A stretch of DNA of 64,000 nt from an uncultured Actinomycetes bacterium (GTDB lineage: Bacteria > Actinomycetota > Acidimicrobiia > IMCC26256 > PALSA-555), in the NCBI GenBank assembly GCA_963714105.1, contig OY970233.1, positions 755,933-819,932 on the forward strand, given 5' to 3'. Of this stretch, positions 1-64,000 are shown piece by piece. The translations under genes and the position numbers were made by a program. Position 1 is the first letter of the stretch; each line of letters opens with the position of its first letter. The notes below the pieces were generated by a model that was not told the origin of the DNA, did not search any database, and saw only the letters and a program-made list of their open reading frames with translations.

Positions 1-1618
1 GCACGTGCGAACTCTGGAAAGTGATTCGCGTTGACGCAGACCACATTGAGGTCGAACGGTGCCGGGTCTGGCCCGGTTTCCCCGTCGGGCATGGCCTCGA
101 GGCGCTCGCCGGGCACTGAGGAATGGTCGAGCACCGACGTGGCTTGGCCTCCGACCCGGAACGCGTCGACGAGCGTTCGCCCCACCGCACCGAGACCGAT
201 CGCGGACCGGAGGTACCCGACCACGTTCACGCCGACCGGGATGGGGGCTCGCAGCCGGCGGAGCTGCCGGCGGCGGCGCAACCGCTCGACGTCGTCGAGG
301 GAGGGGCGCACAGCCGACGGGATCGGCCGGTCGGTGGTCACGCACCACCGCAGGAACCGTTCGGCCGTCTCCCCGGTCAGCTCGAAGTACGCGAGGGGCA
401 GGCCGCCGTCGTCGGCCCAGAGCCGCTCGAGGTACCGGGAGACGACGGGATGATGCTCGGGGCGGACCGGTTCGTTGAGCCAGGCGACGAAGGCGGCTTC
501 GTCGACGAACGGGTTCGGGGGCTCGGGGTCGGCGTCGCCCGCGGCGCGGGCGAGGGCCTCCCGGTAGAGCTGGCGCATCCGACGGTCGATCGGGGTCCCG
601 TCCGAGAGCCGTTCGAACCGGTACGGAGGGGACGGCTGGTCGAGACCCTCGTCGCGGAGCCGCTCCGTGTACTCGCGGTACAGCCGCGCGAGGTCGGGTC
701 GCTCGGCGAGGGTGACTCGAGGGGTCCCGTCGCACGGGAAGAGCTCCCCGGGTTGTTCGGGGTCGTAGTCCCGGAAGTGCAAGCACCGGAGGCGCACGCC
801 GTCGATGGTCGGTCCGGCATCGGTCTCGGTGATCGGACGGTCGGCGACGTTCCAGTAGCCGACCCCGGAGCCGGGGTCGCGCAGCACGTGCGGACGGAAG
901 GCGCTGGCGACCTGGTCGCCCCAGGCGCGTTGGCGGCTCGCGACCGTGTCGAAGGAGTCGGGCGTGTCGGTCCGGTCCTGGAGCTGAGCCCAGCGCAGCA
1001 TCGGGCGGGCAAGCGGGGTGACGGCGACGAACCCGGGGTTGTAGGGCCCGACGCTGAGCACCGCGGCGCGGAGGGCTCCCGGCCGTCGTCGGGGATCGGC
1101 GTGGGCGCCGAGGGGACGACGACCAGGCCGTGCTCGACCGCGAGCTCGGCGACACCTTCGAACGGAGCGAAGACCTCGGAGGCCGCGTCGAGGTAGAGCG
1201 CGACGGACGCGCCGTGGTCGAGCAAGGAGCTCAGGAGCGACGGCTTCAGGACCTCCACGAGCTCCAGCTGGTCGTAGCGCATGGCCAAGCGCGCGAAGTC
1301 GTCGGGGTCGAGGTCGAGATCGTCGGGACGCAGGATCGTCCAGGGCGCCTCGGTGGGATGCGGCTGCTCGTCGAGCGCGTCGAGGACGAGGACGGCAAGG
1401 GGAGCAGCGTCGGGGTGGTGGCGGCGAAAGGATCCGGCGAGGACCCGAGCTCGCGGGAGGTCTCGGGTGGCAACGACGGTGCACACCTGCAGTGCGTTCA
1501 AGGTTTCGAATGCCTCTCGGAGCCGAGGTTCGTGTGCGGCGAGCCCCAACGGTGCCGGCACACCGTAGCGACCCGGGGAGCGTCGCCGGTATCCTCGACG
1601 TCGTGGGTTCGCTTGCAT
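1..1618 (-). pseudogene. Putative glycosyltransferase (nucleotide-diphospho-sugar transferase-like N-terminal part plus further C-terminal domain). The 3' end runs off the window and there is an apparent 1-nt frameshift near 1080-1090.
   Basis: ORF 377..1618 reads as a normal protein for about 175 aa (QVCTVVATRDLPRARVLAGSFRRHHP...PIPDDGRE), then becomes S/P/T/R-rich. A second minus frame continues sensibly from about 1080 to position 1 (GALRAAVLSVGPYNPGFVAV...VNVVGYLRSAIGLGAVGR...PFDLNVVCVNANHFPEFAR) with no stop before the window edge. The true start is probably internal to the 1618 ORF start. Confidence 0.6.
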
Positions 1619-2202
1619 TGAAGGAGTGGGCGGTCGTGGTGCGGGCCGTGCTCGCCGGCGAGCAGATCCTGGATGTGCGCAAGGGCGGACTGCGCGAGGA
1701 GGGCCGCCACTTCGGCCTGCACGGGGACTGCTTCTGGCTGTACCCGACGTACGAGCACCAACGCGTCGAGCTGGTGAAGCCCGCCTACCGGCGGTGGGTC
1801 ACCGAATCGGATCCGGGTGCGTCGACCGATGGGCACGTCCGGCTCGACGGCTGGGCCGAGGTGGTCGGGGTCGTGACGGTCACCGAGCCCGAGGAGCTGG
1901 CGCGCCTCGGGTCGAAGCTGATCTGGACCGACGACTACGCGGCGTCGCGGTTGCAGTGGAAGCGACGCGACCCGCTGTGGCTGCTCGCGTTGCGCGCGTA
2001 CCGCGTCGACGAGCCGATCCGGGCGCCCTGGCGTGACCGCTACGCGGGGTGCGCGTCGTGGGTCGATCTCGACGAGGTCCCGGACCCGCGCACGGTCGCG
2101 AGCGCACCGGCGTTGAGCGACGAGAGCTTCACGGCTCGGTTGGGGCTGGTCGAGCGGGAGCTCGGCCGATCGTTCGGACCCGCGACAGCGCCGGCGCCCT
2201 AG
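1603..2202 (+). CDS. DUF1802 family protein
   Basis: ORF 1492..2202 trimmed to the in-frame GTG at 1603. The sequence LALKEWAVVVRAVLAGEQILDVRKGGLREE...FWLYPTYEHQ is typical of DUF1802. GC3 is high. Confidence 0.75.
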   Translation: MGSLALKEWAVVVRAVLAGEQILDVRKGGLREEGRHFGLHGDCFWLYPTYEHQRVELVKPAYRRWVTESDPGASTDGHVRLDGWAEVVGVVTVTEPEELARLGSKLIWTDDYAASRLQWKRRDPLWLLALRAYRVDEPIRAPWRDRYAGCASWVDLDEVPDPRTVASAPALSDESFTARLGLVERELGRSFGPATAPAP

Positions 2203-2426
2203 TCCTCCGCCGCGGTCCTCGCGGGATCGTGGAGGCGGTAGCCGCGGTTGCGAGCCTCGTCGAGACGGTCCGGCGCGAACGACGTGAAGGCCTCGGTTCG
2301 CATGATCTCCTCGACCGCCGTGACGACGTCGGGGTCGTCCGAGTCGAGGTCGTAGACGCGCTGCGTTCGCTTGTCGCCGAGGTAACGCGAGTCTTCGAAT
2401 CGGGATGGGCGCTCCACTGGCGTCAC
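2199..2426 (-). CDS. Small hypothetical protein (75 aa)
   Basis: Only the C-terminal 75 codons of ORF 2199..2693 look protein-like (VTPVERPSRFEDSRYLGDKRTQRVYDLDSDDPDVVTAVEEIMRTEAFTSFAPDRLDEARNRGYRLHD). An in-frame GTG lies at 2426. The upstream part of the ORF is R/P-rich with poor GC3. Confidence 0.45.
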   Translation of the reverse strand: MTPVERPSRFEDSRYLGDKRTQRVYDLDSDDPDVVTAVEEIMRTEAFTSFAPDRLDEARNRGYRLHDPARTAAED

Positions 2427-2494
2427 AGTACCTGGGCGGTGCTTCGTCGCCGCGGGTTCGTGGTCATCGCCGTGCGCCTGATGCGGGTGAGCGC

Positions 2495-2530
2495 GAGCGA
2501 GGCGGGGCGCAGTCGCGCCCCGCCTCGCTC
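2495..2530. other. Perfect 16-bp GC hairpin (GAGCGAGGCGGGGCGC-agtc-GCGCCCCGCCTCGCTC) in a non-coding gap of about 300 nt
   Basis: The inverted repeat was read directly. It has no U-tract on either strand. It lies about 200 nt downstream of the 2734..3183 gene and about 70 nt upstream of the 2426 start. Confidence 0.4.
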
Positions 2531-2733
2531 TGTCGGCTGTTGGGTAGCGTCGGCCGTCGCGCGGGAGGGACCAATCCCCGCCGGTCCGGCGCCGGTGTCG
2601 CGGTGTGGTTTCCGCTGGCGGTCCAGCCGGTGTGTGTGGCCTAGCGGCCGCGCACCTCCAGGGTCCCGTGTTGATCATGCATGTACGGACCACCTCCTTT
2701 CCCTGGTAGCCGCACTTGTACCACGTCGGGCGG

Positions 2734-3183
2734 TCAGTCGGGAGGAGATTCGCTGAACGGGTCGGCGGGGGTGCCGATCGCGCCGATGGCCCGCAAGTAG
2801 CGCAGCTGGGTCTCGATGACGCCGTGGACCTGCTCGGGGAGGTACGGCTCGCCGGTCTCCGCCGCCCGTTGGAGAATGTACGCGGTGGTCTCGGCCCCGC
2901 CGAAGATGACGGGGCTGCGCAACGCCGGGCTGGAGCCGTTCGCGGCGACCCCGCGGCTCTTGAAGAACTCGAGTTGGAAGTCGAGGATCCGTCGGACGTC
3001 GTCGGGGGTCAGCGTGGCCGCGAGGTCATCGGGGACGTGCTCGACGACGAACTCGTACGCGTCGTCAGGATCGAACAGCGCCGGTGGTGGTTCCCGCGCG
3101 ATCCGGCCCGCTTCGCGCACGACGAAGATCGCCGCGATTCCGATGATCAACCCGAACGCGAGCAGGCCGGCCACGAGCGCCAC
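2734..3183 (-). CDS. N-terminally membrane-anchored hypothetical protein (149 aa)
   Basis: Intact ORF with high GC3. It has an N-terminal hydrophobic helix (MALVAGLLAFGLIIGIAAIFVV) followed by a soluble acidic domain. No family recognised. Confidence 0.7.
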   Translation of the reverse strand: MALVAGLLAFGLIIGIAAIFVVREAGRIAREPPPALFDPDDAYEFVVEHVPDDLAATLTPDDVRRILDFQLEFFKSRGVAANGSSPALRSPVIFGGAETTAYILQRAAETGEPYLPEQVHGVIETQLRYLRAIGAIGTPADPFSESPPD

Positions 3184-3294
3184 TCACCCGAGCGTACCGG
3201 TCGACCCCGCGAACCGTCGCTGCCGCCGGTTCGGCTCGCCGGCGCGATCCCGCGCGCTGGCTCGCGACGGGGTCGTGTCGGGATGCTGACCGGT

Positions 3295-4926
3295 TCAGGC
3301 GTGGAGGGGGGCGAAGACACCGCCGAGGTAGGACCAGGTGGTGCTCCACGTCGAGCCGTTCCACTGCTTGCTGTACATGCCCTGGTCACCGTTGTCGACG
3401 ACGAACACCCAGAGGCTCCCGTTGAAGACGACGGGGGTCGGGTCGCTGAGCACGGTCTGCCCGGTCCCCGGGCCGCCGAGGCTGGTCCAGGTGTTGGCGC
3501 TGGCGCCGGTGAGCGCCATGGCCCACACCTGGTTGTCGGTGCTGCGCGCGAAGACCCACACGGTCCCGGTCGAGTCGACGATCGGGGTGGGGTCGGACGT
3601 GAGGGTGTGCGCTGGCGTTCCCGGGTCCTCCGACCAGCCCCCCACCGACGACCAGTACGCGAGGTTGCCGTCGCCCGCGCGCACGAACATCCACACCCGA
3701 CCGGTCGGGTCGCACACCGCGGTGGGGTTCGACGTCACGGTGGGGCCACCGAGGGGCGCGAAGCCACCCCAGCTGCCGCCCGAACGCTGGAGATACGACA
3801 TCCCGGAGTCGTTGCCCCGCACGAAGACCCACATGGTGTGCGCCGTGTCGACGACCGCCGCGGCGTTCGAGCTGAGGATCCCGCCGAGCCGGATCCACCC
3901 GGGGCTGGCCTGGGGGCTGACGAAGAGGGCGTTGTCGGTCCCGCGGGCGAACACCCACGTCGTCGTGCCGTCCGCGTCGAGCACCGTGGTCGGGTCGGAG
4001 GTGATCGTCCCGCCGATCGCGTTGCTCAGCGGGGTGAGCGTCCCGCCGTTGTCGGTGACCTGCCAGACCGCCTCGTCGGCCCCGCGGAAGAACAGGGACG
4101 CGTTGGCGTTCTGGGAGACACCAGCGATCTGGGAGTTGACGTTGCCGCCCACCTTCGTCCACCCGGCCCACGTGGTGCCGTCGTAGGTCTGGTACCAGAG
4201 GGCCCCGTCGGCGCCACGGGCAGCGAGGACGAGCTTCGAACCGGCGACCGCGGCCGCGCCGCTCGTCGCGAGCGCGGCGGCGAGCGGCGGTGGTGGAGGT
4301 GGCGGGGGCACGTAGGCGGCGCAGTCCGCGTTGTGGTTCGCGGTGGCGTCGTCGACCGCGGCGGACGCGGAGCAGTAGAGCTCGGTGTACGGCGGGTACG
4401 GGGGGGTGCACAGGACCATCCGGCAGGCGATCGGCCCGATCTCGCCGAACTGGGGGTTGCACTGCCCGTACCGGAAGTAGTTGCAGTGGACCTTGCGGGT
4501 GTTGCAGTCGACCGCGCACCGGCACGGGGAGCACCCGGCGCAGAAGCCGTTCCCGATCGACGGCCCGCAGCACACCTCGTTGCAGTCGATGTAGTACCGG
4601 GGTCCGCCGCCGCAGTAGATGCTGCCGTCGGCGCGCCACCACCCGGCCGGGATCGTGTTGGGCGGGCACTCGTTGTTCCCGAAGTTGATGACACAGCAGA
4701 ACTCGGTGTACCCGTCGGTGCAGAAGGTCCCGCCGGGGCAGTCGGTGATCCGCGTGTACGGACTGCCGGGTTGGGTGACCACCGCGCAACCGGTGGCGGC
4801 GACGGCCGAGCCGACGAGGGTGGCTCGAGCGATGAAGCTGCGCCGGTTCAGCTTCGCGTCGAGGAGGCCGCTGGCCTTCGAGACCAGCCAGTTCCCCCAC
4901 GCGACACCCTCGCTGCGGTCAGTCAC
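3295..4926 (-). CDS. Tat-signal/lipobox protein: 20-Cys domain (methylamine dehydrogenase light-chain-like motifs), poly-Pro linker and seven-bladed PLL/DUF346-type beta-propeller (543 aa)
   Basis: ORF 3295..5658 trimmed to the GTG at 4926, which forms a GTGA overlap with the stop of the MauE-like gene and has a GAGGGG SD about 7 nt upstream. The twin-arginine motif is NRRSFIARATLVGSAVAATGC, with a lipobox-like ATG|C. Cys-rich segments include CPPNTIPAGWW and YIDCNEVCCG. A PPPPPPPP linker follows. There are seven repeats of W-V/M-F-x-R-G-x-D ... W ... LGG. Confidence 0.85.
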   Translation of the reverse strand: MTDRSEGVAWGNWLVSKASGLLDAKLNRRSFIARATLVGSAVAATGCAVVTQPGSPYTRITDCPGGTFCTDGYTEFCCVINFGNNECPPNTIPAGWWRADGSIYCGGGPRYYIDCNEVCCGPSIGNGFCAGCSPCRCAVDCNTRKVHCNYFRYGQCNPQFGEIGPIACRMVLCTPPYPPYTELYCSASAAVDDATANHNADCAAYVPPPPPPPPLAAALATSGAAAVAGSKLVLAARGADGALWYQTYDGTTWAGWTKVGGNVNSQIAGVSQNANASLFFRGADEAVWQVTDNGGTLTPLSNAIGGTITSDPTTVLDADGTTTWVFARGTDNALFVSPQASPGWIRLGGILSSNAAAVVDTAHTMWVFVRGNDSGMSYLQRSGGSWGGFAPLGGPTVTSNPTAVCDPTGRVWMFVRAGDGNLAYWSSVGGWSEDPGTPAHTLTSDPTPIVDSTGTVWVFARSTDNQVWAMALTGASANTWTSLGGPGTGQTVLSDPTPVVFNGSLWVFVVDNGDQGMYSKQWNGSTWSTTWSYLGGVFAPLHA

Positions 4927-5456
4927 TGCGGGCCCCTCGTCGGCTGGATCGCGGCCAGCGTACGCGGCAGGCTCGAGAGGGTCAGGTAACTGAGCCCGAC
5001 GCCGCACACGACGAGCATGAGGAACGGCACACCCGCGAGGGGCTGGTGCGTCACGACCGGGCCGAGGCCGGCCGGGGGTTCGACCGCGACGACGGCCGCG
5101 GCGGCGACCGCGACCAGGTTGACGATGACGTGCAGCCGCGTGGGGGGCGTGTCGGCCTTGCCGAAGCATCCGCACGACGAGATCGGGGCGCCGGACCGCA
5201 ACGCGACGACGACGAAGGCGGCGAACGCCGCGTACGAGACCGCGACGAGGATCGCGGTGGTCCGGTTGCCGACGGCCAGCGCGGCGGTGCCGACGACGAT
5301 CTCGGCGAGCCCGCCGACTCGGACCAGGAGCGGCGAGGTGGGAAGGTGAACGGCCCGCAGCGCGTTCGCGGTGTCGCCGGGCCGCGCGGCCTTGGCCGCG
5401 CCGCCGGCGACGAGCAGCGCGGCGGCGATCGCGAACGGTCCGGCGGCGAGGGTCAT
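4923..5456 (-). CDS. MauE/DoxX-like integral membrane protein
   Basis: Intact 177-aa ORF with 4-5 hydrophobic helices and the SSCGCFGK motif characteristic of the MauE family. An ATGA overlap with the upstream gene and a GTGA overlap with the downstream gene indicate translational coupling. Confidence 0.8.
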   Translation of the reverse strand: MTLAAGPFAIAAALLVAGGAAKAARPGDTANALRAVHLPTSPLLVRVGGLAEIVVGTAALAVGNRTTAILVAVSYAAFAAFVVVALRSGAPISSCGCFGKADTPPTRLHVIVNLVAVAAAAVVAVEPPAGLGPVVTHQPLAGVPFLMLVVCGVGLSYLTLSSLPRTLAAIQPTRGPQ

Positions 5457-5971
5457 GGCCGGGGGGTGAGCTCGGGGGCGATCTGGAGGCTGGCGAGGAC
5501 CTCGTTGACGCGGGGGACGATGGTGTTGCGGTTCGCGTAGGCGCCGAGCACGACGTAGAGGCAGAAGGGTCGGTTCGCCTGGGTGAAGAAGCGCTGCACG
5601 CCGGCCTGGCCGGGGAGACGACGTTGGAGGATGCCGGGATCGAACTCCTCGGGATCAAGCCGTTGCGGGAGGCCCGACGGTGCGAACAGCGCGGTGTTGA
5701 GCTCAGCCGGTCCGAACTCCTTCAACACGACGAGGGCGTCGTTCGGGCCGAGCTTCTCGACCGCGTCGCTGGCGTAATCGGCGACGTCGTTGGGCAGGGG
5801 AATCGTGGCGACGTGCGCGACGGGGTAGGTCTGTTCACCGGGCGGTCCGGGCCGGCCGGGCGCGCCGGCGGCGGCGTCGGAGACCTCGCCGGCCTGGGGC
5901 CGCCGGAAGATCCGACCTTCCCACCCGCGCGGCGGCGAGACGGTCAAGCCGTGCGCTTGGAGCTGGGGCAC
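5453..5971 (-). CDS. Hypothetical soluble protein (172 aa), operon member
   Basis: Intact ORF with protein-like composition and high GC3. It overlaps the MauE-like start by ATGA. No family recognised. Confidence 0.75.
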   Translation of the reverse strand: MPQLQAHGLTVSPPRGWEGRIFRRPQAGEVSDAAAGAPGRPGPPGEQTYPVAHVATIPLPNDVADYASDAVEKLGPNDALVVLKEFGPAELNTALFAPSGLPQRLDPEEFDPGILQRRLPGQAGVQRFFTQANRPFCLYVVLGAYANRNTIVPRVNEVLASLQIAPELTPRP

Positions 5972-5980
5972 GCCTTCTCC

Positions 5981-6574
5981 TTAGACGATCAGCGCAGCGC
6001 TGGTGGCGGCGACGAGCACGAGACACGTTATGGCGGCAATGGTGGCGGCTGCGGACCATCGGTGCACGCGTTGGAGCACGTCCCGGAGGTGCCCGGGGTC
6101 GTCGGCGCGGGCGACGGCGAGGAGCGGCACCGACCGGACGAGCCCGAAGACGCCGCCCACGAGGAGTCCCGCCGGCAGGGATCCGGCGAGGACGACGAGG
6201 GCGAGGGCGAGGTAGACGGTCGAGGTGGTCACGATGGTGACGACACCGAGCCCGAGCTGGAACCCGAAGCCGCCGCCGTAGACCCAGCCGCGGTACCGAG
6301 CCAGCCAGTTCTCGTTGACCTGGCGGTGGACGGTCGGGAGGCGAGCGCCGAAGATCCCGAGATCGAACGCGAGGCCGACCATGCACGCCAGAACGGCGAG
6401 CCCGCCGAGCAGCTTCGGTCCCGGCGACAACTGGTGCAGGCCGACGCCGAGCGCACCCGCGACGGCGCCGATCGCGAGTCCCCCCGCGGTCGAACCGGCG
6501 ACGTACCAGGCGACCGTGCGCCCCCAACGGGTGTGTCGTGCCCGCTCCCCGAGCGGGTTGATGCTGGCCAGCAT
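5981..6574 (-). CDS. Polytopic membrane protein (197 aa, about 5 TM helices), family not recognised
   Basis: Intact ORF with G/A/L/V-rich helices. A GGAG SD lies 6 nt upstream of the ATG, immediately after the micro-ORF stop. Confidence 0.75.
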   Translation of the reverse strand: MLASINPLGERARHTRWGRTVAWYVAGSTAGGLAIGAVAGALGVGLHQLSPGPKLLGGLAVLACMVGLAFDLGIFGARLPTVHRQVNENWLARYRGWVYGGGFGFQLGLGVVTIVTTSTVYLALALVVLAGSLPAGLLVGGVFGLVRSVPLLAVARADDPGHLRDVLQRVHRWSAAATIAAITCLVLVAATSAALIV

Positions 6575-6583
6575 CGATTCTCC

Positions 6584-6661
6584 TCAGGGCGACCACGAGG
6601 AGCGGAGCCCCGCGATGACGGCCACCGCCACCGCGGCGACGGTGAGCTCCGCCGAGCTCAT
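6584..6661 (-). CDS. Candidate 25-aa micro-protein MSSAELTVAAVAVAVIAGLRSSWSP (single hydrophobic helix)
   Basis: This ORF is below the ORF-track size cut-off and was translated by hand. Its ATG overlaps the TGA of the MauD-like gene (ATGA). All 25 codons end in G/C. Its stop is followed by GGAGAATCG and the ATG of the next gene. Confidence 0.5.
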   Translation of the reverse strand: MSSAELTVAAVAVAVIAGLRSSWSP

Positions 6662-7395
6662 CGGGGCGGTTCGACCTCAGGATCGGCGTCGCCGAGGTAG
6701 AGGCTGGCGTCTCCGGGCTTGAGCCCGGCGGCGAGCAGCTGCGCGTCGACGTCGGGTTCGCGCTCGGCGCGACCGGACCGGCGGCGCCGCCCGGAGGCCA
6801 TCCCGGCGTCGTCGAGGGCTTGCTGCACGATGGTGCGCAGGTGCTCCCAGCTCGACGCCGCGCCCTCGCCGATCACGGCTCCACTAGGGCCGTCCACGAG
6901 CGCGAAGTACGGCGCGACGGGCACGTCGTAGTCGTCCCACGCTTCGCTGGACATGACGACCGGGACGTGGGGCGGCGCGAACTTCGACAGCCGGCCCGGG
7001 CTCTCGGCGTCGGCGCCTTTGGTCGCGACGACCAGACGGGCGCCGCCGGGCACCTTCAGGCGCCGGTCGGCGTACGCCGACCAGAACGCCGAACAGGTGG
7101 AGCACCCGCTGGTCAGGAAGGAGACGAGGGTCAGGTGCTCGACGCCGACGACACCGACGCCGATCGCGTCACCCTCGGGGGTGAGACCGGCGAGGTCGGA
7201 GCCGGTCCGCGAAGCCCGGCGGAGGGGCACCTCGAGCCCGGCCCGGGCGGGCTGGTCGTCGTCGGGGTCGAGACCGACGCCGAGCTCGTGCAACGAGCGG
7301 AGGATCTCGGCGTGGCTGCGCAGCAGGCCGGCAACCAAGACGGCGAGCAGCGCCACCACGACGGCGAGCAGAACGACCAGGACCGCCACGGACAC
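6658..7395 (-). CDS. MauD/TlpA-like membrane-anchored thioredoxin-fold protein (CxxC = CSTC)
   Basis: Intact 245-aa ORF with an N-terminal TM helix (VAVLVVLLAVVVALLAVLVAGLL) and the LTSGCSTCSAFW redox motif. It is the first gene of the 7395-to-3295 operon. Confidence 0.8.
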   Translation of the reverse strand: MSVAVLVVLLAVVVALLAVLVAGLLRSHAEILRSLHELGVGLDPDDDQPARAGLEVPLRRASRTGSDLAGLTPEGDAIGVGVVGVEHLTLVSFLTSGCSTCSAFWSAYADRRLKVPGGARLVVATKGADAESPGRLSKFAPPHVPVVMSSEAWDDYDVPVAPYFALVDGPSGAVIGEGAASSWEHLRTIVQQALDDAGMASGRRRRSGRAEREPDVDAQLLAAGLKPGDASLYLGDADPEVEPPR

Positions 7396-7497
7396 GATTG
7401 TGCCAGGGTCTCAGCCTGCTCCTCGTGCCGAAGGTCAGCGCTCGCGCCGAACCTTCCGGTGCGTCGCCAGGACCGGGCTCCCAGGCCAGGATCCCGC

Positions 7498-7513
7498 GGC
7501 TCCGGCCGGAGCC
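7498..7513 (-). terminator. Palindrome GGCTCCGGCCGGAGCC about 17 nt downstream of the acyl-CoA dehydrogenase stop, a possible terminator hairpin
   Basis: A 16-nt perfect palindrome read in the 135-nt gap between the stop at 7530 and the next operon start at 7395. There is no U-tract. Confidence 0.3.
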
Positions 7514-7529
7514 GGGCGGCGGCCTCGAC

Positions 7530-8660
7530 TCAGATGCCGATGCGTTGGGCCAGGAGCTCGCGGTGGTACGTGGCGTCGCCGAGGAGGATCTCGGAGCTCT
7601 TCGCCCGCTTGAAGTAGAGGTGCGCGGGGTGCTCCCACGTGAAGCCGATCCCGCCGTGGATCTGGATGTTCTCGGCCGCGGCGTGGAAGTACGCGTCGGA
7701 GCAGTAGGCCTTCGCGAGGCTCGCGACGACGGGGAGCTCCTCGTTGTCCTCGGCGGCTGCCCACGCGGCGTAGTACGCCGCGGACTTCGCGGATTCGACC
7801 TCGAGGAGCATGTCCGCGCACTTGTGCTTGATGGCTTGGAACGACCCGATCGGCCGTCCGAACTGCACTCGGACCTTCGCGTACTCCACGGACATCTCGA
7901 GAACCCGCTGCGCTCCGCCGACCATCTCGTTCGCGAGGCAGACGGCGGCCTGGTCAAGCGTCTTCGAGAGCGCCGCCCATCCGGAGCCGGGATCGCCGAG
8001 CGGGCGGGCCGCGACACCGTCGAAGTCGAGGCGCGCCTGCTTGCGGGTCTGGTCCATCGTGGCCAGCGGCGTGCGGGTCAATCCGCTCGCGTCGCCGTCG
8101 ACGACGAAGAACCCGATCCCGTCCTCACCGGTTGTGCCGGCCTGGCGGGCCACGACGACGATCGTCGACGCGGTGTGACCGTCGATCACGAACATCTTCG
8201 TGCCCGAGAGGGTCCAGGAGTCACCGGCGCCCTTGGATTCCATGGTGATCCCGGACGCGTCCCACCGGCCGTTCGGCTCGGTGAAGGCCAGCGCGGCGAT
8301 CGTGTCACCGGAGGCGATCCCGGGCAGCAGCTCGCCTTGTTGGGCGTCGGTCCCGGCGTTCATGATCGCGTTCGCGGCGAGGCACACGGTCGAGAGGTAC
8401 GGGGCGCAGAGCAGCACCCGGCCCATCTCCTCGAGCACGATGCCGAGCTCGACGAACGAGAAGCCCTGCCCGCCGTGCTGCTCGGGGAGGTGCAGGCTCT
8501 GGAGGCCGAGCTCCTGGGCCATCTGGGTCCAGACGGCGGGGTCGTAGCCCTCGGTCGTCTCCATCAGGCGGCGCACTTCGGCTTCGGGGCTCTTGGCCTC
8601 CAAGAACTTGCGGACAGCGTCCCGCAGCTGGTCTTGCTCGTCGGAGAACGCGAAGTTCAC
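7530..8660 (-). CDS. Acyl-CoA dehydrogenase family protein (376 aa)
   Basis: Intact ORF. The N-terminal DEQDQLRDAVRKFL, FGRPIGSFQAIKHKCADM and IHGGIGFTWEHPAHLYFKRA are typical ACAD motifs. Confidence 0.9.
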   Translation of the reverse strand: MNFAFSDEQDQLRDAVRKFLEAKSPEAEVRRLMETTEGYDPAVWTQMAQELGLQSLHLPEQHGGQGFSFVELGIVLEEMGRVLLCAPYLSTVCLAANAIMNAGTDAQQGELLPGIASGDTIAALAFTEPNGRWDASGITMESKGAGDSWTLSGTKMFVIDGHTASTIVVVARQAGTTGEDGIGFFVVDGDASGLTRTPLATMDQTRKQARLDFDGVAARPLGDPGSGWAALSKTLDQAAVCLANEMVGGAQRVLEMSVEYAKVRVQFGRPIGSFQAIKHKCADMLLEVESAKSAAYYAAWAAAEDNEELPVVASLAKAYCSDAYFHAAAENIQIHGGIGFTWEHPAHLYFKRAKSSEILLGDATYHRELLAQRIGI

Positions 8661-8686
8661 AGTGGCTCCTCTAGGTGGTCGTGTGG

Positions 8687-9874
8687 CTATCGAGGCTCGC
8701 GCGGGAGCCCGAGCACCCGCTCGCCGATGATGTTGCGTTGGATCTCGCTCGACCCGGCGTAGATGGTCTCCGACCGGCTGAACATGAAGATCCGATGGAG
8801 CTCGCCGAGTTCGTACCGGTCGTCGGCGGCTGCGTGCACGATCATGGCGTCAGGGCCGAGGATCTGCATCGCCCGTTCGCCGAGCGTTCGGTGCCAGTTG
8901 CTCCAGTAGAGCTTCCCGATGCTCGACTCGGGTCCGAGCTCGCCCCGCTGGACGAGGCTGGTGAGCATCCGCATCCCGTTGAACTTCATGATCTGCACGC
9001 CGACGTACGAATCGGCGAGCGCCTGGCGGGTCGACGGCTCCGCCGCGGCGCCGGTCGCGTGGGCCGTGTCGATGATCTCCGCGAGCTCGCGCTGGAAGCC
9101 GAGCTGCTGGGAGAGGAACGCGGTGCCGCGCTCGAACCCGAGGGTGGCCATCGCGACCTTCCACCCGTCGTTGACGGTTCCGAGCACGTTCGCGGCGTCG
9201 GTTCGGGCATCCGAGAAGAAGACCTCGTTGAACTCGGCGGTTCCGGTCATCTGGCGCAACGGCCGGACCTCGACGCCGGGTTGGTCCATCGGGATGAGGA
9301 GGTAGGAGAGCCCGGCGTGGCCGCTCGATTCGGGGTCGGTCCGGGTCACGCAGAAGCACCACTGGGCCCGGTGCGCGAGCGTGGTCCAGACCTTCTGGCC
9401 GTTCACGACCCACTGGTCCCCGTCTCGCACCGCCCGGGTCGAGACGTTGGCGAGGTCGGATCCCGCGTTGGGTTCGGAGTATCCCTGGCACCAGAGCTCG
9501 TCGACGGACTGGATCGCGGGGAGGAAGCGTCGTTTCTGGTCCTCGGTGCCGTAGGCGAGCAGCGTGGGGGCGAAGAGCCCCTCGCCGAAGAAGCTGCTGC
9601 GGGCCGGCGCGTCGGCTTTGGCGTACTCCTCGTTGAAGATGACCTGCTCGGCGAAGCTCGCGCCGCGCCCGCCGTACTGCTCGGGCCAGGCCATCCCCAG
9701 CCAGCGGTCCTTGCCGAGCAGCTTCTCCCACTCGACGCGGACGTCCCATCCGGCTTCGTCGGCGGGCCCACCCCGGCCGCCCAGGTCGGCGAAGTCACCG
9801 ACCAGGTGCTCACCCAGCCAGGCCTTCACCTCGTCACGGAACGCCGCCTCCGCGGGCGCGTCACGAAAATCCAT
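8687..9874 (-). CDS. Acyl-CoA dehydrogenase family protein (395 aa)
   Basis: ORF 8687..10558 trimmed to the ATG at 9874 (MDFRDAPAEAAFRDEVKAWL). The CQGYSEPNAGSDL and IYAGSSEIQRNIIGERVLGLP motifs are present. The ORF part upstream of 9874 is compositionally non-coding. Confidence 0.9.
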   Translation of the reverse strand: MDFRDAPAEAAFRDEVKAWLGEHLVGDFADLGGRGGPADEAGWDVRVEWEKLLGKDRWLGMAWPEQYGGRGASFAEQVIFNEEYAKADAPARSSFFGEGLFAPTLLAYGTEDQKRRFLPAIQSVDELWCQGYSEPNAGSDLANVSTRAVRDGDQWVVNGQKVWTTLAHRAQWCFCVTRTDPESSGHAGLSYLLIPMDQPGVEVRPLRQMTGTAEFNEVFFSDARTDAANVLGTVNDGWKVAMATLGFERGTAFLSQQLGFQRELAEIIDTAHATGAAAEPSTRQALADSYVGVQIMKFNGMRMLTSLVQRGELGPESSIGKLYWSNWHRTLGERAMQILGPDAMIVHAAADDRYELGELHRIFMFSRSETIYAGSSEIQRNIIGERVLGLPREPR

Positions 9875-10280
9875 CGCAGCGAGCGACGCTAGTACCCCGA
9901 CCGACGCGCCGCGAAGGGCCGCGCTCCACCCGGGGCCGGACCGACGGGTCCCGGTGACGAGGAGGGGCGGGCGCGCCGAAGCGCTCGCGCCCCGATCGGT
10001 GCGGCGTTGCTGCGCTCCCCCCACAAACACCTGGGGTAGCCTCGAGGAACGAGCGGTGGAACGTGGAGCCGCCAGACGCCCGTCGGGCCGGTCCGGATGC
10101 CCGACGCCCGCCTGGGACCGGTCCAGGTCGCGGTCCCGGGGCGACGCACGCTCCCGAGGCGGACAACGATGAATCGTGACGACGGCGACACCTGTCCCCC
10201 CCGAACCCGCCCCGTCACCAGCCCGGCCGAGCCGCTCTCCGCCTGGCGCGCTCGTCGCTCCGTGACGATCGGCGAGCCCG

Positions 10281-11477
10281 ATGGTTGACATCGAGACCGC
10301 TCCGGTTCCGGTCGCGCCAGTCGAGGGTTCGGTCCCCGAGCTGACGGTCGTGTTGCCGTGCCTGAACGAGGCCGAGACGGTCGGGGCCTGCGTCCACAAG
10401 GCGCTCACTGCCGCCACCGGGCTGGGAATCGCCGTCGAGGTGCTCGTGGCCGACAACGGCAGCACGGACGGCTCGCAGGAGATCGCGACGCGAGCGGGGG
10501 CCCGCGTGATCGACATCCCGGTCAAGGGGTACGGCGCAGCGCTTCGCGGTGGGATCACCGCCGCCCGTTCGGAGTTCGTGCTGATGGCGGACGCCGACGA
10601 CAGCTACGACCTCTCCGACCTCGCTCCGTTCGTCGAGGGACTCCGCGGCGGCTCGGACCTCGTGATGGGCAACCGGTTCGCGGGCGGGATCCAGCCCGGC
10701 GCGATGCCCCCGCTGCACCGGTACGTCGGCAACCCGGTGCTGACCTTCCTCGGCCGGCTGTTCTTCCACAGCCCGAGCCGTGACTTCCACTGCGGTATCC
10801 GCGCGTTTCGACGCTCGAAGGTCCTCGCGTTGGATCTCCGCACGAACGGCATGGAGTTCGCGAGCGAGATGGTCGTCAAGGCCACGCTCGCCCAGCTGGC
10901 CATCACCGAGGTTCCGACCACGCTCGCCCCCGACGGCCGCACCCGCGCACCGCACCTCAAGACCTGGCGCGACGGGTGGCGGCACCTGCGCTTCCTGCTC
11001 CTCTACAGCCCACGGTGGCTGTTCCTCTACCCCGGCCTCGCGCTCATGGGCGCCGGGTTCGCGCTCGGCGTCGCGCTCCTCCCCGGACCGATCCACATCG
11101 GAACCGTCGGGCTCGACGTCAACGCCCTCATCTACTGCATGGTCGCGGTGTTGGTGGGGTTCCAATCGGTGCTGTTCGCTCTGTTGGCGCGGGCGTTCGC
11201 GATGAACGAGGCGCTCCTCCCGACCTCCCCGGCGATCACGAAGGCGTTTCGCGTGTTCACCCTGGAGCGGGGTCTCCTGGCCGGCGGCCTCCTCCTCGTC
11301 GCCGGCCTCGGGTCGTCGCTGTACTCGGTCGCGCACTGGGGATCGCTCGGCTTCGGTGCCCTCAACGCCCGCGACGCGGTGCGGCTGGTGGTGCCGGCGG
11401 CCACGACCACCGTCCTCGGCTTCGAGGTCGTGTTCGCGAGCCTGTTCTTCAGCATCCTCGGCCTCGCCCGGAAATGA
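10281..11477 (+). CDS. GT2 family glycosyltransferase with C-terminal transmembrane region (polyprenol-phosphate glycosyltransferase-like)
   Basis: Intact 398-aa ORF. It has LTVVLPCLNEAETV, VADNGSTDGS and MADADDSYD (DxD) motifs, followed by about 4 hydrophobic helices. Confidence 0.85.
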   Translation: MVDIETAPVPVAPVEGSVPELTVVLPCLNEAETVGACVHKALTAATGLGIAVEVLVADNGSTDGSQEIATRAGARVIDIPVKGYGAALRGGITAARSEFVLMADADDSYDLSDLAPFVEGLRGGSDLVMGNRFAGGIQPGAMPPLHRYVGNPVLTFLGRLFFHSPSRDFHCGIRAFRRSKVLALDLRTNGMEFASEMVVKATLAQLAITEVPTTLAPDGRTRAPHLKTWRDGWRHLRFLLLYSPRWLFLYPGLALMGAGFALGVALLPGPIHIGTVGLDVNALIYCMVAVLVGFQSVLFALLARAFAMNEALLPTSPAITKAFRVFTLERGLLAGGLLLVAGLGSSLYSVAHWGSLGFGALNARDAVRLVVPAATTTVLGFEVVFASLFFSILGLARK

Positions 11478-12511
11478 CCGACCGAGCCCAGCCGACGGTC
11501 AGCGCCGTCGTGCTCGCCTACCGTGACGAGCCCTGGCTCGAGAAGTGCGTCTTCGCGCTGCTGCAGTCCCAGGACGTCGACGTCGAGGTGATCCTCGTCG
11601 ACAACGGCTGCACCGACAGTGGCGTCGCCCGGCTGCGCGGGGTCCCAGGCGTGGTCCACGTCGGCGACGGTCACAACACGGGGTTCTCGGGCGGCTGCAA
11701 CGCCGGCGCCGCCCGCGCCACCGGCGAGTACGTGGCCCTCGTGAACGGAGACCTGATCGTCGACGGTGACGCGCTGGCGCGGCTGGTCACCGTCGCCGCC
11801 GACGAGACCATCGGGATCGCCGCGGGCAGCGTCCGACTCGCGGAGGACCGCGAGCTGCTCAACACGGCCGGGAACGAGATCCACTTCCTCGGGTTCAGCT
11901 GGGTCGGACATTTCGGCGAGCGGGCCGCCGACGCGGCCCGCGCCCGTGACGTCGCCGGCGCGATGGGGGCCTTCCTGCTGATGCGCCGCGCCGTCTGGGA
12001 GGACCTCGGCGGCTTCGACGACCACTACTTCGCGTTCCACGAAGACGCCGAGCTCAGCTGGCGCTGCTGGCAAGAGGGTCTTCGAGTCCGGTACGTCCCG
12101 GACGCGGTCGGCCTGCACCGCTACGAGTTCGGGCGGGTGTCGAACAAGCTGTACCTGGCCGAGCGAAACCGGCTGCTGTTCGTGTTGACCGCGTGGGACA
12201 CCCGCACGCTGCTGGTGCTCGCGCCCGCGCTCCTCGCCGTGGAGGTCGCGGTGACCGTCGCCGCCGTCGCCGGGGGTTGGTTCGCGCAGAAGCTCGCGGG
12301 GTGGCGGTGGATCCTCGGGCACACCTCCTGGCTTCGAGCCCGACGCCGGCATCTGCAGACCCGCCGGCGGGTCTCCGATCGTGAGCTGGCGCCGCTCATG
12401 GCGTCGCACCTCGACGCGCGCAACTTCCCGCTCCCTCCGGCGGCGCAGCCGCTCGACCGGCTCCTCGCCGGCTACTGGACGCTCGCCCGGCGACTCCTCG
12501 GATCGGCGTGA
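11474..12511 (+). CDS. GT2 family glycosyltransferase (345 aa)
   Basis: ORF 10976..12511 trimmed to the ATG at 11474 (ATGA overlap with the upstream stop). It carries VSAVVLAYRDEPWLEKCV, VDNGCTD and FHEDAELSWR motifs. Confidence 0.85.
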   Translation: MTDRAQPTVSAVVLAYRDEPWLEKCVFALLQSQDVDVEVILVDNGCTDSGVARLRGVPGVVHVGDGHNTGFSGGCNAGAARATGEYVALVNGDLIVDGDALARLVTVAADETIGIAAGSVRLAEDRELLNTAGNEIHFLGFSWVGHFGERAADAARARDVAGAMGAFLLMRRAVWEDLGGFDDHYFAFHEDAELSWRCWQEGLRVRYVPDAVGLHRYEFGRVSNKLYLAERNRLLFVLTAWDTRTLLVLAPALLAVEVAVTVAAVAGGWFAQKLAGWRWILGHTSWLRARRRHLQTRRRVSDRELAPLMASHLDARNFPLPPAAQPLDRLLAGYWTLARRLLGSA

Positions 12512-13114
12512 CGACGGATCCCGCGGACAAGGCGGCCGCCGACCAGGAGTACGCGGACCGCCTCGTCGCGCGGGGAGGTCTGGTGGAAGCGGCTCCTCGG
12601 CGCGCAGCTCCCCTACCGGTGGAACCTTCGACGGTTGCGCCCGGGCTACACCCTCGACATCGGCTGTGGGACGGGCCGCAACCTCGAGCATCTCGAGGGC
12701 CACGCGGTCGGCGTCGACCCGAACGAGGCCGGCGTCGCGATCGCGACGGCGAAGGGATACGACGCGTTCACCCCGGACGGCTTCGCCCGCTCGCGCTTCG
12801 CGCAACCCCGGATCTTCGACACGGTCCTCTTCGCGCACGTGCTCGAGCATCTCGAGACCCACGACGCGGCAGCGCTGATCGGCCGCTACCTTCCGTCCCT
12901 GCGAGCCGGTGGGCAGGTGATCATGATCACACCTCAGGAGAGCGGCTTCCGGTCCGACTCGACGCACCGCACGTTCCTCGACTTCTCCGCGTTGTCTCGC
13001 CTCGCGGCGGCGTGCGCGCTCACCCCGGTGCGCTCCTACTCGTTCCCGTTCCCGCGCTGGGCCGGGCGCGCGTTCCGGTACAACGAGTTCGTGGTGGTCG
13101 CGACCCCGTCCTGA
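12508..13114 (+). pseudogene. Class I SAM-dependent methyltransferase, apparent +1 frameshift near 12570-12580
   Basis: The GTG at 12508 overlaps the upstream stop (GTGA) and encodes MTTDPADKAAADQEYADRLVAR. The methyltransferase body (WWKRLLGAQLPYRWNLRRLRPGYTLDIGCGTGRNL...) is in the frame of ORF 12635..13114. The switch falls at the run CGGGGA. Confidence 0.7.
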
Positions 13115-13127
13115 CCGACCGCGCCGG

Positions 13128-14738
13128 TCACGACCCGACCGGTGATGGCTCCTCGGCTGGACGCGCACGGACCGGCGTGGTCGGGGTCCGTTTCGGTTCG
13201 GGCATCCGGAACAGCCAGATCGTCGCTGCCCCCAGCACGACGATGAAGCAGACGAGGAGCAACGACGCGGGGACGGGCGGCGACCACGCGGCATGGGAGA
13301 CGAACAGGATCTTGGCGTTGTATCCGACCATGTCGCGCCGCATGCTCTGCGCGAGGGAGAAGAACTGGCCGAAGAAGAACGCGGCGCCGGCGACGGCCGC
13401 GACCCGCCCGGACAGCGCGGTGGCGTTGCCCGTGCGTGAGAGGAGCACGCCCGCGACGATGGGAACCCCGACGGCGAGCGGGAGCCCGTAGCGTCCTTGC
13501 CACACGTACCCGACGCTGTGGGCGCTGGCGGCTTCCAACACGATCGGTACCGCAACGGTGAGGGCGAGGACGCCGGCGAGCGCGCCGGCCGCTCGGCGCC
13601 CCGACCAGGCGAGCCCGAGGATGACGAGCAGCCCGAGGACGAACGCCCAGGCCACGAGGACCCCCGTCGGCGTCGGGGTGTCGAGCCAACCGAAGTTGCC
13701 GATCATCTGCGAGAAGAACGAGAACGACCCCCCGATCGACTTTCGGATGACGAGGCTGGTCGGATCGTGGGAAGCGCCGGCAAGGTTGGCGAGGTTGACA
13801 GACCCCGCGACGGCGAGCCACACGGCCTGCGCGGCGATCGCTCCGAGCACGACGGCGCCCCAGACCCGGACGCCCCGATTCGCGGCGAGGCGTCGAGTTC
13901 CCGCCTTCCCCGCGAGGACGACCATGACCGCGACGACGATCGCCACCCAGAGCGGACCGAGCTGACGGCAGAGCGCCAACGCGGCACCGGCGATCCCGAC
14001 GCGACGCACCAGCCGGGGATCGATGGCGCCGTCGGATCGGACCGCGAGCACGGTGCCGGACGCCCAGAGCGAGATCCCCGCGGCGATCTCGACGCCGCTC
14101 GGGTTCACGACCGACCCGAGGAACACCGCCATCGGCGTCACCGCGAACGCGTAGCCGATCGCGGCGATTCGGCGTCGCGGCAGCGTCGCGATCGAGAGGG
14201 CACCCATGGCGAGCAGCGCGGAGACGAGCACGACCGCGAGGGCGCGCATCACGTACACCGATCTCAGCGCCGACGAGACGAGCGAGGGGAGGCCGACGAC
14301 GGCGTAGTAGGCCGGTGGGTAGCGTCCGTACTCGGCGACGGTCTTGATGTCCCGATGCGACGTCGCGAACTTCGCGGAGTTGGCGGGGTCGTTGCGGTAG
14401 AAGGCGTAGCAGCCGACCTGTCGTCCGCTCGCGAAGGTGGCGGGGACCCGGACGTTGGTGTACCCACCGAGCTGGTGCGCGGCCTGGGGTTCGAGCACCT
14501 GGCCGTGCACCTCGGTGACGGCCCTGATGACGTGTTCGGGTTCGTCGGGAGCACCGAAGAGCGGGGTCGCGAGACTCCAGCAGAGGCCGAGGGCGACGAA
14601 CAGCGCGAAGGTCACCCAGAAGAACTGCCGTGACGAGACGGTGCTCAGGTGCTGGTCGAGGCGGCCCGCGAGGTGCTTCTTACTACGACGAGGTGATCCC
14701 GTCGTGACGGCCGGGCGCGCGGCGCCGCCGGTGGACAT
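13128..14738 (-). CDS. DUF2142-type polytopic membrane protein (putative GT-C-like glycosyltransferase)
   Basis: Intact 536-aa ORF with more than 10 hydrophobic helices and the early FGAPDEPEHVIRA motif typical of DUF2142. It sits in a glycosyltransferase neighbourhood. Confidence 0.8.
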   Translation of the reverse strand: MSTGGAARPAVTTGSPRRSKKHLAGRLDQHLSTVSSRQFFWVTFALFVALGLCWSLATPLFGAPDEPEHVIRAVTEVHGQVLEPQAAHQLGGYTNVRVPATFASGRQVGCYAFYRNDPANSAKFATSHRDIKTVAEYGRYPPAYYAVVGLPSLVSSALRSVYVMRALAVVLVSALLAMGALSIATLPRRRIAAIGYAFAVTPMAVFLGSVVNPSGVEIAAGISLWASGTVLAVRSDGAIDPRLVRRVGIAGAALALCRQLGPLWVAIVVAVMVVLAGKAGTRRLAANRGVRVWGAVVLGAIAAQAVWLAVAGSVNLANLAGASHDPTSLVIRKSIGGSFSFFSQMIGNFGWLDTPTPTGVLVAWAFVLGLLVILGLAWSGRRAAGALAGVLALTVAVPIVLEAASAHSVGYVWQGRYGLPLAVGVPIVAGVLLSRTGNATALSGRVAAVAGAAFFFGQFFSLAQSMRRDMVGYNAKILFVSHAAWSPPVPASLLLVCFIVVLGAATIWLFRMPEPKRTPTTPVRARPAEEPSPVGS

Positions 14739-15099
14739 CAGGTGGGTGCGTCGGGCTCACCGGGCGCGGCCGCCGTCAGATCGAAGCCCGCGACTCGCGC
14801 CGGCGCCCCTCCGCCGTGGCGTCGACGGTGATCAACCATCGGTCCTTCGCGCTGGGCGTGATTGTCGCGCCGCGGGCTGCGACCGAGGGGGGGTGGCGAC
14901 GGTCGCTTCATAGAGCAGGTCGCACCGCCCGTAGTCGTGTGGCACCGTCCCCCACGGGAGCGGAGGCTATCGCACCCTCTTCGCCGGTCGTCCGCTCGAC
15001 GATCCGCTCCCCCGGTCTGGAACCCGAACGCCGGGGTCAGCACCGTCGAGTGCGGCGTCCACGCGCGCGATCTCGCTCGGTGCTCGTACACTGCCGCTC

Positions 15100-15711
15100 G
15101 TGGCTCGTCCCGCTCATTTCGAAGATGCCGACGTCCGGGTCGACAAGCTCGTCGTCGGCCCGTTCGAGAACAACGCGTACGTGGTGCGGTGCAAGCGCAC
15201 CGGGCGTGGGGTGCTCGTCGACGCCGCCAACGAGCACTCGCTCCTCGTCGACGTGTGCCGGGCCAGTGGCGTTCGTCAGGTGCTCACAACGCACGGACAC
15301 TGGGACCACATCCAGGCGGTCACCGCGGTCCGGGATGCCGGGATCGAGGTCGGGATCGCACCCGACGATGCCGCGATGCTCCCGAGCTATGACTTCGTGA
15401 TCCCCGACGACGAGGTGTACCCGGTTGGGGACCTGCGCTTCCGGGCGATCCACAACCCGGGCCACACGCCGGGCTCGACGTCGTTCCTGCTGGAGGGCAA
15501 GCCGCTCGTCTTCACCGGTGACACCCTGTTCCCCGGAGGTCCGGGCAACACGGCGACACCGGGCGCGAGCTTCGAGCAGATCATCTCGTCGATCGACCGT
15601 CGACTCTTCAGCCTCCCCGGCGATCTCCTGGTCCTCCCGGGGCATGGACTCGACACCACCGTCGCGGAGGAGCGACCGCACTTGGAGGAATGGGTCGAGC
15701 GAGGCTGGTGA
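15100..15711 (+). CDS. MBL-fold metallo-hydrolase (glyoxalase II-like)
   Basis: Intact 203-aa ORF with THGHWDH metal-binding motif, HNPGHTPGS and VLPGHG. Confidence 0.85.
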   Translation: MARPAHFEDADVRVDKLVVGPFENNAYVVRCKRTGRGVLVDAANEHSLLVDVCRASGVRQVLTTHGHWDHIQAVTAVRDAGIEVGIAPDDAAMLPSYDFVIPDDEVYPVGDLRFRAIHNPGHTPGSTSFLLEGKPLVFTGDTLFPGGPGNTATPGASFEQIISSIDRRLFSLPGDLLVLPGHGLDTTVAEERPHLEEWVERGW

Positions 15712-15826
15712 CGCCTCGAATGCCGGACGCAGCCACCATGACGACCGAGATCGCCGCCCTCCGAACGAGCGCCGTCGCACCCGCGCGTCGCGGACCGACG
15801 CGACGACCCGTCGGGGGCACGCGGGA

Positions 15827-16834
15827 GTGGCCGTGAGCGCGTCTGACGTCCAGCCTCGCCAGCCCGAGGTGCCCCTCCCCCCGATCGAGCTGCGAGGGCG
15901 CGTCGGTGCGGTGCACGACGACGACCTGCGCTTCGATCAGGAAGGCCGGCGCTGCTACGAGGCGATCCTCCGAGCGTTGCCCTCCGACTTCTCGCTCGCC
16001 GGAGCCCGCGTCCTCGACTTCGGATGCGGCGCGGGGCGAGTGCTCCGACAGTTCGTGCGCGAGCACCGAGACGCGGACCTGTGGGGTTGCGACGTGCACG
16101 AGCCGAGCATCGCATGGCTCCAAGCTCACCTGTCCCCACCGTTGCACGTGTTCGTCAACGACACCGCGCCGCCCCTCCCGTTGGAGACCGACTCCGTCGA
16201 CCTCGTCTACGCGCTGTCGGTGTGGACGCACCTCGCCGACGACTGGAGCGACTGGCTCCTCGAGCTGCATCGCATCCTCGGCCCGACCGGCGTCGCCGTC
16301 ATCACGACCCTCGGCGAGCCGATGTGGGAGCAGCACCTCGGGAAGCCCTTCTTCCAGGACCAGCTCCGGCGACCGTGGGACGACGAGCGGGTCGGCCTGT
16401 TCGTCACCAACTACGGCATGCCCCAGGACGACATCGGCCCGGTCGTCTACCAGTCGGAGTGGTGGACCCGGGAGCACTGGGGACGCGCCTTCGAGATCCT
16501 CGACTTTGCCCCGTGGGGCTTCTCGACCGAGCCGGGTCGCCGCGACGGCCAGGGCGTCGTCACCCTGCGGCCCCGACCCGTCGAGGTCGACCGGGCCGCG
16601 CTCGAGGCACCTGGCCCGAACGTCGCTCAAGAGCTGGAGGCCGTGCAGGCCAACCTCTCGTACGTCCACGCGGAGATGGCGGCGTGGCGGGACCTCGCCG
16701 CGGCCGCCGGTGCCGCGTACGAAGCCGCGGCGGCCGACGCCGCGGCCCTCGCCGACCCTCCGACGGTGCCGAGACGCGCGGCCCGCCGGATCGCCCGCGG
16801 TTGGTCCCGGCCGCGCGGCGCCCGCCCCCGCTGA
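15827..16834 (+). CDS. Class I SAM-dependent methyltransferase
   Basis: ORF 15425..16834 trimmed to the in-frame GTG at 15827 (or 15833) behind GCGGGAG. It carries VLDFGCGAGRVLRQF and DLVYALSVWTHL motifs. The part upstream of the chosen start is R/S-rich. Confidence 0.75.
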   Translation: MAVSASDVQPRQPEVPLPPIELRGRVGAVHDDDLRFDQEGRRCYEAILRALPSDFSLAGARVLDFGCGAGRVLRQFVREHRDADLWGCDVHEPSIAWLQAHLSPPLHVFVNDTAPPLPLETDSVDLVYALSVWTHLADDWSDWLLELHRILGPTGVAVITTLGEPMWEQHLGKPFFQDQLRRPWDDERVGLFVTNYGMPQDDIGPVVYQSEWWTREHWGRAFEILDFAPWGFSTEPGRRDGQGVVTLRPRPVEVDRAALEAPGPNVAQELEAVQANLSYVHAEMAAWRDLAAAAGAAYEAAAADAAALADPPTVPRRAARRIARGWSRPRGARPR

Positions 16835-16885
16835 CCCGGCGCCGACCGCGCGCACAGCCCGGAGCGGGTCGGGACGGAGCCGGGC

Positions 16886-18052
16886 CTACCGACCGGAGTC
16901 GAGGACCTCGCGGTACAAGGCTCGGGTCTGGCGGATGCAACGTTCCCACGTGAAGCCGCTCGCCCATTCCCGACCGCGTTCGCTCATCACCCGGCGGGCG
17001 GTCTCGTCGCCGAGCACGTCGACGAGGGTGTCGCCCCACGCGGTGGCGTCGTGGGGGTCGGCGAAGCGAGCCGCGTCGCCGGCGGTCTCGCGCAGGACCG
17101 GGATGTCGGAGCAGACCACCGGCGTTGCTTGCACCATCGCCTCGAGGACCGGAAGCCCGAAGCCCTCGTGGAGGCTGGGGAACGCGAACAGGGTCGCGTC
17201 TCGGTAGAGGGCGACGAGACGGTCGGCGCGCAACGGACCGGTGAACCGGACTCGGTCGCCGAGCGCGGCGGCGGCGTGGTGGACCGCCCGCGGGCCGCCG
17301 TGCCACCCGGGCGGCCCGACGATGACGAGCAGCTCGGGGCGCCCAGCGCGGATCACCGCCTGGAACGCCTCGAGGAGCACCGGCAGGTTCTTTCTCGGTT
17401 CGAGGGTCCCCACCCAGAGCACGTACGGCGCGTCACCGAGCCCGAGCGTGGATCGCGCCGCGGTGATCAGCGGCTCGCTGACCCGGCGTTGGGCGACCCC
17501 GTGGGGGACGATGCGGACCCGTTCGGGTCGGATCCGGGTTCGGGAGAGGATCTCGTCCGCGGCGGCCTGGGTGGGGGCGATCACCAGGTCGGCGCGCCGA
17601 GCGGTGGCGGAGAGCCCACGGTCGTGGAACCAGCGGCCCCGCCACGGGTACGCCTCGGGGAACACGAGGGTGGCCGCGTCGTGCGCGGTCACGATCAGCG
17701 CCGACCCGTCGGCGCGGGGTGGGACGGCCAGCGACGGGGCGTGGACGATGTCGACCCCGCGCAGCTCGCGGTGCAGCAGGTTGAGCGGCGGGACGCCAAA
17801 GTCGTTCCAGGTCTCGTACAGCACCGGCCGGGGCAGCCAGAGCCGGACCGGCTCAAGATCCGCGAGGCCGAAGGCACCCAGGGCGGCTTCGACTCGCGCC
17901 GCCCGGTGGCGGGCCACGAAGGGGACCACCTCGATACGCTCGCCCCCGTCGGGGTCGGGGCCGGGCAGGAGCCGGGCGAGCTCCGACGTGTAGCGGCCGA
18001 TCCCGCCGGGCGGGCGCTGGAGCAGCTGCTCGAGGTTGAGGGCGACACGCAT
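16886..18052 (-). CDS. GT4 (GT-B fold) glycosyltransferase
   Basis: Intact 388-aa ORF with MRVALNLEQLL at the N-terminus and FAFPSLHEGFGLPVLEAMVQATPVV (E-x7-E region). Confidence 0.85.
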   Translation of the reverse strand: MRVALNLEQLLQRPPGGIGRYTSELARLLPGPDPDGGERIEVVPFVARHRAARVEAALGAFGLADLEPVRLWLPRPVLYETWNDFGVPPLNLLHRELRGVDIVHAPSLAVPPRADGSALIVTAHDAATLVFPEAYPWRGRWFHDRGLSATARRADLVIAPTQAAADEILSRTRIRPERVRIVPHGVAQRRVSEPLITAARSTLGLGDAPYVLWVGTLEPRKNLPVLLEAFQAVIRAGRPELLVIVGPPGWHGGPRAVHHAAAALGDRVRFTGPLRADRLVALYRDATLFAFPSLHEGFGLPVLEAMVQATPVVCSDIPVLRETAGDAARFADPHDATAWGDTLVDVLGDETARRVMSERGREWASGFTWERCIRQTRALYREVLDSGR

Positions 18053-19199
18053 GATCAGGCTGTGCTCGATCCAACCGGTCGCCGAGCGCGGCGGCTCGGA
18101 TCAGGCCCTCCTCCGGATGGTGCGCAGCCTGCCACGAGCGGAGTTCGAGTGCCACGTCGTGGTCCCCACCGACCCGCCGTTGCGGCCGGAGCTGGAAGCA
18201 GCGGGCGTGCAGGTCCACGTGGTGCCGATGCGTCGCATCTCGCGGAGCCACGGGATCGGTGACTGGGTCGCGTACGCGCTGGCCTGGCCGGTCACCGTGG
18301 CGCGGCTGACCCGGCTGCTGCGACGGCTCGACGTCGACGTGGTGCACACCAACTCGTGGCATTCCTGGTACGGGTGGGCGGCGGCGGCGCTGATCCGGCG
18401 TCCCCACGTGTGGCACGGCCGGGAGATCGTGGTGCAGTCACGCGCCGCGCTCACCCTCGAGCGGTTCCTGATCCCCCGCTTCTCGGCGCGGGTGCTGTCG
18501 ATGTCGCAGGCCATCGCCGACCAGCTCGACGGCGTCGACGTGACCGTCGTCCACGAGACCGCCGACCCCGACGAGTTCTCGCCCACCCGTGCCGGGCGGT
18601 TCCGCGCCCGTGTCGGGATCCCCGACGACGTCGCGCTCGTGGGCGCCGCGGGACGGGTCGACACCTGGAAGGGATTCGACGTCCTGCTGGAGGCGTTCGA
18701 CACGCTGCGAACCCGACGGGGCGACGTCGCGCTCGTCGTCGCGGGCGGCCCCGTCGCCGGCAAGGAGGGGACCTTCGGGCGGCTCCAGGCTCGAGCCGGC
18801 TCCATCCCCGGTGCGTCCTGGCTGGGCAGCCGTGACGACATCCCCGATCTGCTCGCCGACCTCGACGTGTTCGTGCTCCCCTCGACCGAACCCGAGCCGT
18901 ACGGCCTGGTGCTCGTCGAGGCGCTGATGAGCGGGGCTCGGGTCGTCGCGACCGACGGGGGCGGCCCGCCGGAGATCCTCGCCGATGCGACCCCGGGGAG
19001 CGGCCGGCTGGTCCCGGCCCGGGACGTCGCCGCCCTGGCCGACGCGGTCGAACACGAGGTCGAGGCGGCCGGCCCCACGAGCGCCGCCCGCCGCCGGGAG
19101 CGGGCCGCCCGTCGGGCACCCGAGCCGGAGCGGTTCGCGGCGATCTTCGCCGAGGTCGTCACGTCGTGGCGGTCCGGTCGGGCGAGAGGGCTGCGGTAG
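18051..19199 (+). CDS. GT4 (GT-B fold) glycosyltransferase
   Basis: ORF 18036..19199. The ATG at 18051 gives MIRLCSIQPVAERGGSD, a typical GT4 N-terminus. FVLPSTEPEPYGLVLVEALMSGARVV is also present. The alternative TTG start at 18036 is possible. Confidence 0.8.
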   Translation: MIRLCSIQPVAERGGSDQALLRMVRSLPRAEFECHVVVPTDPPLRPELEAAGVQVHVVPMRRISRSHGIGDWVAYALAWPVTVARLTRLLRRLDVDVVHTNSWHSWYGWAAAALIRRPHVWHGREIVVQSRAALTLERFLIPRFSARVLSMSQAIADQLDGVDVTVVHETADPDEFSPTRAGRFRARVGIPDDVALVGAAGRVDTWKGFDVLLEAFDTLRTRRGDVALVVAGGPVAGKEGTFGRLQARAGSIPGASWLGSRDDIPDLLADLDVFVLPSTEPEPYGLVLVEALMSGARVVATDGGGPPEILADATPGSGRLVPARDVAALADAVEHEVEAAGPTSAARRRERAARRAPEPERFAAIFAEVVTSWRSGRARGLR

Positions 19200-19282
19200 G
19201 GTCACCCGACCGACCCGGAGGCCCCCGCCATGATCCGGCTCGACTCGCTCCCCAGTGTTTGCGCCACGGGTGCACCGTGGTA

Positions 19283-19383
19283 CCGCCTCCTCGGGGACTC
19301 GACCCCGACTCGGGCGGCGGAGACGCCGCGCCGATCCCTTCGATGACGTGGGCGTCACCGCGCCCCGGGGCGGCCGGAGGCGG
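19283..19383 (+). promoter_or_regulatory. Candidate structured 5' leader: an 8-bp closing helix (CCGCCTCC/GGAGGCGG) enclosing three stem-loops, one with a GAGA tetraloop
   Basis: Complementarity was read by eye. The stems are TCGGGG-actcga-CCCCGA, GCGGCG-gaga-CGCCGC and TGACG-tggg-CGTCA. No match to a riboswitch class I can recognise. Chance hairpins are common at this GC content. Confidence 0.25.
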
Positions 19384-19452
19384 CTCCCCCACCATCCAGA
19401 TCGACCCCGGCACCGTAAACCCCCCGAGGCGGGACGAAAGGAGACAACGGCC

Positions 19453-19536
19453 ATGCACGCTGCCTTGACGCATCACCTGAAGCTGGCATCGGTCCGCGAC
19501 ATGGACTGGGTCACCGCACACTTCGGATACCGGTAA
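19453..19536 (+). CDS. Candidate 27-aa upstream ORF MHAALTHHLKLASVRDMDWVTAHFGYR preceding egtA
   Basis: An AAAGGAGA SD lies 7 nt upstream of the ATG. The TAA stop lies 2 nt before the egtA GTG. 22 of 27 codons end in G/C, and 4 codons are His. Confidence 0.4.
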   Translation: MHAALTHHLKLASVRDMDWVTAHFGYR

Positions 19537-19538
19537 CC

Positions 19539-20789
19539 GTGCCCGCCCCCCAGCCGGTCCTGACCGGACCCGAGGCACGAGGCATCGTCGCCGAGCGCGG
19601 GTTCGGTGGCCCGACCGCGCCGCCCGAGGAGGCCGATCGGGTCGGCGTCGAGCTCGAATGGCTCGCGGTGTGCGCCAAGGACCGGGCCCGCCCGGCTCCG
19701 TTCGACGCGGTCCAGGCGATCACCGCAGAGCTCGACCCGCTCCCGCGTGCCAGCCGGGTGACGTTCGAACCGGGCGGCCAGCTGGAGCTCAGCTCCGCGC
19801 CGCTCCCCGGGTCGCAGGCGAGCGACGCGCTCGACGACGACCTCGCCGTGCTCACGCCCGCGCTCGCCGACGCCGGCGTCGGGCTCGTGGCCGTGGGGTT
19901 GGAGCCGGGCTCGCCTCGACCCCGCGTCGTGCGCAGCCCCCGCTACGACGCGATGGAGGCGTTCTTCGACGCCGACGGCGGCGCCGGTCGGCTCATGATG
20001 GCCAGCACCGCGGCGTTGCAGATCAACGTGGACTTCGGGTCCAGCGGCGACGTCGCGAACCGGTGGCGGCTCGCCCACGACGTCGGGCCGGTCCTGGCCG
20101 CCGCGTTCGCGAACTCCCCGCTCGCAGACGGGCGGCCCTCGGGGTGGCGCTCGGCGCGACTCGCCATCTGGTCGGCGTTGGACCAGGGGCGCAGCACCGC
20201 GGTCACGACGACCGGCTCGCCCCGCGAGGCGTGGGCCGAGTACGCGCTCGCGGCCCGGGTCATGCTCGTGCGCTGCTCCGAGAGCTCTCACGTCGCCCTC
20301 ACCGAGACCGTGTCGTTCGCCGACTGGATCGAGCACGGCCATCGCCTCGGCTGGCCAACGAGCGACGACCTCGACTACCACCTCACAACCCTGTTCCCGC
20401 CGGTGCGGCCCCGCGGGTGGCTGGAGCTGCGCATGATCGACGCGCTCCCCTCCCCCTGGTGGCGAGCCGCGGTCGCCGTGTCGGTGGCGCTCGTCACCGA
20501 CCCGGAGATCGCCCCGACGGTGCGCGCCGCGGTCGAGCCGGTCCGGGACCGTTGGGGTGTCGCCGCCCGGTACGGCCTCGCCCATCCCGACCTGGCCCGC
20601 GCCGCCCGCGTCTGCTTCGACGCCGCCGCGGCGGTGATGGCGCCCGGCACGTCCCGCGACGCCACCGCGGCGTTCATCGACCGCTACGTCGCGCGGGGAC
20701 GCTGTCCCGCGGACGACACGCTGACGGCCTGGGCACGCGACGGCTACGTCGTGCCGCCCCTCGAAGCGCCCGCCGCGTCATGGACCTGA
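19539..20789 (+). CDS. egtA: Glutamate-cysteine ligase family 2, ergothioneine biosynthesis EgtA
   Basis: Intact 416-aa ORF with GVELEWL, TFEPGGQLELSS and LQINVDFG motifs. It is the first gene of an egtABCDE-order cluster. Confidence 0.85.
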   Translation: MPAPQPVLTGPEARGIVAERGFGGPTAPPEEADRVGVELEWLAVCAKDRARPAPFDAVQAITAELDPLPRASRVTFEPGGQLELSSAPLPGSQASDALDDDLAVLTPALADAGVGLVAVGLEPGSPRPRVVRSPRYDAMEAFFDADGGAGRLMMASTAALQINVDFGSSGDVANRWRLAHDVGPVLAAAFANSPLADGRPSGWRSARLAIWSALDQGRSTAVTTTGSPREAWAEYALAARVMLVRCSESSHVALTETVSFADWIEHGHRLGWPTSDDLDYHLTTLFPPVRPRGWLELRMIDALPSPWWRAAVAVSVALVTDPEIAPTVRAAVEPVRDRWGVAARYGLAHPDLARAARVCFDAAAAVMAPGTSRDATAAFIDRYVARGRCPADDTLTAWARDGYVVPPLEAPAASWT

Positions 20790-22078
20790 CCGCCCTCATC
20801 GCCGAACAGCTGGAGCACGCACGGGCCCAGACCGTGGAGGTGCTCGCACCCCTCGACGACGACCTGCTGCGCCGCCAGGTGTCACCGCTCATGTCGCCGC
20901 TGTGCTGGGACCTCGCCCACATCGCCCACTACGAGGAGCTGTGGCTCCTGCGGACGGTCGCCGACGCACCCCCGACCGACCCACGCTTCGATGACCTCTA
21001 CGACGCGTTCCGCCACCCGCGCCGCGAGCGCGCGGGGCTGCCAATCCTGGAACCCGACGCGGCGCGCCGCTACGCCGGCGACGTCCACGCCCGCACCCTC
21101 GACCTGCTCGACACCGGGCTCCTCGACCGCGCCGGTGACGACGACCCCCTCCTTGCCGGCGGGTTCGTGTTCGGGATGGTCGTCCAGCACGAGCATCAGC
21201 ACCGGGAGACCATGCTGGCCACGATCGGCCTCATGGACCGGCCCTACGGGACCGGCGCCGACACGGTCCCGGCTTCCCCGGGGACCCGCGCCGGGGGCGA
21301 GGTGCGCCTCCCCGGCGGTGCGTTCGTGCTGGGCTCCGACGTGGAACCGTGGGCCTACGACAACGAGCGGCCCGGACACCTCGTCGAGCTGGCCCCGTTC
21401 CGGATCGACGTGACCCCCGTCGTCAACCGGGAGTACCGGCAGTTCGTCGACGGCGGCGGCTACGACGACGAGCGGCTCTGGACCCGTCCCGGCTGGTCGT
21501 GGCGCCGCGAAGCCGACCTCGAGCATCCCGCGGGCTGGCGCCGCGACGGAGCCGGCGGGTGGACGGTGACCCGCTTCGGGCACACCCGCGACCTCCCCGG
21601 CGACGAGCCGGTCGAGCACGTGTGCTGGTACGAGGCCGACGCGTTCGCCCGGTGGGCGGGCAAACGGCTCCCGACCGAAGCCGAGTGGGAGTACGCGGCG
21701 TCGTGGACCCCCGGCGCCGACAAGCGTCGCTACCCGTGGGGCGACGAGGACCCCACGCCGGCGCGCGCCAACCTCGGCCACCGCGCGTCGGGGCCCCACC
21801 CGGTGCTCGCCCACCCCGACGGGGCCACCCCGGACGGGGTGCTCGGCCTCGTCGGTGACGTGTGGGAGTGGACGTCGAGCGCGTTCGGCGGGTACCCGGG
21901 GTTCCAGCCCTTCCCGTACCGCGAGTACTCGGAGGTGTTCTTCGGGGACGACTACCGGGTGCTGCGGGGCGGGTCGTGGGCGACGCACCCCAGCGCCTGC
22001 CGGGCGACGTTCCGCAACTGGGACTACCCGATCCGCCGTCAGATCTTCGCCGGCTTCCGCTTGGCGCGAGACGCCTGA
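20780..22078 (+). CDS. egtB: Hercynine oxygenase / sulfoxide synthase EgtB (DinB-like plus FGE-sulfatase domains)
   Basis: ORF 19658..22078 trimmed to the ATG at 20780, which overlaps the egtA end by 10 nt. It carries HIAHYEELW, VVQHEHQHRETM, HVCWYEADAFARWAGKRLPTEAEWEYAA and GDVWEWTSS. Confidence 0.9.
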   Translation: MDLTALIAEQLEHARAQTVEVLAPLDDDLLRRQVSPLMSPLCWDLAHIAHYEELWLLRTVADAPPTDPRFDDLYDAFRHPRRERAGLPILEPDAARRYAGDVHARTLDLLDTGLLDRAGDDDPLLAGGFVFGMVVQHEHQHRETMLATIGLMDRPYGTGADTVPASPGTRAGGEVRLPGGAFVLGSDVEPWAYDNERPGHLVELAPFRIDVTPVVNREYRQFVDGGGYDDERLWTRPGWSWRREADLEHPAGWRRDGAGGWTVTRFGHTRDLPGDEPVEHVCWYEADAFARWAGKRLPTEAEWEYAASWTPGADKRRYPWGDEDPTPARANLGHRASGPHPVLAHPDGATPDGVLGLVGDVWEWTSSAFGGYPGFQPFPYREYSEVFFGDDYRVLRGGSWATHPSACRATFRNWDYPIRRQIFAGFRLARDA

Positions 22079-22080
22079 CC

Positions 22081-22818
22081 GTGTGCCGGCACCTCGCCTA
22101 CCTCGGCCCGCCCGTCCCGCTCGGCGCGCTCCTGGTCGATGCACCCCACGGGCTCGCCGACCAGGCTCACCACCCGCGCCGTCAGCACAGCGGCCACGAC
22201 AACCCCGACGGGTACGGGGTCGCCTGGTACGCGACGACCGACCCGACCCCGCGCCGGTACCGGACCGCGACGCCGATCTGGGAGGACACGGTGCTGCACA
22301 CGCTCGCGTCGACGGTGTGCGCCCCCGCGGTGCTCGCCGCGGCCCGGCTCGCGTCACCCGGCTCCCCGGTCGAACGGACCGGCAACGCGCCGTTCGTCGC
22401 CGGGGTCTACGCCTGGTCGCTGAACGGCGTTGTGGACGGCTGGCACGACGGGATCGACGCGGAGCTGCGCACGCTCGTCTCGGCGCGACGTCGTGACCGC
22501 ATCGAGGGCGTGACCGACAGCGAGACGCTCTTCGCGTTGGCGTTGGACCGTCTCGACGACGGCGCGACACCCGGGGAGGCCCTCGCCGCGGTCCTGAACA
22601 CGGTCACGACGCGGACGTCGGGCCGGGTGAACCTGCTCCTGACCGACGGGCGTCGGCTCGCGGCCAGCGCGTGGGGCAACTCGCTCTCCACCCGGGAGAC
22701 CGCCGGGGCGGTGGTCGTCGCCTCGGAGCCGCTCGACGACGACCCCCTTTGGGTCGACGTCCCCGACCGCACGCTCGTCGCCGGCGACGCCGGCGGCCTG
22801 CGCCGCACCCCCCTGTGA
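22081..22818 (+). CDS. egtC: Class II glutamine amidotransferase EgtC
   Basis: ORF 21862..22818 trimmed to the GTG at 22081, giving (M)[10 protein letters not shown] with the nucleophilic Cys2. It starts 2 nt after the egtB stop. Confidence 0.85.
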
Positions 22819-22825
22819 GGACCCG

Positions 22826-23810
22826 ATGGTGAGCACCAACGTCCCCGACGTCCAGGTGGACGTGCACCTGTCGTCCACCGAGCTGAGCGACGCGCTCGCC
22901 GCCGACGTCCGGTCCGGGTTGACCCGCGTCCCGAAGGAGCTCCCCCCGAAGTGGTTCTACGACGATCGGGGCTCCGAGCTCTTCGACGCCATCACCCGCC
23001 TCCCCGAGTACTACCCGACCCGCGCCGAGCGCGCGATCCTCGGCGCCCGGGCGTCGGAGATCGCCGCCGCGGCCCGCGCCGACACGCTGGTCGAGCTCGG
23101 GTCGGGCACCTCCGAGAAGACCCGGCTGCTCCTCGACGCGCTCCGCGACCACGGCACCTTGCGCCGGTTCGTGCCCTTCGACGTGAGCGAGGCGACCCTG
23201 CGCACCGCCGCCGACGCGATCGCCGACGAGTACGGCGTCGCGGTGCACGCCGTCGTCGGCGACTTCGAGCGTCACCTCGACCGGCTCCCACCGGGAGACA
23301 CCCGGCTGGTCGCGTTCTTGGGCGGCACGATCGGGAACCTCGCGCCCGCGCCGCGCGCGGTGTTCCTCGACGCGCTCGGTGCGGTGCTCCGACCGGGCGA
23401 CACGCTGCTGCTCGGCACCGACCTGGTCAAAGCGGGTGACCGGCTCGAGGCCGCGTACGACGACGCCGCGGGCGTCACCGCCGAGTTCAACCGCAACGTG
23501 CTGCGGGTGATCAACCGGGCGTTGGGCGCCGACTTCGTCCCCGAGCGCTTCGACCATGTCGCCCGGTGGGATCCCGACTCGGCGTGGATCGAGATGCGGC
23601 TCCGGGCTCGTGGCGCGCAACGGGTCGTGGTGCCCGAGCTCGAGCTCACGGTCGAGTTCGCCGACCAGGAGGAGGTCCGCACCGAGATCGAGCGCGAAGT
23701 TCACCCGCCCTCGCGTCGAAGCCGAGCTGGACGCGGCCGGTTTCACGCTCGAGCGCTGGTGGACCGACCAGGCCGGCGACTTCGGCCTGTCGCTCGCGAC
23801 CCGCAGGTGA
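22826..23810 (+). pseudogene. egtD: Histidine N-alpha-methyltransferase EgtD with an apparent 1-nt insertion near 23690
   Basis: The N-terminal roughly 290 aa are in the frame of ORF 22826 ([38 protein letters not shown]). The conserved C-terminus [39 protein letters not shown] is in the frame of ORF 23556..23810. The junction is ...ACC GAG ATC g AGC GCG AAG. Confidence 0.75.
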
Positions 23811-24943
23811 GCGCGCTGCCCGGCGGTCGGCTCGCCACGACCTGGCGGGCCGAGCTCGCCGACCACCGGGTCGTGCCCCTCGACGCCGCCGGGTGCGCCT
23901 GCCCGTCACGGGCGGTGCTCGACGCGACCGTCGGCCACTTGCGCCGCGAGGCCGAGATCGGCGGGTACGCGGCGGAGTTCGAAGCCTCCGGCCAGCTCGA
24001 GCGGCTCCGCGGCCGGCTCGGCGAGCTGGTCGGTCTCGACGCGGCGTCGGTGGCGTTGGCGCCGAACGCGACGCTGGCGTTCACCGCGCTGTTCGGCGCG
24101 TGGCCGCTCCGCCCCGGCGCCCGGGTGGGGGTGATCCCGAGCGAGTACGAGAGCAACCGCCTCGTCCTGGACGCGGTCGCCGACCGCCGGGGCTTCACGC
24201 TGGTGGTGCTGCCCACCGACGAGCACCGACGGCTCCGTCTCGACGCCCTCGAGGACCGGCTCCGCGCCGGCCTCGATCTGGTCACGTTTCCCGTCGTCGC
24301 GAGCCACCGGGGGGTGGTGCAGCCCGCCGCGGCGGCCGTCGCGCTCGCCCATGCCGCCGGCGTGCCCGTCGTCCTCGACGTCGCGCAGGCCGCTGGGCAC
24401 GTCCCCCTCGGCGCGGTCGGCGCCGACGCGTACGTCGGGACCGGCCGAAAGTGGCTGCGGGGCCCGCGCGGCACCGGGTGGATCGCCGCCGGTCGGGACG
24501 CCGGCGCCCGCCTCGACCCCGAGTACCCGAGCCTGACCGGCCGAGACGCGTCCGGGGTGGCCCGGCTCGCCACCGGCGAAGGGTCGATCGCGGCCCGGGT
24601 CGGTTGGGGCCTGGCCCTCGAGGAGCTCACCGCCGCCGATCCCGAGGTGGTCTTCACCCGCGTCGCCGCGCTCGGCGTGCACGCCCGGGCCCGTCTCGAC
24701 GGGTGCGGCGGCTGGCAGGCCCAGGAGCCCCTCGACGAGCCGTCCGGCGTCGTGACCCTCGCCCACCCGGAGCTGGACCCGGTGGCCTGCGCCGCCCGTC
24801 TGCTCGCGGCGGGGATCACGACCACGGCGATCCCCGCCGGGCGCGTCCCCATCGACCTGAGGGCCGGGGTGCTGCGGATCTCGCTGCACGCCTACTGCGA
24901 CGAGGGCGACGTCGACCGCCTGGAGTTTTCACTACGGCGGTAG
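23807..24943 (+). CDS. egtE: PLP-dependent C-S lyase EgtE (aminotransferase class V-like)
   Basis: The GTG at 23807 overlaps the in-frame egtD TGA (GTGA). The 378-aa product is cysteine-desulfurase-like ([17 protein letters not shown]). It is read in the same frame as ORF 22826..24943. Confidence 0.8.
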
Positions 24944-24955
24944 TGAGAATACAAT
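24928..24955 (+). promoter_or_regulatory. Candidate promoter TTCACT-16nt-TACAAT, placing the transcription start at or near the sufC GTG (leaderless)
   Basis: This is an AT-richer patch at the egtE 3' end. The -10 hexamer ends 6 nt before the GTG at 24962. Prediction from sequence only. Confidence 0.35.
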
Positions 24956-24961
24956 GAGTGT

Positions 24962-25747
24962 GTGAGCGTGCAGGAAGCGCCGCCGGCGCCCGCGTTGTCG
25001 GTCCAGGACCTCCACGTCGCCGTGGACGGCCAGGAGATCCTGCGCGGCGTGTCCCTCGAGGTCGGGGCCGGTGAGCTCCACGCCCTGATGGGCCCCAACG
25101 GGTCGGGGAAGTCGACCCTGGCCAAGGCCCTCCTGGCCGACCCGGGGTACACGATCACCGCCGGTCGGATCTTCGTGAACGGCGATGACGTGACCACCCT
25201 CTCGCCCGACCAGCGGGCCGCCCGGGGGGTGTTCCTCGGCTTCCAGCATCCCGAGGAGATCCCCGGGGTCAGCGTCTTGAACTTCCTTCGTCAGGCCATG
25301 GCCGCCCGCAAGAGCATCGCCGACCTGTCGATCCTCGAGGTCCGCATGGCGGTCATCGACTGGGCCAAGCGTCTCGGGACCGACGACCGGTTCGTGTCCC
25401 GCTACCTGAACGAGGGGTTCTCGGGCGGTGAGAAGAAGCGCAACGAGATCCTCCAGATGGCGCTCCTCGAGCCGGAGGTCGCGGTCCTCGACGAGACCGA
25501 CTCGGGTCTCGACATCGATTCGCTGCGGGTCGTCGCCGACGGGATCAACGCGGTGCGCGCCGAGCGGCCGGCGATGGGGGTGCTGCTGATCACCCACTAC
25601 CGGCGCATCCTCGAGCACCTCACCCCCGACCGGGTCCACATCCTCGTGGAGGGCCGGATCGTCGCGTCCGGCGGCCCCGAGATCGCCGACCGGGTCGAGC
25701 GGGAGGGCTTCGACGGCTTCCGACGCGAGGTCGAGGCGGTGGCGTGA
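24962..25747 (+). CDS. sufC: Fe-S cluster assembly ATPase SufC (canonical copy)
   Basis: Intact 261-aa ORF with GPNGSGKST Walker A, NEGFSGGEKKRNEILQM, LDETDSGLDIDSL and LITHYRRIL. Confidence 0.9.
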   Translation: MSVQEAPPAPALSVQDLHVAVDGQEILRGVSLEVGAGELHALMGPNGSGKSTLAKALLADPGYTITAGRIFVNGDDVTTLSPDQRAARGVFLGFQHPEEIPGVSVLNFLRQAMAARKSIADLSILEVRMAVIDWAKRLGTDDRFVSRYLNEGFSGGEKKRNEILQMALLEPEVAVLDETDSGLDIDSLRVVADGINAVRAERPAMGVLLITHYRRILEHLTPDRVHILVEGRIVASGGPEIADRVEREGFDGFRREVEAVA

Positions 25748-25748
25748 C

Positions 25749-26990
25749 ATGAACCCCGCCGGTCTCGACGTCGCCCGCGTCCAAGCCGACTTCCCGATCC
25801 TGAAACGCCAGGTCAACGGGAAGCGCCTCGTGTACCTCGACTCCGCGTCGACGTCGCAGAAGCCCGTCGCGGTGCTCGACGCGATGGAGCACCTGTACCG
25901 CGAGTCGTACGCGAACGTGCACCGGGGCGTGTACGCGATCGCCGAGGAGGCCACCGCGGCGTACGAGGGCGCACGGGCCCGGCTGGCCCGCTTCGTCGGC
26001 GCCGGCTCCCCGTCCGAGGTGGTCTTCACCCGCAACGTGACTGAGGCCATCAACCTGGTCGCGCACTCGTGGGGTCGCACCAACCTCCACGCCGGTGACG
26101 TCGTCGTGCTCACCGACCTCGAGCATCACGCCAACATCGTCCCCTGGCATCTCCTCGCCGCGGAGCGGGGCATCGAGCTGCGCTGGGTGCCGCTCACCGA
26201 CGACTACCGGCTGGACCTCGGCGCGCTCGACGCCGCCCTCGCCGGCGCGAAGCTGTTCGCCTTCTCGGCGGCGTCGAACGTGCTCGGCACCGTCAACGAC
26301 GTCCGGGCCCTCGCGGCCGCCGCGCACGCGGCGGGCGCGTTGGCGCTCGTCGACGCGGCCCAGTTCGCCCCCCATCGCCACCTGGACGTCAGCGCCTGGG
26401 ACGCCGACTTCGTCGGGGTCACCGGCCACAAGATGCTCGGTCCGACCGCGATCGGTGCGCTCTGGGCCCGCCCCGAGCTGCTCGAGGCGATGCCGCCGTT
26501 CCTCGGCGGCGGCGAGATGATCCGCGACGTGCGCCGCGACGGGTTCACCCCGAACGACGTGCCGTGGAAGTTCGAGGCCGGGACCATGCCGATCGCCGAG
26601 GCGGTCGGGCTCGGCGCCGCGATCGACTACCTCGACGGGCTCGGGATGGACGCGGTCGAAGCCCACGAGGTCGCGCTCACCGCGTACGCGCTGGCGGCGC
26701 TGGAAGACCGCTTCGGGGACCGTCTCGCGATCTACGGCCCCCGCGGCACCGACGCTCGCGGCGCGACGATCTCGTTCCTCTTCGAGGGGATCCACGCCCA
26801 CGACATCTCCCAGGTCGTCGACGAGTACGGGGTGTGCGTCCGCGCCGGGCACCACTGCGCCAAGCCGCTCATGCGGGTGCTCGGCGTCCCCGCGACGACC
26901 CGAGCCTCGTTCTACGTCTATAACGACGAATCCGACGTCGACGCCCTCGTCGAAGCGCTGGCTGGCGCCGAGCGCTTCTTCGGGAGCTAG
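25749..26990 (+). CDS. sufS: Cysteine desulfurase SufS (413 aa)
   Basis: Intact ORF starting 1 nt after the sufC stop. It carries YLDSASTSQKP, NVHRGVY, TGHKMLGPTAIG and VRAGHHCAKPL motifs. Confidence 0.9.
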   Translation: MNPAGLDVARVQADFPILKRQVNGKRLVYLDSASTSQKPVAVLDAMEHLYRESYANVHRGVYAIAEEATAAYEGARARLARFVGAGSPSEVVFTRNVTEAINLVAHSWGRTNLHAGDVVVLTDLEHHANIVPWHLLAAERGIELRWVPLTDDYRLDLGALDAALAGAKLFAFSAASNVLGTVNDVRALAAAAHAAGALALVDAAQFAPHRHLDVSAWDADFVGVTGHKMLGPTAIGALWARPELLEAMPPFLGGGEMIRDVRRDGFTPNDVPWKFEAGTMPIAEAVGLGAAIDYLDGLGMDAVEAHEVALTAYALAALEDRFGDRLAIYGPRGTDARGATISFLFEGIHAHDISQVVDEYGVCVRAGHHCAKPLMRVLGVPATTRASFYVYNDESDVDALVEALAGAERFFGS

Positions 26991-26998
26991 GAGCAGCC

Positions 26999-27483
26999 GT
27001 GGCCGGCCTCGAGGACCTGTACCGCGAGATCATCCTCGACCACTACCGCGCGCCCGGAACCGCGGGGAGCTGCCGGTCCCGCCCGCCCATCAGGTCGAGG
27101 GCTTCAACCCGCTCTGCGGCGACGAGGTCGTCCTGTACCTCGAGGTCGACGACGACGGCGTCGTGCAGGACGTGCGCACCGCCGGGCAGGGCTGCTCCAT
27201 CAGCCAGGCGTCGACGTCGATGATGAGCGCCGCGGTGAAGGGCCAGCCCGTCGACGACGTCCGCCGCCTCATCCGGGCGTTCAAGGCGCTCATGTCCATC
27301 CACGAAGCCGCGCTCGAAGGCGAGGACGACGGCGACGAGGGCGCCGCCCTCGACGGGGTCCGCCTCGGCGACCTCGAGGCCCTCCAGGGGGTCGTGAAGT
27401 TCCCGGTGCGGATCAAGTGCGCCACCCTCGCCTGGAACACCCTCGAGCAGGGCCTCGACGAGACCGCCCGCCCCCCCGCCTGA
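26999..27483 (+). pseudogene. sufU: SufU/IscU-type Fe-S scaffold with an apparent 1-nt deletion near 27055
   Basis: The GTG at 26999 (AGGAGC SD) encodes MAGLEDLYREIILDHYRAP. The rest (RNRGELPVPPAHQVEGFNPLCGDEVVLYL...GQGCSISQASTSMM...KFPVRIKCATLAW) is in the frame of ORF 27163..27483. The shift falls at the run GCGCCCGG. Confidence 0.75.
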
Positions 27484-27504
27484 CCCAGGCCCCGATCCGG
27501 TCGT

Positions 27505-27524
27505 CACCCCCGTTCATGGGGGTG
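27505..27524 (+). terminator. Hairpin CACCCCC-gttcat-GGGGGTG, 22 nt after the sufU stop
   Basis: A 7-bp perfect stem read directly. It lies at the end of the egt-suf co-directional gene string. There is no U-tract, which is common in high-GC actinobacteria. Confidence 0.4.
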
Positions 27525-27585
27525 TCACGGGCATGAAACATGGGGACGCTAGGTTGCATCCTGTAACCACCCGGAGGGAGGCCAG

Positions 27586-27753
27586 ATGCCTGACCACGAG
27601 CTCACCGCCCAGCTCACGAGCCTCATCGACGAGGCCCTCGAGAGCTACCGGGGCCGGGATCTGGTCGCGGCCTCCGAGGTGACCGACCTGCTGCTGGACC
27701 TGCGGCTCATGCTGCTCGCCGCCGCGGAGGCGGAGCCGACCCCCTCGGGCTGA
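27586..27753 (+). CDS. Candidate small protein (55 aa) MPDHELTAQLTSLIDEALESYRGRDLVAASEVTDLLLDLRLMLLAAAEAEPTPSG
   Basis: This ORF is below the ORF-track cut-off and was hand-translated. It has a GGAGGGAGG SD 5 nt upstream of the ATG, nearly all codons end in G/C, and the length is 168 nt with no internal stop. Confidence 0.5.
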   Translation: MPDHELTAQLTSLIDEALESYRGRDLVAASEVTDLLLDLRLMLLAAAEAEPTPSG

Positions 27754-27806
27754 ACCCACCCGGCCAGGAGGCTGGCACCCCCTCCGGCTTTGTAGGCTGA
27801 CCCCCG

Positions 27807-28982
27807 ATGGCGGAGCCGCACGACCCCGGCGACTTGGACCCCGCAGACGACGTCCCGACGCGGGGCGACCCGGGCTGGGTCCGACCGTCGCAACGACGCG
27901 CCCAGCGGAGCCCCGCCCCCGAGACACCCCCCACCCCGCCGGCCGACGAGACCCGAGCCGCGGGCGATGAACCCGACGCGTCCGCGGCGGCCGCCCCCGC
28001 GCCGCGGCAGTCCCGCCGCCGGCCGCGCACCCCCGCCGCGGCACCGACGCGGGCACCCGACGCTGACACCACCGAGGTCGAACCCGACGGGCCCCTCGCG
28101 GCATCCGACGACGATCCGGACCCGGCCGACGCCGACGCCACCGTCGCCGCGGGCACCGCGGCCGCGGCTGCCTCCGCCGCCGAGACACGCGCCGCGCGCC
28201 GCGCGAGTCGATCGAAGCGCCGGACCCGGCGTCGCGCCGCGGCCGCGGCGGGCGCCTTGGTGATCGTCGTCGCGCTCGTCGCCGGTCTCGTGCTCACCTC
28301 GGGTGGCTCGACGACCGTCGCGGTCCGCAAGCGTCATCTCGTCGCGGTGACGACCACCACCGCCGCGCCGCACTCCACGACCGCGATCACCGCCACCAGC
28401 AAGGTGCTGGTCCTCCAGGCGTTCGATCAGCCGTCGGCGACCGGGAAGGTCGTCACCACGCTGTCCGCGAAGACCGACTACGGCCTCCCCCGCACGCTGC
28501 TCGTCACCGCGGTGCAGTCGGGGTGGCTCCAGGTGTTCCTCCCGATGAAGCCGAACGACACCCAGGGCTGGATCCGGCAGACGGATGTGACCACGAGCAC
28601 CACCGACTACGCGTTGACGGTGAAGCTCAGCGAGCATCACCTGTGGCTGACGAAGGCCGGTGCGCCGGTGCTCGACACCCCGGTCGTGATCGGCACCCCG
28701 AAGACCCCGACCCCCACCGGTGTCTTCTACGTCACCGACCCGGTGGACCTGCGGTCGCAGCCCAACGGGGCGTACGGCGCGTTCGCGCTGGGCTTGTCGG
28801 GCTACTCGAACGTGCTCCCGAGCTTCGACGGTGGCCCACCCCAGATCGCCGTGCACGGCACCCCGTATCCCGACCAGGTCGGTCAGGACCTGTCGAACGG
28901 GTGCGTGCGGATCCCGAGCCCGGTGATCGTGCAGATCGCCGGGGTGGTGCCGCTCGGCACGCCGGTGACGATCACCGCCTGA
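27807..28982 (+). CDS. L,D-transpeptidase (YkuD domain) with a disordered Pro/Ala/Asp-rich N-terminus and one TM helix
   Basis: Intact 391-aa ORF. The C-terminal catalytic motif is IAVHGTPYPDQVGQDLSNGCVRI (H...SxGCxR). The TM helix is ALVIVVALVAGLVLT. Confidence 0.85.
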   Translation: MAEPHDPGDLDPADDVPTRGDPGWVRPSQRRAQRSPAPETPPTPPADETRAAGDEPDASAAAAPAPRQSRRRPRTPAAAPTRAPDADTTEVEPDGPLAASDDDPDPADADATVAAGTAAAAASAAETRAARRASRSKRRTRRRAAAAAGALVIVVALVAGLVLTSGGSTTVAVRKRHLVAVTTTTAAPHSTTAITATSKVLVLQAFDQPSATGKVVTTLSAKTDYGLPRTLLVTAVQSGWLQVFLPMKPNDTQGWIRQTDVTTSTTDYALTVKLSEHHLWLTKAGAPVLDTPVVIGTPKTPTPTGVFYVTDPVDLRSQPNGAYGAFALGLSGYSNVLPSFDGGPPQIAVHGTPYPDQVGQDLSNGCVRIPSPVIVQIAGVVPLGTPVTITA

Positions 28983-28988
28983 GCGCGA

Positions 28989-29837
28989 TCACCTCCGAAA
29001 CGGCGGGGCGCGATTCAGGTCGGTGTGAGGAAGGCTCGGGTCGAACGCGACGAGGCGTTCCGGGCACTCGAAGATGAGCCAGTGCGCGGCGTCGGGCACG
29101 ACGACCAGCTCCGCGTCGGGGATCTCCGCCGCGTAGGTCTCGGCGTGGGCCAGGGGGACGAGGCCGTCCTCGGCGCCGGCGACGACCAGCGTCGGGGCGG
29201 TGATGCGCCGCAGCCGGCCTCGCAGCTTCGGGTCGTGCAGGTACGGGTCCCACCCGAGACGGGCGGTCGCCCCGAGGGCCTTCCACATCGGGAGCACCAG
29301 CTCGATGGGGATCTCCACCTGCTTGCCGACGTCGCCGGTGAACTCCTCCATGGCGTGCATCGCCGCGGCGATCGGGTGCTGCTGGTCGACGAAGAGCATC
29401 TCGGCCAGCTCGGCCGGGGAGCGTCCGAACAGCTCGGCGATCGGCGCGTCGGGGAGGTAGAGACCGACCGGGTTCACGGCCACGAGCCGCTCGACCCGCT
29501 CGGGGTAACGGACCGCGAGCTCGAGGGCCATCCACGCCCCGAGCGACAGGCCGAGCACCGGGGCCGAGTCGAGGCCGAGCAGCTCCCAGAGGTCGAGGAG
29601 ATGGAAGACGGCGTCGTCCATGCCGTCGATGTCGTCGATGCCCTCCGATTCCCCGAACCCCGGGAAGATGGGGGCGATGACCTCGAAGTCCTCGGCGAGG
29701 TCCTCGAGCGCGGAGAGCCCGACCGCCTCGCCGCCCGCGGAGTGCAGGTACACGAGGGGCGCGCCGGCACCGCCGCGGAACACCTGGATCTTGCCGATCG
29801 GCGCGGCGAGGAACTCCTCGTGGAGGACCGCCATCAC
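28989..29837 (-). CDS. Alpha/beta-fold hydrolase (282 aa)
   Basis: Intact ORF with PLVYLHSAGG, the nucleophile elbow GLSLGAW and a C-terminal PDAAHW region. Confidence 0.85.
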   Translation of the reverse strand: MMAVLHEEFLAAPIGKIQVFRGGAGAPLVYLHSAGGEAVGLSALEDLAEDFEVIAPIFPGFGESEGIDDIDGMDDAVFHLLDLWELLGLDSAPVLGLSLGAWMALELAVRYPERVERLVAVNPVGLYLPDAPIAELFGRSPAELAEMLFVDQQHPIAAAMHAMEEFTGDVGKQVEIPIELVLPMWKALGATARLGWDPYLHDPKLRGRLRRITAPTLVVAGAEDGLVPLAHAETYAAEIPDAELVVVPDAAHWLIFECPERLVAFDPSLPHTDLNRAPPFRR

Positions 29838-31003
29838 GCGACCGCCGCGGTGGGGCGATGCACCGGCGCGCCGGCGGGGAACTCACGCTCGAGCGCCGGC
29901 TTGACCTCGCGGGCGAACAGCTCCAGGTTCCGGCGGGTCAGGTCGGCGGGGAGGCTGCCGAGCTGGAACAAGCCGAGCAGGTTCCCGGTCCCGAGCTGCC
30001 CGAGCGCGTCGACGAGCTGCTCGGTCACCGTCTCGGGTGACCCGACGATCGCGTACCGACCGGCGACGATCTCGTCCCAGTCGGTGACGTTCAGCATGAA
30101 CGTCCCTGCGCCCTTCAAGATGTTGGCGAGGGACCGCGCCGAGGTGTACCCGGGCGGCTGGATCGTGATCCCCGGCAGGAGCCGCTTCACGAAGTACCAG
30201 AGGTGCTCCTCGTACTCGCGGCGGGCCTGCGCGTCGGTCTCGGCGACGTAGATCGGGACCAGCCAGCCGGCCTGGAGCGGGTCGGCGTCGTAGCCCTCCG
30301 CGGCGCAGGCGTCTCGGAACATCTGGAACGTGCGGCGGAACACGTCGAGGTGGAAGTACGGGATGCCCATGTAGGCGTACCGGTGGCGGGCGACGAACTC
30401 CATCGTCTCGACCGAGCCGGCCCCCGGGATCCAGATCTCGGGATGAGGCTGCTGCACGGGGCGGGGCCACGGGTTCACGTACCGGATCCGGTAGTGCTTC
30501 CCGATCCACTCGAACGGCCCCGGGGTCGTCCACGCCTTGACGATGAGGTCGTGGGCCTCCTGGAACCGCTCCCGCGCGTACGCCGGGTTCACGGAGAACG
30601 AGTAGTACTCGGGGCCGCCACCGACGACCATCCCGGCGATGAGCCGACCGCCGCTGATGCAGTCGATCATCGCGAACTCCTCCGCGACGCGGGTCGGCGG
30701 GTCATAGAGCGGCAGCGCGTTGCCGACGACCGCGACCTTCATGCGGCTCGTCGCCCGGGCGACCGTCGCGGCCATCAGGTTCGGGGACGGCATCAGCCCG
30801 TAGGCGTTCTGGTGGTGCTCGTTGACGCACACCCCGTCGAAGCCCAGCTCCTCGGCGTAGATCAGCTCGTCGAGGTACCGGTTGTAGAGCGCCCCGCCGT
30901 GCTCCGGGTCGAACAGCGAGTTCGGGCAGGTCACCCACGCGGGGCCGTCGTAGCCCGGGTCGAGCCCGATGTAGGGCATGAGATGGAACGAGAAGAACCG
31001 CAA
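29834..31003 (-). CDS. LLM-class (luciferase-like) flavin-dependent oxidoreductase (389 aa)
   Basis: Intact ORF with FDGVCVNEHHQNAYGLMPSP. It overlaps the downstream hydrolase start by 4 nt. Confidence 0.9.
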   Translation of the reverse strand: MRFFSFHLMPYIGLDPGYDGPAWVTCPNSLFDPEHGGALYNRYLDELIYAEELGFDGVCVNEHHQNAYGLMPSPNLMAATVARATSRMKVAVVGNALPLYDPPTRVAEEFAMIDCISGGRLIAGMVVGGGPEYYSFSVNPAYARERFQEAHDLIVKAWTTPGPFEWIGKHYRIRYVNPWPRPVQQPHPEIWIPGAGSVETMEFVARHRYAYMGIPYFHLDVFRRTFQMFRDACAAEGYDADPLQAGWLVPIYVAETDAQARREYEEHLWYFVKRLLPGITIQPPGYTSARSLANILKGAGTFMLNVTDWDEIVAGRYAIVGSPETVTEQLVDALGQLGTGNLLGLFQLGSLPADLTRRNLELFAREVKPALEREFPAGAPVHRPTAAVA

Positions 31004-31092
31004 CGGGCACCCCCCTCTCGGGCCCTGACCCTAATGGGTGCGGATCAGTCGGCCGTCGGGCAGCGGCGCGGGTCCGGGGCCCCGCCGGTACG

Positions 31093-31281
31093 ATGCCGCC
31101 CGACGTGCTGCGCCGTGTGCTGCCGCTCCGGGTCGTGGTGAGCTTGGCGGCTGCGTTCGCGCTGATCGGCGCGATCGTCGTCGCCGGGATCTTGCTCCGT
31201 CACCGCCACCCGGGCCGTCCACGCGTGACGACCGCGACGACCGCGGTCGCGACGACACGGAAGGGGACTGCGAACCCATGA
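31093..31281 (+). CDS. Candidate small single-pass membrane protein (62 aa)
   Basis: The ORF-track entry has a clear TM helix (VVVSLAAAFALIGAIVVAGILL) and high GC3. Its TGA overlaps the ATG of the next gene (ATGA). Confidence 0.4.
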   Translation: MPPDVLRRVLPLRVVVSLAAAFALIGAIVVAGILLRHRHPGRPRVTTATTAVATTRKGTANP

Positions 31282-32111
31282 GCACCGCGACGTTGGTGAC
31301 CGGCCGTGCGTTCCTCGAAGGCCCCCGTTGGCACGACGGGGCCCTGTGGGTGTCGGACATGCACGCCCAGGAGGTGCTGCGGGTCACCCTCGACGGCGAG
31401 GTGAGCGTCGTCGCGACGGTGGCGGGTGACCCGTCCGGTCTCGGGTTCCTGCCCGACGGGACGCTGCTGGTCGTCTCGATGCGGGACCGTCGGCTCCTCC
31501 GGGTCGACGCCGACGGGTTGACGGAGGTCGCGGACTGCTCGGCGGTCGCGCCATACGAGATCAACGACATGGTCGTCGACCCGGTCGGGCACGCCTTCAT
31601 CAGCCAGTTCGGGTTCGACTTCCACGGCGGCGCCCCGTACCGGCGGGCGCCGCTGCTGCGGGTCGATCCCGACGGCTCCGTCCACACGGCCTCGGAAGGG
31701 CTCCGGATGGCCAACGGGCTGGTCACGACCCGGGACGGACGGACCCTCATCGTCGCCGAGAGCACGGGGAAGGACCTGGTGGCCTTCGACCTCGCCGAGG
31801 ACGGCGAGCTGTCGAACCCGAGGGTCTGGGCCGAGCTGCCCGACTATCCCGACGGGATCTGCATCGACGCCGAGGACGGCGTCTGGATCGCCTCACCGGT
31901 CGCGGACCGGTGCGTCCGGGTCGTCGAGGGCGGCAACATCACCGAACTGGTCGACTTCCCCGGACGGCACACCATCGCCTGCGCGCTCGGCGGCGACGAC
32001 GGGCGCACCCTGTTCGTGTGCACCTCGTCCACGCACGGGGAACCCGACCCGTCACGCGCCGAACGCGACGCCCGCATCGAGACGGTCACGGTCGGGGTGC
32101 CCGCTCGCTGA
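31278..32111 (+). CDS. SMP-30/gluconolactonase/LRE-like beta-propeller protein
   Basis: ORF 31038..32111 trimmed to the ATG at 31278 (MSTATLVTGRAFLEGPRWHDGALWVSD). It also has ANGLVTTRDGRTLIVAES and PDGICIDAEDGVW. Confidence 0.85.
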   Translation: MSTATLVTGRAFLEGPRWHDGALWVSDMHAQEVLRVTLDGEVSVVATVAGDPSGLGFLPDGTLLVVSMRDRRLLRVDADGLTEVADCSAVAPYEINDMVVDPVGHAFISQFGFDFHGGAPYRRAPLLRVDPDGSVHTASEGLRMANGLVTTRDGRTLIVAESTGKDLVAFDLAEDGELSNPRVWAELPDYPDGICIDAEDGVWIASPVADRCVRVVEGGNITELVDFPGRHTIACALGGDDGRTLFVCTSSTHGEPDPSRAERDARIETVTVGVPAR

Positions 32112-32116
32112 CCCGG

Positions 32117-32326
32117 TCACGGTGCTGGCAGCTCGGAACCACTCAAGATCCCCTGCAGCCAGGTTTGGACCTCGGTTCCCACATCGACAGCGTCGGTGTG
32201 CACCGACGTCCGCTCCATCCCGATCGAGACGTCGGAGGTCATGCTGAGCTGCGCGCGGAGCGGCTCCGATGATCCGTCCTCGACCCAGGCCCGGATGATC
32301 AATAGGCCAGTGCGCTCTGTGGGCAT
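32117..32326 (-). CDS. Small hypothetical protein (69 aa)
   Basis: The ORF-track entry MPTERTGLLIIRAWVEDGSSEPLRAQLSMTSDV... has protein-like composition. It lies at the edge of a lower-GC islet. No family recognised. Confidence 0.5.
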   Translation of the reverse strand: MPTERTGLLIIRAWVEDGSSEPLRAQLSMTSDVSIGMERTSVHTDAVDVGTEVQTWLQGILSGSELPAP

Positions 32327-32749
32327 ATCTGCACTCTAGAGAAGGCACCATGACGGGGCCGTTACCGCGATCCGAGGCTCGGACGAGTGCCTGGATACCG
32401 GAGTGGGTTCGGTCCCGAGCTCACGGTGGAGCTGGCGCTCGTCGCGCTCAGAGACCTCAAAGCTTCGAACTCGTCGCCATCGGCGACGCGGGCGCCAATG
32501 AGGGCTACCTGGCCGCGCGTCGACAAGGCACCATGTTGACGACGGCGAGCGCAGCGTTGACCGCCTCACCGGGCCGTCCTTCCTCCGTGAGGCGACCCGA
32601 GGGTGCTTCGAAGCCAGGCGGCGTCCGGTCACGTCAACCGCGCGTCCGATCGACCCACGTGAATCCGTAACCGCGGACCACACCCCCAGGGGGAAGGGGC
32701 CGTGGCCTCGTCACGGCTCAGCGCGTGACGTGAGCCTGGCGCCGAGGCG

Positions 32750-33481
32750 CTAGGTCTGGAGGTCGACGATGAGCTCGCAGAGCCGGGGGGTCGGCTCGAG
32801 GCCGAGTTCGGCTTGAAGCAGCGCCCGATACCGCTCGAACTCGCCCAGGGCCTCGCATTGGTTGCCCTCAGCCAGATGCACGCGTATCAACGCCGCTCGG
32901 GACGATTCTCGCAGCGGCTCGGCTCGCACCGCGGCGAGCGCGGCGCCGCTCGCTTCGCCGAAACGCCCTGCTTCCAGCAGCCGAGCGGCGAGCGCTTCGA
33001 GCGAGTGGAGGCGAAGCTGGCGCCATTCCTCGGCCTCCACGAGTACCCAGTCGTCGTACCAGTCGGGCAGGACGTCGACGGACTGCGCCGCCACCGCGTC
33101 CGAGGTGAGCTCGGAAGCATCCAAGACCACGCGGGGGTCGAGCAGCCGGTGTGCGAGTGCTCGGGACTGGCGGATGTCGATCGCGACGCGATCGTGCAAA
33201 CACAGATCCAGGGGGGTGACGAGAACTGCGTCCCGAGCCACGCGGCTCAGCCGGCCGAGGGAGGAACGCAGGCTCGAGAAGGCGTGTTCTTCCGACGAGT
33301 CCGGCCACAGCGTGCCGGCGACGCTGGCCCGGGTGAGGGCTCGGTCGCGGAGGCCCAGCAACGCGAGCAGGCGCTGCGAACCACCGCAGACGGCAGGCAG
33401 GCAGTTGCCCTGCACTGAGAACCGGAACGTTCCGAGAACCCGAACCTCAAGACCAGTTGTGACCGACGTGTTGGCCCTCAC
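32750..33481 (-). CDS. SARP/AfsR-type transcriptional regulator (OmpR-like winged helix plus BTAD domain)
   Basis: Intact 243-aa ORF. It has LEVRVLGTFRF, the LPDWYDDWVLVEAEEWRQLRLH BTAD core and LIRVHLAEGNQCEALGEFERYRALLQAELGLEPTPRL. Confidence 0.85.
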   Translation of the reverse strand: MRANTSVTTGLEVRVLGTFRFSVQGNCLPAVCGGSQRLLALLGLRDRALTRASVAGTLWPDSSEEHAFSSLRSSLGRLSRVARDAVLVTPLDLCLHDRVAIDIRQSRALAHRLLDPRVVLDASELTSDAVAAQSVDVLPDWYDDWVLVEAEEWRQLRLHSLEALAARLLEAGRFGEASGAALAAVRAEPLRESSRAALIRVHLAEGNQCEALGEFERYRALLQAELGLEPTPRLCELIVDLQT

Positions 33482-33695
33482 TCGGTTGCCTCTTGCCCGC
33501 AGCGCAACCCACCCTCGACCACTCCAAGGGTCCGGTCACCCAGCCGTCGAGGCCTTCCCAGCCGTTCCCGAGCGCTCCCGCAGGTTACCACTCTCCGTCA
33601 CAGCGCGGTCACGCTCCGGTGCCTGGCAGGTCACACCGCACGGACGAGGGTGTGGCCAATGTGCAATTCGGGAATCGGTTGAGAGAGGTGGCGTG

Positions 33696-34718
33696 ATGCG
33701 TTCATCGCATCGCTCGCTTACGGCGAGAGACGAGTTCGATCCGGGGGCGGCGGAGATGAAGCGATCGCGGCTCGCCGCGGCGGCGTCGGTGGCGCTTCGG
33801 TGCAAGCTGCCGCTCGTCGGTGGGGCACTCGTGGGCGTGACCGTCCTCGCGTTCGGGGGCACCGCGTTGGCGGTGCCGACGCCAGTCGGTCTCGGAACCG
33901 CGACCAACGACGCGGTCGTCGCCAGCGCGGCCCCGACCAACACGGGCGTATCGACGATCAATGGAGACGTGGCGTCGTCCCCCATCGCTACACAGCCCGG
34001 ATTTGCCCCGTGCCCCGGTGCCAACTGCGTCGTCTACACGCCCCCGTCAACACAACACATCAACGACGGGCCCGCGGCGGGCGCCGTAGCCGCCGCGCAC
34101 GCCGCGCTCATCACGACCCAGGGCGCAACGCCGTCACTGGCCATCCTCCCGCAACTCGGCGGGACGACGCTACCGGCCGGTGTGTACAACACGGGCGCGG
34201 CGAACATCACCGGGACGTTCACGCTCGACGCGGCCAACGACCCGAGCTCGACGTGGATCTTCCAGGCTGCGTCGAGCATCACGACCGCCACCAACAGCAA
34301 CGTGGTGTTCGTCAACGTTCCTGGGAGCACGACGGCGGCTGCGCTCGCCTGCAACGTCTTTTGGACCGCGGGGAGCGATGTGACGCTGAACGGCACCACG
34401 TTCGTGGGCACCGTCATGGCGACCGCCGGCATCCATGTGGGTGACGGGGTGACCATTCAAGGACGACTGCTCGCCGGGACCGACGTGACCTTGATCCACG
34501 ACACCATCGACAAGGGGAACTGCACCGTTCTCGCGGCTGGTTCCGGTGGAAGCCCGGCGAGCACGGGAGGCGGCACCGGTGGAGGCACCGCCGGTACCGG
34601 CGGTGGCACGACCGGCACTGTTGGCGGCTTCGGCACCGGTCACGGCTTCGGGACCGCGGTCTCGGTTCCCCTCGCACCGGCGACCCCGGTCGTGGCTACC
34701 CCCCAAACCGCCGGCTGA
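33696..34718 (+). CDS. Secreted DUF3494 (ice-binding-like) beta-solenoid protein with a Gly/Thr-rich C-terminus
   Basis: ORF 32862..34718 trimmed to the ATG at 33696 (GAGAGGTGG SD). The alternative ATG at 33756 gives MKRSRLAAAASVAL as a signal peptide. It carries LGGTTLPAGVYN, FTLDAANDPSSTWIFQAASSITTATNSNV, ACNVFWTAGSDVTL and IQGRLLAGTDVTL. Confidence 0.8.
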   Translation: MRSSHRSLTARDEFDPGAAEMKRSRLAAAASVALRCKLPLVGGALVGVTVLAFGGTALAVPTPVGLGTATNDAVVASAAPTNTGVSTINGDVASSPIATQPGFAPCPGANCVVYTPPSTQHINDGPAAGAVAAAHAALITTQGATPSLAILPQLGGTTLPAGVYNTGAANITGTFTLDAANDPSSTWIFQAASSITTATNSNVVFVNVPGSTTAAALACNVFWTAGSDVTLNGTTFVGTVMATAGIHVGDGVTIQGRLLAGTDVTLIHDTIDKGNCTVLAAGSGGSPASTGGGTGGGTAGTGGGTTGTVGGFGTGHGFGTAVSVPLAPATPVVATPQTAG

Positions 34719-34762
34719 TCGCACCGGCTTCACTGCAGCGCCCGGGCGCGGAGCCGAGAGGT

Positions 34763-35560
34763 TCAGAATCCGGGATCGGCGAACGGATCCGACACCTCGG
34801 GTGCGGTGATCGCGAGCTCGTCGACGCCGAGCTCGGCCGCGACGCCCTCGTACCCGATTGCTTCGAGCCGGTCGGCGAGCTCGGCACCGCCGCTGGTGAC
34901 GACCCGGCCGGCCATCAGCACGTGCACGCGGTCGGGGCGCAGCTCGCGGAGCAGCCGCGCGTAGTGGGTGATGGCCAGCACGCCGACGTGCGCGTCGCGG
35001 GTCAACGCGACCACCCGTTGGGCGAGCTGACGGAGCGCGTCGACGTCGAGCCCGGAGTCGAGCTCGTCGAGGAGCGCGATCCGTGGGGCGAGCACCGCGA
35101 GCTGGAGCGTCTCGAGGCGCTTCTGCTCCCCGCCCGAGAACTCGTCGTTGACCCCGCGGGTGAGGAACGCGTCGGCGACGGTCAACCGCTTGGCTTCTCG
35201 GCTCACCGCGCCGTCCACCGTGGCCGGGTCACCGCCGCGGGCGTCCACCGCGGCGCTGAGCAGCGCCCCGACGGTCACGCCGGGCACCGCGACCGGGTAC
35301 TGCATGGCGAGGAACAGGCCCAGCTCGGCTCGCCGCCAGGTGGGGAGCTCGAGCAGGTCGGTGCCGTCGAGGGTCACCGAACCGCCGGTGACCTCATAGT
35401 CGGGGTGACCCATCAGGACGTGGGAGAGCGTCGACTTGCCCGACCCGTTGGGGCCCATCAGTGCGTGGACCTCACCGGAGGCGACCTCGAGGTCGACGCC
35501 GCGCAGCACCTCGACCCGGTGCACCGAGGCCCGCAGGTCCGAGATGACCAGCCGGCTCAT
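34763..35560 (-). CDS. sufC: SufC-like ABC ATPase (divergent second copy)
   Basis: Intact 265-aa ORF with GPNGSGKST, NDEFSGGEQKRLETLQL, LDELDSGLDVDAL and ITHYARLL. I estimate only about 45% identity to the copy at 24962. Confidence 0.85.
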   Translation of the reverse strand: MSRLVISDLRASVHRVEVLRGVDLEVASGEVHALMGPNGSGKSTLSHVLMGHPDYEVTGGSVTLDGTDLLELPTWRRAELGLFLAMQYPVAVPGVTVGALLSAAVDARGGDPATVDGAVSREAKRLTVADAFLTRGVNDEFSGGEQKRLETLQLAVLAPRIALLDELDSGLDVDALRQLAQRVVALTRDAHVGVLAITHYARLLRELRPDRVHVLMAGRVVTSGGAELADRLEAIGYEGVAAELGVDELAITAPEVSDPFADPGF

Positions 35561-35892
35561 GCCATCTCCACGTACACGTCGGCGCCGTCGACGCGGACCC
35601 GGTAGACGGGGACCGGCTTCGTCGCGGGGAGGCTGAGCGGCTCACCGGTCTCGAGCGAGAAGGTCGAGCCGTGCTTCGGGCACTCGATCTCGCGCTCGTC
35701 GACCCACACGTCGCCTTCCGAGAGGGAGTAGTCGGCGTGTGAGCAGCGGTCCCCGACGACGTACCAGTCGTCGGGGTCGCCGGCCTCCTTGGCCGGGAGT
35801 CGGACCACCGCGAGGCGCAGCCCGTCGACGTCGACGCGACGGGACGACCCGGGGGTGACGTCGTCGACCGCGCAGACGCGCACCTCAGCCAT
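35557..35892 (-). CDS. Rieske [2Fe-2S] ferredoxin-like protein (111 aa)
   Basis: ORF 35557..36534 trimmed to the ATG at 35892. It has the CSHADYSL ... CPKHGSTF Rieske ligand motifs. It overlaps the sufD stop and the sufC start. Confidence 0.85.
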   Translation of the reverse strand: MAEVRVCAVDDVTPGSSRRVDVDGLRLAVVRLPAKEAGDPDDWYVVGDRCSHADYSLSEGDVWVDEREIECPKHGSTFSLETGEPLSLPATKPVPVYRVRVDGADVYVEMA

Positions 35893-36964
35893 GGAGCCGA
35901 CCGACCTTCTCTTCGACGCTGCGACGCAACGACCGGGCGAGCGTCGGGACCGGAAGCCGGTCGAGGACGTCGTCGAAGAAGCCGAGGATGATGAGCCGCT
36001 CGGCCTGGTCGGGTGGGATCCCGCGCGTCTCGAGGTAGTAGCGCTGGTCCTCGTCGATCGGGCCGACCGCGCTCGCATGCGAGCAGCGCACGTCGTTGGC
36101 CTCGATCTCGAGGTTCGGGATCGATTCCGCGCCCGCGCCTTCGGTGAGGACGAGGTTGCGGTTGGTCTGGTTCGCGACCGAGCGTTGCGCGTCGGGCCGC
36201 AGGTGGACGAGCCCGGAGTAGACGGACCGGGCTTCGTCTTCGACCGCGCCTTTGAAGAGCAGGTCGCTTCGGGTGTGGGGAGCGGCGTGGTCCTGGAGGG
36301 TGCGGAAGTCGAGCATCTGGTCGCCGTCACCGAAGTACACGGCGAGGAGGTCGCTCTCCGCCGCGGTGCCGGTGAGGAGCGACTCGGTGCGCATGCGGGC
36401 GTAGTCGCCGCCGAGCGCGACGGCCGACGAGCGCAGCGACGCGTCCCGGCCGACGTGGGCTCGTTGCAGCCCGACCTGCCAAGTCGTCGCCGCGTGCTCC
36501 TGCACGGAGACGTACCGGACCCGGGCGGCGTCACCGACGATCAGCTCGATGACGATGTCGCACAGGTGGGGGGCGCCGTCGGCGGCGAACCGGTCGACGA
36601 CGGTGACCTCGGCGCCTTCCCCGACGACGACGAGGGTGTGGGGGAAGCTGGCGAGCCCGTCACCGCCGGAGCGGTGCTCGAAGAACAACGGCTCCTCCAC
36701 CACCACCCCGGCCGGCACCCGCACGTAGGCGCCCCCGACGACGAAGGCGTCGTGGAGGCGGGTGAACGCGTCCGGTGACGCGTCGGAGCAGTGGCCGAAC
36801 CAGTCGGCGGCTTCGGCGTCGTCGACGTCGAAGAGGTCTCCCACGACGACGCCCTTGGCCGTCAACCCGGCGTCGAGCGCCGGGAGGTCGAGGGAACGCT
36901 GGTGCGCGGCGCGGGGCTCGAACCGGTCGAGGTCGAACTCGTCGATGCGCGAGTAGCGCCACAC
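35885..36964 (-). CDS. sufD: Fe-S cluster assembly protein SufD. The N-terminus probably extends to 37085 through a frame change.
   Basis: The 359-aa ORF has typical SufD sequence (PNLEIEANDVRCSHASAVGPIDEDQRYYLETRGI). The same frame reads RARRVAAAEQLAGVTWPSSTEEVWRY upstream of its GTG with no start codon. A GTG at 37085 overlaps the sufB stop and encodes MPGFTPDTARALGGPDWLARA in another frame. Confidence 0.8.
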   Translation of the reverse strand: MWRYSRIDEFDLDRFEPRAAHQRSLDLPALDAGLTAKGVVVGDLFDVDDAEAADWFGHCSDASPDAFTRLHDAFVVGGAYVRVPAGVVVEEPLFFEHRSGGDGLASFPHTLVVVGEGAEVTVVDRFAADGAPHLCDIVIELIVGDAARVRYVSVQEHAATTWQVGLQRAHVGRDASLRSSAVALGGDYARMRTESLLTGTAAESDLLAVYFGDGDQMLDFRTLQDHAAPHTRSDLLFKGAVEDEARSVYSGLVHLRPDAQRSVANQTNRNLVLTEGAGAESIPNLEIEANDVRCSHASAVGPIDEDQRYYLETRGIPPDQAERLIILGFFDDVLDRLPVPTLARSLRRSVEEKVGRLHG

Positions 36965-37084
36965 CTCCTCGGTAGAGGACGGCCAGGTGACCCCGGCGAG
37001 CTGCTCTGCGGCCGCGACGCGACGCGCGCGCGAGCCAGTCGGGACCTCCGAGCGCCCGGGCGGTATCGGGCGTGAAGCCGGGCA

Positions 37085-39643
37085 CTACCCGACGGCGCCT
37101 TCCATGTTGAGCTCGATGAGGCGGGTCAGCTCGACTGCGTACTCCATCGGGAGGGTCTTGGTGACCGGCTCGATGAAGCCGTTCACGACCATGGCCGTCG
37201 CCTGCTGCTCGGTGAGGCCCCGGCTCATGAGGTAGAAGAGCTGGTCGTCACCGACCTTCGAGACGGTCGCTTCGTGGCCGATCCGGGCGTCCTTCTCCTC
37301 GATCTCCATGTACGGGTACGTGTCGGACCGGCTGTCCTCGTCGAGGATCAGCGCGTCGCAGCGCACGTGGCTCTTCACCTTGTGCGCGCCTTCCTCGACC
37401 TTGACCAGCCCGCGGTACGTGGTGCGCCCGCCACCTTTCGAGATCGACTTCGAGTCGATGAGCGAGGTTGTCTCCGGGGCGACGTGGGTCATCTTGGCGC
37501 CCGCGTCCTGGTGCTGGCCCGGCCCCGCGTACGCGACGGACAGGACCTCGCCGTGCGCCTTCGGGCCGACCATCACGACAGCCGGGTACTTCATCGTGAG
37601 CTTCGAACCGAGGTTGCCGTCGATCCACTCGACCGTGGCCTCGGTCTCGGCCCGGGCCCGCTTCGTGACCAGGTTGTACACGTTCGGTGACCAGTTCTGG
37701 ATCGTCGTGTACCGGATCCGGGCGCCGGGCTTGGCGATCAGCTCGACCACCGCGGAGTGGAGGGAGTCGCTCGAGTACACCGGCGCGGAGCAGCCCTCGA
37801 CGTAGTGCACCGACGCGCCTTCCTCGGCGACGATCAACGTCCGCTCGAACTGGCCGGCGTTCTCCGAGTTGATGCGGAAGTACGCCTGGAGGGGCATCTC
37901 GACGTGGGCCCCCGCGGGAACGTACACGAAGCTGCCGCCGCTCCACACCGCCGAGTTCAACGCCGCGAACTTGTTGTCCCCGGGCGGGATGACGGTGCCG
38001 AGGTACTGCTGGACGATCTCGGGGTAGTCACGCACCGCGGTGTCCATATCGGTGAAGACGACGCCCTGCTTGGCGAGGTCCTCCCGGTTCTTGTGGTACA
38101 CGACCTCGGAGTTGTGGACCACAAAGCCCTCGGCGACGAAGTTGTGGTGCCCTTCGACGGTGATGTCCCAGACCGGCTCGGAGCCGACTCGTTCGATCGA
38201 ATCGACGCGGACGAAGCCGAGCATCTCGCTCGTGTGGGCACGGAAGTCGGTGCCCTTGGCCGTCCGGTACCCGTGCACGAACTGGCGCTTCGAGAGGCGG
38301 TCGGTCCGGCGCGCCGAACGGCAGGGCAGCCGGTCGAAGCGCCCGCTGAAGTGGATCATGTGGGCGACGACGGTGCGGTTCGGGTCGTGCGGGTGCCCGT
38401 TCTCGACGCGGCTGACCCGGCCGGTGCGGATCCCGCACAGCATGGCGAGCTCGCGGGTGTCGTGCAGGAGGTCGGGGTTGGCGCTGGTGAGGACGACGTC
38501 TTTGCTCGTCGGGTGGGATCGGACGTAGCCGTCCGCGTCGATGGAGCCGGCGAGGAACGCGAGGCGCTGCGACCGGGGCAGCCCGAACACCCAGGGCGGG
38601 ATCCGCTTGGTGCGGGCGGTGCCACCGAGACCGTTCAGCTCGAGGAAGTCGGCGAGCGCCGCCGTCGCGTGGGCGGTCAGCCGGAAACGGTCACTCGCCA
38701 GGGAGAACTCGAGACCGAAGAGACGGCGGGCCACGCCGATGATCTCCTCGACGAGGCCATGGTCGGACGCGTCCACCGCGATCTCGACCGAGACGTGCTC
38801 GCCGCGGTGGTGGAGGTACCCGTCACCGAGGTAGAGGCCTGCGAACCAGCAGAGATCGTCGCTGGTGGTGCGGGGGAGGGTCTCGGCCCCGGGCCGGTCG
38901 GGCACGAGGAGCTCGGCCTCCGTCCCGTAGTCGGGGAGGTCGGTGGCGATCCCGACGTAGTCACCGACGCGCAGGTCGCTGGCCGGGATCCAACGCGTCG
39001 CGTAGCGGGCCCGCTCGCGACCGTCCTCGCGCTCGTCGCGCAGCACGAGGAACGGGTGGTTGCCGGACGCTCCGATCGTGGCGTTCCGGGCCGTGATCTC
39101 GAGGATGTCCTTCTGGCCGGAGCACGCGGCGTCGACGACGCGCGCGCCGACGATCTGCTTGGTCGACTCGTCGAGCGAGAAGACCTCGTCGCCGGGCCCG
39201 AGCTCCTTGATGGCCCGCATGCCCTTGTCCGTCGCGACGAGCGTCGAGCCCCGGAGGCACTCGTACTGCGCGGTGACACCGGCGAGGAACTTGCGCTCCG
39301 CTTCGGGGATGCCGAGCTTCTCGTAGGTCTCCTGCATCTCCGGGGGCAGCATGTCCCACTCGGACACCTGACCTTCTGTGGGCTTGAGGTAGTAGTAGAT
39401 GTCGTCGAAGTCGATCTCGGGCATGTTCTTCGCGAACCAGGCGAGCATCGGCTTGCGCTCGAACCGCTTCAGCGAGTTGAGGCGAAACTTCGTCATCCAC
39501 TCGGGCTCTTCCTTGTGCCCGGAGATCTCGCGGACGATGTCCTCGTTCAGGCCCTTCTTGGGGGTGTAGACGTAGTCCTCGGTGCTGTCGGCCCAGCCCA
39601 GCTGGTACTTGCCGAGGTCGATCCCGCGTACCGCCATGCTCAT
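37085..39643 (-). CDS. sufB: Fe-S cluster assembly protein SufB interrupted in-frame by a 383-aa intein (852-aa precursor, 469-aa spliced product)
   Basis: Intact ORF. The N-extein ends ...FLAGVTAQYE and the C-extein starts SEVVYHKNREDLAKQGVVF... Joining them gives a contiguous canonical SufB sequence. Confidence 0.95.
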   Translation of the reverse strand: MSMAVRGIDLGKYQLGWADSTEDYVYTPKKGLNEDIVREISGHKEEPEWMTKFRLNSLKRFERKPMLAWFAKNMPEIDFDDIYYYLKPTEGQVSEWDMLPPEMQETYEKLGIPEAERKFLAGVTAQYECLRGSTLVATDKGMRAIKELGPGDEVFSLDESTKQIVGARVVDAACSGQKDILEITARNATIGASGNHPFLVLRDEREDGRERARYATRWIPASDLRVGDYVGIATDLPDYGTEAELLVPDRPGAETLPRTTSDDLCWFAGLYLGDGYLHHRGEHVSVEIAVDASDHGLVEEIIGVARRLFGLEFSLASDRFRLTAHATAALADFLELNGLGGTARTKRIPPWVFGLPRSQRLAFLAGSIDADGYVRSHPTSKDVVLTSANPDLLHDTRELAMLCGIRTGRVSRVENGHPHDPNRTVVAHMIHFSGRFDRLPCRSARRTDRLSKRQFVHGYRTAKGTDFRAHTSEMLGFVRVDSIERVGSEPVWDITVEGHHNFVAEGFVVHNSEVVYHKNREDLAKQGVVFTDMDTAVRDYPEIVQQYLGTVIPPGDNKFAALNSAVWSGGSFVYVPAGAHVEMPLQAYFRINSENAGQFERTLIVAEEGASVHYVEGCSAPVYSSDSLHSAVVELIAKPGARIRYTTIQNWSPNVYNLVTKRARAETEATVEWIDGNLGSKLTMKYPAVVMVGPKAHGEVLSVAYAGPGQHQDAGAKMTHVAPETTSLIDSKSISKGGGRTTYRGLVKVEEGAHKVKSHVRCDALILDEDSRSDTYPYMEIEEKDARIGHEATVSKVGDDQLFYLMSRGLTEQQATAMVVNGFIEPVTKTLPMEYAVELTRLIELNMEGAVG
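38111..39259 (-). mobile_element. SufB intein with a LAGLIDADG homing-endonuclease domain (Cys1 ... His-Asn, +1 Ser)
   Basis: It starts CLRGSTLVATDKG and ends NFVAEGFVVHN|S. There are two dodecapeptide motifs, WFAGLYLGDGYL and AFLAGSIDADGYV. Coordinates were computed from the residue count in the ORF (aa 129-511). Confidence 0.85.
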
Positions 39644-39660
39644 GTCCCGTCGTCTGGGGT

Positions 39661-39742
39661 TCCGGCGCCGCCGGGGGAGCCGGCGCCGGAGTTTCCACTA
39701 CGCAGATAGTAACAATCCCGGGGAGGGGCGACAATCCCGGGG
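39661..39742 (-). promoter_or_regulatory. sufB upstream region: direct repeat ACAATCCCGGGG x2, a putative promoter (TTGTCG-17nt-TACTAT on the minus strand) and a 10-bp inverted repeat TCCGGCGCCG-N10-CGGCGCCGGA in the 5' UTR
   Basis: All elements were read directly in the 101-nt gap between the LLM stop (39745) and the sufB ATG (39643). The repeats lie at about 39712-39723 and 39731-39742, and the inverted repeat at about 39661-39690. Confidence 0.4.
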
Positions 39743-39744
39743 TT

Positions 39745-40809
39745 CTAGCCGGGGGCCGGTTCCCGGGCCCCGCTGCTCGGGCTCCCCATCGCGGCGGCGG
39801 GGTCGAGGGCCCCGGCGAGGCGCTCGTAGGACCGGATGCGGTCGTCGGCGCCGTGCACCATCGTGGTGACGACGAGCTCGTCGGCGCCGGTGCGCTCCAC
39901 CAGCGCTTCGAGCCCGGCGCGGACCTCCTCGGGGTCGCCCACGACGTGCGAGGCGGTCCACGCCTGCACGCTGTCGCGTTCGAACGGCGTGAACCGGTAC
40001 TCGGCCGCGGCTTCGGGGGTGGGGTAGCGACCCGGGCGACCCGACCGGAGGCGCAGGATCGCCAACGCCGCCGGCCCCGCGAGCCACTGGGCCTCGTCGT
40101 GGGTGTCGGCGCAGATCACCGCGACGCCGAGCATGAGGTGGGGACGCTCGAGTCGGGCTGAGGGCCGAAAGCTGGACCGGTAGGCCTCGACCGCGCGGGC
40201 CGTGCCGCCGGCGGCGAAGTGGTGCGCGAACGAGAACGGCAAGCCGAGCCGGCCGGCGAGGTGCGCGCTGTAGTCGCTCGACCCGAGCAGCCACACGTCC
40301 GGTCGGTCTCCGAGCCCGGGGGTCGCGGTGATGGCACGGAACGGGTGCTGCTCCGGGAAGCTCCCGTCGAAGAAGCCGAGCAGCTCCGCGAGGTGCTGGG
40401 GGAACTCTTCGGCGGTGAGCGCGTCGACGGAGCGGCGCAACGCGTACGCCGTCACCGGGTCGGTGCCGGGGGCACGACCGATCCCGAGGTCGATCCGGCC
40501 GGGGTGCATCGCCTCGAGCATCCCGAACTGCTCGGCGACGACCAGCGGCGCGTGGTTCGGGAGCATCACTCCCCCGGCCCCGACCCGGATCGTCGACGTC
40601 GCCGACGCGAGGTGCGCGATCAGCACCGCCGGCGCGGAACTGGCGATGCCGGGCATGTTGTGATGCTCGGCGACCCAGTGGCGCCGGTAGCCGAGGCGTT
40701 CGGCGGTCACCGCCAGGCGCACCGAGTTGCCGAGCGCCTCGGACGGTGAGGACCCTTCCCCGACCGGGGCGAGGTCGAGGACCGACAGCGGAACCAGCGA
40801 TTCGGGCAT
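39745..40809 (-). CDS. LLM-class flavin-dependent oxidoreductase (354 aa)
   Basis: Intact ORF with [34 protein letters not shown] and [20 protein letters not shown]. Confidence 0.9.
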
Positions 40810-40941
40810 CCCGCGAGTGCAACACCGGTCCCGGCGCCGGCCTTCCTTGGCGAGGTCAGCCCACCATCGGCTCGCCTGGGAGCGCCGCGTCGGCGGGCGG
40901 TCCGACGGTCCCGGGGCGCCTCGTCCGGGCCGGGGGCGCGG

Positions 40942-43815
40942 TCAGCCGTTCAGGGCCTGCTGGGCTTGCGCGACGAGCTGCTGGGCTTGGGCGATGTCGG
41001 CCTGGTAGCCGGCGAGGTCGCCGTTTCGCAGCGCCGTGTTCGCGGCCGCGAAGTCCTGGTTGGCCTGGTTCAGGAGGCTCTGGACGGTGCCGCTCCCGGC
41101 GCTCGGGATCGTCGTGGGCGTGGTCGGGCTGGTCGGCGTGGTCGGGCTGGTCGGCGTGGTGCCGCCGGTCGTGCCGTTGAAGAGGTCGTTGAGGGCGGCG
41201 TTCACGGTCGTGTCCGAGACCGGGTTTCGCCCTTGGGTGAACACGACGACGAAGCGGAACTGCGGGTATCCCTGCGAGGTGGTCTGCTGGACGAAGAACG
41301 GCTGGACGTACACGAGCGAGTTCCCGACCGGGATGAGCTGGATGTTGCCCTTCACGATCGAGGATCCGGCCTGGTTGAGGAGCGTGAACTTCGACGCGAG
41401 CGTCGGATCGCTCTGGATGTTGTTGGCGACCTGGACGGGGCCGTTGACGTTGGCGCCTTGGGGCATGACGAACGCCTGGACCTGCCCGTAGGTGCCGGGA
41501 TCGGACTTCGCGGTCATGAACGACACCAGCCGGGTCTGCTGGTTGTCCTGGGAGACGGGCACGAACGGCTGGAGGATCAGGAAGTTCTCGTGGGTGTCCC
41601 CGGGGAGGCGGATATAGAGGTAGTAGGGGTCCTGGCGAGGGGTGGTGGCGGTGATCTGGGGCGCGCGTTGGGTGCCGCGTGCCGTCGTGGGGCTGAGCGT
41701 CGAGCCGAGCACCGAGTTCGGGTCCGGGGAGAGCAGCCAGCGCTCGGTGCCGGCGTAGAAGGAGGCGACGTTGGTGACGTGGTACTTCGAGAACACGTCG
41801 GACTGCATCTTGAAGAGGTTCTCGGGGTACCGGAGGTGGGCGCGGAGGATCGGGGAGAGCTTGGAGCCGGGGGTGAACAGGTCCGGGAAGGCGCTCTCGT
41901 AGGCCCGTGCGATCGGGTCCTTGCTGTCGATCACGTAGAAGTGGACGGTGCCGTTGTACCCGTCGATCGTGACCTTGACCGAGTTGCGGACGTAGTTGAC
42001 GGTGCTGGACAGGCCACCGTCGCCGCTGGAGCTCTCCGAGTACGGGTACTGGTCGGAGGTGGTGTACGCGTCGAGGATCCAGGTGATGCGGCCGTTCTCG
42101 ACCACCGGGTACGGGTCGGAGTCGTACTTCAGGAACGGTGCGAGCTTCTGGACCCGAGCCATGATGTCGCGGATCATCAGCACCTTCGAGTTCGACGTGA
42201 CCTGCCCGGAGATGAGCGGGTTCAGGTCGCCGAAGCGCAGCGCGAACGCGGCCCGCTTGATGAGGTTGTCGAGGCGCACCCCATCCGCGCCGCGGTACCG
42301 GGTGGTGGCGTTGGTGTTGTTCGCGCGTGAGTAGTTGAACTCGGGCTGCTTGGCGTTGACGATCATGTAGCCGGGCTGGTTCTCACCGAAGTACAGCTGC
42401 GCGCCTTGGTCGCTGAGGCTGATCCCGTTCCCGGTCGGGGGGATGTTCGCGAGCGAGAAGGTCGGGTCGCCGCTCGACGTGGCCTGGTTCGTCGGGGAGA
42501 CGATCGCCCCGTAGCCGTGCGTGTAGACGAGGTGCTGGTTCACCCACGACTGGCTCGGCAGGCTGCTGCTGTTCAGGTCGCGCGCGCCGATGAGCACCTG
42601 GGTGGTCTGCCCGTTGAGGTTGTAGCGGTCGATGTCGACGTTGTTGATGATGTAGTACGGCTGGAGGCCTTGGAGGGTCTGGTAGGTGGCGCGGATGACG
42701 CCCGGGTCCCAGAGTCGGGCGTTGTCGATGGTGGGCCGGTTGGCGTCGACCACCGACGGTTGGAGGTTCTGGTTGTAGTTGAAGTTGTTGGTCGCGATGC
42801 TCGAGAGGTTGAACGCGTCGCGGGTCGCGGAGATGTTGCGGCCGATGTAGGGGCGTTCCTCGGCGAGCTCGTTCGGGGTGACCTTGAAGTTCTGGATCGC
42901 CGCGGGGTAGATCGTGCCGACGACGATCGAGACGAAGCCCCAGAGGCCGACCGCGATGACGGGCAGGACCCAGCCGCGGCGGAAGATGTTCCAGAGGAAC
43001 AGCCCGGCGGCGACGATCGAGATGAAGATGAGCAGGTTGTACGCGGGCAGCTGGGCTTTGACGTCGGTGTACGTCGCGCCGTCGACGACACCCCGGGTCG
43101 AGAGGTCGAGCCCGAAGCGCGAGAAGTAGTACTGCGCGGTCTTCACGAGGGCCATCACCGCGACGATCACCGACAGGTGGGCTTTCACCTGCGGGGTGAC
43201 TCGCTGAAGGGGGCTCTGGAACCGGATGCCGCCGTTCAGGTAGTGCGCCACCGCGGTGACGAGCAGGACGATGACGAGCCCGGCGAAGAGCCAGTCCAGG
43301 ATGAACTTGATGAACGGGAGCTGGAAGACGTAGAAGCCGACGTCCTTGTGGAACTGAGGGTCCTTGATGCCGAAGTTGACCCGGTGGGTGAAGAGGATCC
43401 AGTTGCGCCACTGGGAGGAGACGCCGATGCCGGCGATCAGCGCGAAGAAGATCGCGACCCCGGCCTTGATCCGGCCCTGGTAGCGGCCGGTCGCCTGCTG
43501 GTACCGGTTGACGAGCTCGTCCTCGGGGCTGACGTTCCCGGTCGGTCGCAGCTTGGGCGCCAGCCGGTCGGCGATGACCAGGTTGACGAACATGATGACG
43601 AAGAAGACGGCGGTGAAGACGAGGGCCGGGATGACCTTCGCGCCGAGGAGCTCCCGCCAGGTGTTGCCCTGGCCGAGCGAGTCGAACCAGAGGAAGTCGG
43701 TGTAGAAGCCGGCCAGCCCGCGGAGGCTGAACAGCAGGATGACCAGGATCACGACCAGGGCGATGATCCAGGCGCGCAAGCGGAACGAGCGCCGTTCCGT
43801 GGTCGAGACCCGCAT
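40942..43815 (-). CDS. UPF0182 family large membrane protein (957 aa)
   Basis: ORF 40942..43995 trimmed to the ATG at 43815 (MRVSTTERRSFRLRAWIIALVVILV...FYTDFLWFDSLG). It has about 7 N-terminal TM helices and a long extracytoplasmic domain. The C-terminus holds a TPTSPT repeat. Confidence 0.9.
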   Translation of the reverse strand: MRVSTTERRSFRLRAWIIALVVILVILLFSLRGLAGFYTDFLWFDSLGQGNTWRELLGAKVIPALVFTAVFFVIMFVNLVIADRLAPKLRPTGNVSPEDELVNRYQQATGRYQGRIKAGVAIFFALIAGIGVSSQWRNWILFTHRVNFGIKDPQFHKDVGFYVFQLPFIKFILDWLFAGLVIVLLVTAVAHYLNGGIRFQSPLQRVTPQVKAHLSVIVAVMALVKTAQYYFSRFGLDLSTRGVVDGATYTDVKAQLPAYNLLIFISIVAAGLFLWNIFRRGWVLPVIAVGLWGFVSIVVGTIYPAAIQNFKVTPNELAEERPYIGRNISATRDAFNLSSIATNNFNYNQNLQPSVVDANRPTIDNARLWDPGVIRATYQTLQGLQPYYIINNVDIDRYNLNGQTTQVLIGARDLNSSSLPSQSWVNQHLVYTHGYGAIVSPTNQATSSGDPTFSLANIPPTGNGISLSDQGAQLYFGENQPGYMIVNAKQPEFNYSRANNTNATTRYRGADGVRLDNLIKRAAFALRFGDLNPLISGQVTSNSKVLMIRDIMARVQKLAPFLKYDSDPYPVVENGRITWILDAYTTSDQYPYSESSSGDGGLSSTVNYVRNSVKVTIDGYNGTVHFYVIDSKDPIARAYESAFPDLFTPGSKLSPILRAHLRYPENLFKMQSDVFSKYHVTNVASFYAGTERWLLSPDPNSVLGSTLSPTTARGTQRAPQITATTPRQDPYYLYIRLPGDTHENFLILQPFVPVSQDNQQTRLVSFMTAKSDPGTYGQVQAFVMPQGANVNGPVQVANNIQSDPTLASKFTLLNQAGSSIVKGNIQLIPVGNSLVYVQPFFVQQTTSQGYPQFRFVVVFTQGRNPVSDTTVNAALNDLFNGTTGGTTPTSPTTPTSPTTPTTIPSAGSGTVQSLLNQANQDFAAANTALRNGDLAGYQADIAQAQQLVAQAQQALNG
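41120..41160. repeat. 18-bp tandem repeat (GTGGTCGGGCTGGTCGGC, about 2.3 copies) encoding TPTSPTTPTSPTTPT in UPF0182
   Basis: Read directly. It lies in-frame within the coding sequence. Confidence 0.6.
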
Positions 43816-43826
43816 CGTGGCGCAGC

Positions 43827-45133
43827 CTAGACGGACCGCTCCGTGTCCCCCACGTCGCTGGGAACGATCAGGCAGCGACAGCCGGGGTGTGCGGGTGGGT
43901 ACGGCTGCCCGGTCGGGAAGGGCTGGCCCTTGACGGTGGGTTCGAGCGCGTTGTCGTCGGCGTCGGGGCACTGGCCGACTTCGGCGGGCACCCACCGCAG
44001 CCGCGCGCCGGACGGTGTCGCGTCGAATGCTCCGCGCGCGTAAGCCGCGGCGAGGATGTCACCGAGGAGCACTTCGAGGTCGTCGCTGCGCCATTCGCGG
44101 TATCGCGCGGAGATGACGGGACCGAGCGCAGCGTGGAGCTCGGTTTGGGATTCGTAGGGGCCGTCGGCGACGACCGCGTCGATCGCGACGGTGAGCCGTT
44201 CGCGAAGCGGGGAGATGAGACCGGCGGCGAGCTCGGCGACGAGGCGACGAGGCGCGCGCGCCGGACGTCGGCCGCGTCCGGTGAGCGCCCGACCCACCGA
44301 GTACGCCTCGTCGATCGTCGGCTCGACGACCGCGGTCCAGGTCGCGTGCTGGCGTTCCAGGTCGGGGAGGATGCGAGAGGCTTCGACCCGACCGCGGACG
44401 CGCCGCACCGAGTCGAGGAGCTCGTTGTGCTCGTCTTGGAGCAGCCGCTTCGACGCGCGCAGCGCGGGGACGACGAGCGGCGCGAGCATCTCGTCGCGCC
44501 GGCGCCGGATCGCGTCGTCGGGATCGGCCGGGGGCGCCTCGACCGGCTCTTGGAGCGTCGGATCGGTCGGGGCGTCGTCGGCGGGTGCTTCGTCGGCGTC
44601 GACGGCGGCGTCGGGCCCTCCCGCGTCCTCCCCGCCCCGGTCGGGTTCGATCGGCGTGGGGGGTAGCGGTGCTGGTGTCGCCGTGGCTGGATGTTCGTGC
44701 TGGTCTCGCAGGCGGGCGAAGACGTCTTGGGCTCGTTCGTCGGTGACACCCGACGCGGCGGGGTCGGTGTCGGGGTTGGGGGGGTGGGTTCGCCGTTCGG
44801 GGGGGTGGGTTCGCCGTTCGGGGGGGTGGGTTCGCCGTTGGGCGGGGGGCGTTCGCCGAGGCTGGCGGCGAACTCGTCGAGGACGGTTCGGATCCGCTCG
44901 AGCTCGGCGAGGAGGGTGTGGCGGCGCGATTCGAGGTCGTCGAGCATGCGCTTGCGCACCGCGCGCGCTTCGTTGACCATCTCGCGTCCGCGCGCCGCGG
45001 CAGCTTCCTCGGCTTCGCGGAGGAGCGCGGCGGCGCGCGCGCCGACGGCGTCGGTGGTCGCGCTGGGCTCGGGCGCCCGCTCCCCCGCCGGTGTCGGGTC
45101 ACCCGCGCCCGCGGTGGGGCGATCGTCGGGCAT
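43827..45133 (-). pseudogene. Coiled-coil (DivIVA-like) N-terminus, PNGEPTP repeats, acidic/Pro linker and a C-terminal domain ending in an HPGCRC (phage MuF/SPP1 gp7-like) motif. One apparent frame change near 44760-44800.
   Basis: The N-terminal part is in the frame of ORF 43868..45136 (ALLREAEEAAAARGREMVNEARAVRKRMLDDLESRRHTLLAELERIRTVLDEF). The rest is in the frame of ORF 43827..44489, which reads sensibly well upstream of its first Met (AASGVTDERAQDVFARLRDQHEH...DDAIRRRRDEMLAPL...). The ATG at 45133 overlaps the upstream TGA by 1 nt. Confidence 0.6.
44778..44861. repeat. 21-bp tandem repeat GGGGGGGTGGGTTCGCCGTTC x3 plus one degenerate copy. Each unit carries a G7 run.
   Basis: Read directly. 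On the coding (minus) strand it encodes PNGEPTP x3. Confidence 0.8.
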
Positions 45134-46242
45134 CAATTGGATGCTATTGGGCCGCGGGGACGCTCGATGGTGGTGTCGTGGGGACGGTGGAGCCGCCGAG
45201 CTGGTGGAGGGCGTTCGAGCGCGTCGTTGATGTTGGCCACGGGGAAGATCCGGAGCCCGTCGGCGTGGGCTCGGGCGTCGCTGGCTTCGTCGGTGGGGAC
45301 GAGCATCGCGACGGCGCCATGACGCTTGGCGGCGATCTCCTTCTGCACCACCCCGCCGACCGGGCCGACACTGCCGTCGGATTCGATGGTGCCGGTGGTG
45401 GCGATCCGGTGCCCGCCGGTGAGGTCACCCGGGGCGAGCTGGTTGATGAGCGCGAGCGTGAACGCGAGCCCGGCGGACGGCCCGCTCACGCTCGGGATGT
45501 TGATCTTCACGGTGATCGGGAACCGCCAGGCGCTGAGGGTCTGGGAGACGATGCCGAGGAACGCGTGGCCGCCGCTCGCGCCGGCGCGGACGGTGACGTC
45601 CACGGGTTGGCTGCCGCGGCGGACGGTGAGGTGGATGAGGTCACCGGGTTTGTGGGCGACGACGAGGGGGCGGACTGCGGTGGCGGTGGTGACGGGCTGG
45701 CCGTCGACGGCGGTGATGAGGTCACCGACTTGGAGGTGGTGGTCGGCGGGCCCGCCGCACTGCACGTCGGCGACGACGACGGCGTCGGCGAGGTGGGTGA
45801 CGGGGTAGCCGAGCCGGGTGAGCGCGACGGCTTTGGCGGTGTCCTGGGAGTCGGTCCAGAGGAGGTCGTTGAGGCGACCGTCGGCGGCGTAGGAGGCGCA
45901 GCCGAGGACGTCTTGCTTCTTCTCGACGCTGTCGCTGCTGCTGAGGCTGGCGAACGCCCACCGGTACAGGTTGGGATCCTGGGTGCTGACCTGGACGGTG
46001 AGGAAGAGGACCTGGCCGCGGTGCGGGTAGGTGGGCGCCCCGGAGACGGTGACGGTCCGGGCGTTCAGGGCGGCGGCGTCACCCGGCGAGACGATCACGT
46101 AGGGGACATGGATGACCGCGGCGGCGACGGCGGCGACGGCGAGGACGCCGGCGAGGATCGCGGCGACGAGGCCCAGGGTCCGGCGGCGCCGGGGGCGGGG
46201 CGGGCTCGGGGAACCGGCGGCGCCGTCGGGCGGGCTGAGCAC
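45133..46242 (-). CDS. PDZ domain plus Lon-like (S16) serine protease, YlbL/SepM-like, membrane anchored
   Basis: ORF 45133..47370 trimmed to the GTG at 46242 behind GAGAGGAG. It has the TM helix LGLVAAILAGVLAVAAVAAAV, a PDZ segment (GDLITAVDGQPV) and the Lon catalytic region SGPSAGLAFTLALI ... GTIESDGSVGPVGGVVQK. Confidence 0.85.
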   Translation of the reverse strand: MLSPPDGAAGSPSPPRPRRRRTLGLVAAILAGVLAVAAVAAAVIHVPYVIVSPGDAAALNARTVTVSGAPTYPHRGQVLFLTVQVSTQDPNLYRWAFASLSSSDSVEKKQDVLGCASYAADGRLNDLLWTDSQDTAKAVALTRLGYPVTHLADAVVVADVQCGGPADHHLQVGDLITAVDGQPVTTATAVRPLVVAHKPGDLIHLTVRRGSQPVDVTVRAGASGGHAFLGIVSQTLSAWRFPITVKINIPSVSGPSAGLAFTLALINQLAPGDLTGGHRIATTGTIESDGSVGPVGGVVQKEIAAKRHGAVAMLVPTDEASDARAHADGLRIFPVANINDALERPPPARRLHRPHDTTIERPRGPIASN

Positions 46243-46281
46243 AGCTACCCCGCTCCTCTCGCGGTGGTCGATACTGGGGGG

Positions 46282-46518
46282 GTGGAACCCCAGCCTGCCA
46301 CCCCGACCCCGCGTTCGAACGGGCAGGGTGCCGACATCGTCGCCGCGTTCCGGAACCTCGCCGACGGGGTGCGCCGGCTGCGTGCGGTGCGGTTCTACAA
46401 GCGCAGCTCGGCGTTGGTGCGCTGGTTCATCCTGGTGGTGCTGATCGGCGCGAGCACCGCGTTGGTCATCGCGGCGGCGATCTCGATCCTCGTGTCGGCG
46501 ATCCCCAGCTCGGGGTAG
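46282..46518 (+). CDS. Candidate small C-terminally membrane-anchored protein (78 aa), possibly leaderless
   Basis: The C-terminal part of ORF 45091..46518 is protein-like (ADIVAAFRNLADGVRRLRAVRFYKRSSALVRWFILVVLIGASTALVIAAAISILV). The in-frame GTG at 46282 lies 6 nt after a GATACT -10-like hexamer. Confidence 0.4.
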   Translation: MEPQPATPTPRSNGQGADIVAAFRNLADGVRRLRAVRFYKRSSALVRWFILVVLIGASTALVIAAAISILVSAIPSSG

Positions 46519-46541
46519 CCACGGTCGCCTCCGACGACCCG

Positions 46542-47192
46542 GTGGCGCGTGCCGCCGCGCTCGCCACACTCGGGCACCGGACGCGGCTGCCGACCGGCGC
46601 GACCCGCACGCTCCTCGACGCGCTCGAGACCGACCCCGACCGGCGAGCCCGGGCCGCGGCACTCGGCGCCCTGATCCGCCGGGGCGGACCCGACACCGCG
46701 ACGCACGCGTGGACGGTCGCGGCCCGCGACCCGGACCCGTCGCTGCGGCGACGAGCCGCGGAGCTGGCGCCTGTGCTGGTCTCGGTGGCGTCGGGGGCCG
46801 CGCCGCACGCCCGCCTGATCGGGTTGCTGGACGACCCGGACGTGACCGTCGTCGAGGCGGCGGCGTGGGCGCTGGGCGAGCTGCCGGGCGGTGGGGCTGC
46901 GACCGCGGCGTTGACCCGCGTCGCGGGTGCTCATGACGACGCGTTGGCCCGCGAGGCCGCGGTCGCGGCGTTGGGGGCTCGCGGGGACCCGGAGGGACTC
47001 CCGGCGGTGCTCGCGGCGTGTCGTGACGTGGCGACGGTGCGGCGCCGGGCGGTGCTGGCGTTGGCCCCGTTCGAGGGGCCCGCGGTCGACGCCGCGTTGG
47101 CGGAGGCGAGCCGCGACCGGGACTGGCAGGTACGTCAGGCCGCGGAGGATCTGGGTGCCGGCGGAGCGGATCCCGGGGCGGGTGATCAGTAG
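46542..47192 (+). CDS. HEAT-repeat (PBS-lyase-like) protein
   Basis: Intact 216-aa ORF with repeated D-P-D-x-x-V-R-x-x-A-A-x-A-L-G units (DPDPSLRRRAAE, DPDVTVVEAAAWALGE, DRDWQVRQAAEDL). Confidence 0.7.
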   Translation: MARAAALATLGHRTRLPTGATRTLLDALETDPDRRARAAALGALIRRGGPDTATHAWTVAARDPDPSLRRRAAELAPVLVSVASGAAPHARLIGLLDDPDVTVVEAAAWALGELPGGGAATAALTRVAGAHDDALAREAAVAALGARGDPEGLPAVLAACRDVATVRRRAVLALAPFEGPAVDAALAEASRDRDWQVRQAAEDLGAGGADPGAGDQ

Positions 47193-48214
47193 GAGCGGCG
47201 CTGGGTGCTCGGCCGGGGCCGGTCGAGGAACATCTCGCGGACCTTGTCGAAGGACTCGAGGCAGCGGCCGGCGCCGAGCACGACGGTCTCGAGCGGCATC
47301 TCGGCGAGGCGGACGGGGACGCCGGTGTCGTGCTCGATGCGGGCGTCGAGCCCGCGGAGCATGGAACCACCGCCGACGAGGTGAATGCCCATCTCGAGGA
47401 GGTCTTGGGCCAGCTCGGGTGGCGTCTCGCCGAGCGCGAGGCGGGCCGAGCCGATGATCCGCTGGATGGCCTCGTCGCAGGCTTCGCGGAGCTCCTCGGG
47501 TTCGAGGACGACGGTGCGGGGGAGGCCGCTCATGAGGTCACGGCCGCGGACCTCGGCCTTGTACTCCTGGTCGGTCGGGAACGCGGAGCCGACCGCGATC
47601 TTGATCTCCTCGGCGGTGCGTTCCCCGACCGCGACGCCGTGGTTGCGGCGGAGGTGGTTGGAGATCGCGGCGTCGATGTCGAACCCGCCGATGCGGACCG
47701 CTTGGAGCGCGACGATTCCGCCCATCGAGATCACGGCCATCTCGCTGGTGCCGCCGCCGATGTCGATGACCATGTTGCCGAGCGGCTCGTGGATCGGGAG
47801 TGACGCGCCGATCGCCGCGGCCATGGGCTGCTCGATGAGGTAGGTCTGCGCGGCGCCGGCGCGGCGGGTGGCTTCGAGCACGGCCCGCTGCTCGACGTGG
47901 GTGATCGCGGAGGGGACGCACACGAGGACCCGGGCCCGTTGGAGTCGGGTGATGCCGGCCCGGGCGAAGATGAGCCGGATCAGGCGTTGGGTGATCTCGA
48001 AGTCGGTGATCGCACCGCCGCGCAGGGGACGGACGGCGACGATGTGACCGGGGGTGCGACCGATCATGTGCCACGCCTCGTGGCCCATGGCGAGGACGTC
48101 CTGGGTGCGGCTGTTGAGGGCGATGACGGTCGGCTCGTTGAGGATGATCCCCTGCCCGCGGGCGTACACGAGGGTGTTCGCGGTGCCGAGGTCGATGGCG
48201 AGGTCGCGGGGCAT
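47186..48214 (-). CDS. mreB: Rod-shape-determining actin homologue MreB
   Basis: Intact 342-aa ORF with DLGTANTLVY, IEQPMAAAIGA, VIDIGGGTSEMAVISMGG and VGGGSMLRGLD. Confidence 0.9.
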   Translation of the reverse strand: MPRDLAIDLGTANTLVYARGQGIILNEPTVIALNSRTQDVLAMGHEAWHMIGRTPGHIVAVRPLRGGAITDFEITQRLIRLIFARAGITRLQRARVLVCVPSAITHVEQRAVLEATRRAGAAQTYLIEQPMAAAIGASLPIHEPLGNMVIDIGGGTSEMAVISMGGIVALQAVRIGGFDIDAAISNHLRRNHGVAVGERTAEEIKIAVGSAFPTDQEYKAEVRGRDLMSGLPRTVVLEPEELREACDEAIQRIIGSARLALGETPPELAQDLLEMGIHLVGGGSMLRGLDARIEHDTGVPVRLAEMPLETVVLGAGRCLESFDKVREMFLDRPRPSTQRRSY

Positions 48215-48226
48215 CGGTGCCGGCCT

Positions 48227-48703
48227 CTACGCCGGGTGCGGGGCGTGGGTGGCCCGGACCGGCGGGGCGCCGCTCGCCCAGTCGGACCCGCCCGCCCAGT
48301 GCTCCCGCTTCCAGATCGGGACGGTCTCCTTCAGGGTGTCGATCGCGAACCGGGCGGCGTCGAAGGCCTCGGCCCGGTGGGGGGTCGACGCAGCGACCAC
48401 GACGGACGGCTCGGAGAGGGCGACGTCACCGACCCGGTGCAGGAGCGCGAGGCGCTCGACGGCGGGGAACCGCCGGCGGGTCTCGGCGGCCACCTCGCCG
48501 AGCCGGGTCACCGCCACCTCTTCGTACGCCTCGTAGGTGAGCGCGGTGACGCCGCCGCGGCCGTCGGAGTGGTCGCGCACCACGCCGCAGAACGTGACGA
48601 CCGCGCCCGACGCGGGCGTCGCCGCCCAGGTCGTCGCGCGCTCGACCGGCAGCGGCTCGTCGCTGAGCGCGATCCAGTTCGTGTCCGCGCTCGGTTCCAG
48701 CAC
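48227..48703 (-). CDS. moaE: Molybdopterin synthase catalytic subunit MoaE
   Basis: Intact 158-aa ORF with GAVVTFCGVVRD, LTYEAYEEVA and HRAEAFDAARFAIDTLKETVPIWKRE. Confidence 0.9.
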   Translation of the reverse strand: MLEPSADTNWIALSDEPLPVERATTWAATPASGAVVTFCGVVRDHSDGRGGVTALTYEAYEEVAVTRLGEVAAETRRRFPAVERLALLHRVGDVALSEPSVVVAASTPHRAEAFDAARFAIDTLKETVPIWKREHWAGGSDWASGAPPVRATHAPHPA

Positions 48704-48801
48704 GGGCCCAATGGTAGTGAAGGTCGAACGTCTGCTCCGATGGGGGTGTCGTCGGGTGGCCGCGGTTGGGTCCTCGAGGCCCGTCGGTACGATTGGTCGC
48801 T

Positions 48802-49965
48802 ATGCCCGTCGACGATCCCGATGACGAGCACGAGAGTGGGCTGCCCCCCGATCCGCTCGACCGGGTGTGGTTCCATCCCAGCGAGCTCGGTGCGGCGATG
48901 GCCGCGTGGCGAGGTGGGCCGACCACCACCCGTCGCGACTGGGGGTTCGCGGCGCTCGTCGCGCTGCTGAGCGTGGCCGCCACGGTCGGGGTCCTCGCCG
49001 CGGTCGGAGCGTTCCCGGGGGGCGGGACGTCGGGTCGCGCGTCGGTCGCGACGGTGCTGCCGGCGCCGGCGGCGGCGCCGAACTGGGCCGACGTGACCAA
49101 CGCGGCGACCCCGAGCGTGGTGTCGGTGCGGGTCGGCAGCCCGGCGGGCCAGAGCCTCGGCTCGGGGGTCGCCGTGGACGCGAGCCGGGTCCTCACCAGC
49201 GCGTCGTTCCTCTCGGGGGCGACCACGATCGACGTGGCCAGCGCCGCGGGTCGACTCGGTTCGGCCCGGTTGATCGGCACCGACCCGGACACCGACCTGG
49301 CCTTGCTCGTCGTCGACGACGGCAACCTGTCCGGCGCCCAGCTGGGCCGCAGCGACGGCCTCCGGGTCGGGGACAGCGTCGAGGCGTTGGGCCTGGGGTC
49401 GGACTACCAGCCGACCGCGGCGGGCGGGCTCGTGAGCGGCCTGCACCGAGTTGTCGCGATGCCCGGTGGTGGCGTGCTGGCCAGCCTCGTCGCGACCGAC
49501 GTGCGGGTACCGCCGATCGCGGGGGGCGGCGCGCTCGTGGACAGCACCGGGAACGTCGTCGGCATCCTCTCCGCGGCGCTGCCGGGCGCGGCGATCCCGA
49601 GCGACCTCGCCCATGACGTCGCCGCACAGCTCGATTCCGGTGCGGTGCATCACGGCTGGCTCGGCGTCGCCGCGGTCGACGCCACCGCCCGCCCGGGCGG
49701 CGGCGCGTTGCTCACCGTGGTGAACCCGGGATCGCCCGCGGCGGCCGCGGGCCTCGCGCCGGGGGATGTGATCACCGCGGTGAGCACCCCGAACGTAAAC
49801 GAGCACGTCAGCGACGCCGAGGGACTGGTCGCGTCGGTGGAGGCGCTGCACTACGGCGACCCGGCCACGATCACCGCCAACCGCGGTCGTCAGACCATGA
49901 ACCGTCAGGTGACCCTCGACGACCGGCCCGCCGTGCCCCCGGCGATGCTGGGCCTGGCCTCGTGA
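48802..49965 (+). CDS. HtrA/DegP-like trypsin-fold plus PDZ protein, catalytic His and Ser apparently replaced
   Basis: ORF 48766..49965 with the ATG at 48802. It has a TM anchor (FAALVALLSVAATVGVLAAV). The canonical TNxHV motif is TSASF here, GNSGGP is IAGGGA, and the Asp motif DLALL is retained. A PDZ segment (GSPAAAAGLAPGDVITAV) is present. Confidence 0.8.
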   Translation: MPVDDPDDEHESGLPPDPLDRVWFHPSELGAAMAAWRGGPTTTRRDWGFAALVALLSVAATVGVLAAVGAFPGGGTSGRASVATVLPAPAAAPNWADVTNAATPSVVSVRVGSPAGQSLGSGVAVDASRVLTSASFLSGATTIDVASAAGRLGSARLIGTDPDTDLALLVVDDGNLSGAQLGRSDGLRVGDSVEALGLGSDYQPTAAGGLVSGLHRVVAMPGGGVLASLVATDVRVPPIAGGGALVDSTGNVVGILSAALPGAAIPSDLAHDVAAQLDSGAVHHGWLGVAAVDATARPGGGALLTVVNPGSPAAAAGLAPGDVITAVSTPNVNEHVSDAEGLVASVEALHYGDPATITANRGRQTMNRQVTLDDRPAVPPAMLGLAS

Positions 49966-50005
49966 ATTTGTCTCGGTGGGTGCGGCCCGCCACGATGGAC
50001 GCGCG

Positions 50006-51076
50006 ATGAGCGAGCAGAGCCTCACGGAGCAAGACCGGGAGCTGCTGAACGCGGTCCAGTGGGACTTCCCGCTCGAGCCCCGCCCGTTCGCGGCGCTCGG
50101 TGACCGGCTCGGGCTCTCGGAGCCGGAGGTGCGCGAGCGCATCGAAGCCGTGAAGGCCGCCGGGGTGCTGCGCCAGCTGTCCGCGATCTTCGACACCCGG
50201 GCGCTCGGGTACGACTCGTCGCTCGTCGCCGCGAAGATCGACCCGGACCGCATCGACGACGCCGCGGCTCGGATCAGCGAGCATCCCGGCGTGAGCCACA
50301 ACTACAAGCGCAACCACGCGTTCAACCTCTGGTACACGATCGCGGTCCCACCGGGCGAGTCGCTCGACGCGCACCTCGACGTGCTGCACCGCGAGTCGGG
50401 CGCGATCGTGACCCGGAAGCTGCCGACGCTGCGGCTGTACAAGATCGGCGTGAAGCTCGACATGACGGGAAAGACCGCCGCGGACGCGAAGGCGGTGGTG
50501 TCCGAACACGAGCGGCCCGAACGGCGACCCCAGATGGACGCGCCGGTGCTCTCCGACCTCGAGGTCGCGGCGATCCGGGTGGTCCAAGAGGACCTGCCGC
50601 TGGTGGAGCGGCCGTTCGCGGCGCTCGGCGAGCAGATCGGCGCGTCGGAGGACGAGGTGCTCGGCCTGCTGGCCTCGTTCAAGGACCGCAAGCTCATGCG
50701 CCGCTTCGCGGCGGTGATGAACCACCGCAGCGCCGGTTTCAAGGCCAACGCGATGGGGGTCTGGGCCGTCCCCGAGGAGCGCCTCGACGAGCTGGGCCCG
50801 CAGATGGCCGGCTTCGCGCTGGTGAGCCACTGTTACCGCCGCCCCACGTACCCCGACTGGCCGTACTCGGTGTTCACGATGGTGCACGGCAAGTCGGCGC
50901 GCGAGTGCGAAGCGACGATCGCGGCGGTGCAGGCCGAGACCGGCGTGGACGACTACGCGCTGCTCTGGTCGGTGAAGGAGTACAAGAAGACCCGGGTGCG
51001 CTACTTCACCCCGGAGTGGGACGAGTGGCGCGCCGCGCACCTCGCCTCCAGCGTCGCCGCGCCAGCCACGCGGTGA
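50006..51076 (+). CDS. Fused two-module Lrp/AsnC-like siroheme decarboxylase-type protein (NirDL/AhbAB-like)
   Basis: ORF 49976..51076 with the ATG at 50006. It has two tandem modules (LTEQDRELLNAVQWDFPLEPRPFAALG...HPGVSHNYKRNHAFNLWY and LSDLEVAAIRVVQEDLPLVERPFAALG...VSHCYRRPTYPDWPYSVFTMVH). Confidence 0.8.
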   Translation: MSEQSLTEQDRELLNAVQWDFPLEPRPFAALGDRLGLSEPEVRERIEAVKAAGVLRQLSAIFDTRALGYDSSLVAAKIDPDRIDDAAARISEHPGVSHNYKRNHAFNLWYTIAVPPGESLDAHLDVLHRESGAIVTRKLPTLRLYKIGVKLDMTGKTAADAKAVVSEHERPERRPQMDAPVLSDLEVAAIRVVQEDLPLVERPFAALGEQIGASEDEVLGLLASFKDRKLMRRFAAVMNHRSAGFKANAMGVWAVPEERLDELGPQMAGFALVSHCYRRPTYPDWPYSVFTMVHGKSARECEATIAAVQAETGVDDYALLWSVKEYKKTRVRYFTPEWDEWRAAHLASSVAAPATR

Positions 51077-52070
51077 CGCTGGCGCCGGCGAGCGCACCGC
51101 CGGCGAGCACGAGCCACGGGCGACGCGACGCGGGCGGCCCGAGCGATTCGAGCCCGTCGACGAGCGCGGCCTCGTTGTCGTGGCGGGGCGCCCACCCCAA
51201 CGCCCGGAGCCGGTCGTTGGCGATCACCCACGGGTGCACGAGGTAGGGCAGTACCCCGGGGGGGACGTCGCCGATCCCGACCCGCCAGGTCCAGGCCAGG
51301 AGCCGCTCGAGGACCGGCGCGGGGAGCGCGGGCACCCGCGACGGGGGGCGCAGCGCCGCGACCTGACGGGGGTCGAGCCACCCGTCGGACGCGACGTTGA
51401 ACGTCCCGGGATGGTCGGCGAGGGCGACGAGCGCGACCGCGGCGACGAGGTCGTCGACGTGGACCGCCTGCACGGGCGCGGCGGCGCCCCGCACCCGCAC
51501 GGGGGGGCGGCCGAGGAGCAGCCGGGACGGGAGCCGCTCCGCGCCGGGACCGAGCACGGGGGCGCTGCGCAGCGTCGTGATGACGACCCCGGGATGATCC
51601 TCGTGCCATTCGGCGAGGAGCCGTTCGACCTCGGCGGCGAGCACCGCGGGTGAGAACCCGGGGTTGGGGCGCAGCGGCGCGTCTTCGGTGAGCGGCACCG
51701 GGTTGTTGGCCCAGGCGCCGTACACCGCGGCGCTCGAGACGCGCACGACTCGCCGGATCCCGACCGCGGCGGCGGCGTCGAGGACGCGGCGGGTGCCGTC
51801 GACGTTGACGTGGGCCATCATCGCCTCGTCCGGGATCGGGTCGACGACCGTCGCGAGGTGCACGAGGACGTCGATGCCTTCGAGGAGCGGCTTGAGCTCG
51901 GAGCGGGCGACGTCGACGAGGCGGAACTCGAGGTCGCGGACCCGCCGGCGTGGGGGGCGCACGTCGAGGCCGACGAGGCGCGTCACGGTGGGGTCCTCGC
52001 CGAGCGCGGGGAGGAGTCGCTGCCCGACGAGACCCGACGCTCCCGTTACGGCGATCGAGGTCACGTTCAT
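51006..52070 (-). CDS. NAD-dependent epimerase/dehydratase (extended SDR) with a C-terminal hydrophobic tail
   Basis: ORF 51006..52118 trimmed to Met17 (MNVTSIAVTGASGLVGQRL, GxxGxxG). It has SSAAVYG. The 3' end overlaps the convergent upstream gene by 71 nt. Confidence 0.8.
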   Translation of the reverse strand: MNVTSIAVTGASGLVGQRLLPALGEDPTVTRLVGLDVRPPRRRVRDLEFRLVDVARSELKPLLEGIDVLVHLATVVDPIPDEAMMAHVNVDGTRRVLDAAAAVGIRRVVRVSSAAVYGAWANNPVPLTEDAPLRPNPGFSPAVLAAEVERLLAEWHEDHPGVVITTLRSAPVLGPGAERLPSRLLLGRPPVRVRGAAAPVQAVHVDDLVAAVALVALADHPGTFNVASDGWLDPRQVAALRPPSRVPALPAPVLERLLAWTWRVGIGDVPPGVLPYLVHPWVIANDRLRALGWAPRHDNEAALVDGLESLGPPASRRPWLVLAGGALAGASVTAWLARRRWRRGARRATRPTPG

Positions 52071-52081
52071 AGACTGGCCGC

Positions 52082-53275
52082 GTGAGCGGCGGTCCTCAAC
52101 CCGGTGATGAGCCGTCACTGCCGTTCGGGTTCGGTGAGCTCGACCTGAACCAGCTGCTGCGGATGCTGCAGTCGGGCGGGCCGGTCAACTGGGAGATCGC
52201 GGCGCAGGTCGCGCACCACGTCGCCACCGACGGCAGCGCGGAGGCGCCGGTCGATCCGGACGCCACGACCCAGCTCGAGGAGCTGGCCCGGGCCGCCGCG
52301 ACCCACGTCGTCGCCGAGACCGGCCTGAGCGGGACGTTCGCGACCCACGTCCGGGTGACGGGCCGCCAGGGGTGGGTCGATCTGCACCTCGCGGCGTTGA
52401 AGCCGGTGCTCGAGGCCCTGGCCGGGACGCTCGGGCAGGCGTTCCGCGGCCCGGGCGGGGAGGACCTCGGGGGCCCGTCGGGCTCACCGGCGGATCCGCT
52501 CGCGGGCCTGCTGCCGATGCTCGCCCCGCTGCTGCTCGGCGTCCAGGCCGGCTCGATGATCGGGTACCTCGCCCAGCATGCGCTGGGCCGCTACGACCTG
52601 CCGCTCCCCACCGCGGACGACCCGTCGCTGTGCTTCGTGGTCCCGAACCTCGACGAGTTCGAGGAGGCCTGGTCGCTCGACCGCACCGATCTGCGGTTCA
52701 CGGTGGCGATCCATGAGGTGGTGCGCGCCGCGACCCGGTCGGTGCCGTGGGTGCGGGCGCGGCTCTTGGACCTGGCCACCGAGTACGTGTCGGCCTACGA
52801 GGTCGACCCGGCGGTGCTGAGCGAACGGTTCGGTGACCTCGACCCGTCGAACCCCGAGGCGCTGCAGGGCCTGGCCGACCGGCCCGAGGAGCTGCTCGGC
52901 GCGATGACGTCGGCCCGTCAGGGTGGGCTGCTCGAGCAGCTGCGCGTGTTCCACGCGGTGCTCGAGGGCTACGCCGACGTGGTGCTGGACCGGGTGGGTG
53001 GCCGGCTGGTGGGTTCGTTCGCGCAGGTGCACGAGGCGGTCGCCCGGCACCGACTCGAGCGGGGTGAGGCGACCCGGTTCGTGGAGCAGCTGCTCGGCTT
53101 GACCCTCGAGCGGGACGACTACGAGGCCGGCGCCGCGTTCTGCGCCGGGGTGGTGGAGCGGGCCGGCCCAGAAGGCCTGAACCGGCTCTGGGACTCGCCG
53201 CGGATGGTGCCGACCGCACCGGAGCTCGAAGCACCGGGGTTGTGGCTGGCCCGCATCGATCTCGACCTGGGCTGA
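52082..53275 (+). CDS. Zincin_2/DUF2342-like putative metalloprotease (397 aa)
   Basis: Intact ORF with N-terminal LDLNQLLRMLQSGGPVNWEIA, and FTVAIHEVVRAATRSVPWVRARL where the family normally carries HExxH. Confidence 0.75.
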   Translation: MSGGPQPGDEPSLPFGFGELDLNQLLRMLQSGGPVNWEIAAQVAHHVATDGSAEAPVDPDATTQLEELARAAATHVVAETGLSGTFATHVRVTGRQGWVDLHLAALKPVLEALAGTLGQAFRGPGGEDLGGPSGSPADPLAGLLPMLAPLLLGVQAGSMIGYLAQHALGRYDLPLPTADDPSLCFVVPNLDEFEEAWSLDRTDLRFTVAIHEVVRAATRSVPWVRARLLDLATEYVSAYEVDPAVLSERFGDLDPSNPEALQGLADRPEELLGAMTSARQGGLLEQLRVFHAVLEGYADVVLDRVGGRLVGSFAQVHEAVARHRLERGEATRFVEQLLGLTLERDDYEAGAAFCAGVVERAGPEGLNRLWDSPRMVPTAPELEAPGLWLARIDLDLG

Positions 53276-53309
53276 CGTCCCGGTCGGCGAAGCACGAGAG
53301 GACGGGAAC

Positions 53310-54053
53310 GTGAGCGACGCGTTGCGGGTCGGTGTGCTCGGCGCCGGGGTCATGGGGAGCGGCATCGCGCAGGTGACCGCGACGGCTGGGTGCCCGACGG
53401 TGTGTTACGACGTCGATCCCGACGCGGTGGCGCGGGGCCGGTCGCTGGTCACGACCGGTCGGTACGGGCTGACGCGGGGAGTCGAGCGGGGGAAGCTGAC
53501 CCAGGCCGACGCCGACGCCGCGCTCGAACGGTTGCGGTTCACCGCGGACTTCGACGACGCGGCGACCGCCGACGTGGTGATCGAGGCGGTGCCGGAACGA
53601 CTCGCGTTGAAAGTCGAGGTGTTCCGTCAGCTCGACCGGGTCGCGCCGCCCGACGCGATCCTCGCGTCGAACACGTCGGGCTTCCCGATCGCCGCGTTCG
53701 CGGCGGCGACCGACCGTCCGGGGTCGGTGATCGGCTGGCACTGGGCGTCGCCCGCGCCGGTGATGCGCTTCGCGGAGGTCGTCCGCACCCGAGCCACCGC
53801 CGACGCGACGGTCGAGACGGTGTGCGCGCTGGCCCGCCGGTGCGGGAAGTCGCCGGTGGTGGTGCGCGACGTCGACACCGCGTGGGGGTTCGTCGCCAAC
53901 CGTGTGTACGGGGCGATGCTCGTCGAGGCCGGCCGGGTCGTGCAGGAAGGGGTGGCGACCGCGGAGGACGTCGACCAGCTGATGCGGGACTGCTTCGGGT
54001 GGCCGACCGGCCCGTTCGGGATGGTGCAGGGCGCGTCCGGCGGGTGGACCTGA
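53310..54053 (+). CDS. 3-hydroxyacyl-CoA dehydrogenase family protein (short, 247 aa)
   Basis: Intact ORF with VGVLGAGVMGSGIAQV (Rossmann fold), ILASNTSGFPI and FVANRV. Confidence 0.8.
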   Translation: MSDALRVGVLGAGVMGSGIAQVTATAGCPTVCYDVDPDAVARGRSLVTTGRYGLTRGVERGKLTQADADAALERLRFTADFDDAATADVVIEAVPERLALKVEVFRQLDRVAPPDAILASNTSGFPIAAFAAATDRPGSVIGWHWASPAPVMRFAEVVRTRATADATVETVCALARRCGKSPVVVRDVDTAWGFVANRVYGAMLVEAGRVVQEGVATAEDVDQLMRDCFGWPTGPFGMVQGASGGWT

Positions 54054-54084
54054 CCCCACGGCCCGCGCCGGGCGGCCCGGACGG

Positions 54085-55302
54085 TCAGAACCAGGTGAAC
54101 GGGTACGGGAGCGGGTGGCTGGCGAAGAGCCGGTCGGCGCGGGTGAGGGCACCCGCGGTTCGTTCCTCGACGACGCCGGCGGCGGCGAGGGTCGAGAAGC
54201 GGACCCCGCCGAGCCACGCGGCGGAGAGGGCGCTGACGTCGCAGGCCAGGTCGGGGTCGCCGCCGTCGTGGACGACCGGTTGGTCCCCGGTGGCGTCGAG
54301 GGTGAAGGCGCCGTCGGCGCGGCCTCCGGGTCGGAACTCGTCGTGGACGAGGAGGCCGAGGCACCCGGGCTGGGGGTAGGTGCGGGCGCTCGAGCGCGGC
54401 GGGGAGGTCGAGGATCCGATGCCAGACCGCGTCGGCGACACCTCGGGTCCGCACGGCCCGGTTCGAGGTGAGCATCCACGGCAACGCGAGGTCGAGCGGC
54501 GCGCCGGGATCGCCGATGGTGCGGACGAGGTCGACTTCGCACAGGTAGCGCCAGAGCGCCTGCGTCGCGGCGGGGGTCGCGGCGACGAGGTCGCGGACGG
54601 TGAGCCGGTTGATCGCGAACGCACCGTCGAAGTGCGGGCGGATCCCGTAGCAGGCGTATCCGTCGACGCGACCGTCGGGCGCCTCGTAGGCGACGTCGAA
54701 GCGGATGCCCATGCGGCGCTCCCACTGCTCGTCGCGCCACCACGCGTCGGGTCGAGACACCGCTCCCGGGTAGACGCCGTGCACGCGGGCGAACACGCCC
54801 GGTTCGACCTTGGCCGCCTCGTCGGGTTCGAGCATCCGCATGGTCCCGTCGGGGCGTGGGCAGCGCGAACTCGATGTCGCGGCGGTCGAGCTCGATGGCC
54901 ATCGTGCGGCTCGTGATCCCGAACCCGAAGCGGGTGTAGATCGCCCCTTCGCTGGCGGTGAGCATCGCGACCGGCTCGTTGCGTCTCGTCGCGTCGTCGA
55001 GGAGCTCGCGCATCATCGAGCGCAGCAGGCCTCGTCGGCGGTGCGTCGGGCGGACGGTGACCGCGCTGACCCCGGCGGCGGGCACTCGGGCACCGCCGGG
55101 CACGGTGAGGTCGAAGGTGTAGTTGCGGCTCGTGCGCGACGAGGTCGTCCCCGTCGAAGCCGACGCAGGTCCGGTCGAGGTCGAGGGCAGCCCAGTTGGG
55201 GTGCTCGTCGAGCCAGCCGGGTGGTTCGGAGAAGCCGATGGACGTGGCTCGTGCGTAGGCGGGCAGCTCGCTCGCGTCGATGGGTCGGAAGGTGACGTTC
55301 AC
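54085..55302 (-). pseudogene. Eis-like GNAT N-acetyltransferase needing three 1-nt frame corrections
   Basis: Four consecutive segments lie in three frames. The order is VNVTFRPIDASELPAYARATSIGF... (frame of ORF 54085..56820), then PGGARVPAAGVSAVTVRPTHRRRGLLRSMMRELLDD... (ORF 52698..55103), then MRMLEPDEAAKVEPGVFARVH...WRYLCEVDLVRTI... (ORF 53627..54841). The last segment, ...FTLDATGDQPVVHDGG...PLPYPFTWF*, returns to the first frame. Confidence 0.7.
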
Positions 55303-55348
55303 GGGTGGAGATGCTCGCAGAAGTCGGGCGGCAGGGGTCGAGATTTGC

Positions 55349-56820
55349 TCAGCCGGCGCTGGAGCGACGCCGGCGGGGGGGCGGGGCGGCCGCGCCGGGT
55401 TGGGCCGTGCTCCGTCGCGGCGGCGGCTTCGTCGGGGGTGGGGCCGGGTCGGGGTCGGGACGCTCGGCGGCTTGGCGTCGAGTCTTCGCCGCGGCTTTGC
55501 GTCGCCCGGCTCGGGTCTGGCGCCGCCGGTCGCGGAGGTTGGCGCGGGCCCGTCCGAAGGCCCGGTCGACCGCTTCGGGGCGCAGCTTCGAGCGGGGGGA
55601 CGGGTGCGGGCACCGCGGAGCGCGGCGAGGTAGGACAGCCCACCGAACGCGAGGACGAGGCCGAGGACACCGAGGCCGACGGCGACGGCGACCGGGATGA
55701 TCCCGAGCAGCGCGCCGACGACCCAGGCAGCCTGGAAGCGGGTCTCGAAGCGGGCGAACGCCCGTCCCCGCACCGCGTCGGGTCCGTCTCGCTGCAAGAG
55801 GCTGTCGAATCCGAGCTTGCCGGACGCGGCGCTCAAGCCGACGGCGAGGAACGCCAGCGTCACGCCGAACACGCCGGTGGTCAACGCGCCGAGGAGCACC
55901 GCGCTGGCGGCGAAGAGGAGCGCGCCGACGAGCATGAACTCCTCGCGGACGTGGAGACGGATCCGGGGCGCGAGGAGGGTCCCGCCCAGCAGACCGACGA
56001 ACGCGCCGCTGGCGACGATCCCGAGCGCGATGACGTTGCTCTTGAACGTGAACGCGGCGAAGAACTGCAGGAAGCCGATCGCGCCGCGCAGGATCGCCAT
56101 CGCGGATCCGGCGAGGAGGATCGACGACTGGTGGAGCTCCTCGCGTTCGAGCTTGGCCTCGTCTTTGGCGATCACCACCTGGGTGCGGGGGATGCGCGTC
56201 GCGAGCACGGCGGCGAAGAGGAAGACGATCATCGCCAGCCGAACCGACCAGTCGGCTCCGAAGAGGTACTGGACGCCTACGGCGGGGGCACCGCCGACCA
56301 CCGCGGCGATGGCGCTGATCAGCGCGAGCCGCGAGTTCGCTTTCACGAGCGCGGAATCGTCTTCGACGAGGGCGGGGACGAGGGAGCTGCGCGCGACGGA
56401 GTAACCCTTCGAGAGGACGAGGATCCCGAACGCGAACGGGTACACGAGCAGGCCTTCGGGGGAGGCCTTGGTGACGACGAACGCGAGGGCCAAGCACAAC
56501 ACCGCCCGGCCGACGCAGGAGCCGACGACAAGGAGCCGGCGCCCGCCGCGGAGCCGGTCGAGGGCGGGCCCGATGACCGGCGCCACGATCGCGAACGGGG
56601 CCATCGTGAGCAGCAGGTAGAGGAGGATCGAGCCTCGGGCGCCGCTGCTCGGCTTCTGGAAGAACAGCGAGCCGGCGAGGGAGACCGCCACGCACGCGTC
56701 GGCGCACATGGCGACGAGATGGGTGCGCGCGAGCCTCCCGAAGGGCGTGTCGGGGAAGAAGCGCTGGATCTCGCGAACCAGCGTTTCCAGCAGCGAGCGG
56801 TGGGCGCGGTCGTCGGGCAT
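55349..56820 (-). pseudogene. MFS-type transporter (about 12 TM helices) with its C-terminal tail displaced by an apparent 1-nt deletion in a G6/C6 run near 55594-55599
   Basis: The N-terminal roughly 400 aa of ORF 54085..56820 form a clean polytopic membrane protein. That frame has no stop before the eis-like gene. A basic tail with a stop at 55349 (SKLRPEAVDRAFGRARANLRDRRR...) lies in the frame of ORF 55349..56962. Confidence 0.55.
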
Positions 56821-56997
56821 CGGCGGAATCGACAGTAGCGGCGGGCGGCTGTGCGTCCTCGGTGAAGCCCGGAGCGCCGACCCGGGCGGGTTCGCGGCGC
56901 CGCGACCCCGCAGCGTTCACCCGTTCGTTACCCGGGGGTGACCACACTCGCTCCCGAGCCACGATCCCCGGCGAGGCCCGACGGGGACGCCGCTACG

Positions 56998-59107
56998 ATG
57001 CCGCTCTATGGCCGCGCCGATCGGGGCCGGCCGCCCCCACTCGCGCGTGACGACGGGGACGCCGACCGCTTCTTGAACCGGGAACTCTCCTGGCTCGACT
57101 TCAACGCGCGGGTGCTGGCCCTCGCCGAGGACACGAACCGGCCGCTCCTGGAGCGGGCCAAGTTCCTCGCCATCTTCTCGACCAACCTCGACGAGTTCTT
57201 CCAGGTCCGCGTCGTCGGGCATCCAGGAGCAGGCCAGCGCGGGCCTGCGCACACGGTCGCCCGACGGGCTGGATCCGCTCGAGACGATCCGGGCGATCCG
57301 GGAGCAGGTCCGGACGCTGGTCGAGCGCCAGACGACGATCTTCACGAAGGACGTCGCCCCCGGGCTCGAGGAGGCCGGGATCCACTTCGAGGACTGGGAC
57401 GACCTCGACACCACCGAGCGCGGACGAGCTGCGGCGCGTCTTCGACGCGCGCGTGTACCCGGTGCTGACCCCGCTCGCGGTGGACCCGGCGCACCCGTTT
57501 CCCTACATCTCGAACCTGTCGCTGAACCTCGCGGTGGTGGTGCGCGACCCCGAGTCGCGTGACGAGCGCTTCGCGCGGGTGAAGGTCCCGCCGCTGCTCC
57601 CAAGGTTCGTGCCGCTCTCCGAGCGCGTCCGGTTCGTGCCCCTCGAGCAGGTCATCGCCGCGCATCTCGACCGGCTGTTCCCGGGGATGGAGATCCTCGA
57701 TCACACCCCGTTCCGGGTCACCCGCGACGCCGATTTCGAGCTCGACGACGAGGACGAGGATCTGCTCGAGGCGATCGAGTCGGTGCTGCACCGGCGGGCC
57801 AAGTTCGGGCACACCGATCCGGCTCGAGGTCGACGCGTCGATGACCGACCGGGTGCTCGACGTGCTCTGCCGGGAACTGGAGATCCCGCCCGCCGCGGTG
57901 GTCGCGATCGACGGGCCGCTCGGACTTGAGCGGGCTGTGGGGCATCTGCGCGTTGGAGCGCCCCGATCTCAAGGCGGAGCCGTGGTTGCCGCAGAGTCCC
58001 ACGACGCTGCTGCCGCTCGGCGACGACGACCCCGACCTGTTCCGGCTGCTCCGCAACGCCGACGTGCTCGTCCACCATCCCTACGACTCGTTCGCGACGT
58101 CGGTGGAGGCGTTCATCGACCAGGCGTCGAACGATCCCGACGTGCTCGCGATCAAGCAGACCATCTACCGCACCGCCGGTCCGGAGAGCGCCATCGTGCG
58201 CTCACTGGTGGAAGCCGCCCGTCAGGGGAAGCAGGTCGTCGCGCTGGTCGAGCTCAAGGCCCGCTTCGACGAGCAGGCCAACATCGAACGGGCTCGCGTG
58301 CTCGAAGAGGCCGGCGTCCACGTCGTGTACGGGTTGGTGGGGTTGAAGACCCACGCCAAGATCCTCCTCGTGGTCCGCCAAGAGGCGGACGGCATCCGCC
58401 GGTACTGCCATGTCGGCACGGGCAACTACAACCCGCTGACCGCGACGCTGTACGAGGACCTGGGGTTGTTGTCGTCGGATCCTGCGCTCGGCGCGGACCT
58501 CACCGAGCTGTTCAACCACCTGACCGGGTACAGCCGGTCGGTCCGGTACCGCCGGCTGCTCGTCGCGCCCGAGGATCTCCGCCCCGGGCTCCGTGACCAC
58601 ATCCGCGCCGAGGCGGCCAAAGGCCCCGCGGGACGCATCATCATGAAGATGAACAGCCTGGTCGATCCCGACCTGATCGACGAGCTGTACGCGGCGTCGA
58701 ACGCCGGCGTCGACATCGACCTCATCGTGCGGGGGATCTGCTGCCTGCGCCCGCAGATGCCGGGCCGGTCGGAGCGCATCCGGGTGCGGTCCCTCATCGG
58801 CGGCTTCCTCGAGCATTCGCGCATCTTCCGGTTCGGCGCCGACCCGGCGCGGGCGACGTACCTGATCGGCTCGGCCGATCTGATGCCCCGCAACCTCGAC
58901 CGGAGGGTGGAGGCCCTCTGCCCGGTCGACGCGCTCCCGTTGCGGGCCCGGCTCGACGAGATCCTCGAGGTGAACCTGGCCGACGACGTGCTGTCGTGGG
59001 AGCTCGCCGCCGACGGCGTGTGGCACAAGGTCGAGACCGTCGTCGGCCTCGACGCGCAGGCTCGTTTCCGGGCGCTGGCCATCGAGCGGACCCAGATCCG
59101 AGCGTGA
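56998..59107 (+). pseudogene. ppk: Polyphosphate kinase 1 needing four +1 frame corrections
   Basis: PPK1 sequence is split over frames 1, 2, 0, 1 and 2. The segments are [22 protein letters not shown]...[37 protein letters not shown]..., [35 protein letters not shown]...[33 protein letters not shown]... and SGLWGICALERPDLKAEPW...VGTGNYNPLTATLYEDLGL...FLEHSRIFRF... The shifts fall near 57215, 57420, 57815 and 57925. Confidence 0.8.
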
Positions 59108-60588
59108 GCGTCGTCGAGCGCGAGATCAAGCTCGCCGCACCACCGGCGGTTGTCCTGCCGCCGCTCTCCGATCCCCTCGCCGGGGTCGTCGCGGAGCCCG
59201 CGGGGACCCGGTACCTGCTCGCCACCTACTACGACACGCGGGACCTGCGCCTGGCCCGGTCCGGCGCGTCGCTGCGGCACCGCAACGACGAAGGCTGGGC
59301 GGTGAAGCTCCCGACCGGGAACCGGCGGGGTCGCCTCGACCGGGACACGTTCGCGTTCGAGGGCGCGGAGGGCGAGCCGCCCGCCGCGGCGCTCGACCTG
59401 GTCCGGGCGTTGGTCCGCGCCGCGCCGGTCCACGAGGTCGCCCGGCTGCGGACCACCCGGCGGGCGGTGCGGCTGCGCACGACGCACGGGGCACCGATCG
59501 GTGAGGTCGTCGACGACGACGTCACCGTGCTCGGCACCGATGCGACCGTCCGGGCGTTCCGGGAGCTCGAGTTCGAGCTGGTCGACGACGCCCCCGAGGC
59601 CCAGGCCGCGTCGATCGTCGCCCGGCTCCGCGCCGCGGGCGCGGGGCCGCCTGATCCCACCCCGAAGATCGTCCGGGCGCTCGGCCCCCGCGCCGCGGCC
59701 CCACCCGACGTCGGGGTGAGCACCGAATCGGAGGGCTCGGTCGCCGCGGTCGTCCAGGCCGCGCTGGATGGACCGGTCGGCCGCCTGATCGCGCACGACC
59801 CCGGGATCCGTCAGGGTGGTGACGACGAGGACGTGCACCAGGCTCGGGTCGCGACCCGACGGCTGCGATCCCACCTGCGGACGTTCGCGCCGCTGCTCGA
59901 CGAGCCGTGGGCCGACGCGATGCGGGAGGAGCTCGACTGGCTGGGGGGCGTGCTCGGCGCGGTGCGCGACGCCGACGTGCTCCTCGCCCGGCTCGACGCT
60001 CGAGCGTCCCGCCTCCCGGGGGACGACCTCGCCGGCTCGATGCGGCTCCTCGACCGGCTCCGCACCCAACGGGCCCGCGCCCGCGACGAGCTGCTCGTCG
60101 CGATGCGCGGCCCCCGCTACACCGCGCTGCTCGACCGGCTCGTCGACGCGGCACGAGCGCCGCGACTGCGCTCGCGTCGCGCCGACGACGAGGTGCTCCG
60201 CCACGTCGCCCGCCGCACCTGGAAGCACCTGCGCGACGCGGTCGACGCGCTGACCGACCCGCCCGAAGACCCCGCGCTCCATGCCGTCCGGAAACGGGCC
60301 AAGCGGGCCCGGTACGCGGCCGAGGCGGTCGAGCCCGTGTTCGGGAAGCAGGCCCGGGCGTTCGCTCGGGCGCTCACCGAGATCCAAGACGTCCTCGGGG
60401 AGCATCAAGACGCGGTCGTCGCCGCGGGCTGGCTGCGCGACACCGCGGCGAACAGCCGCGACGAGCGGGCCGCGTTCGCCGCGGGGGAGCTGGCGGCCCT
60501 GGAACGGGAAGCGGGCCGAGCCGCGCGCGACGCGTGGCCGGCCACCTGGCGGTCCGTGAGCCGCAAGCACCTGCGCCACTGGCTGTGA
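59104..60588 (+). CDS. CYTH (triphosphate tunnel metalloenzyme) plus CHAD domain protein
   Basis: ORF 58996..60588 trimmed to the GTG at 59104 (GTGA overlap with the ppk stop). The N-terminus is VVEREIKL (the ExExK CYTH signature). The CHAD region carries DVHQARVATRRLRSHLRTF and LHAVRKRAKRARYAAE. Confidence 0.85.
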   Translation: MSVVEREIKLAAPPAVVLPPLSDPLAGVVAEPAGTRYLLATYYDTRDLRLARSGASLRHRNDEGWAVKLPTGNRRGRLDRDTFAFEGAEGEPPAAALDLVRALVRAAPVHEVARLRTTRRAVRLRTTHGAPIGEVVDDDVTVLGTDATVRAFRELEFELVDDAPEAQAASIVARLRAAGAGPPDPTPKIVRALGPRAAAPPDVGVSTESEGSVAAVVQAALDGPVGRLIAHDPGIRQGGDDEDVHQARVATRRLRSHLRTFAPLLDEPWADAMREELDWLGGVLGAVRDADVLLARLDARASRLPGDDLAGSMRLLDRLRTQRARARDELLVAMRGPRYTALLDRLVDAARAPRLRSRRADDEVLRHVARRTWKHLRDAVDALTDPPEDPALHAVRKRAKRARYAAEAVEPVFGKQARAFARALTEIQDVLGEHQDAVVAAGWLRDTAANSRDERAAFAAGELAALEREAGRAARDAWPATWRSVSRKHLRHWL

Positions 60589-61064
60589 GCCCACCCCGAT
60601 CCCCGTCCGACGGGGTGGTGCGCGCCGCCGGCGGGATCGTCTGGCGCCCCGCGCCCGGCCCGCGGCGACGACCGTGGCGCCGGCCGCCCCCGGAGGTGGT
60701 CGTGATCCACCGGCCCCGCTACGACGACTGGAGCTTCCCGAAGGGCAAGCTCGACGACGGGGAGGGCGACGAGGACGCCGCGCTGCGAGAGGTCCACGAG
60801 GAGACCGGCCTCCACTGCCGGTTGGGTCCCCCCGTCGGTGACACCACCTACGAGGACCGGCGGGGCCGCACGAAGGTGGTCCGGTACTGGCTGATGGAGC
60901 CCGACGACCCCGACCGCCCCGACCCGGTGGTCCCCAACCGGGAGGTGGACGAGTACCGCTGGCTTGCGCCCGACACGGCTGCAAGACTGCTCACCTACCG
61001 GCACGACCGCGAGCTGCTCGAGCGCCTGCCCCGACTTCCCCCACGAGGCCACCGACGACTGTGA
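60585..61064 (+). CDS. NUDIX hydrolase
   Basis: The GTG at 60585 overlaps the upstream TGA. The NUDIX box is FPKGKLDDGEGDEDAALREVHEETG. Confidence 0.85.
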   Translation: MSPPRSPSDGVVRAAGGIVWRPAPGPRRRPWRRPPPEVVVIHRPRYDDWSFPKGKLDDGEGDEDAALREVHEETGLHCRLGPPVGDTTYEDRRGRTKVVRYWLMEPDDPDRPDPVVPNREVDEYRWLAPDTAARLLTYRHDRELLERLPRLPPRGHRRL

Positions 61065-61531
61065 CCCGCACCACGCCCGTCTTCCTCGTCCGTCACGCCA
61101 AGGCGGGAAACCGCGGCGCCTGGACGGGATCCGACGAGGACCGGCCCCTCTCGAAGGCGGGGCGACGCCAGGCCAACGGCCTCGCCGCCGTGCTCGGCCA
61201 CCAGGGCGTGACCCGGATCGTCACCAGCCCGTTCGTTCGGTGCCGGGAGACGGTGGAGCCGCTCGCCGCCCACTGCGGCCTCCCGGTGGAGCCGTCGGAT
61301 TGGCTCGCGGAGGGCTCACCGCTCAGCGACGCGCTGCGGCTGGTGGAGAAGGTCGCCGACGAGGCGACTGTGCTGTGCACCCACGGCGACGTCATCGGGC
61401 TGCTGCTGGACCATCTCCAGCGCCTCGGGATCGCTCCTCGCGACCCCCGCCTCGAGAAGGGCTCGACCTGGGTGCTCCACACCGAGCGAGGCGACGTGAC
61501 CTCGGTCGAGTACCTCCCACCCCCCGCCTGA
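61061..61531 (+). CDS. Histidine phosphatase family protein (SixA-like)
   Basis: Intact 156-aa ORF whose start overlaps the upstream stop (GTGA). It has VFLVRHAKAG (the RHG/RHA motif) and CTHGDVI. Confidence 0.85.
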   Translation: MTRTTPVFLVRHAKAGNRGAWTGSDEDRPLSKAGRRQANGLAAVLGHQGVTRIVTSPFVRCRETVEPLAAHCGLPVEPSDWLAEGSPLSDALRLVEKVADEATVLCTHGDVIGLLLDHLQRLGIAPRDPRLEKGSTWVLHTERGDVTSVEYLPPPA

Positions 61532-61651
61532 GGCCCGCTCCCCCGCCATCCGGTGAACGGGGCGGGGCGCCCAGGTGACCGGTCGCCCCGTCCTCGGTGA
61601 ACACGTCCCCCCTGCCCTTGGCGCGACGCGCCCAGGGGCGACAATGAGGCC

Positions 61652-62206
61652 GTGGGGAGCACCGCGATGAGGATCCGGTTCCGGGACGGCGACGAGCTCC
61701 TCGCCACCCTGGAGGCGGGTGCCGGCGTGGGGGACGACGAGCCCGTCGACCTGCTCCAGCATGGCCTCCAGTGCGCGGCACGGCTCGAGCGTCGGGTCCC
61801 CGACGACCTCGAGCTCCACGTCGCCGGCCTCGTGCACGACATCGGCACCCTGCTGGCACCCGGCTGCCCCGAGCAGCACGCCGCCGTCGGCTCCGCCGCG
61901 GTCCGCGAGCTCCTCGGTTCCCGAGTCGCGCACCTGGTCGGCCTCCACGACCAGGCCAAGCGCTACCTGGTGACCACCGATCCCCACTACCGGCACCGGC
62001 TCAGCGCCCGCAGCCTCGAGACCCTCCGCCTCCAGGGCGGGCTGCTCGATCCCGCCGAGCGGGCCGCGCTGACCCTCGACGCCGACCTCGATGCCGCGTT
62101 GACGCTCCGCGAAGCCGACGACGAGGCCAAGGTCCCCGGCGCCTCGGTCCCGGGCCTGGCGCACTGGCGCCCCGTGCTCGACACGTTGGCCCGATCGGCC
62201 GCGTGA
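61652..62206 (+). CDS. HD-domain protein (PhnZ-like metal-dependent phosphohydrolase/oxygenase family)
   Basis: Intact 184-aa ORF with LLQHGLQCA, AGLVHDIG and LVGLHDQAKRYL. The alternative start is Met6 at 61667. Confidence 0.7.
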   Translation: MGSTAMRIRFRDGDELLATLEAGAGVGDDEPVDLLQHGLQCAARLERRVPDDLELHVAGLVHDIGTLLAPGCPEQHAAVGSAAVRELLGSRVAHLVGLHDQAKRYLVTTDPHYRHRLSARSLETLRLQGGLLDPAERAALTLDADLDAALTLREADDEAKVPGASVPGLAHWRPVLDTLARSAA

Positions 62207-62884
62207 TCATCCCGGCCCGCAGACACCCGGGAAGTCGGCGATCGAGTCCACCAGGTGGGTGTGCGGCGCCTCCGAGAGCTGAGACCGGTCGTGGGCGCCG
62301 GTCAGCACGCCCGCGACGATCGACGCGCCGGCCCGGGTGCCGGCCCAGAGGTCACTGGCGGTGTCGCCGGCGACCGCGACCGCGGCGACGTCGTCGACCT
62401 CGAGGTCCAGCACCGCGCGCAGCACCAGGTCGGGATGGGGACGGCCCCGCACGCCCGGACCGGGGGCGAGCGCGCCGTCGACCCGGCCCCGCCACCCGAC
62501 CGCGTCGAGGAGCGCGTCGAGGGTGCGGGGCGAGAAGCCGGTGGTGAGGCACACGAGCACCCCCGACGCGCGCAGCCGGTCGATCGCCTCGGACGCGCCC
62601 GCGATCGGGGTCACCTCGCCCCGCTCGATCGCAGCGCCGTACGCGGCCTCGAACGCCAGGTTCGCTCGCCGCGCCGCCTCGTCGGCGCCGAGCAGCTCCC
62701 GGAACACCTCCAGCTTGGAGCGCCCCATCGTCGCCCGCAGGGACGCGAGGCGCTGCGGGTAGCCGTCCGTGCCGGGACCGGCCCCCGCGTCGCGGAGCGC
62801 GGCGACGAACGCGGCCTCGACGGCGCCGTCGTCGCGGATGGTGGTGCCGGCCAGGTCGAGGCAGGCGAGGCGGATCTCGGTCAC
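62207..62884 (-). CDS. HAD-superfamily hydrolase (phosphonatase-like)
   Basis: Intact 225-aa ORF with ACLDLAGTT (DxD-type motif I), LTTGFS and AVAGDTASDLWAG. Confidence 0.8.
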   Translation of the reverse strand: MTEIRLACLDLAGTTIRDDGAVEAAFVAALRDAGAGPGTDGYPQRLASLRATMGRSKLEVFRELLGADEAARRANLAFEAAYGAAIERGEVTPIAGASEAIDRLRASGVLVCLTTGFSPRTLDALLDAVGWRGRVDGALAPGPGVRGRPHPDLVLRAVLDLEVDDVAAVAVAGDTASDLWAGTRAGASIVAGVLTGAHDRSQLSEAPHTHLVDSIADFPGVCGPG

Positions 62885-62964
62885 GGGCGCAACGTCGTCG
62901 GATCCAACCCGCGGCGCGCGGGTTCCTGGTCGTGACGAGCGGGGCAGCGGCTACGGTCCCGCGG

Positions 62965-63741
62965 GTGCGGATCCTCGTCACCAACGACGACGGCGTCGGG
63001 GCGCCCGGGTTGCGGGCGTTGGCCCGAGCGCTCGTCGGCGCCGGCCACGACGTCGTCGTCGTCGCCCCCGACGGGGAGCGCAGCGGCGCCGGCGCCGGGA
63101 TCGGCCGGCTGCACCGGTCGGGGCCGATTCAGCGCACCCTGGTCGAGTGGCCCGACCTGCCCGGGGTGGCCGTGCACGCGCTCGCCACGCTGCCCGCCAC
63201 CGCGGTGTACGCGGGTGGCCTCGGGGCGTTCGGCCCGCCCCCCGACCTGGTCGCCTCGGGGGTGAACAAGGGCCTGAACACCGGGCATCTCGTGTTGCAC
63301 TCCGGCACCGTAGGCGCGGCGTTGACCGCCGCGGTGCTCGGCCTGTCGGCGGTGGCGGTCAGCGTGGCGTGGGGTGAGACCGAGCACTGGGACACCGCGG
63401 CGACGCTCGCCGCCGCGGTCGTCCCGGTCCTGGCCGGCACCCACGGGCGGGTCTTGAACCTCAACGTCCCGAACGTCGCGCCGGGTGACGTGCACGGGGT
63501 GCGGGGCGCCCGGCTGGCGCCCTTCTCGGAGCAGTGGACGACCGAGACACCCGCCGACGAGCTGCGGCTCCGCTACGAGGGTCACCGGGACGAGCCCGAC
63601 GCCGACACCGACGTCGGGATCGTGCGGGCCGGCTACGCCGCGGTCACGTGGCTCACCGGCGTCACCGGCCGGCCCGCCGCCGACGCGGCGGCGCGCCTCA
63701 CCGCCGCGAACGTCACCGACACGATCCCCGCCGCGCGCTGA
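62965..63741 (+). CDS. surE: 5'/3'-nucleotidase SurE
   Basis: ORF 62932..63741 trimmed to the GTG at 62965, giving (M)RILVTNDDGVGAPGLRAL. GVNKGLNTG is also present. Confidence 0.85.
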   Translation: MRILVTNDDGVGAPGLRALARALVGAGHDVVVVAPDGERSGAGAGIGRLHRSGPIQRTLVEWPDLPGVAVHALATLPATAVYAGGLGAFGPPPDLVASGVNKGLNTGHLVLHSGTVGAALTAAVLGLSAVAVSVAWGETEHWDTAATLAAAVVPVLAGTHGRVLNLNVPNVAPGDVHGVRGARLAPFSEQWTTETPADELRLRYEGHRDEPDADTDVGIVRAGYAAVTWLTGVTGRPAADAAARLTAANVTDTIPAAR

Positions 63742-63768
63742 CGGATCCGCGTCCCTGGGGCCGGGTGA

Positions 63769-64000
63769 CTAGGCCTTCTCGTACCGGTACCCGACGCCGC
63801 GGACGGTCACGATCCGGGTCGGGTTGGCCGGGTCGAGCTCGAGCTTCGCTCGGAGCCGCTTGATGTGCACGTCGAGGGTCTTGGTGTCCCCGTAGTAGTT
63901 GGGGCCCCAGATCCGGTCGATGAGCACGTCGCGGGTGAGGACCCGCCCGGCGTTGAGGAGCAGCAGCTCGAGCAGCTCGAACTCCTTGAGCGGCAGCGGG
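63769..64000 (-). CDS. OmpR/PhoB-family response regulator. Only the C-terminal winged-helix DNA-binding domain is in the window (5' end off the window).
   Basis: Hand translation of the minus strand gives PLPLKEFELLELLLLNAGRVLTRDVLIDRIWGPNYYGDTKTLDVHIKRLRAKLELDPANPTRIVTVRGVGYRYEKA*. It is not in the ORF track because no start codon lies in the window. Confidence 0.8.
   Translation of the reverse strand, partial: PLPLKEFELLELLLLNAGRVLTRDVLIDRIWGPNYYGDTKTLDVHIKRLRAKLELDPANPTRIVTVRGVGYRYEKA

Follow-up and report, generated by a model that had tools for sequence, protein, structure and literature searches.

A probable selenium-dependent redox maturation system for a Tat-exported cysteine-rich protein, with MauD-, MauE- and MauF-like members, in uncultured Actinomycetota

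Five genes of an uncultured member of the Actinomycetota form an operon that probably encodes a dedicated selenium-dependent redox maturation system for a Tat-exported Cys-rich protein. The operon lies in the window, by which we mean the whole 64-kb stretch of DNA analysed. The original prediction had proposed Mau accessory proteins without an amine dehydrogenase, serving one Tat-exported Cys-rich protein, and had not recognised a described system. This core idea has been strengthened, since a MauF homologue has been added and the linkage of the genes was found in two orders, and we too judge the system to be not yet described. The main point had been overlooked: an in-frame UGA stands at the conserved cysteine of MauF. 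Alignments relate three of the gene products to MauD, MauE and MauF, membrane and periplasmic accessory proteins of methylamine dehydrogenase. Their redox motifs, CxxC in the MauD-like, CGC in the MauE-like and WSP(U/C)G in the MauF-like protein, are invariant. The accessory genes co-occur strictly with the Cys-rich domain in both gene orders.

All genes of the operon are on the minus strand. Reading of the window ORFs confirmed them and the ATGA/GTGA overlaps at 6658-6661, 5453-5456 and 4923-4926. However, five genes were found and not the six claimed, as on alignment evidence a 25-codon ORF and a 197-aa ORF are a single MauF-family gene. The gene at 6658..7395 encodes a thioredoxin-fold protein of 245 aa, in which an N-terminal TM helix is followed by GCxxCxxFW. 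Its earlier assignment as MauD-like holds: BLASTP with the P. denitrificans MauD gave E=2e-8 and placed the two CxxC motifs opposite each other, and the CxxC is invariant in 68 homologues. The match to the MauD model TIGR02661 (E=0.007) is far below the model cut-off. Among 85 related loci, tblastn with the P. denitrificans MauD matched 16 (best E 2e-9). The 177-aa membrane protein encoded at 4923..5456 belongs, as proposed, to the MauE family (PF07291, E=1.7e-15; 57.9 bits, cut-off 27), and CGCFG does not vary among 54 homologues.

The MauF-family gene (5981..6661, minus strand) has 226 codons including the in-frame UGA and encodes a polytopic membrane protein. The 197-aa ORF, called in the ORF list at 5981-6574, is its C-terminal part. 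The 25-codon ORF is in the same frame and is separated from it by TGA and the codons GGA GAA TCG. With UGA read as Cys, the joined sequence aligned with the P. denitrificans MauF over 219 aa with 32% identity (E=5e-24). In the alignment the UGA (6584..6586, motif WSP-U-GES) takes the place of the invariant Cys in STWSPCG of MauF, and WSPCG is invariant in three aligned proteobacterial MauF proteins. Since the two ORFs are one gene, the 197-aa protein has a nameable family, MauF. Thus, of the three members earlier left without a family, only the 172-aa protein, g3, still has no family match. The P. denitrificans MauF matched 26 of the 85 related loci in tblastn (best E 7e-14). The 197-aa ORF matches DsbD_2 (PF13386) weakly, with E=1.4e-5 and a score at or below the gathering threshold, and the alignment reaches HMM position 4 once the micro-ORF is added. 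No NCBIfam selenoprotein model matched the joined protein, and no Pfam or NCBIfam model matched the MauF proteins themselves.

All 48 instances of the motif have TGA at this position; 44 of these are independent loci. Three Cys forms (L088, L089, L090) have TGC instead. Contiguous Cys homologues of the MauF-like protein are also found (P0415, P0460, P0485, P0491, P0498, P0506), and P0415 sits in an orthologous cluster. The three seemingly intergenic codons encode G-E-S, of which MauF keeps the G and the S (CGYS). The Gly codon right after the UGA varies synonymously between GGC (49%), GGT, GGG and GGA, which removes GGAG in most loci. We strongly infer that the UGA is read as selenocysteine. 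The Sec residue would very probably close the first TM helix, at the place of the invariant Cys in MauF. The window sequence and a four-sequence alignment show a single conserved redox residue in the MauF-like protein.

Folding and conservation revealed a SECIS-like hairpin, CCCGCUC - GGG - GAGCGGG (6541..6557, minus strand), with a 7-bp stem, a GGN loop and a distance of 33 nt from the UGA to the loop. It satisfies the four bSECIS constraints given in a review (PMC13188914). The hairpin was found in all 44 UGA forms, with a mean folding energy of -13.8 kcal/mol (weakest -9.7), and is missing from the Cys forms; the same region in two Cys forms gave -3.5 kcal/mol. Its synonymous sites are frozen (CCG.98, CTC.98, CGG 1.0), and the pair at the base of the stem is CG (32), UG (6) or UA (5). 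A second hairpin, GAUGCU-GGCC-AGCAUC (6560..6575, minus strand), has a stem that is invariant in 44 loci and holds the AUG taken as the start by gene callers. It is not specific to Sec, because the Cys forms keep it too. In three related genomes, sel genes are at most a few kb away from the cluster: selA and selB (L061), selA (L042) and selD (L049). Neither sel genes nor a tRNA-Sec were found in the 64-kb window.

The 179 species genomes with the Cys-rich domain all belong to Actinomycetota; all genomes surveyed were MAGs. Over 85 loci we counted 76 MauD-like, 74 g3, 74 MauE-like and 48 MauF-like genes. They follow one of two orders, D-F-g3-E-Cys or E-Cys-D-F-g3, and the accessory genes accompany the Cys-rich domain through both of them in several actinobacterial classes. 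Conservation of the neighbourhood, proposed for six genes, was thus seen for a set of five that recurs across Actinomycetota. About 25 otherwise complete loci have no MauF-like gene, and this gene is therefore not indispensable. The window had been said to lack mauB, mauG and amicyanin. Indeed, tblastn for MauB, MauG, MauJ and amicyanin was negative in the window and also in the 85 related loci.

The last gene (3295..4926, minus strand) encodes an exported fusion protein of 543 aa. According to its translation and homologues, it consists of a long Tat leader, a Cys-rich domain, a poly-Pro linker and a PLL-type propeller. An identical protein (P0001) and at least 385 full-length homologues were found. 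In the leader (4789..4926) an n-region of 27 residues precedes a twin-arginine motif (LNRRSFIARATLVGSAVAATG), and the RR motif is kept in the homologues; export via Tat is predicted. In the Cys-rich domain of about 150 aa (4312..4791), 11 Cys are invariant and about four nearly so (alignments A1, A2, A3), and the motifs GWW[RK], RYYIDC and FRYGQC are found. This domain had no Pfam hit and no PDB sequence hit; its AF2 model has a pLDDT of 78. The module at 3298..4281 confirms the propeller of the predicted Cys-knot/propeller fusion and narrows it to a seven-bladed lectin of the PLL/PHL type: phmmer against the PDB gave 8q83 (E=6e-43), 5mxe (E=2.8e-34) and 6rfz (E=2.2e-32), and PF26607 (Beta-prop_PLL) is precomputed for all homologues. 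The Cys-rich domain often makes up a separate protein of about 200 aa. Many lineages carry it alone or with other modules, and the propeller is thus not essential to the system. The matured domain probably acts at the cell envelope, since in this lineage it is fused to the propeller and in others it stands alone or carries wall- or glycan-binding repeats. Judging by gene linkage, the Cys-rich protein appears to be the substrate of the accessory proteins.

In the proposed mechanism, the precursor would be exported through Tat. Outside the membrane, the anchored MauD-like thioredoxin would form or reshuffle the approximately seven disulfides of the Cys-rich domain and would be recycled by two membrane proteins, MauE-like and MauF-like. 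The MauE-like protein, of the DoxX clan, may connect to quinone. The MauF-like protein, distantly similar to DsbD/CcdA, may work through its single Sec via a selenenyl-sulfide, and electrons may flow in either direction. The role of g3, which has no signal peptide, is a guess: it may act as a chaperone in the cytoplasm or as a "hitch-hiker" partner on Tat. In this lineage, the matured domain would be tethered to the PLL-type lectin propeller.

It is unlikely that the UGA is a true stop, with MauF made as two products: a TM peptide of 25 aa and a protein of 197 aa restarted by translational coupling at the AUG 9 nt downstream. The junction in the window does resemble stop-restart, with the UGA followed by GGAG, 5 nt and AUG. 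The AUG lies within a conserved hairpin, which a ribosome terminating at the UGA could melt, and gene callers place the start there in nearly all homologues. In addition, high-GC actinobacteria use TGA more than any other stop codon (PMC13449736), and the window holds no Sec machinery. However, such a split would hit exactly the invariant Cys codon of MauF. The wobble of the Gly codon destroys the GGAG in most loci, while the encoded G and S are conserved in MauF. Some homologues have Cys in an uninterrupted gene, and one of these lies in an orthologous cluster; the SECIS-compliant hairpin is confined to the UGA forms; and sel genes adjoin the cluster in three genomes. A chance association with the Cys-rich gene is also highly improbable; on that reading the accessory proteins would serve thiol redox in the envelope generally, or cytochrome c maturation, in the manner of CcdA/ResA. 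The MauF-like protein does match DsbD_2, described as a cytochrome c biogenesis protein transmembrane region, and the MauD-like protein is a membrane-anchored thioredoxin of the TlpA/ResA type. But the linkage persists across classes despite complete rearrangement of the gene order, no haem lyase or ResBC/CcsBA genes were found in the Pfam-annotated loci, and the one conserved redox residue of the MauF-like protein differs from the two TM cysteines of CcdA/DsbD.

The nature of the substrate allows two other readings. The Cys-rich domain could be a true, divergent light subunit of a TTQ amine dehydrogenase, with a Trp-derived or other cross-linked cofactor and the propeller as the heavy subunit, i.e. 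an unrecognised extracellular quinoprotein. We regard this as unlikely. In a Foldseek search of the PDB with the first model, the light chains of aromatic amine and methylamine dehydrogenases took the top 14 places; with the better model they were at ranks 1, 2, 7, 12, 20, 21 and 28, with about 115 aligned columns. Nevertheless, the E-values were 0.26-8 and the TM-scores 0.28-0.38. With hhalign, DG..C.C...CPPGT...W...CCG was paired and the second Trp of GWW stood opposite beta-Trp57, but two of 30 column-shuffled controls beat the score of 23.5. The light-chain-like motifs noted earlier thus reflect a weak, non-significant similarity, with a profile score not above shuffled controls. The light-chain family PF02975, expected in the original prediction, did not match, and it and the PDB profiles gave nothing even at E<=10. 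In a manual alignment the Cys spacing agrees in several places, for example in the last aligned pair of Cys, which enclose 11 residues in both proteins, whereas the beta-Trp108 position is an invariant Gln. The long Tat leader is shared with the P. denitrificans MauA, the gene neighbours are MauD, MauE and MauF homologues, and the invariant W48, W49, R62, D66, R96 and FRYGQ suggest an active or binding site; against this, MauG is missing from all 85 loci and the propeller from many lineages with the domain. That the product is a secreted Cys-rich peptide of the RiPP or bacteriocin kind has very little probability. The decRiPPter study (PMC7794033) described three candidate families in Streptomyces with mauE, one also with mauD, which lack the rest of the mau cluster and each adjoin a predicted precursor that contains eight or more Cys. 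Here, by contrast, the Cys-rich unit is a conserved domain with a Tat leader, often fused to 300-aa modules of the lectin or wall-binding type, and the loci share no conserved peptidase, transporter or core-modifying enzyme. That study mentions neither MauF nor a selenoprotein, and its predicted precursors are short; what its clusters share with the operon is mauE, with or without mauD, next to a Cys-rich product in actinobacteria without other mau genes.

The maturation system that we favour can also be compared with known systems. The mau cluster (mauFBEDACJGMN) of Paracoccus denitrificans and Methylobacterium shares with it the MauF, MauE and MauD homologues with WSP(C/U)G, CGCF and CxxC, adjoining a gene for a small Cys-rich protein with a Tat leader. 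The hosts of the mau cluster are methylotrophic Proteobacteria, whereas those of the operon are Actinomycetota. The operon lacks mauB, MauG, MauJ, amicyanin and MauMN, has another gene order and an extra 172-aa protein, and its MauF homologue has UGA for Cys. PF02975 does not match its putative substrate, in which the second TTQ tryptophan is missing. The light subunits themselves (PF02975; 2bbk, 1mda, 2agx) resemble this substrate in size, long twin-arginine leader, at least 12 Cys and a DG..C.C...CPPxT...W...CCG stretch, and were the top-ranked Foldseek match for both models. They differ in that there is no significant sequence or profile match, TM-scores are <=0.38, Gln replaces beta-Trp108, and the Cys-rich domain is alone or fused to lectin or wall-binding modules, without a MauB propeller partner. 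The C-terminal 320 aa align with the Photorhabdus PLL/PHL lectins (5c9l, 5mxe, 6rfz, 8q83) across all blades, but here this module, a putative lectin by sequence, follows a Cys-rich domain in a Tat-exported actinobacterial protein.

DsbD/CcdA proteins (PF02683/PF13386) resemble the MauF-like protein in the weak profile match, in which SP(C/U), closing TM1, falls on the N-terminal portion of the models, and in the pairing with an extracytoplasmic thioredoxin-fold protein. However, the MauF-like protein has one conserved redox residue instead of two, scores at or below the gathering threshold, and has MauF proteins as its nearest true relatives. The same review (PMC13188914) lists 119 prokaryotic selenoprotein families or subfamilies, e.g. 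the rhodanese/DsbD fusion-like TsoB, MerT-like and YeeE/YedE. The MauF-like protein shares with them a redox-type character, Sec for a conserved Cys, Cys homologues and a bSECIS-like hairpin 3' of the UGA, but the table of the review has no MauF or DsbD_2-type membrane protein with a single Sec.

The remaining gene, g3 (5453..5971, minus strand), encodes a conserved soluble protein of 172 aa with no Pfam match and no PDB sequence match. Comparison with MauJ was negative. In four loci (L002, L004, L026, L088), g3 is fused to a fasciclin domain.

Five genes on the minus strand of the window (3295–7395), with a G+C content of about 72%, form the operon. They comprise the MauD-like ORF (6658–7395, 245 aa), a micro-ORF of 25 codons (6587–6661) with the stop TGA at 6584–6586, a 197-aa ORF (5981–6574), the g3 ORF (5453–5971, 172 aa), the MauE-like ORF (4923–5456, 177 aa) and the ORF of an exported Cys-rich/propeller fusion (3295–4926, 543 aa). 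The four-base overlaps between the genes lie exactly where the original prediction had placed them: ATGA at 6658–6661 and at 5453–5456, and GTGA at 4923–4926. Upstream of the operon there is an acyl-CoA dehydrogenase gene (7530–8660), and downstream the gene of a family-less 149-aa membrane protein is followed by a DUF1802 gene. Scanning the operon for sigma-70-type promoters and intrinsic terminators gave none, an outcome that is expected and little informative at such a G+C content. Long antisense or out-of-frame ORFs over the operon (for example, 757 aa at 2716–4989 of the plus strand and 787 aa at 3295–5658 of the minus strand) lacked homologue support and were rejected as high-G+C artefacts.

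The mau cluster of Paracoccus denitrificans (plasmid NC_008688, locus L005) served as the reference for the comparison with MauF. No curated HMM for MauF exists, and P. denitrificans MauF itself matches no model in Pfam or NCBIfam. The 197-aa ORF alone aligned with this MauF at E=2e-4. When the micro-ORF was joined to it and the stop was read as Cys, the alignment covered 219 residues with 32% identity (E=5e-24), and the UGA stood exactly opposite the Cys of the MauF motif STWSPCG. A tblastn search of the related loci with P. denitrificans MauF gave a best value of 7e-14. The motif GGLLSTWSPCGYSS is invariant in the MauF of Paracoccus, Methylobacterium and Indioceanicola. In the MauF-like gene of the window, (S/T)WSPCG is conserved with UGA as the Cys codon, so the invariant Cys is matched only if UGA encodes selenocysteine (Sec). 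In 18 related loci, the micro-ORF encodes a conserved hydrophobic helix whose last residues are (I/L)RS(S/T)WSP. The micro-ORF shares the frame of the downstream ORF in every case, and only the stop codon and three codons, G-E-S, separate the two. Addition of the micro-ORF also shifted the start of the alignment to DsbD_2 (PF13386) from HMM position 32 to position 4; the scores were 25.5 bits for the 197-aa ORF and 24.2 bits for the joined protein at a cut-off of 24.9. DsbD and CcdA have two conserved transmembrane cysteines, whereas the MauF-like protein of the window lacks this pair. In the window sequence and a four-sequence alignment, its only conserved redox residue is the U/C of WSP(U/C)G; the other Cys of the window protein has no counterpart in MauF of P. 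denitrificans. Judging by these alignments, the micro-ORF and the 197-aa ORF are a single MauF gene with an in-frame UGA, and it is highly probable that this is one read-through (Sec) gene.

The behavior of the codon itself was compared among the related loci. It was TGA in 48 motif instances from 44 independent loci, and never TAA, TAG or a sense codon. On both sides of the UGA, coding conservation and codon wobble run in the same frame in the 44 independent loci. The next codon always encodes Gly and varies among GGC, GGT, GGG and GGA (top codon 49%). By its codon usage, this wobble is the pattern of a translated codon. It destroys the RBS-like GGAG of the window in most loci. The synonymous sites of the 14 codons after the UGA are near frozen (TCG.98, AGC 1.0, ATC.98, CCG.98, CTC.98, CGG 1.0), while conserved residues elsewhere in the gene use three to five codons with a top-codon frequency of 0.38–0.73.

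These frozen bases downstream of the UGA fold into two hairpins. The SECIS-like hairpin 2 (CCCGCUC-GGN-GAGCGGG, 6557–6541, minus strand) has a 7–8 bp stem and a three-base loop beginning with GG, and 33 nt separate the UGA from the loop. Its mean folding energy is -13.8 kcal/mol, and it was -9.7 kcal/mol or stronger in 44 of the 44 UGA sequences. These values lie within the published bacterial SECIS constraints, namely an apical loop of 3–9 nt, a stem of 4–16 bp, G in the first two loop positions, a distance of 16–37 nt from the UGA and a minimum free energy of -7.5 or lower (PMC13188914). The basal pair of hairpin 2 is C-G in 32, U-G in 6 and U-A in 5 sequences, and covariation at the stem base is limited. 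Hairpin 1 (GAUGCU-GGCC-AGCAUC, 6560–6575, minus strand) is a perfect 6-bp hairpin that begins 8 nt past the UGA and contains the AUG chosen by gene callers. It is invariant in the 44 loci and is retained also in Cys homologues (L088, L089). Therefore, hairpin 1 is not the Sec-specific element and has a separate role. Apparent covariation in its seventh base pair was discounted, as this pair would leave a 2-nt loop and tracks phylogeny.

When 1.84 billion representative proteins were searched, 1377 relatives were detected. Nearly all of the best 150 of these 1377 start at the Met past the UGA, which indicates truncated gene calls; gene callers systematically omit the first 29 codons of this gene. 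In many metagenome-derived genomes, the family is wrongly annotated, either as two ORFs or as a truncated ORF. Six among the best 150 are longer by 25–32 residues and have Cys in place of the UGA, such as P0415, FRSSWSPCGESMLASINP. Cys occupies this position in the MauF proteins, in P0415, P0460, P0485, P0491, P0498 and P0506, and as TGC in the loci L088, L089 and L090. P0415 comes from an orthologous cluster that encodes a thioredoxin-like protein, MauF-Cys, g3-fasciclin, MauE and a 517-aa Cys-rich protein. In both kinds of Cys form with DNA, CCGGTGACCGAACGG and CCGCTGACCGAACGG, hairpin 2 is destroyed (about -3.5 kcal/mol). One Cys form, P0498 (WSPCGLSM; L089:760–1554 and L090:279–1073), adjoins an FMO-like flavin monooxygenase and a flavodoxin; thus, the MauF-like family is not confined to Mau-type clusters.

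Searches with SelA, SelB and SelD of E. coli revealed sel genes a few kb or less from the cluster in three of the related genomes: selA and selB at L061:13459–15575 (E=3e-48 and 8e-47), a fragmented selA at L042:5142–5930 and selD at L049:5585–6553 (E=1e-77). This suggests that a linkage of the selenoprotein-operon kind is possible. No tRNA-Sec was found in these three loci. The Rfam scan of the window and of the UGA surroundings gave no family at gathering score. ARAGORN called a 95-nt 'tRNA-???' with an odd anticodon (1701–1795, minus strand). Rfam shows no tRNA at this place within the DUF1802 ORF (1492–2202, plus strand), so the call was rejected as a false positive and does not represent a tRNA-Sec. 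No selA, selB, selC, selD or tRNA-Sec was found in the 64-kb window, which would fit a genuine stop at the UGA with translation restarting downstream. Set beside the in-frame conservation across the codon, the Gly wobble and the hairpin 2 that is destroyed in the Cys forms, such a restart is quite improbable. From the comparison of the loci, we consider decoding of the UGA very likely, with selenocysteine as the most likely residue. No MauF or DsbD_2-type single-Sec membrane protein is among the 119 prokaryotic selenoprotein families of the May-2026 catalogue (PMC13188914). The joined protein matched none of the NCBIfam selenoprotein models, and the literature searched held no paper connecting MauF with selenocysteine. 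The MauF-like protein appears to be a selenoprotein family outside the catalogue and, if so, adds a membrane family to it.

The 177-aa MauE-like protein matched PF07291 over residues 7–124, as had been predicted, with a score of 57.9 bits (E=1.7e-15) above the gathering score of 27. Its SCGCFG is aligned opposite DCGCFR of P. denitrificans MauE, and the motif is invariant in 54 homologues. A weak match to PF07681 (DoxX clan) was also obtained. The expected thioredoxin-like MauD similarity of the 245-aa protein was found as well: BLASTP against P. denitrificans MauD gave E=2e-8 with GCSTC opposite SCPVC. An N-terminal hydrophobic helix precedes the thioredoxin-like domain of the protein. GCxxCxxFW is invariant among 68 homologues, and the cis-Pro region is also conserved. 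Against the TIGR02661 equivalog model it scored 15.8 bits, below the cut-off of 188.6. Because the CxxC is in register with P. denitrificans MauD and this score is far under the cut-off, we classify the protein by similarity as MauD-like, a related CxxC thioredoxin-fold protein and not the MauD equivalog.

The g3 protein gave no match in Pfam, NCBIfam or PDB sequences, either as a single sequence or as a 46-sequence profile, and it shows no similarity to MauJ. It has no signal peptide. In L002, L004, L026 and L088, g3 forms the N-terminal half of 'fasciclin' (PF02469) proteins. The fusions at L002:6529–7458, L004:6536–7480 and L088:1648–2484 have neither a signal peptide nor a transmembrane helix, which hints either at hitch-hiking export or at a cytoplasmic fasciclin of an unusual kind. 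Two g3 tblastn matches contain stop codons; these were rejected as extra Sec sites, since they are gene ends.

The 543-aa protein consists of a long leader, a Cys-rich domain (about 150 aa), eight consecutive prolines and a C-terminal seven-bladed propeller. The leader carries the twin-arginine NRRSFIARATLVGSAVAATG followed by a hydrophobic stretch and is a putative Tat signal. SRR(S/G)F(L/I) is conserved in the leaders of the homologues. Reading ATGC in the leader as a lipoprotein signal was rejected, as this Cys is not conserved among the homologues. The propeller matched solved PLL-family lectins over all seven blades (8q83, E=6e-43; 5mxe, 2.8e-34; 6rfz, 2.2e-32), and its match to PDB 8q7u spans residues 217–537. 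PF26607 is precomputed for all 120 homologues listed. Classified by these matches, the propeller is of the Photorhabdus PLL/PHL lectin type (PF26607).

We also assessed how widely the genes occur together. The 179 species-representative genomes in which we found the Cys-rich domain are all metagenome-assembled genomes of Actinomycetota (Acidimicrobiia, Solirubrobacterales, Egibacteraceae, Euzebyaceae and some labelled Mycobacteriales or Frankiales). By tblastn of the window proteins, MauD-like was present in 76 of the 85 related loci, g3 and MauE-like in 74 each and MauF-like in 48. Co-occurrence of the genes in Actinomycetota was borne out by the 85 loci; a single conserved order of six genes was not, as there are two orders and the split MauF-like ORFs are one gene. 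In the order D-F-g3-E-Cys, the window type, the Cys-rich protein carries the propeller. In the order E-Cys-D-F-g3, it stands alone as a precursor of about 200 aa. In other proteins, the domain is followed C-terminally by LGFP repeats (PF08310), FG-GAP-like repeats or further repeats, and L041, L044, L039, L084, L079 and P0359 are examples of the domain alone or fused to repeats instead of the PLL propeller. Thus, the constant element next to the accessory genes is the Cys-rich domain, and the propeller is one among several interchangeable add-ons. About 25 otherwise complete loci (L002, L004, L011–L026 and others) lack the MauF-like gene and have the thioredoxin-like, g3, MauE-like and Cys-rich/propeller genes. 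Within the same cluster type, Cys conversion was seen only in L088. From this gene content, it seems that in about 25 loci the selenoprotein was lost and not converted to Cys. Homologues of MauB, MauG, MauJ and amicyanin were found neither in the window nor in the 85 loci, so the claim that mauB, mauG and amicyanin are missing from the window holds and is extended by tblastn to these loci.

Whether the Cys-rich domain is related to the methylamine dehydrogenase light chain (MauA, PF02975) was assessed by profile and structure comparison. Neither the window nor the 85 loci encode a PF02975 protein. The PF02975 match expected in the original prediction was absent from the 543-aa protein and from 30 domain sequences (E<=1–10), and the domain profile hit nothing among PDB sequences, including solved light chains, even at E<=10. 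Using hhalign, we obtained E=0.043 against MauA alone. Against the 117-sequence MauA family, E was 0.0047 (score 23.5) over 59 columns, DG..C.C...CPPGT...W...CCG...C.C, yet 2 of 30 column-shuffled MauA controls scored higher, up to 30.8. Therefore, the profile similarity to MauA is not significant for such Cys-rich sequences. A forced global hhalign alignment was discarded as meaningless. AlphaFold models of the domain reached a pLDDT of 64.8 with 30 sequences, and a pLDDT of 78.0 and a pTM of 0.75 with 131 sequences. Among 350,542 PDB chains, Foldseek ranked aromatic amine dehydrogenase light chains as the top 14 hits of the first model and a methylamine dehydrogenase light chain as rank 16; for the second model, TTQ light chains took ranks 1, 2, 7, 12, 20, 21 and 28. 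With both models the scores were poor (E=0.26–8, TM <=0.38). In a manual alignment to the light chain, many Cys spacings agree, beta-Trp57 is matched by the second Trp of the invariant GWW, and the position of beta-Trp108 is an invariant Gln. Of the two TTQ-forming tryptophans only Trp57 is aligned, and no MauG occurs in the 85 loci. Unusually long twin-arginine leaders are common to the 543-aa protein and MauA. It is plausible, chiefly in view of the MauD/E/F context, that the domain and the TTQ light chain share a remote ancestor. A TTQ cofactor in the domain is unlikely, and it is improbable that the domain is a cofactor-bearing quinoprotein. It is highly doubtful, too, that it forms the catalytic core of a new class of extracellular redox enzymes derived from the TTQ light subunit, with another cofactor or cross-link around GWW / FRYGQC, matured by a selenium-dependent MauD-E-F system and directed to glycans or the cell wall by exchangeable lectin or wall-binding modules. 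If this were true, MauF would be the redox-active (Cys/Sec) component of Mau-type maturation, and the roles of MauF, MauE and MauD would be settled.

That methylamine dehydrogenase requires MauF, MauE and MauD has been established since the 1990s. To our knowledge, their biochemical roles are still unclear. The nearest described system is the mauFBEDACJGMN cluster; homologues of F, E and D occur in the operon of the window together with a MauA-like partner, but the operon is devoid of everything that makes an amine dehydrogenase. In the decRiPPter study, mauE and mauD were noted adjoining predicted Cys-rich precursors in Streptomyces and were not pursued; the role of MauE was called speculative and that of MauD unclear (PMC7794033). 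Our comparison of the loci has shown that homologues of three Mau-type accessory proteins, each with an invariant redox motif, are genetically tied to a Cys-rich domain with a Tat leader. It is reasonably likely that the operon is a Mau-type accessory system for maturing this exported domain. The observation behind the original prediction was largely real and its interpretation is supported in part and sharpened: Mau helpers without an amine dehydrogenase stand, and the PF02975 match and the gene count do not.

After Tat export, the membrane-anchored MauD-like thioredoxin would introduce or isomerise about seven disulfides of the Cys-rich domain. The membrane proteins would recycle it: the MauE-like protein (DoxX clan) may couple to quinone, and the MauF-like protein, whose single Sec/Cys lies at the outer end of TM1, may use a selenenyl-sulfide for the exchange. 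The g3 protein may act as a chaperone that binds the leader, or it may be a co-exported partner, and its fasciclin fusions favour an extracytoplasmic destination. The mature protein would sit on glycans or the wall, as the propeller, LGFP and other modules suggest. The Mau accessory module is not bound to methylotrophy and would serve a widespread unannotated Cys-rich domain, which in Actinomycetota of soil and sediment is combined with lectin and wall-binding modules. Catalytic redox residues are marked by Sec substitutions. A Sec in place of the invariant Cys of WSPCG would therefore single out this residue as the active site of MauF and offer a direct experimental handle on this protein.

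Immediately downstream of the operon, at 2734–3183 of the minus strand, lies the gene of the membrane-anchored 149-aa protein, which has no Pfam match. It may be part of the locus in the clade of the window but is not linked where the other gene order occurs. By size and position only, it may match unannotated genes of 143–155 aa in the equivalent place in L001–L003.
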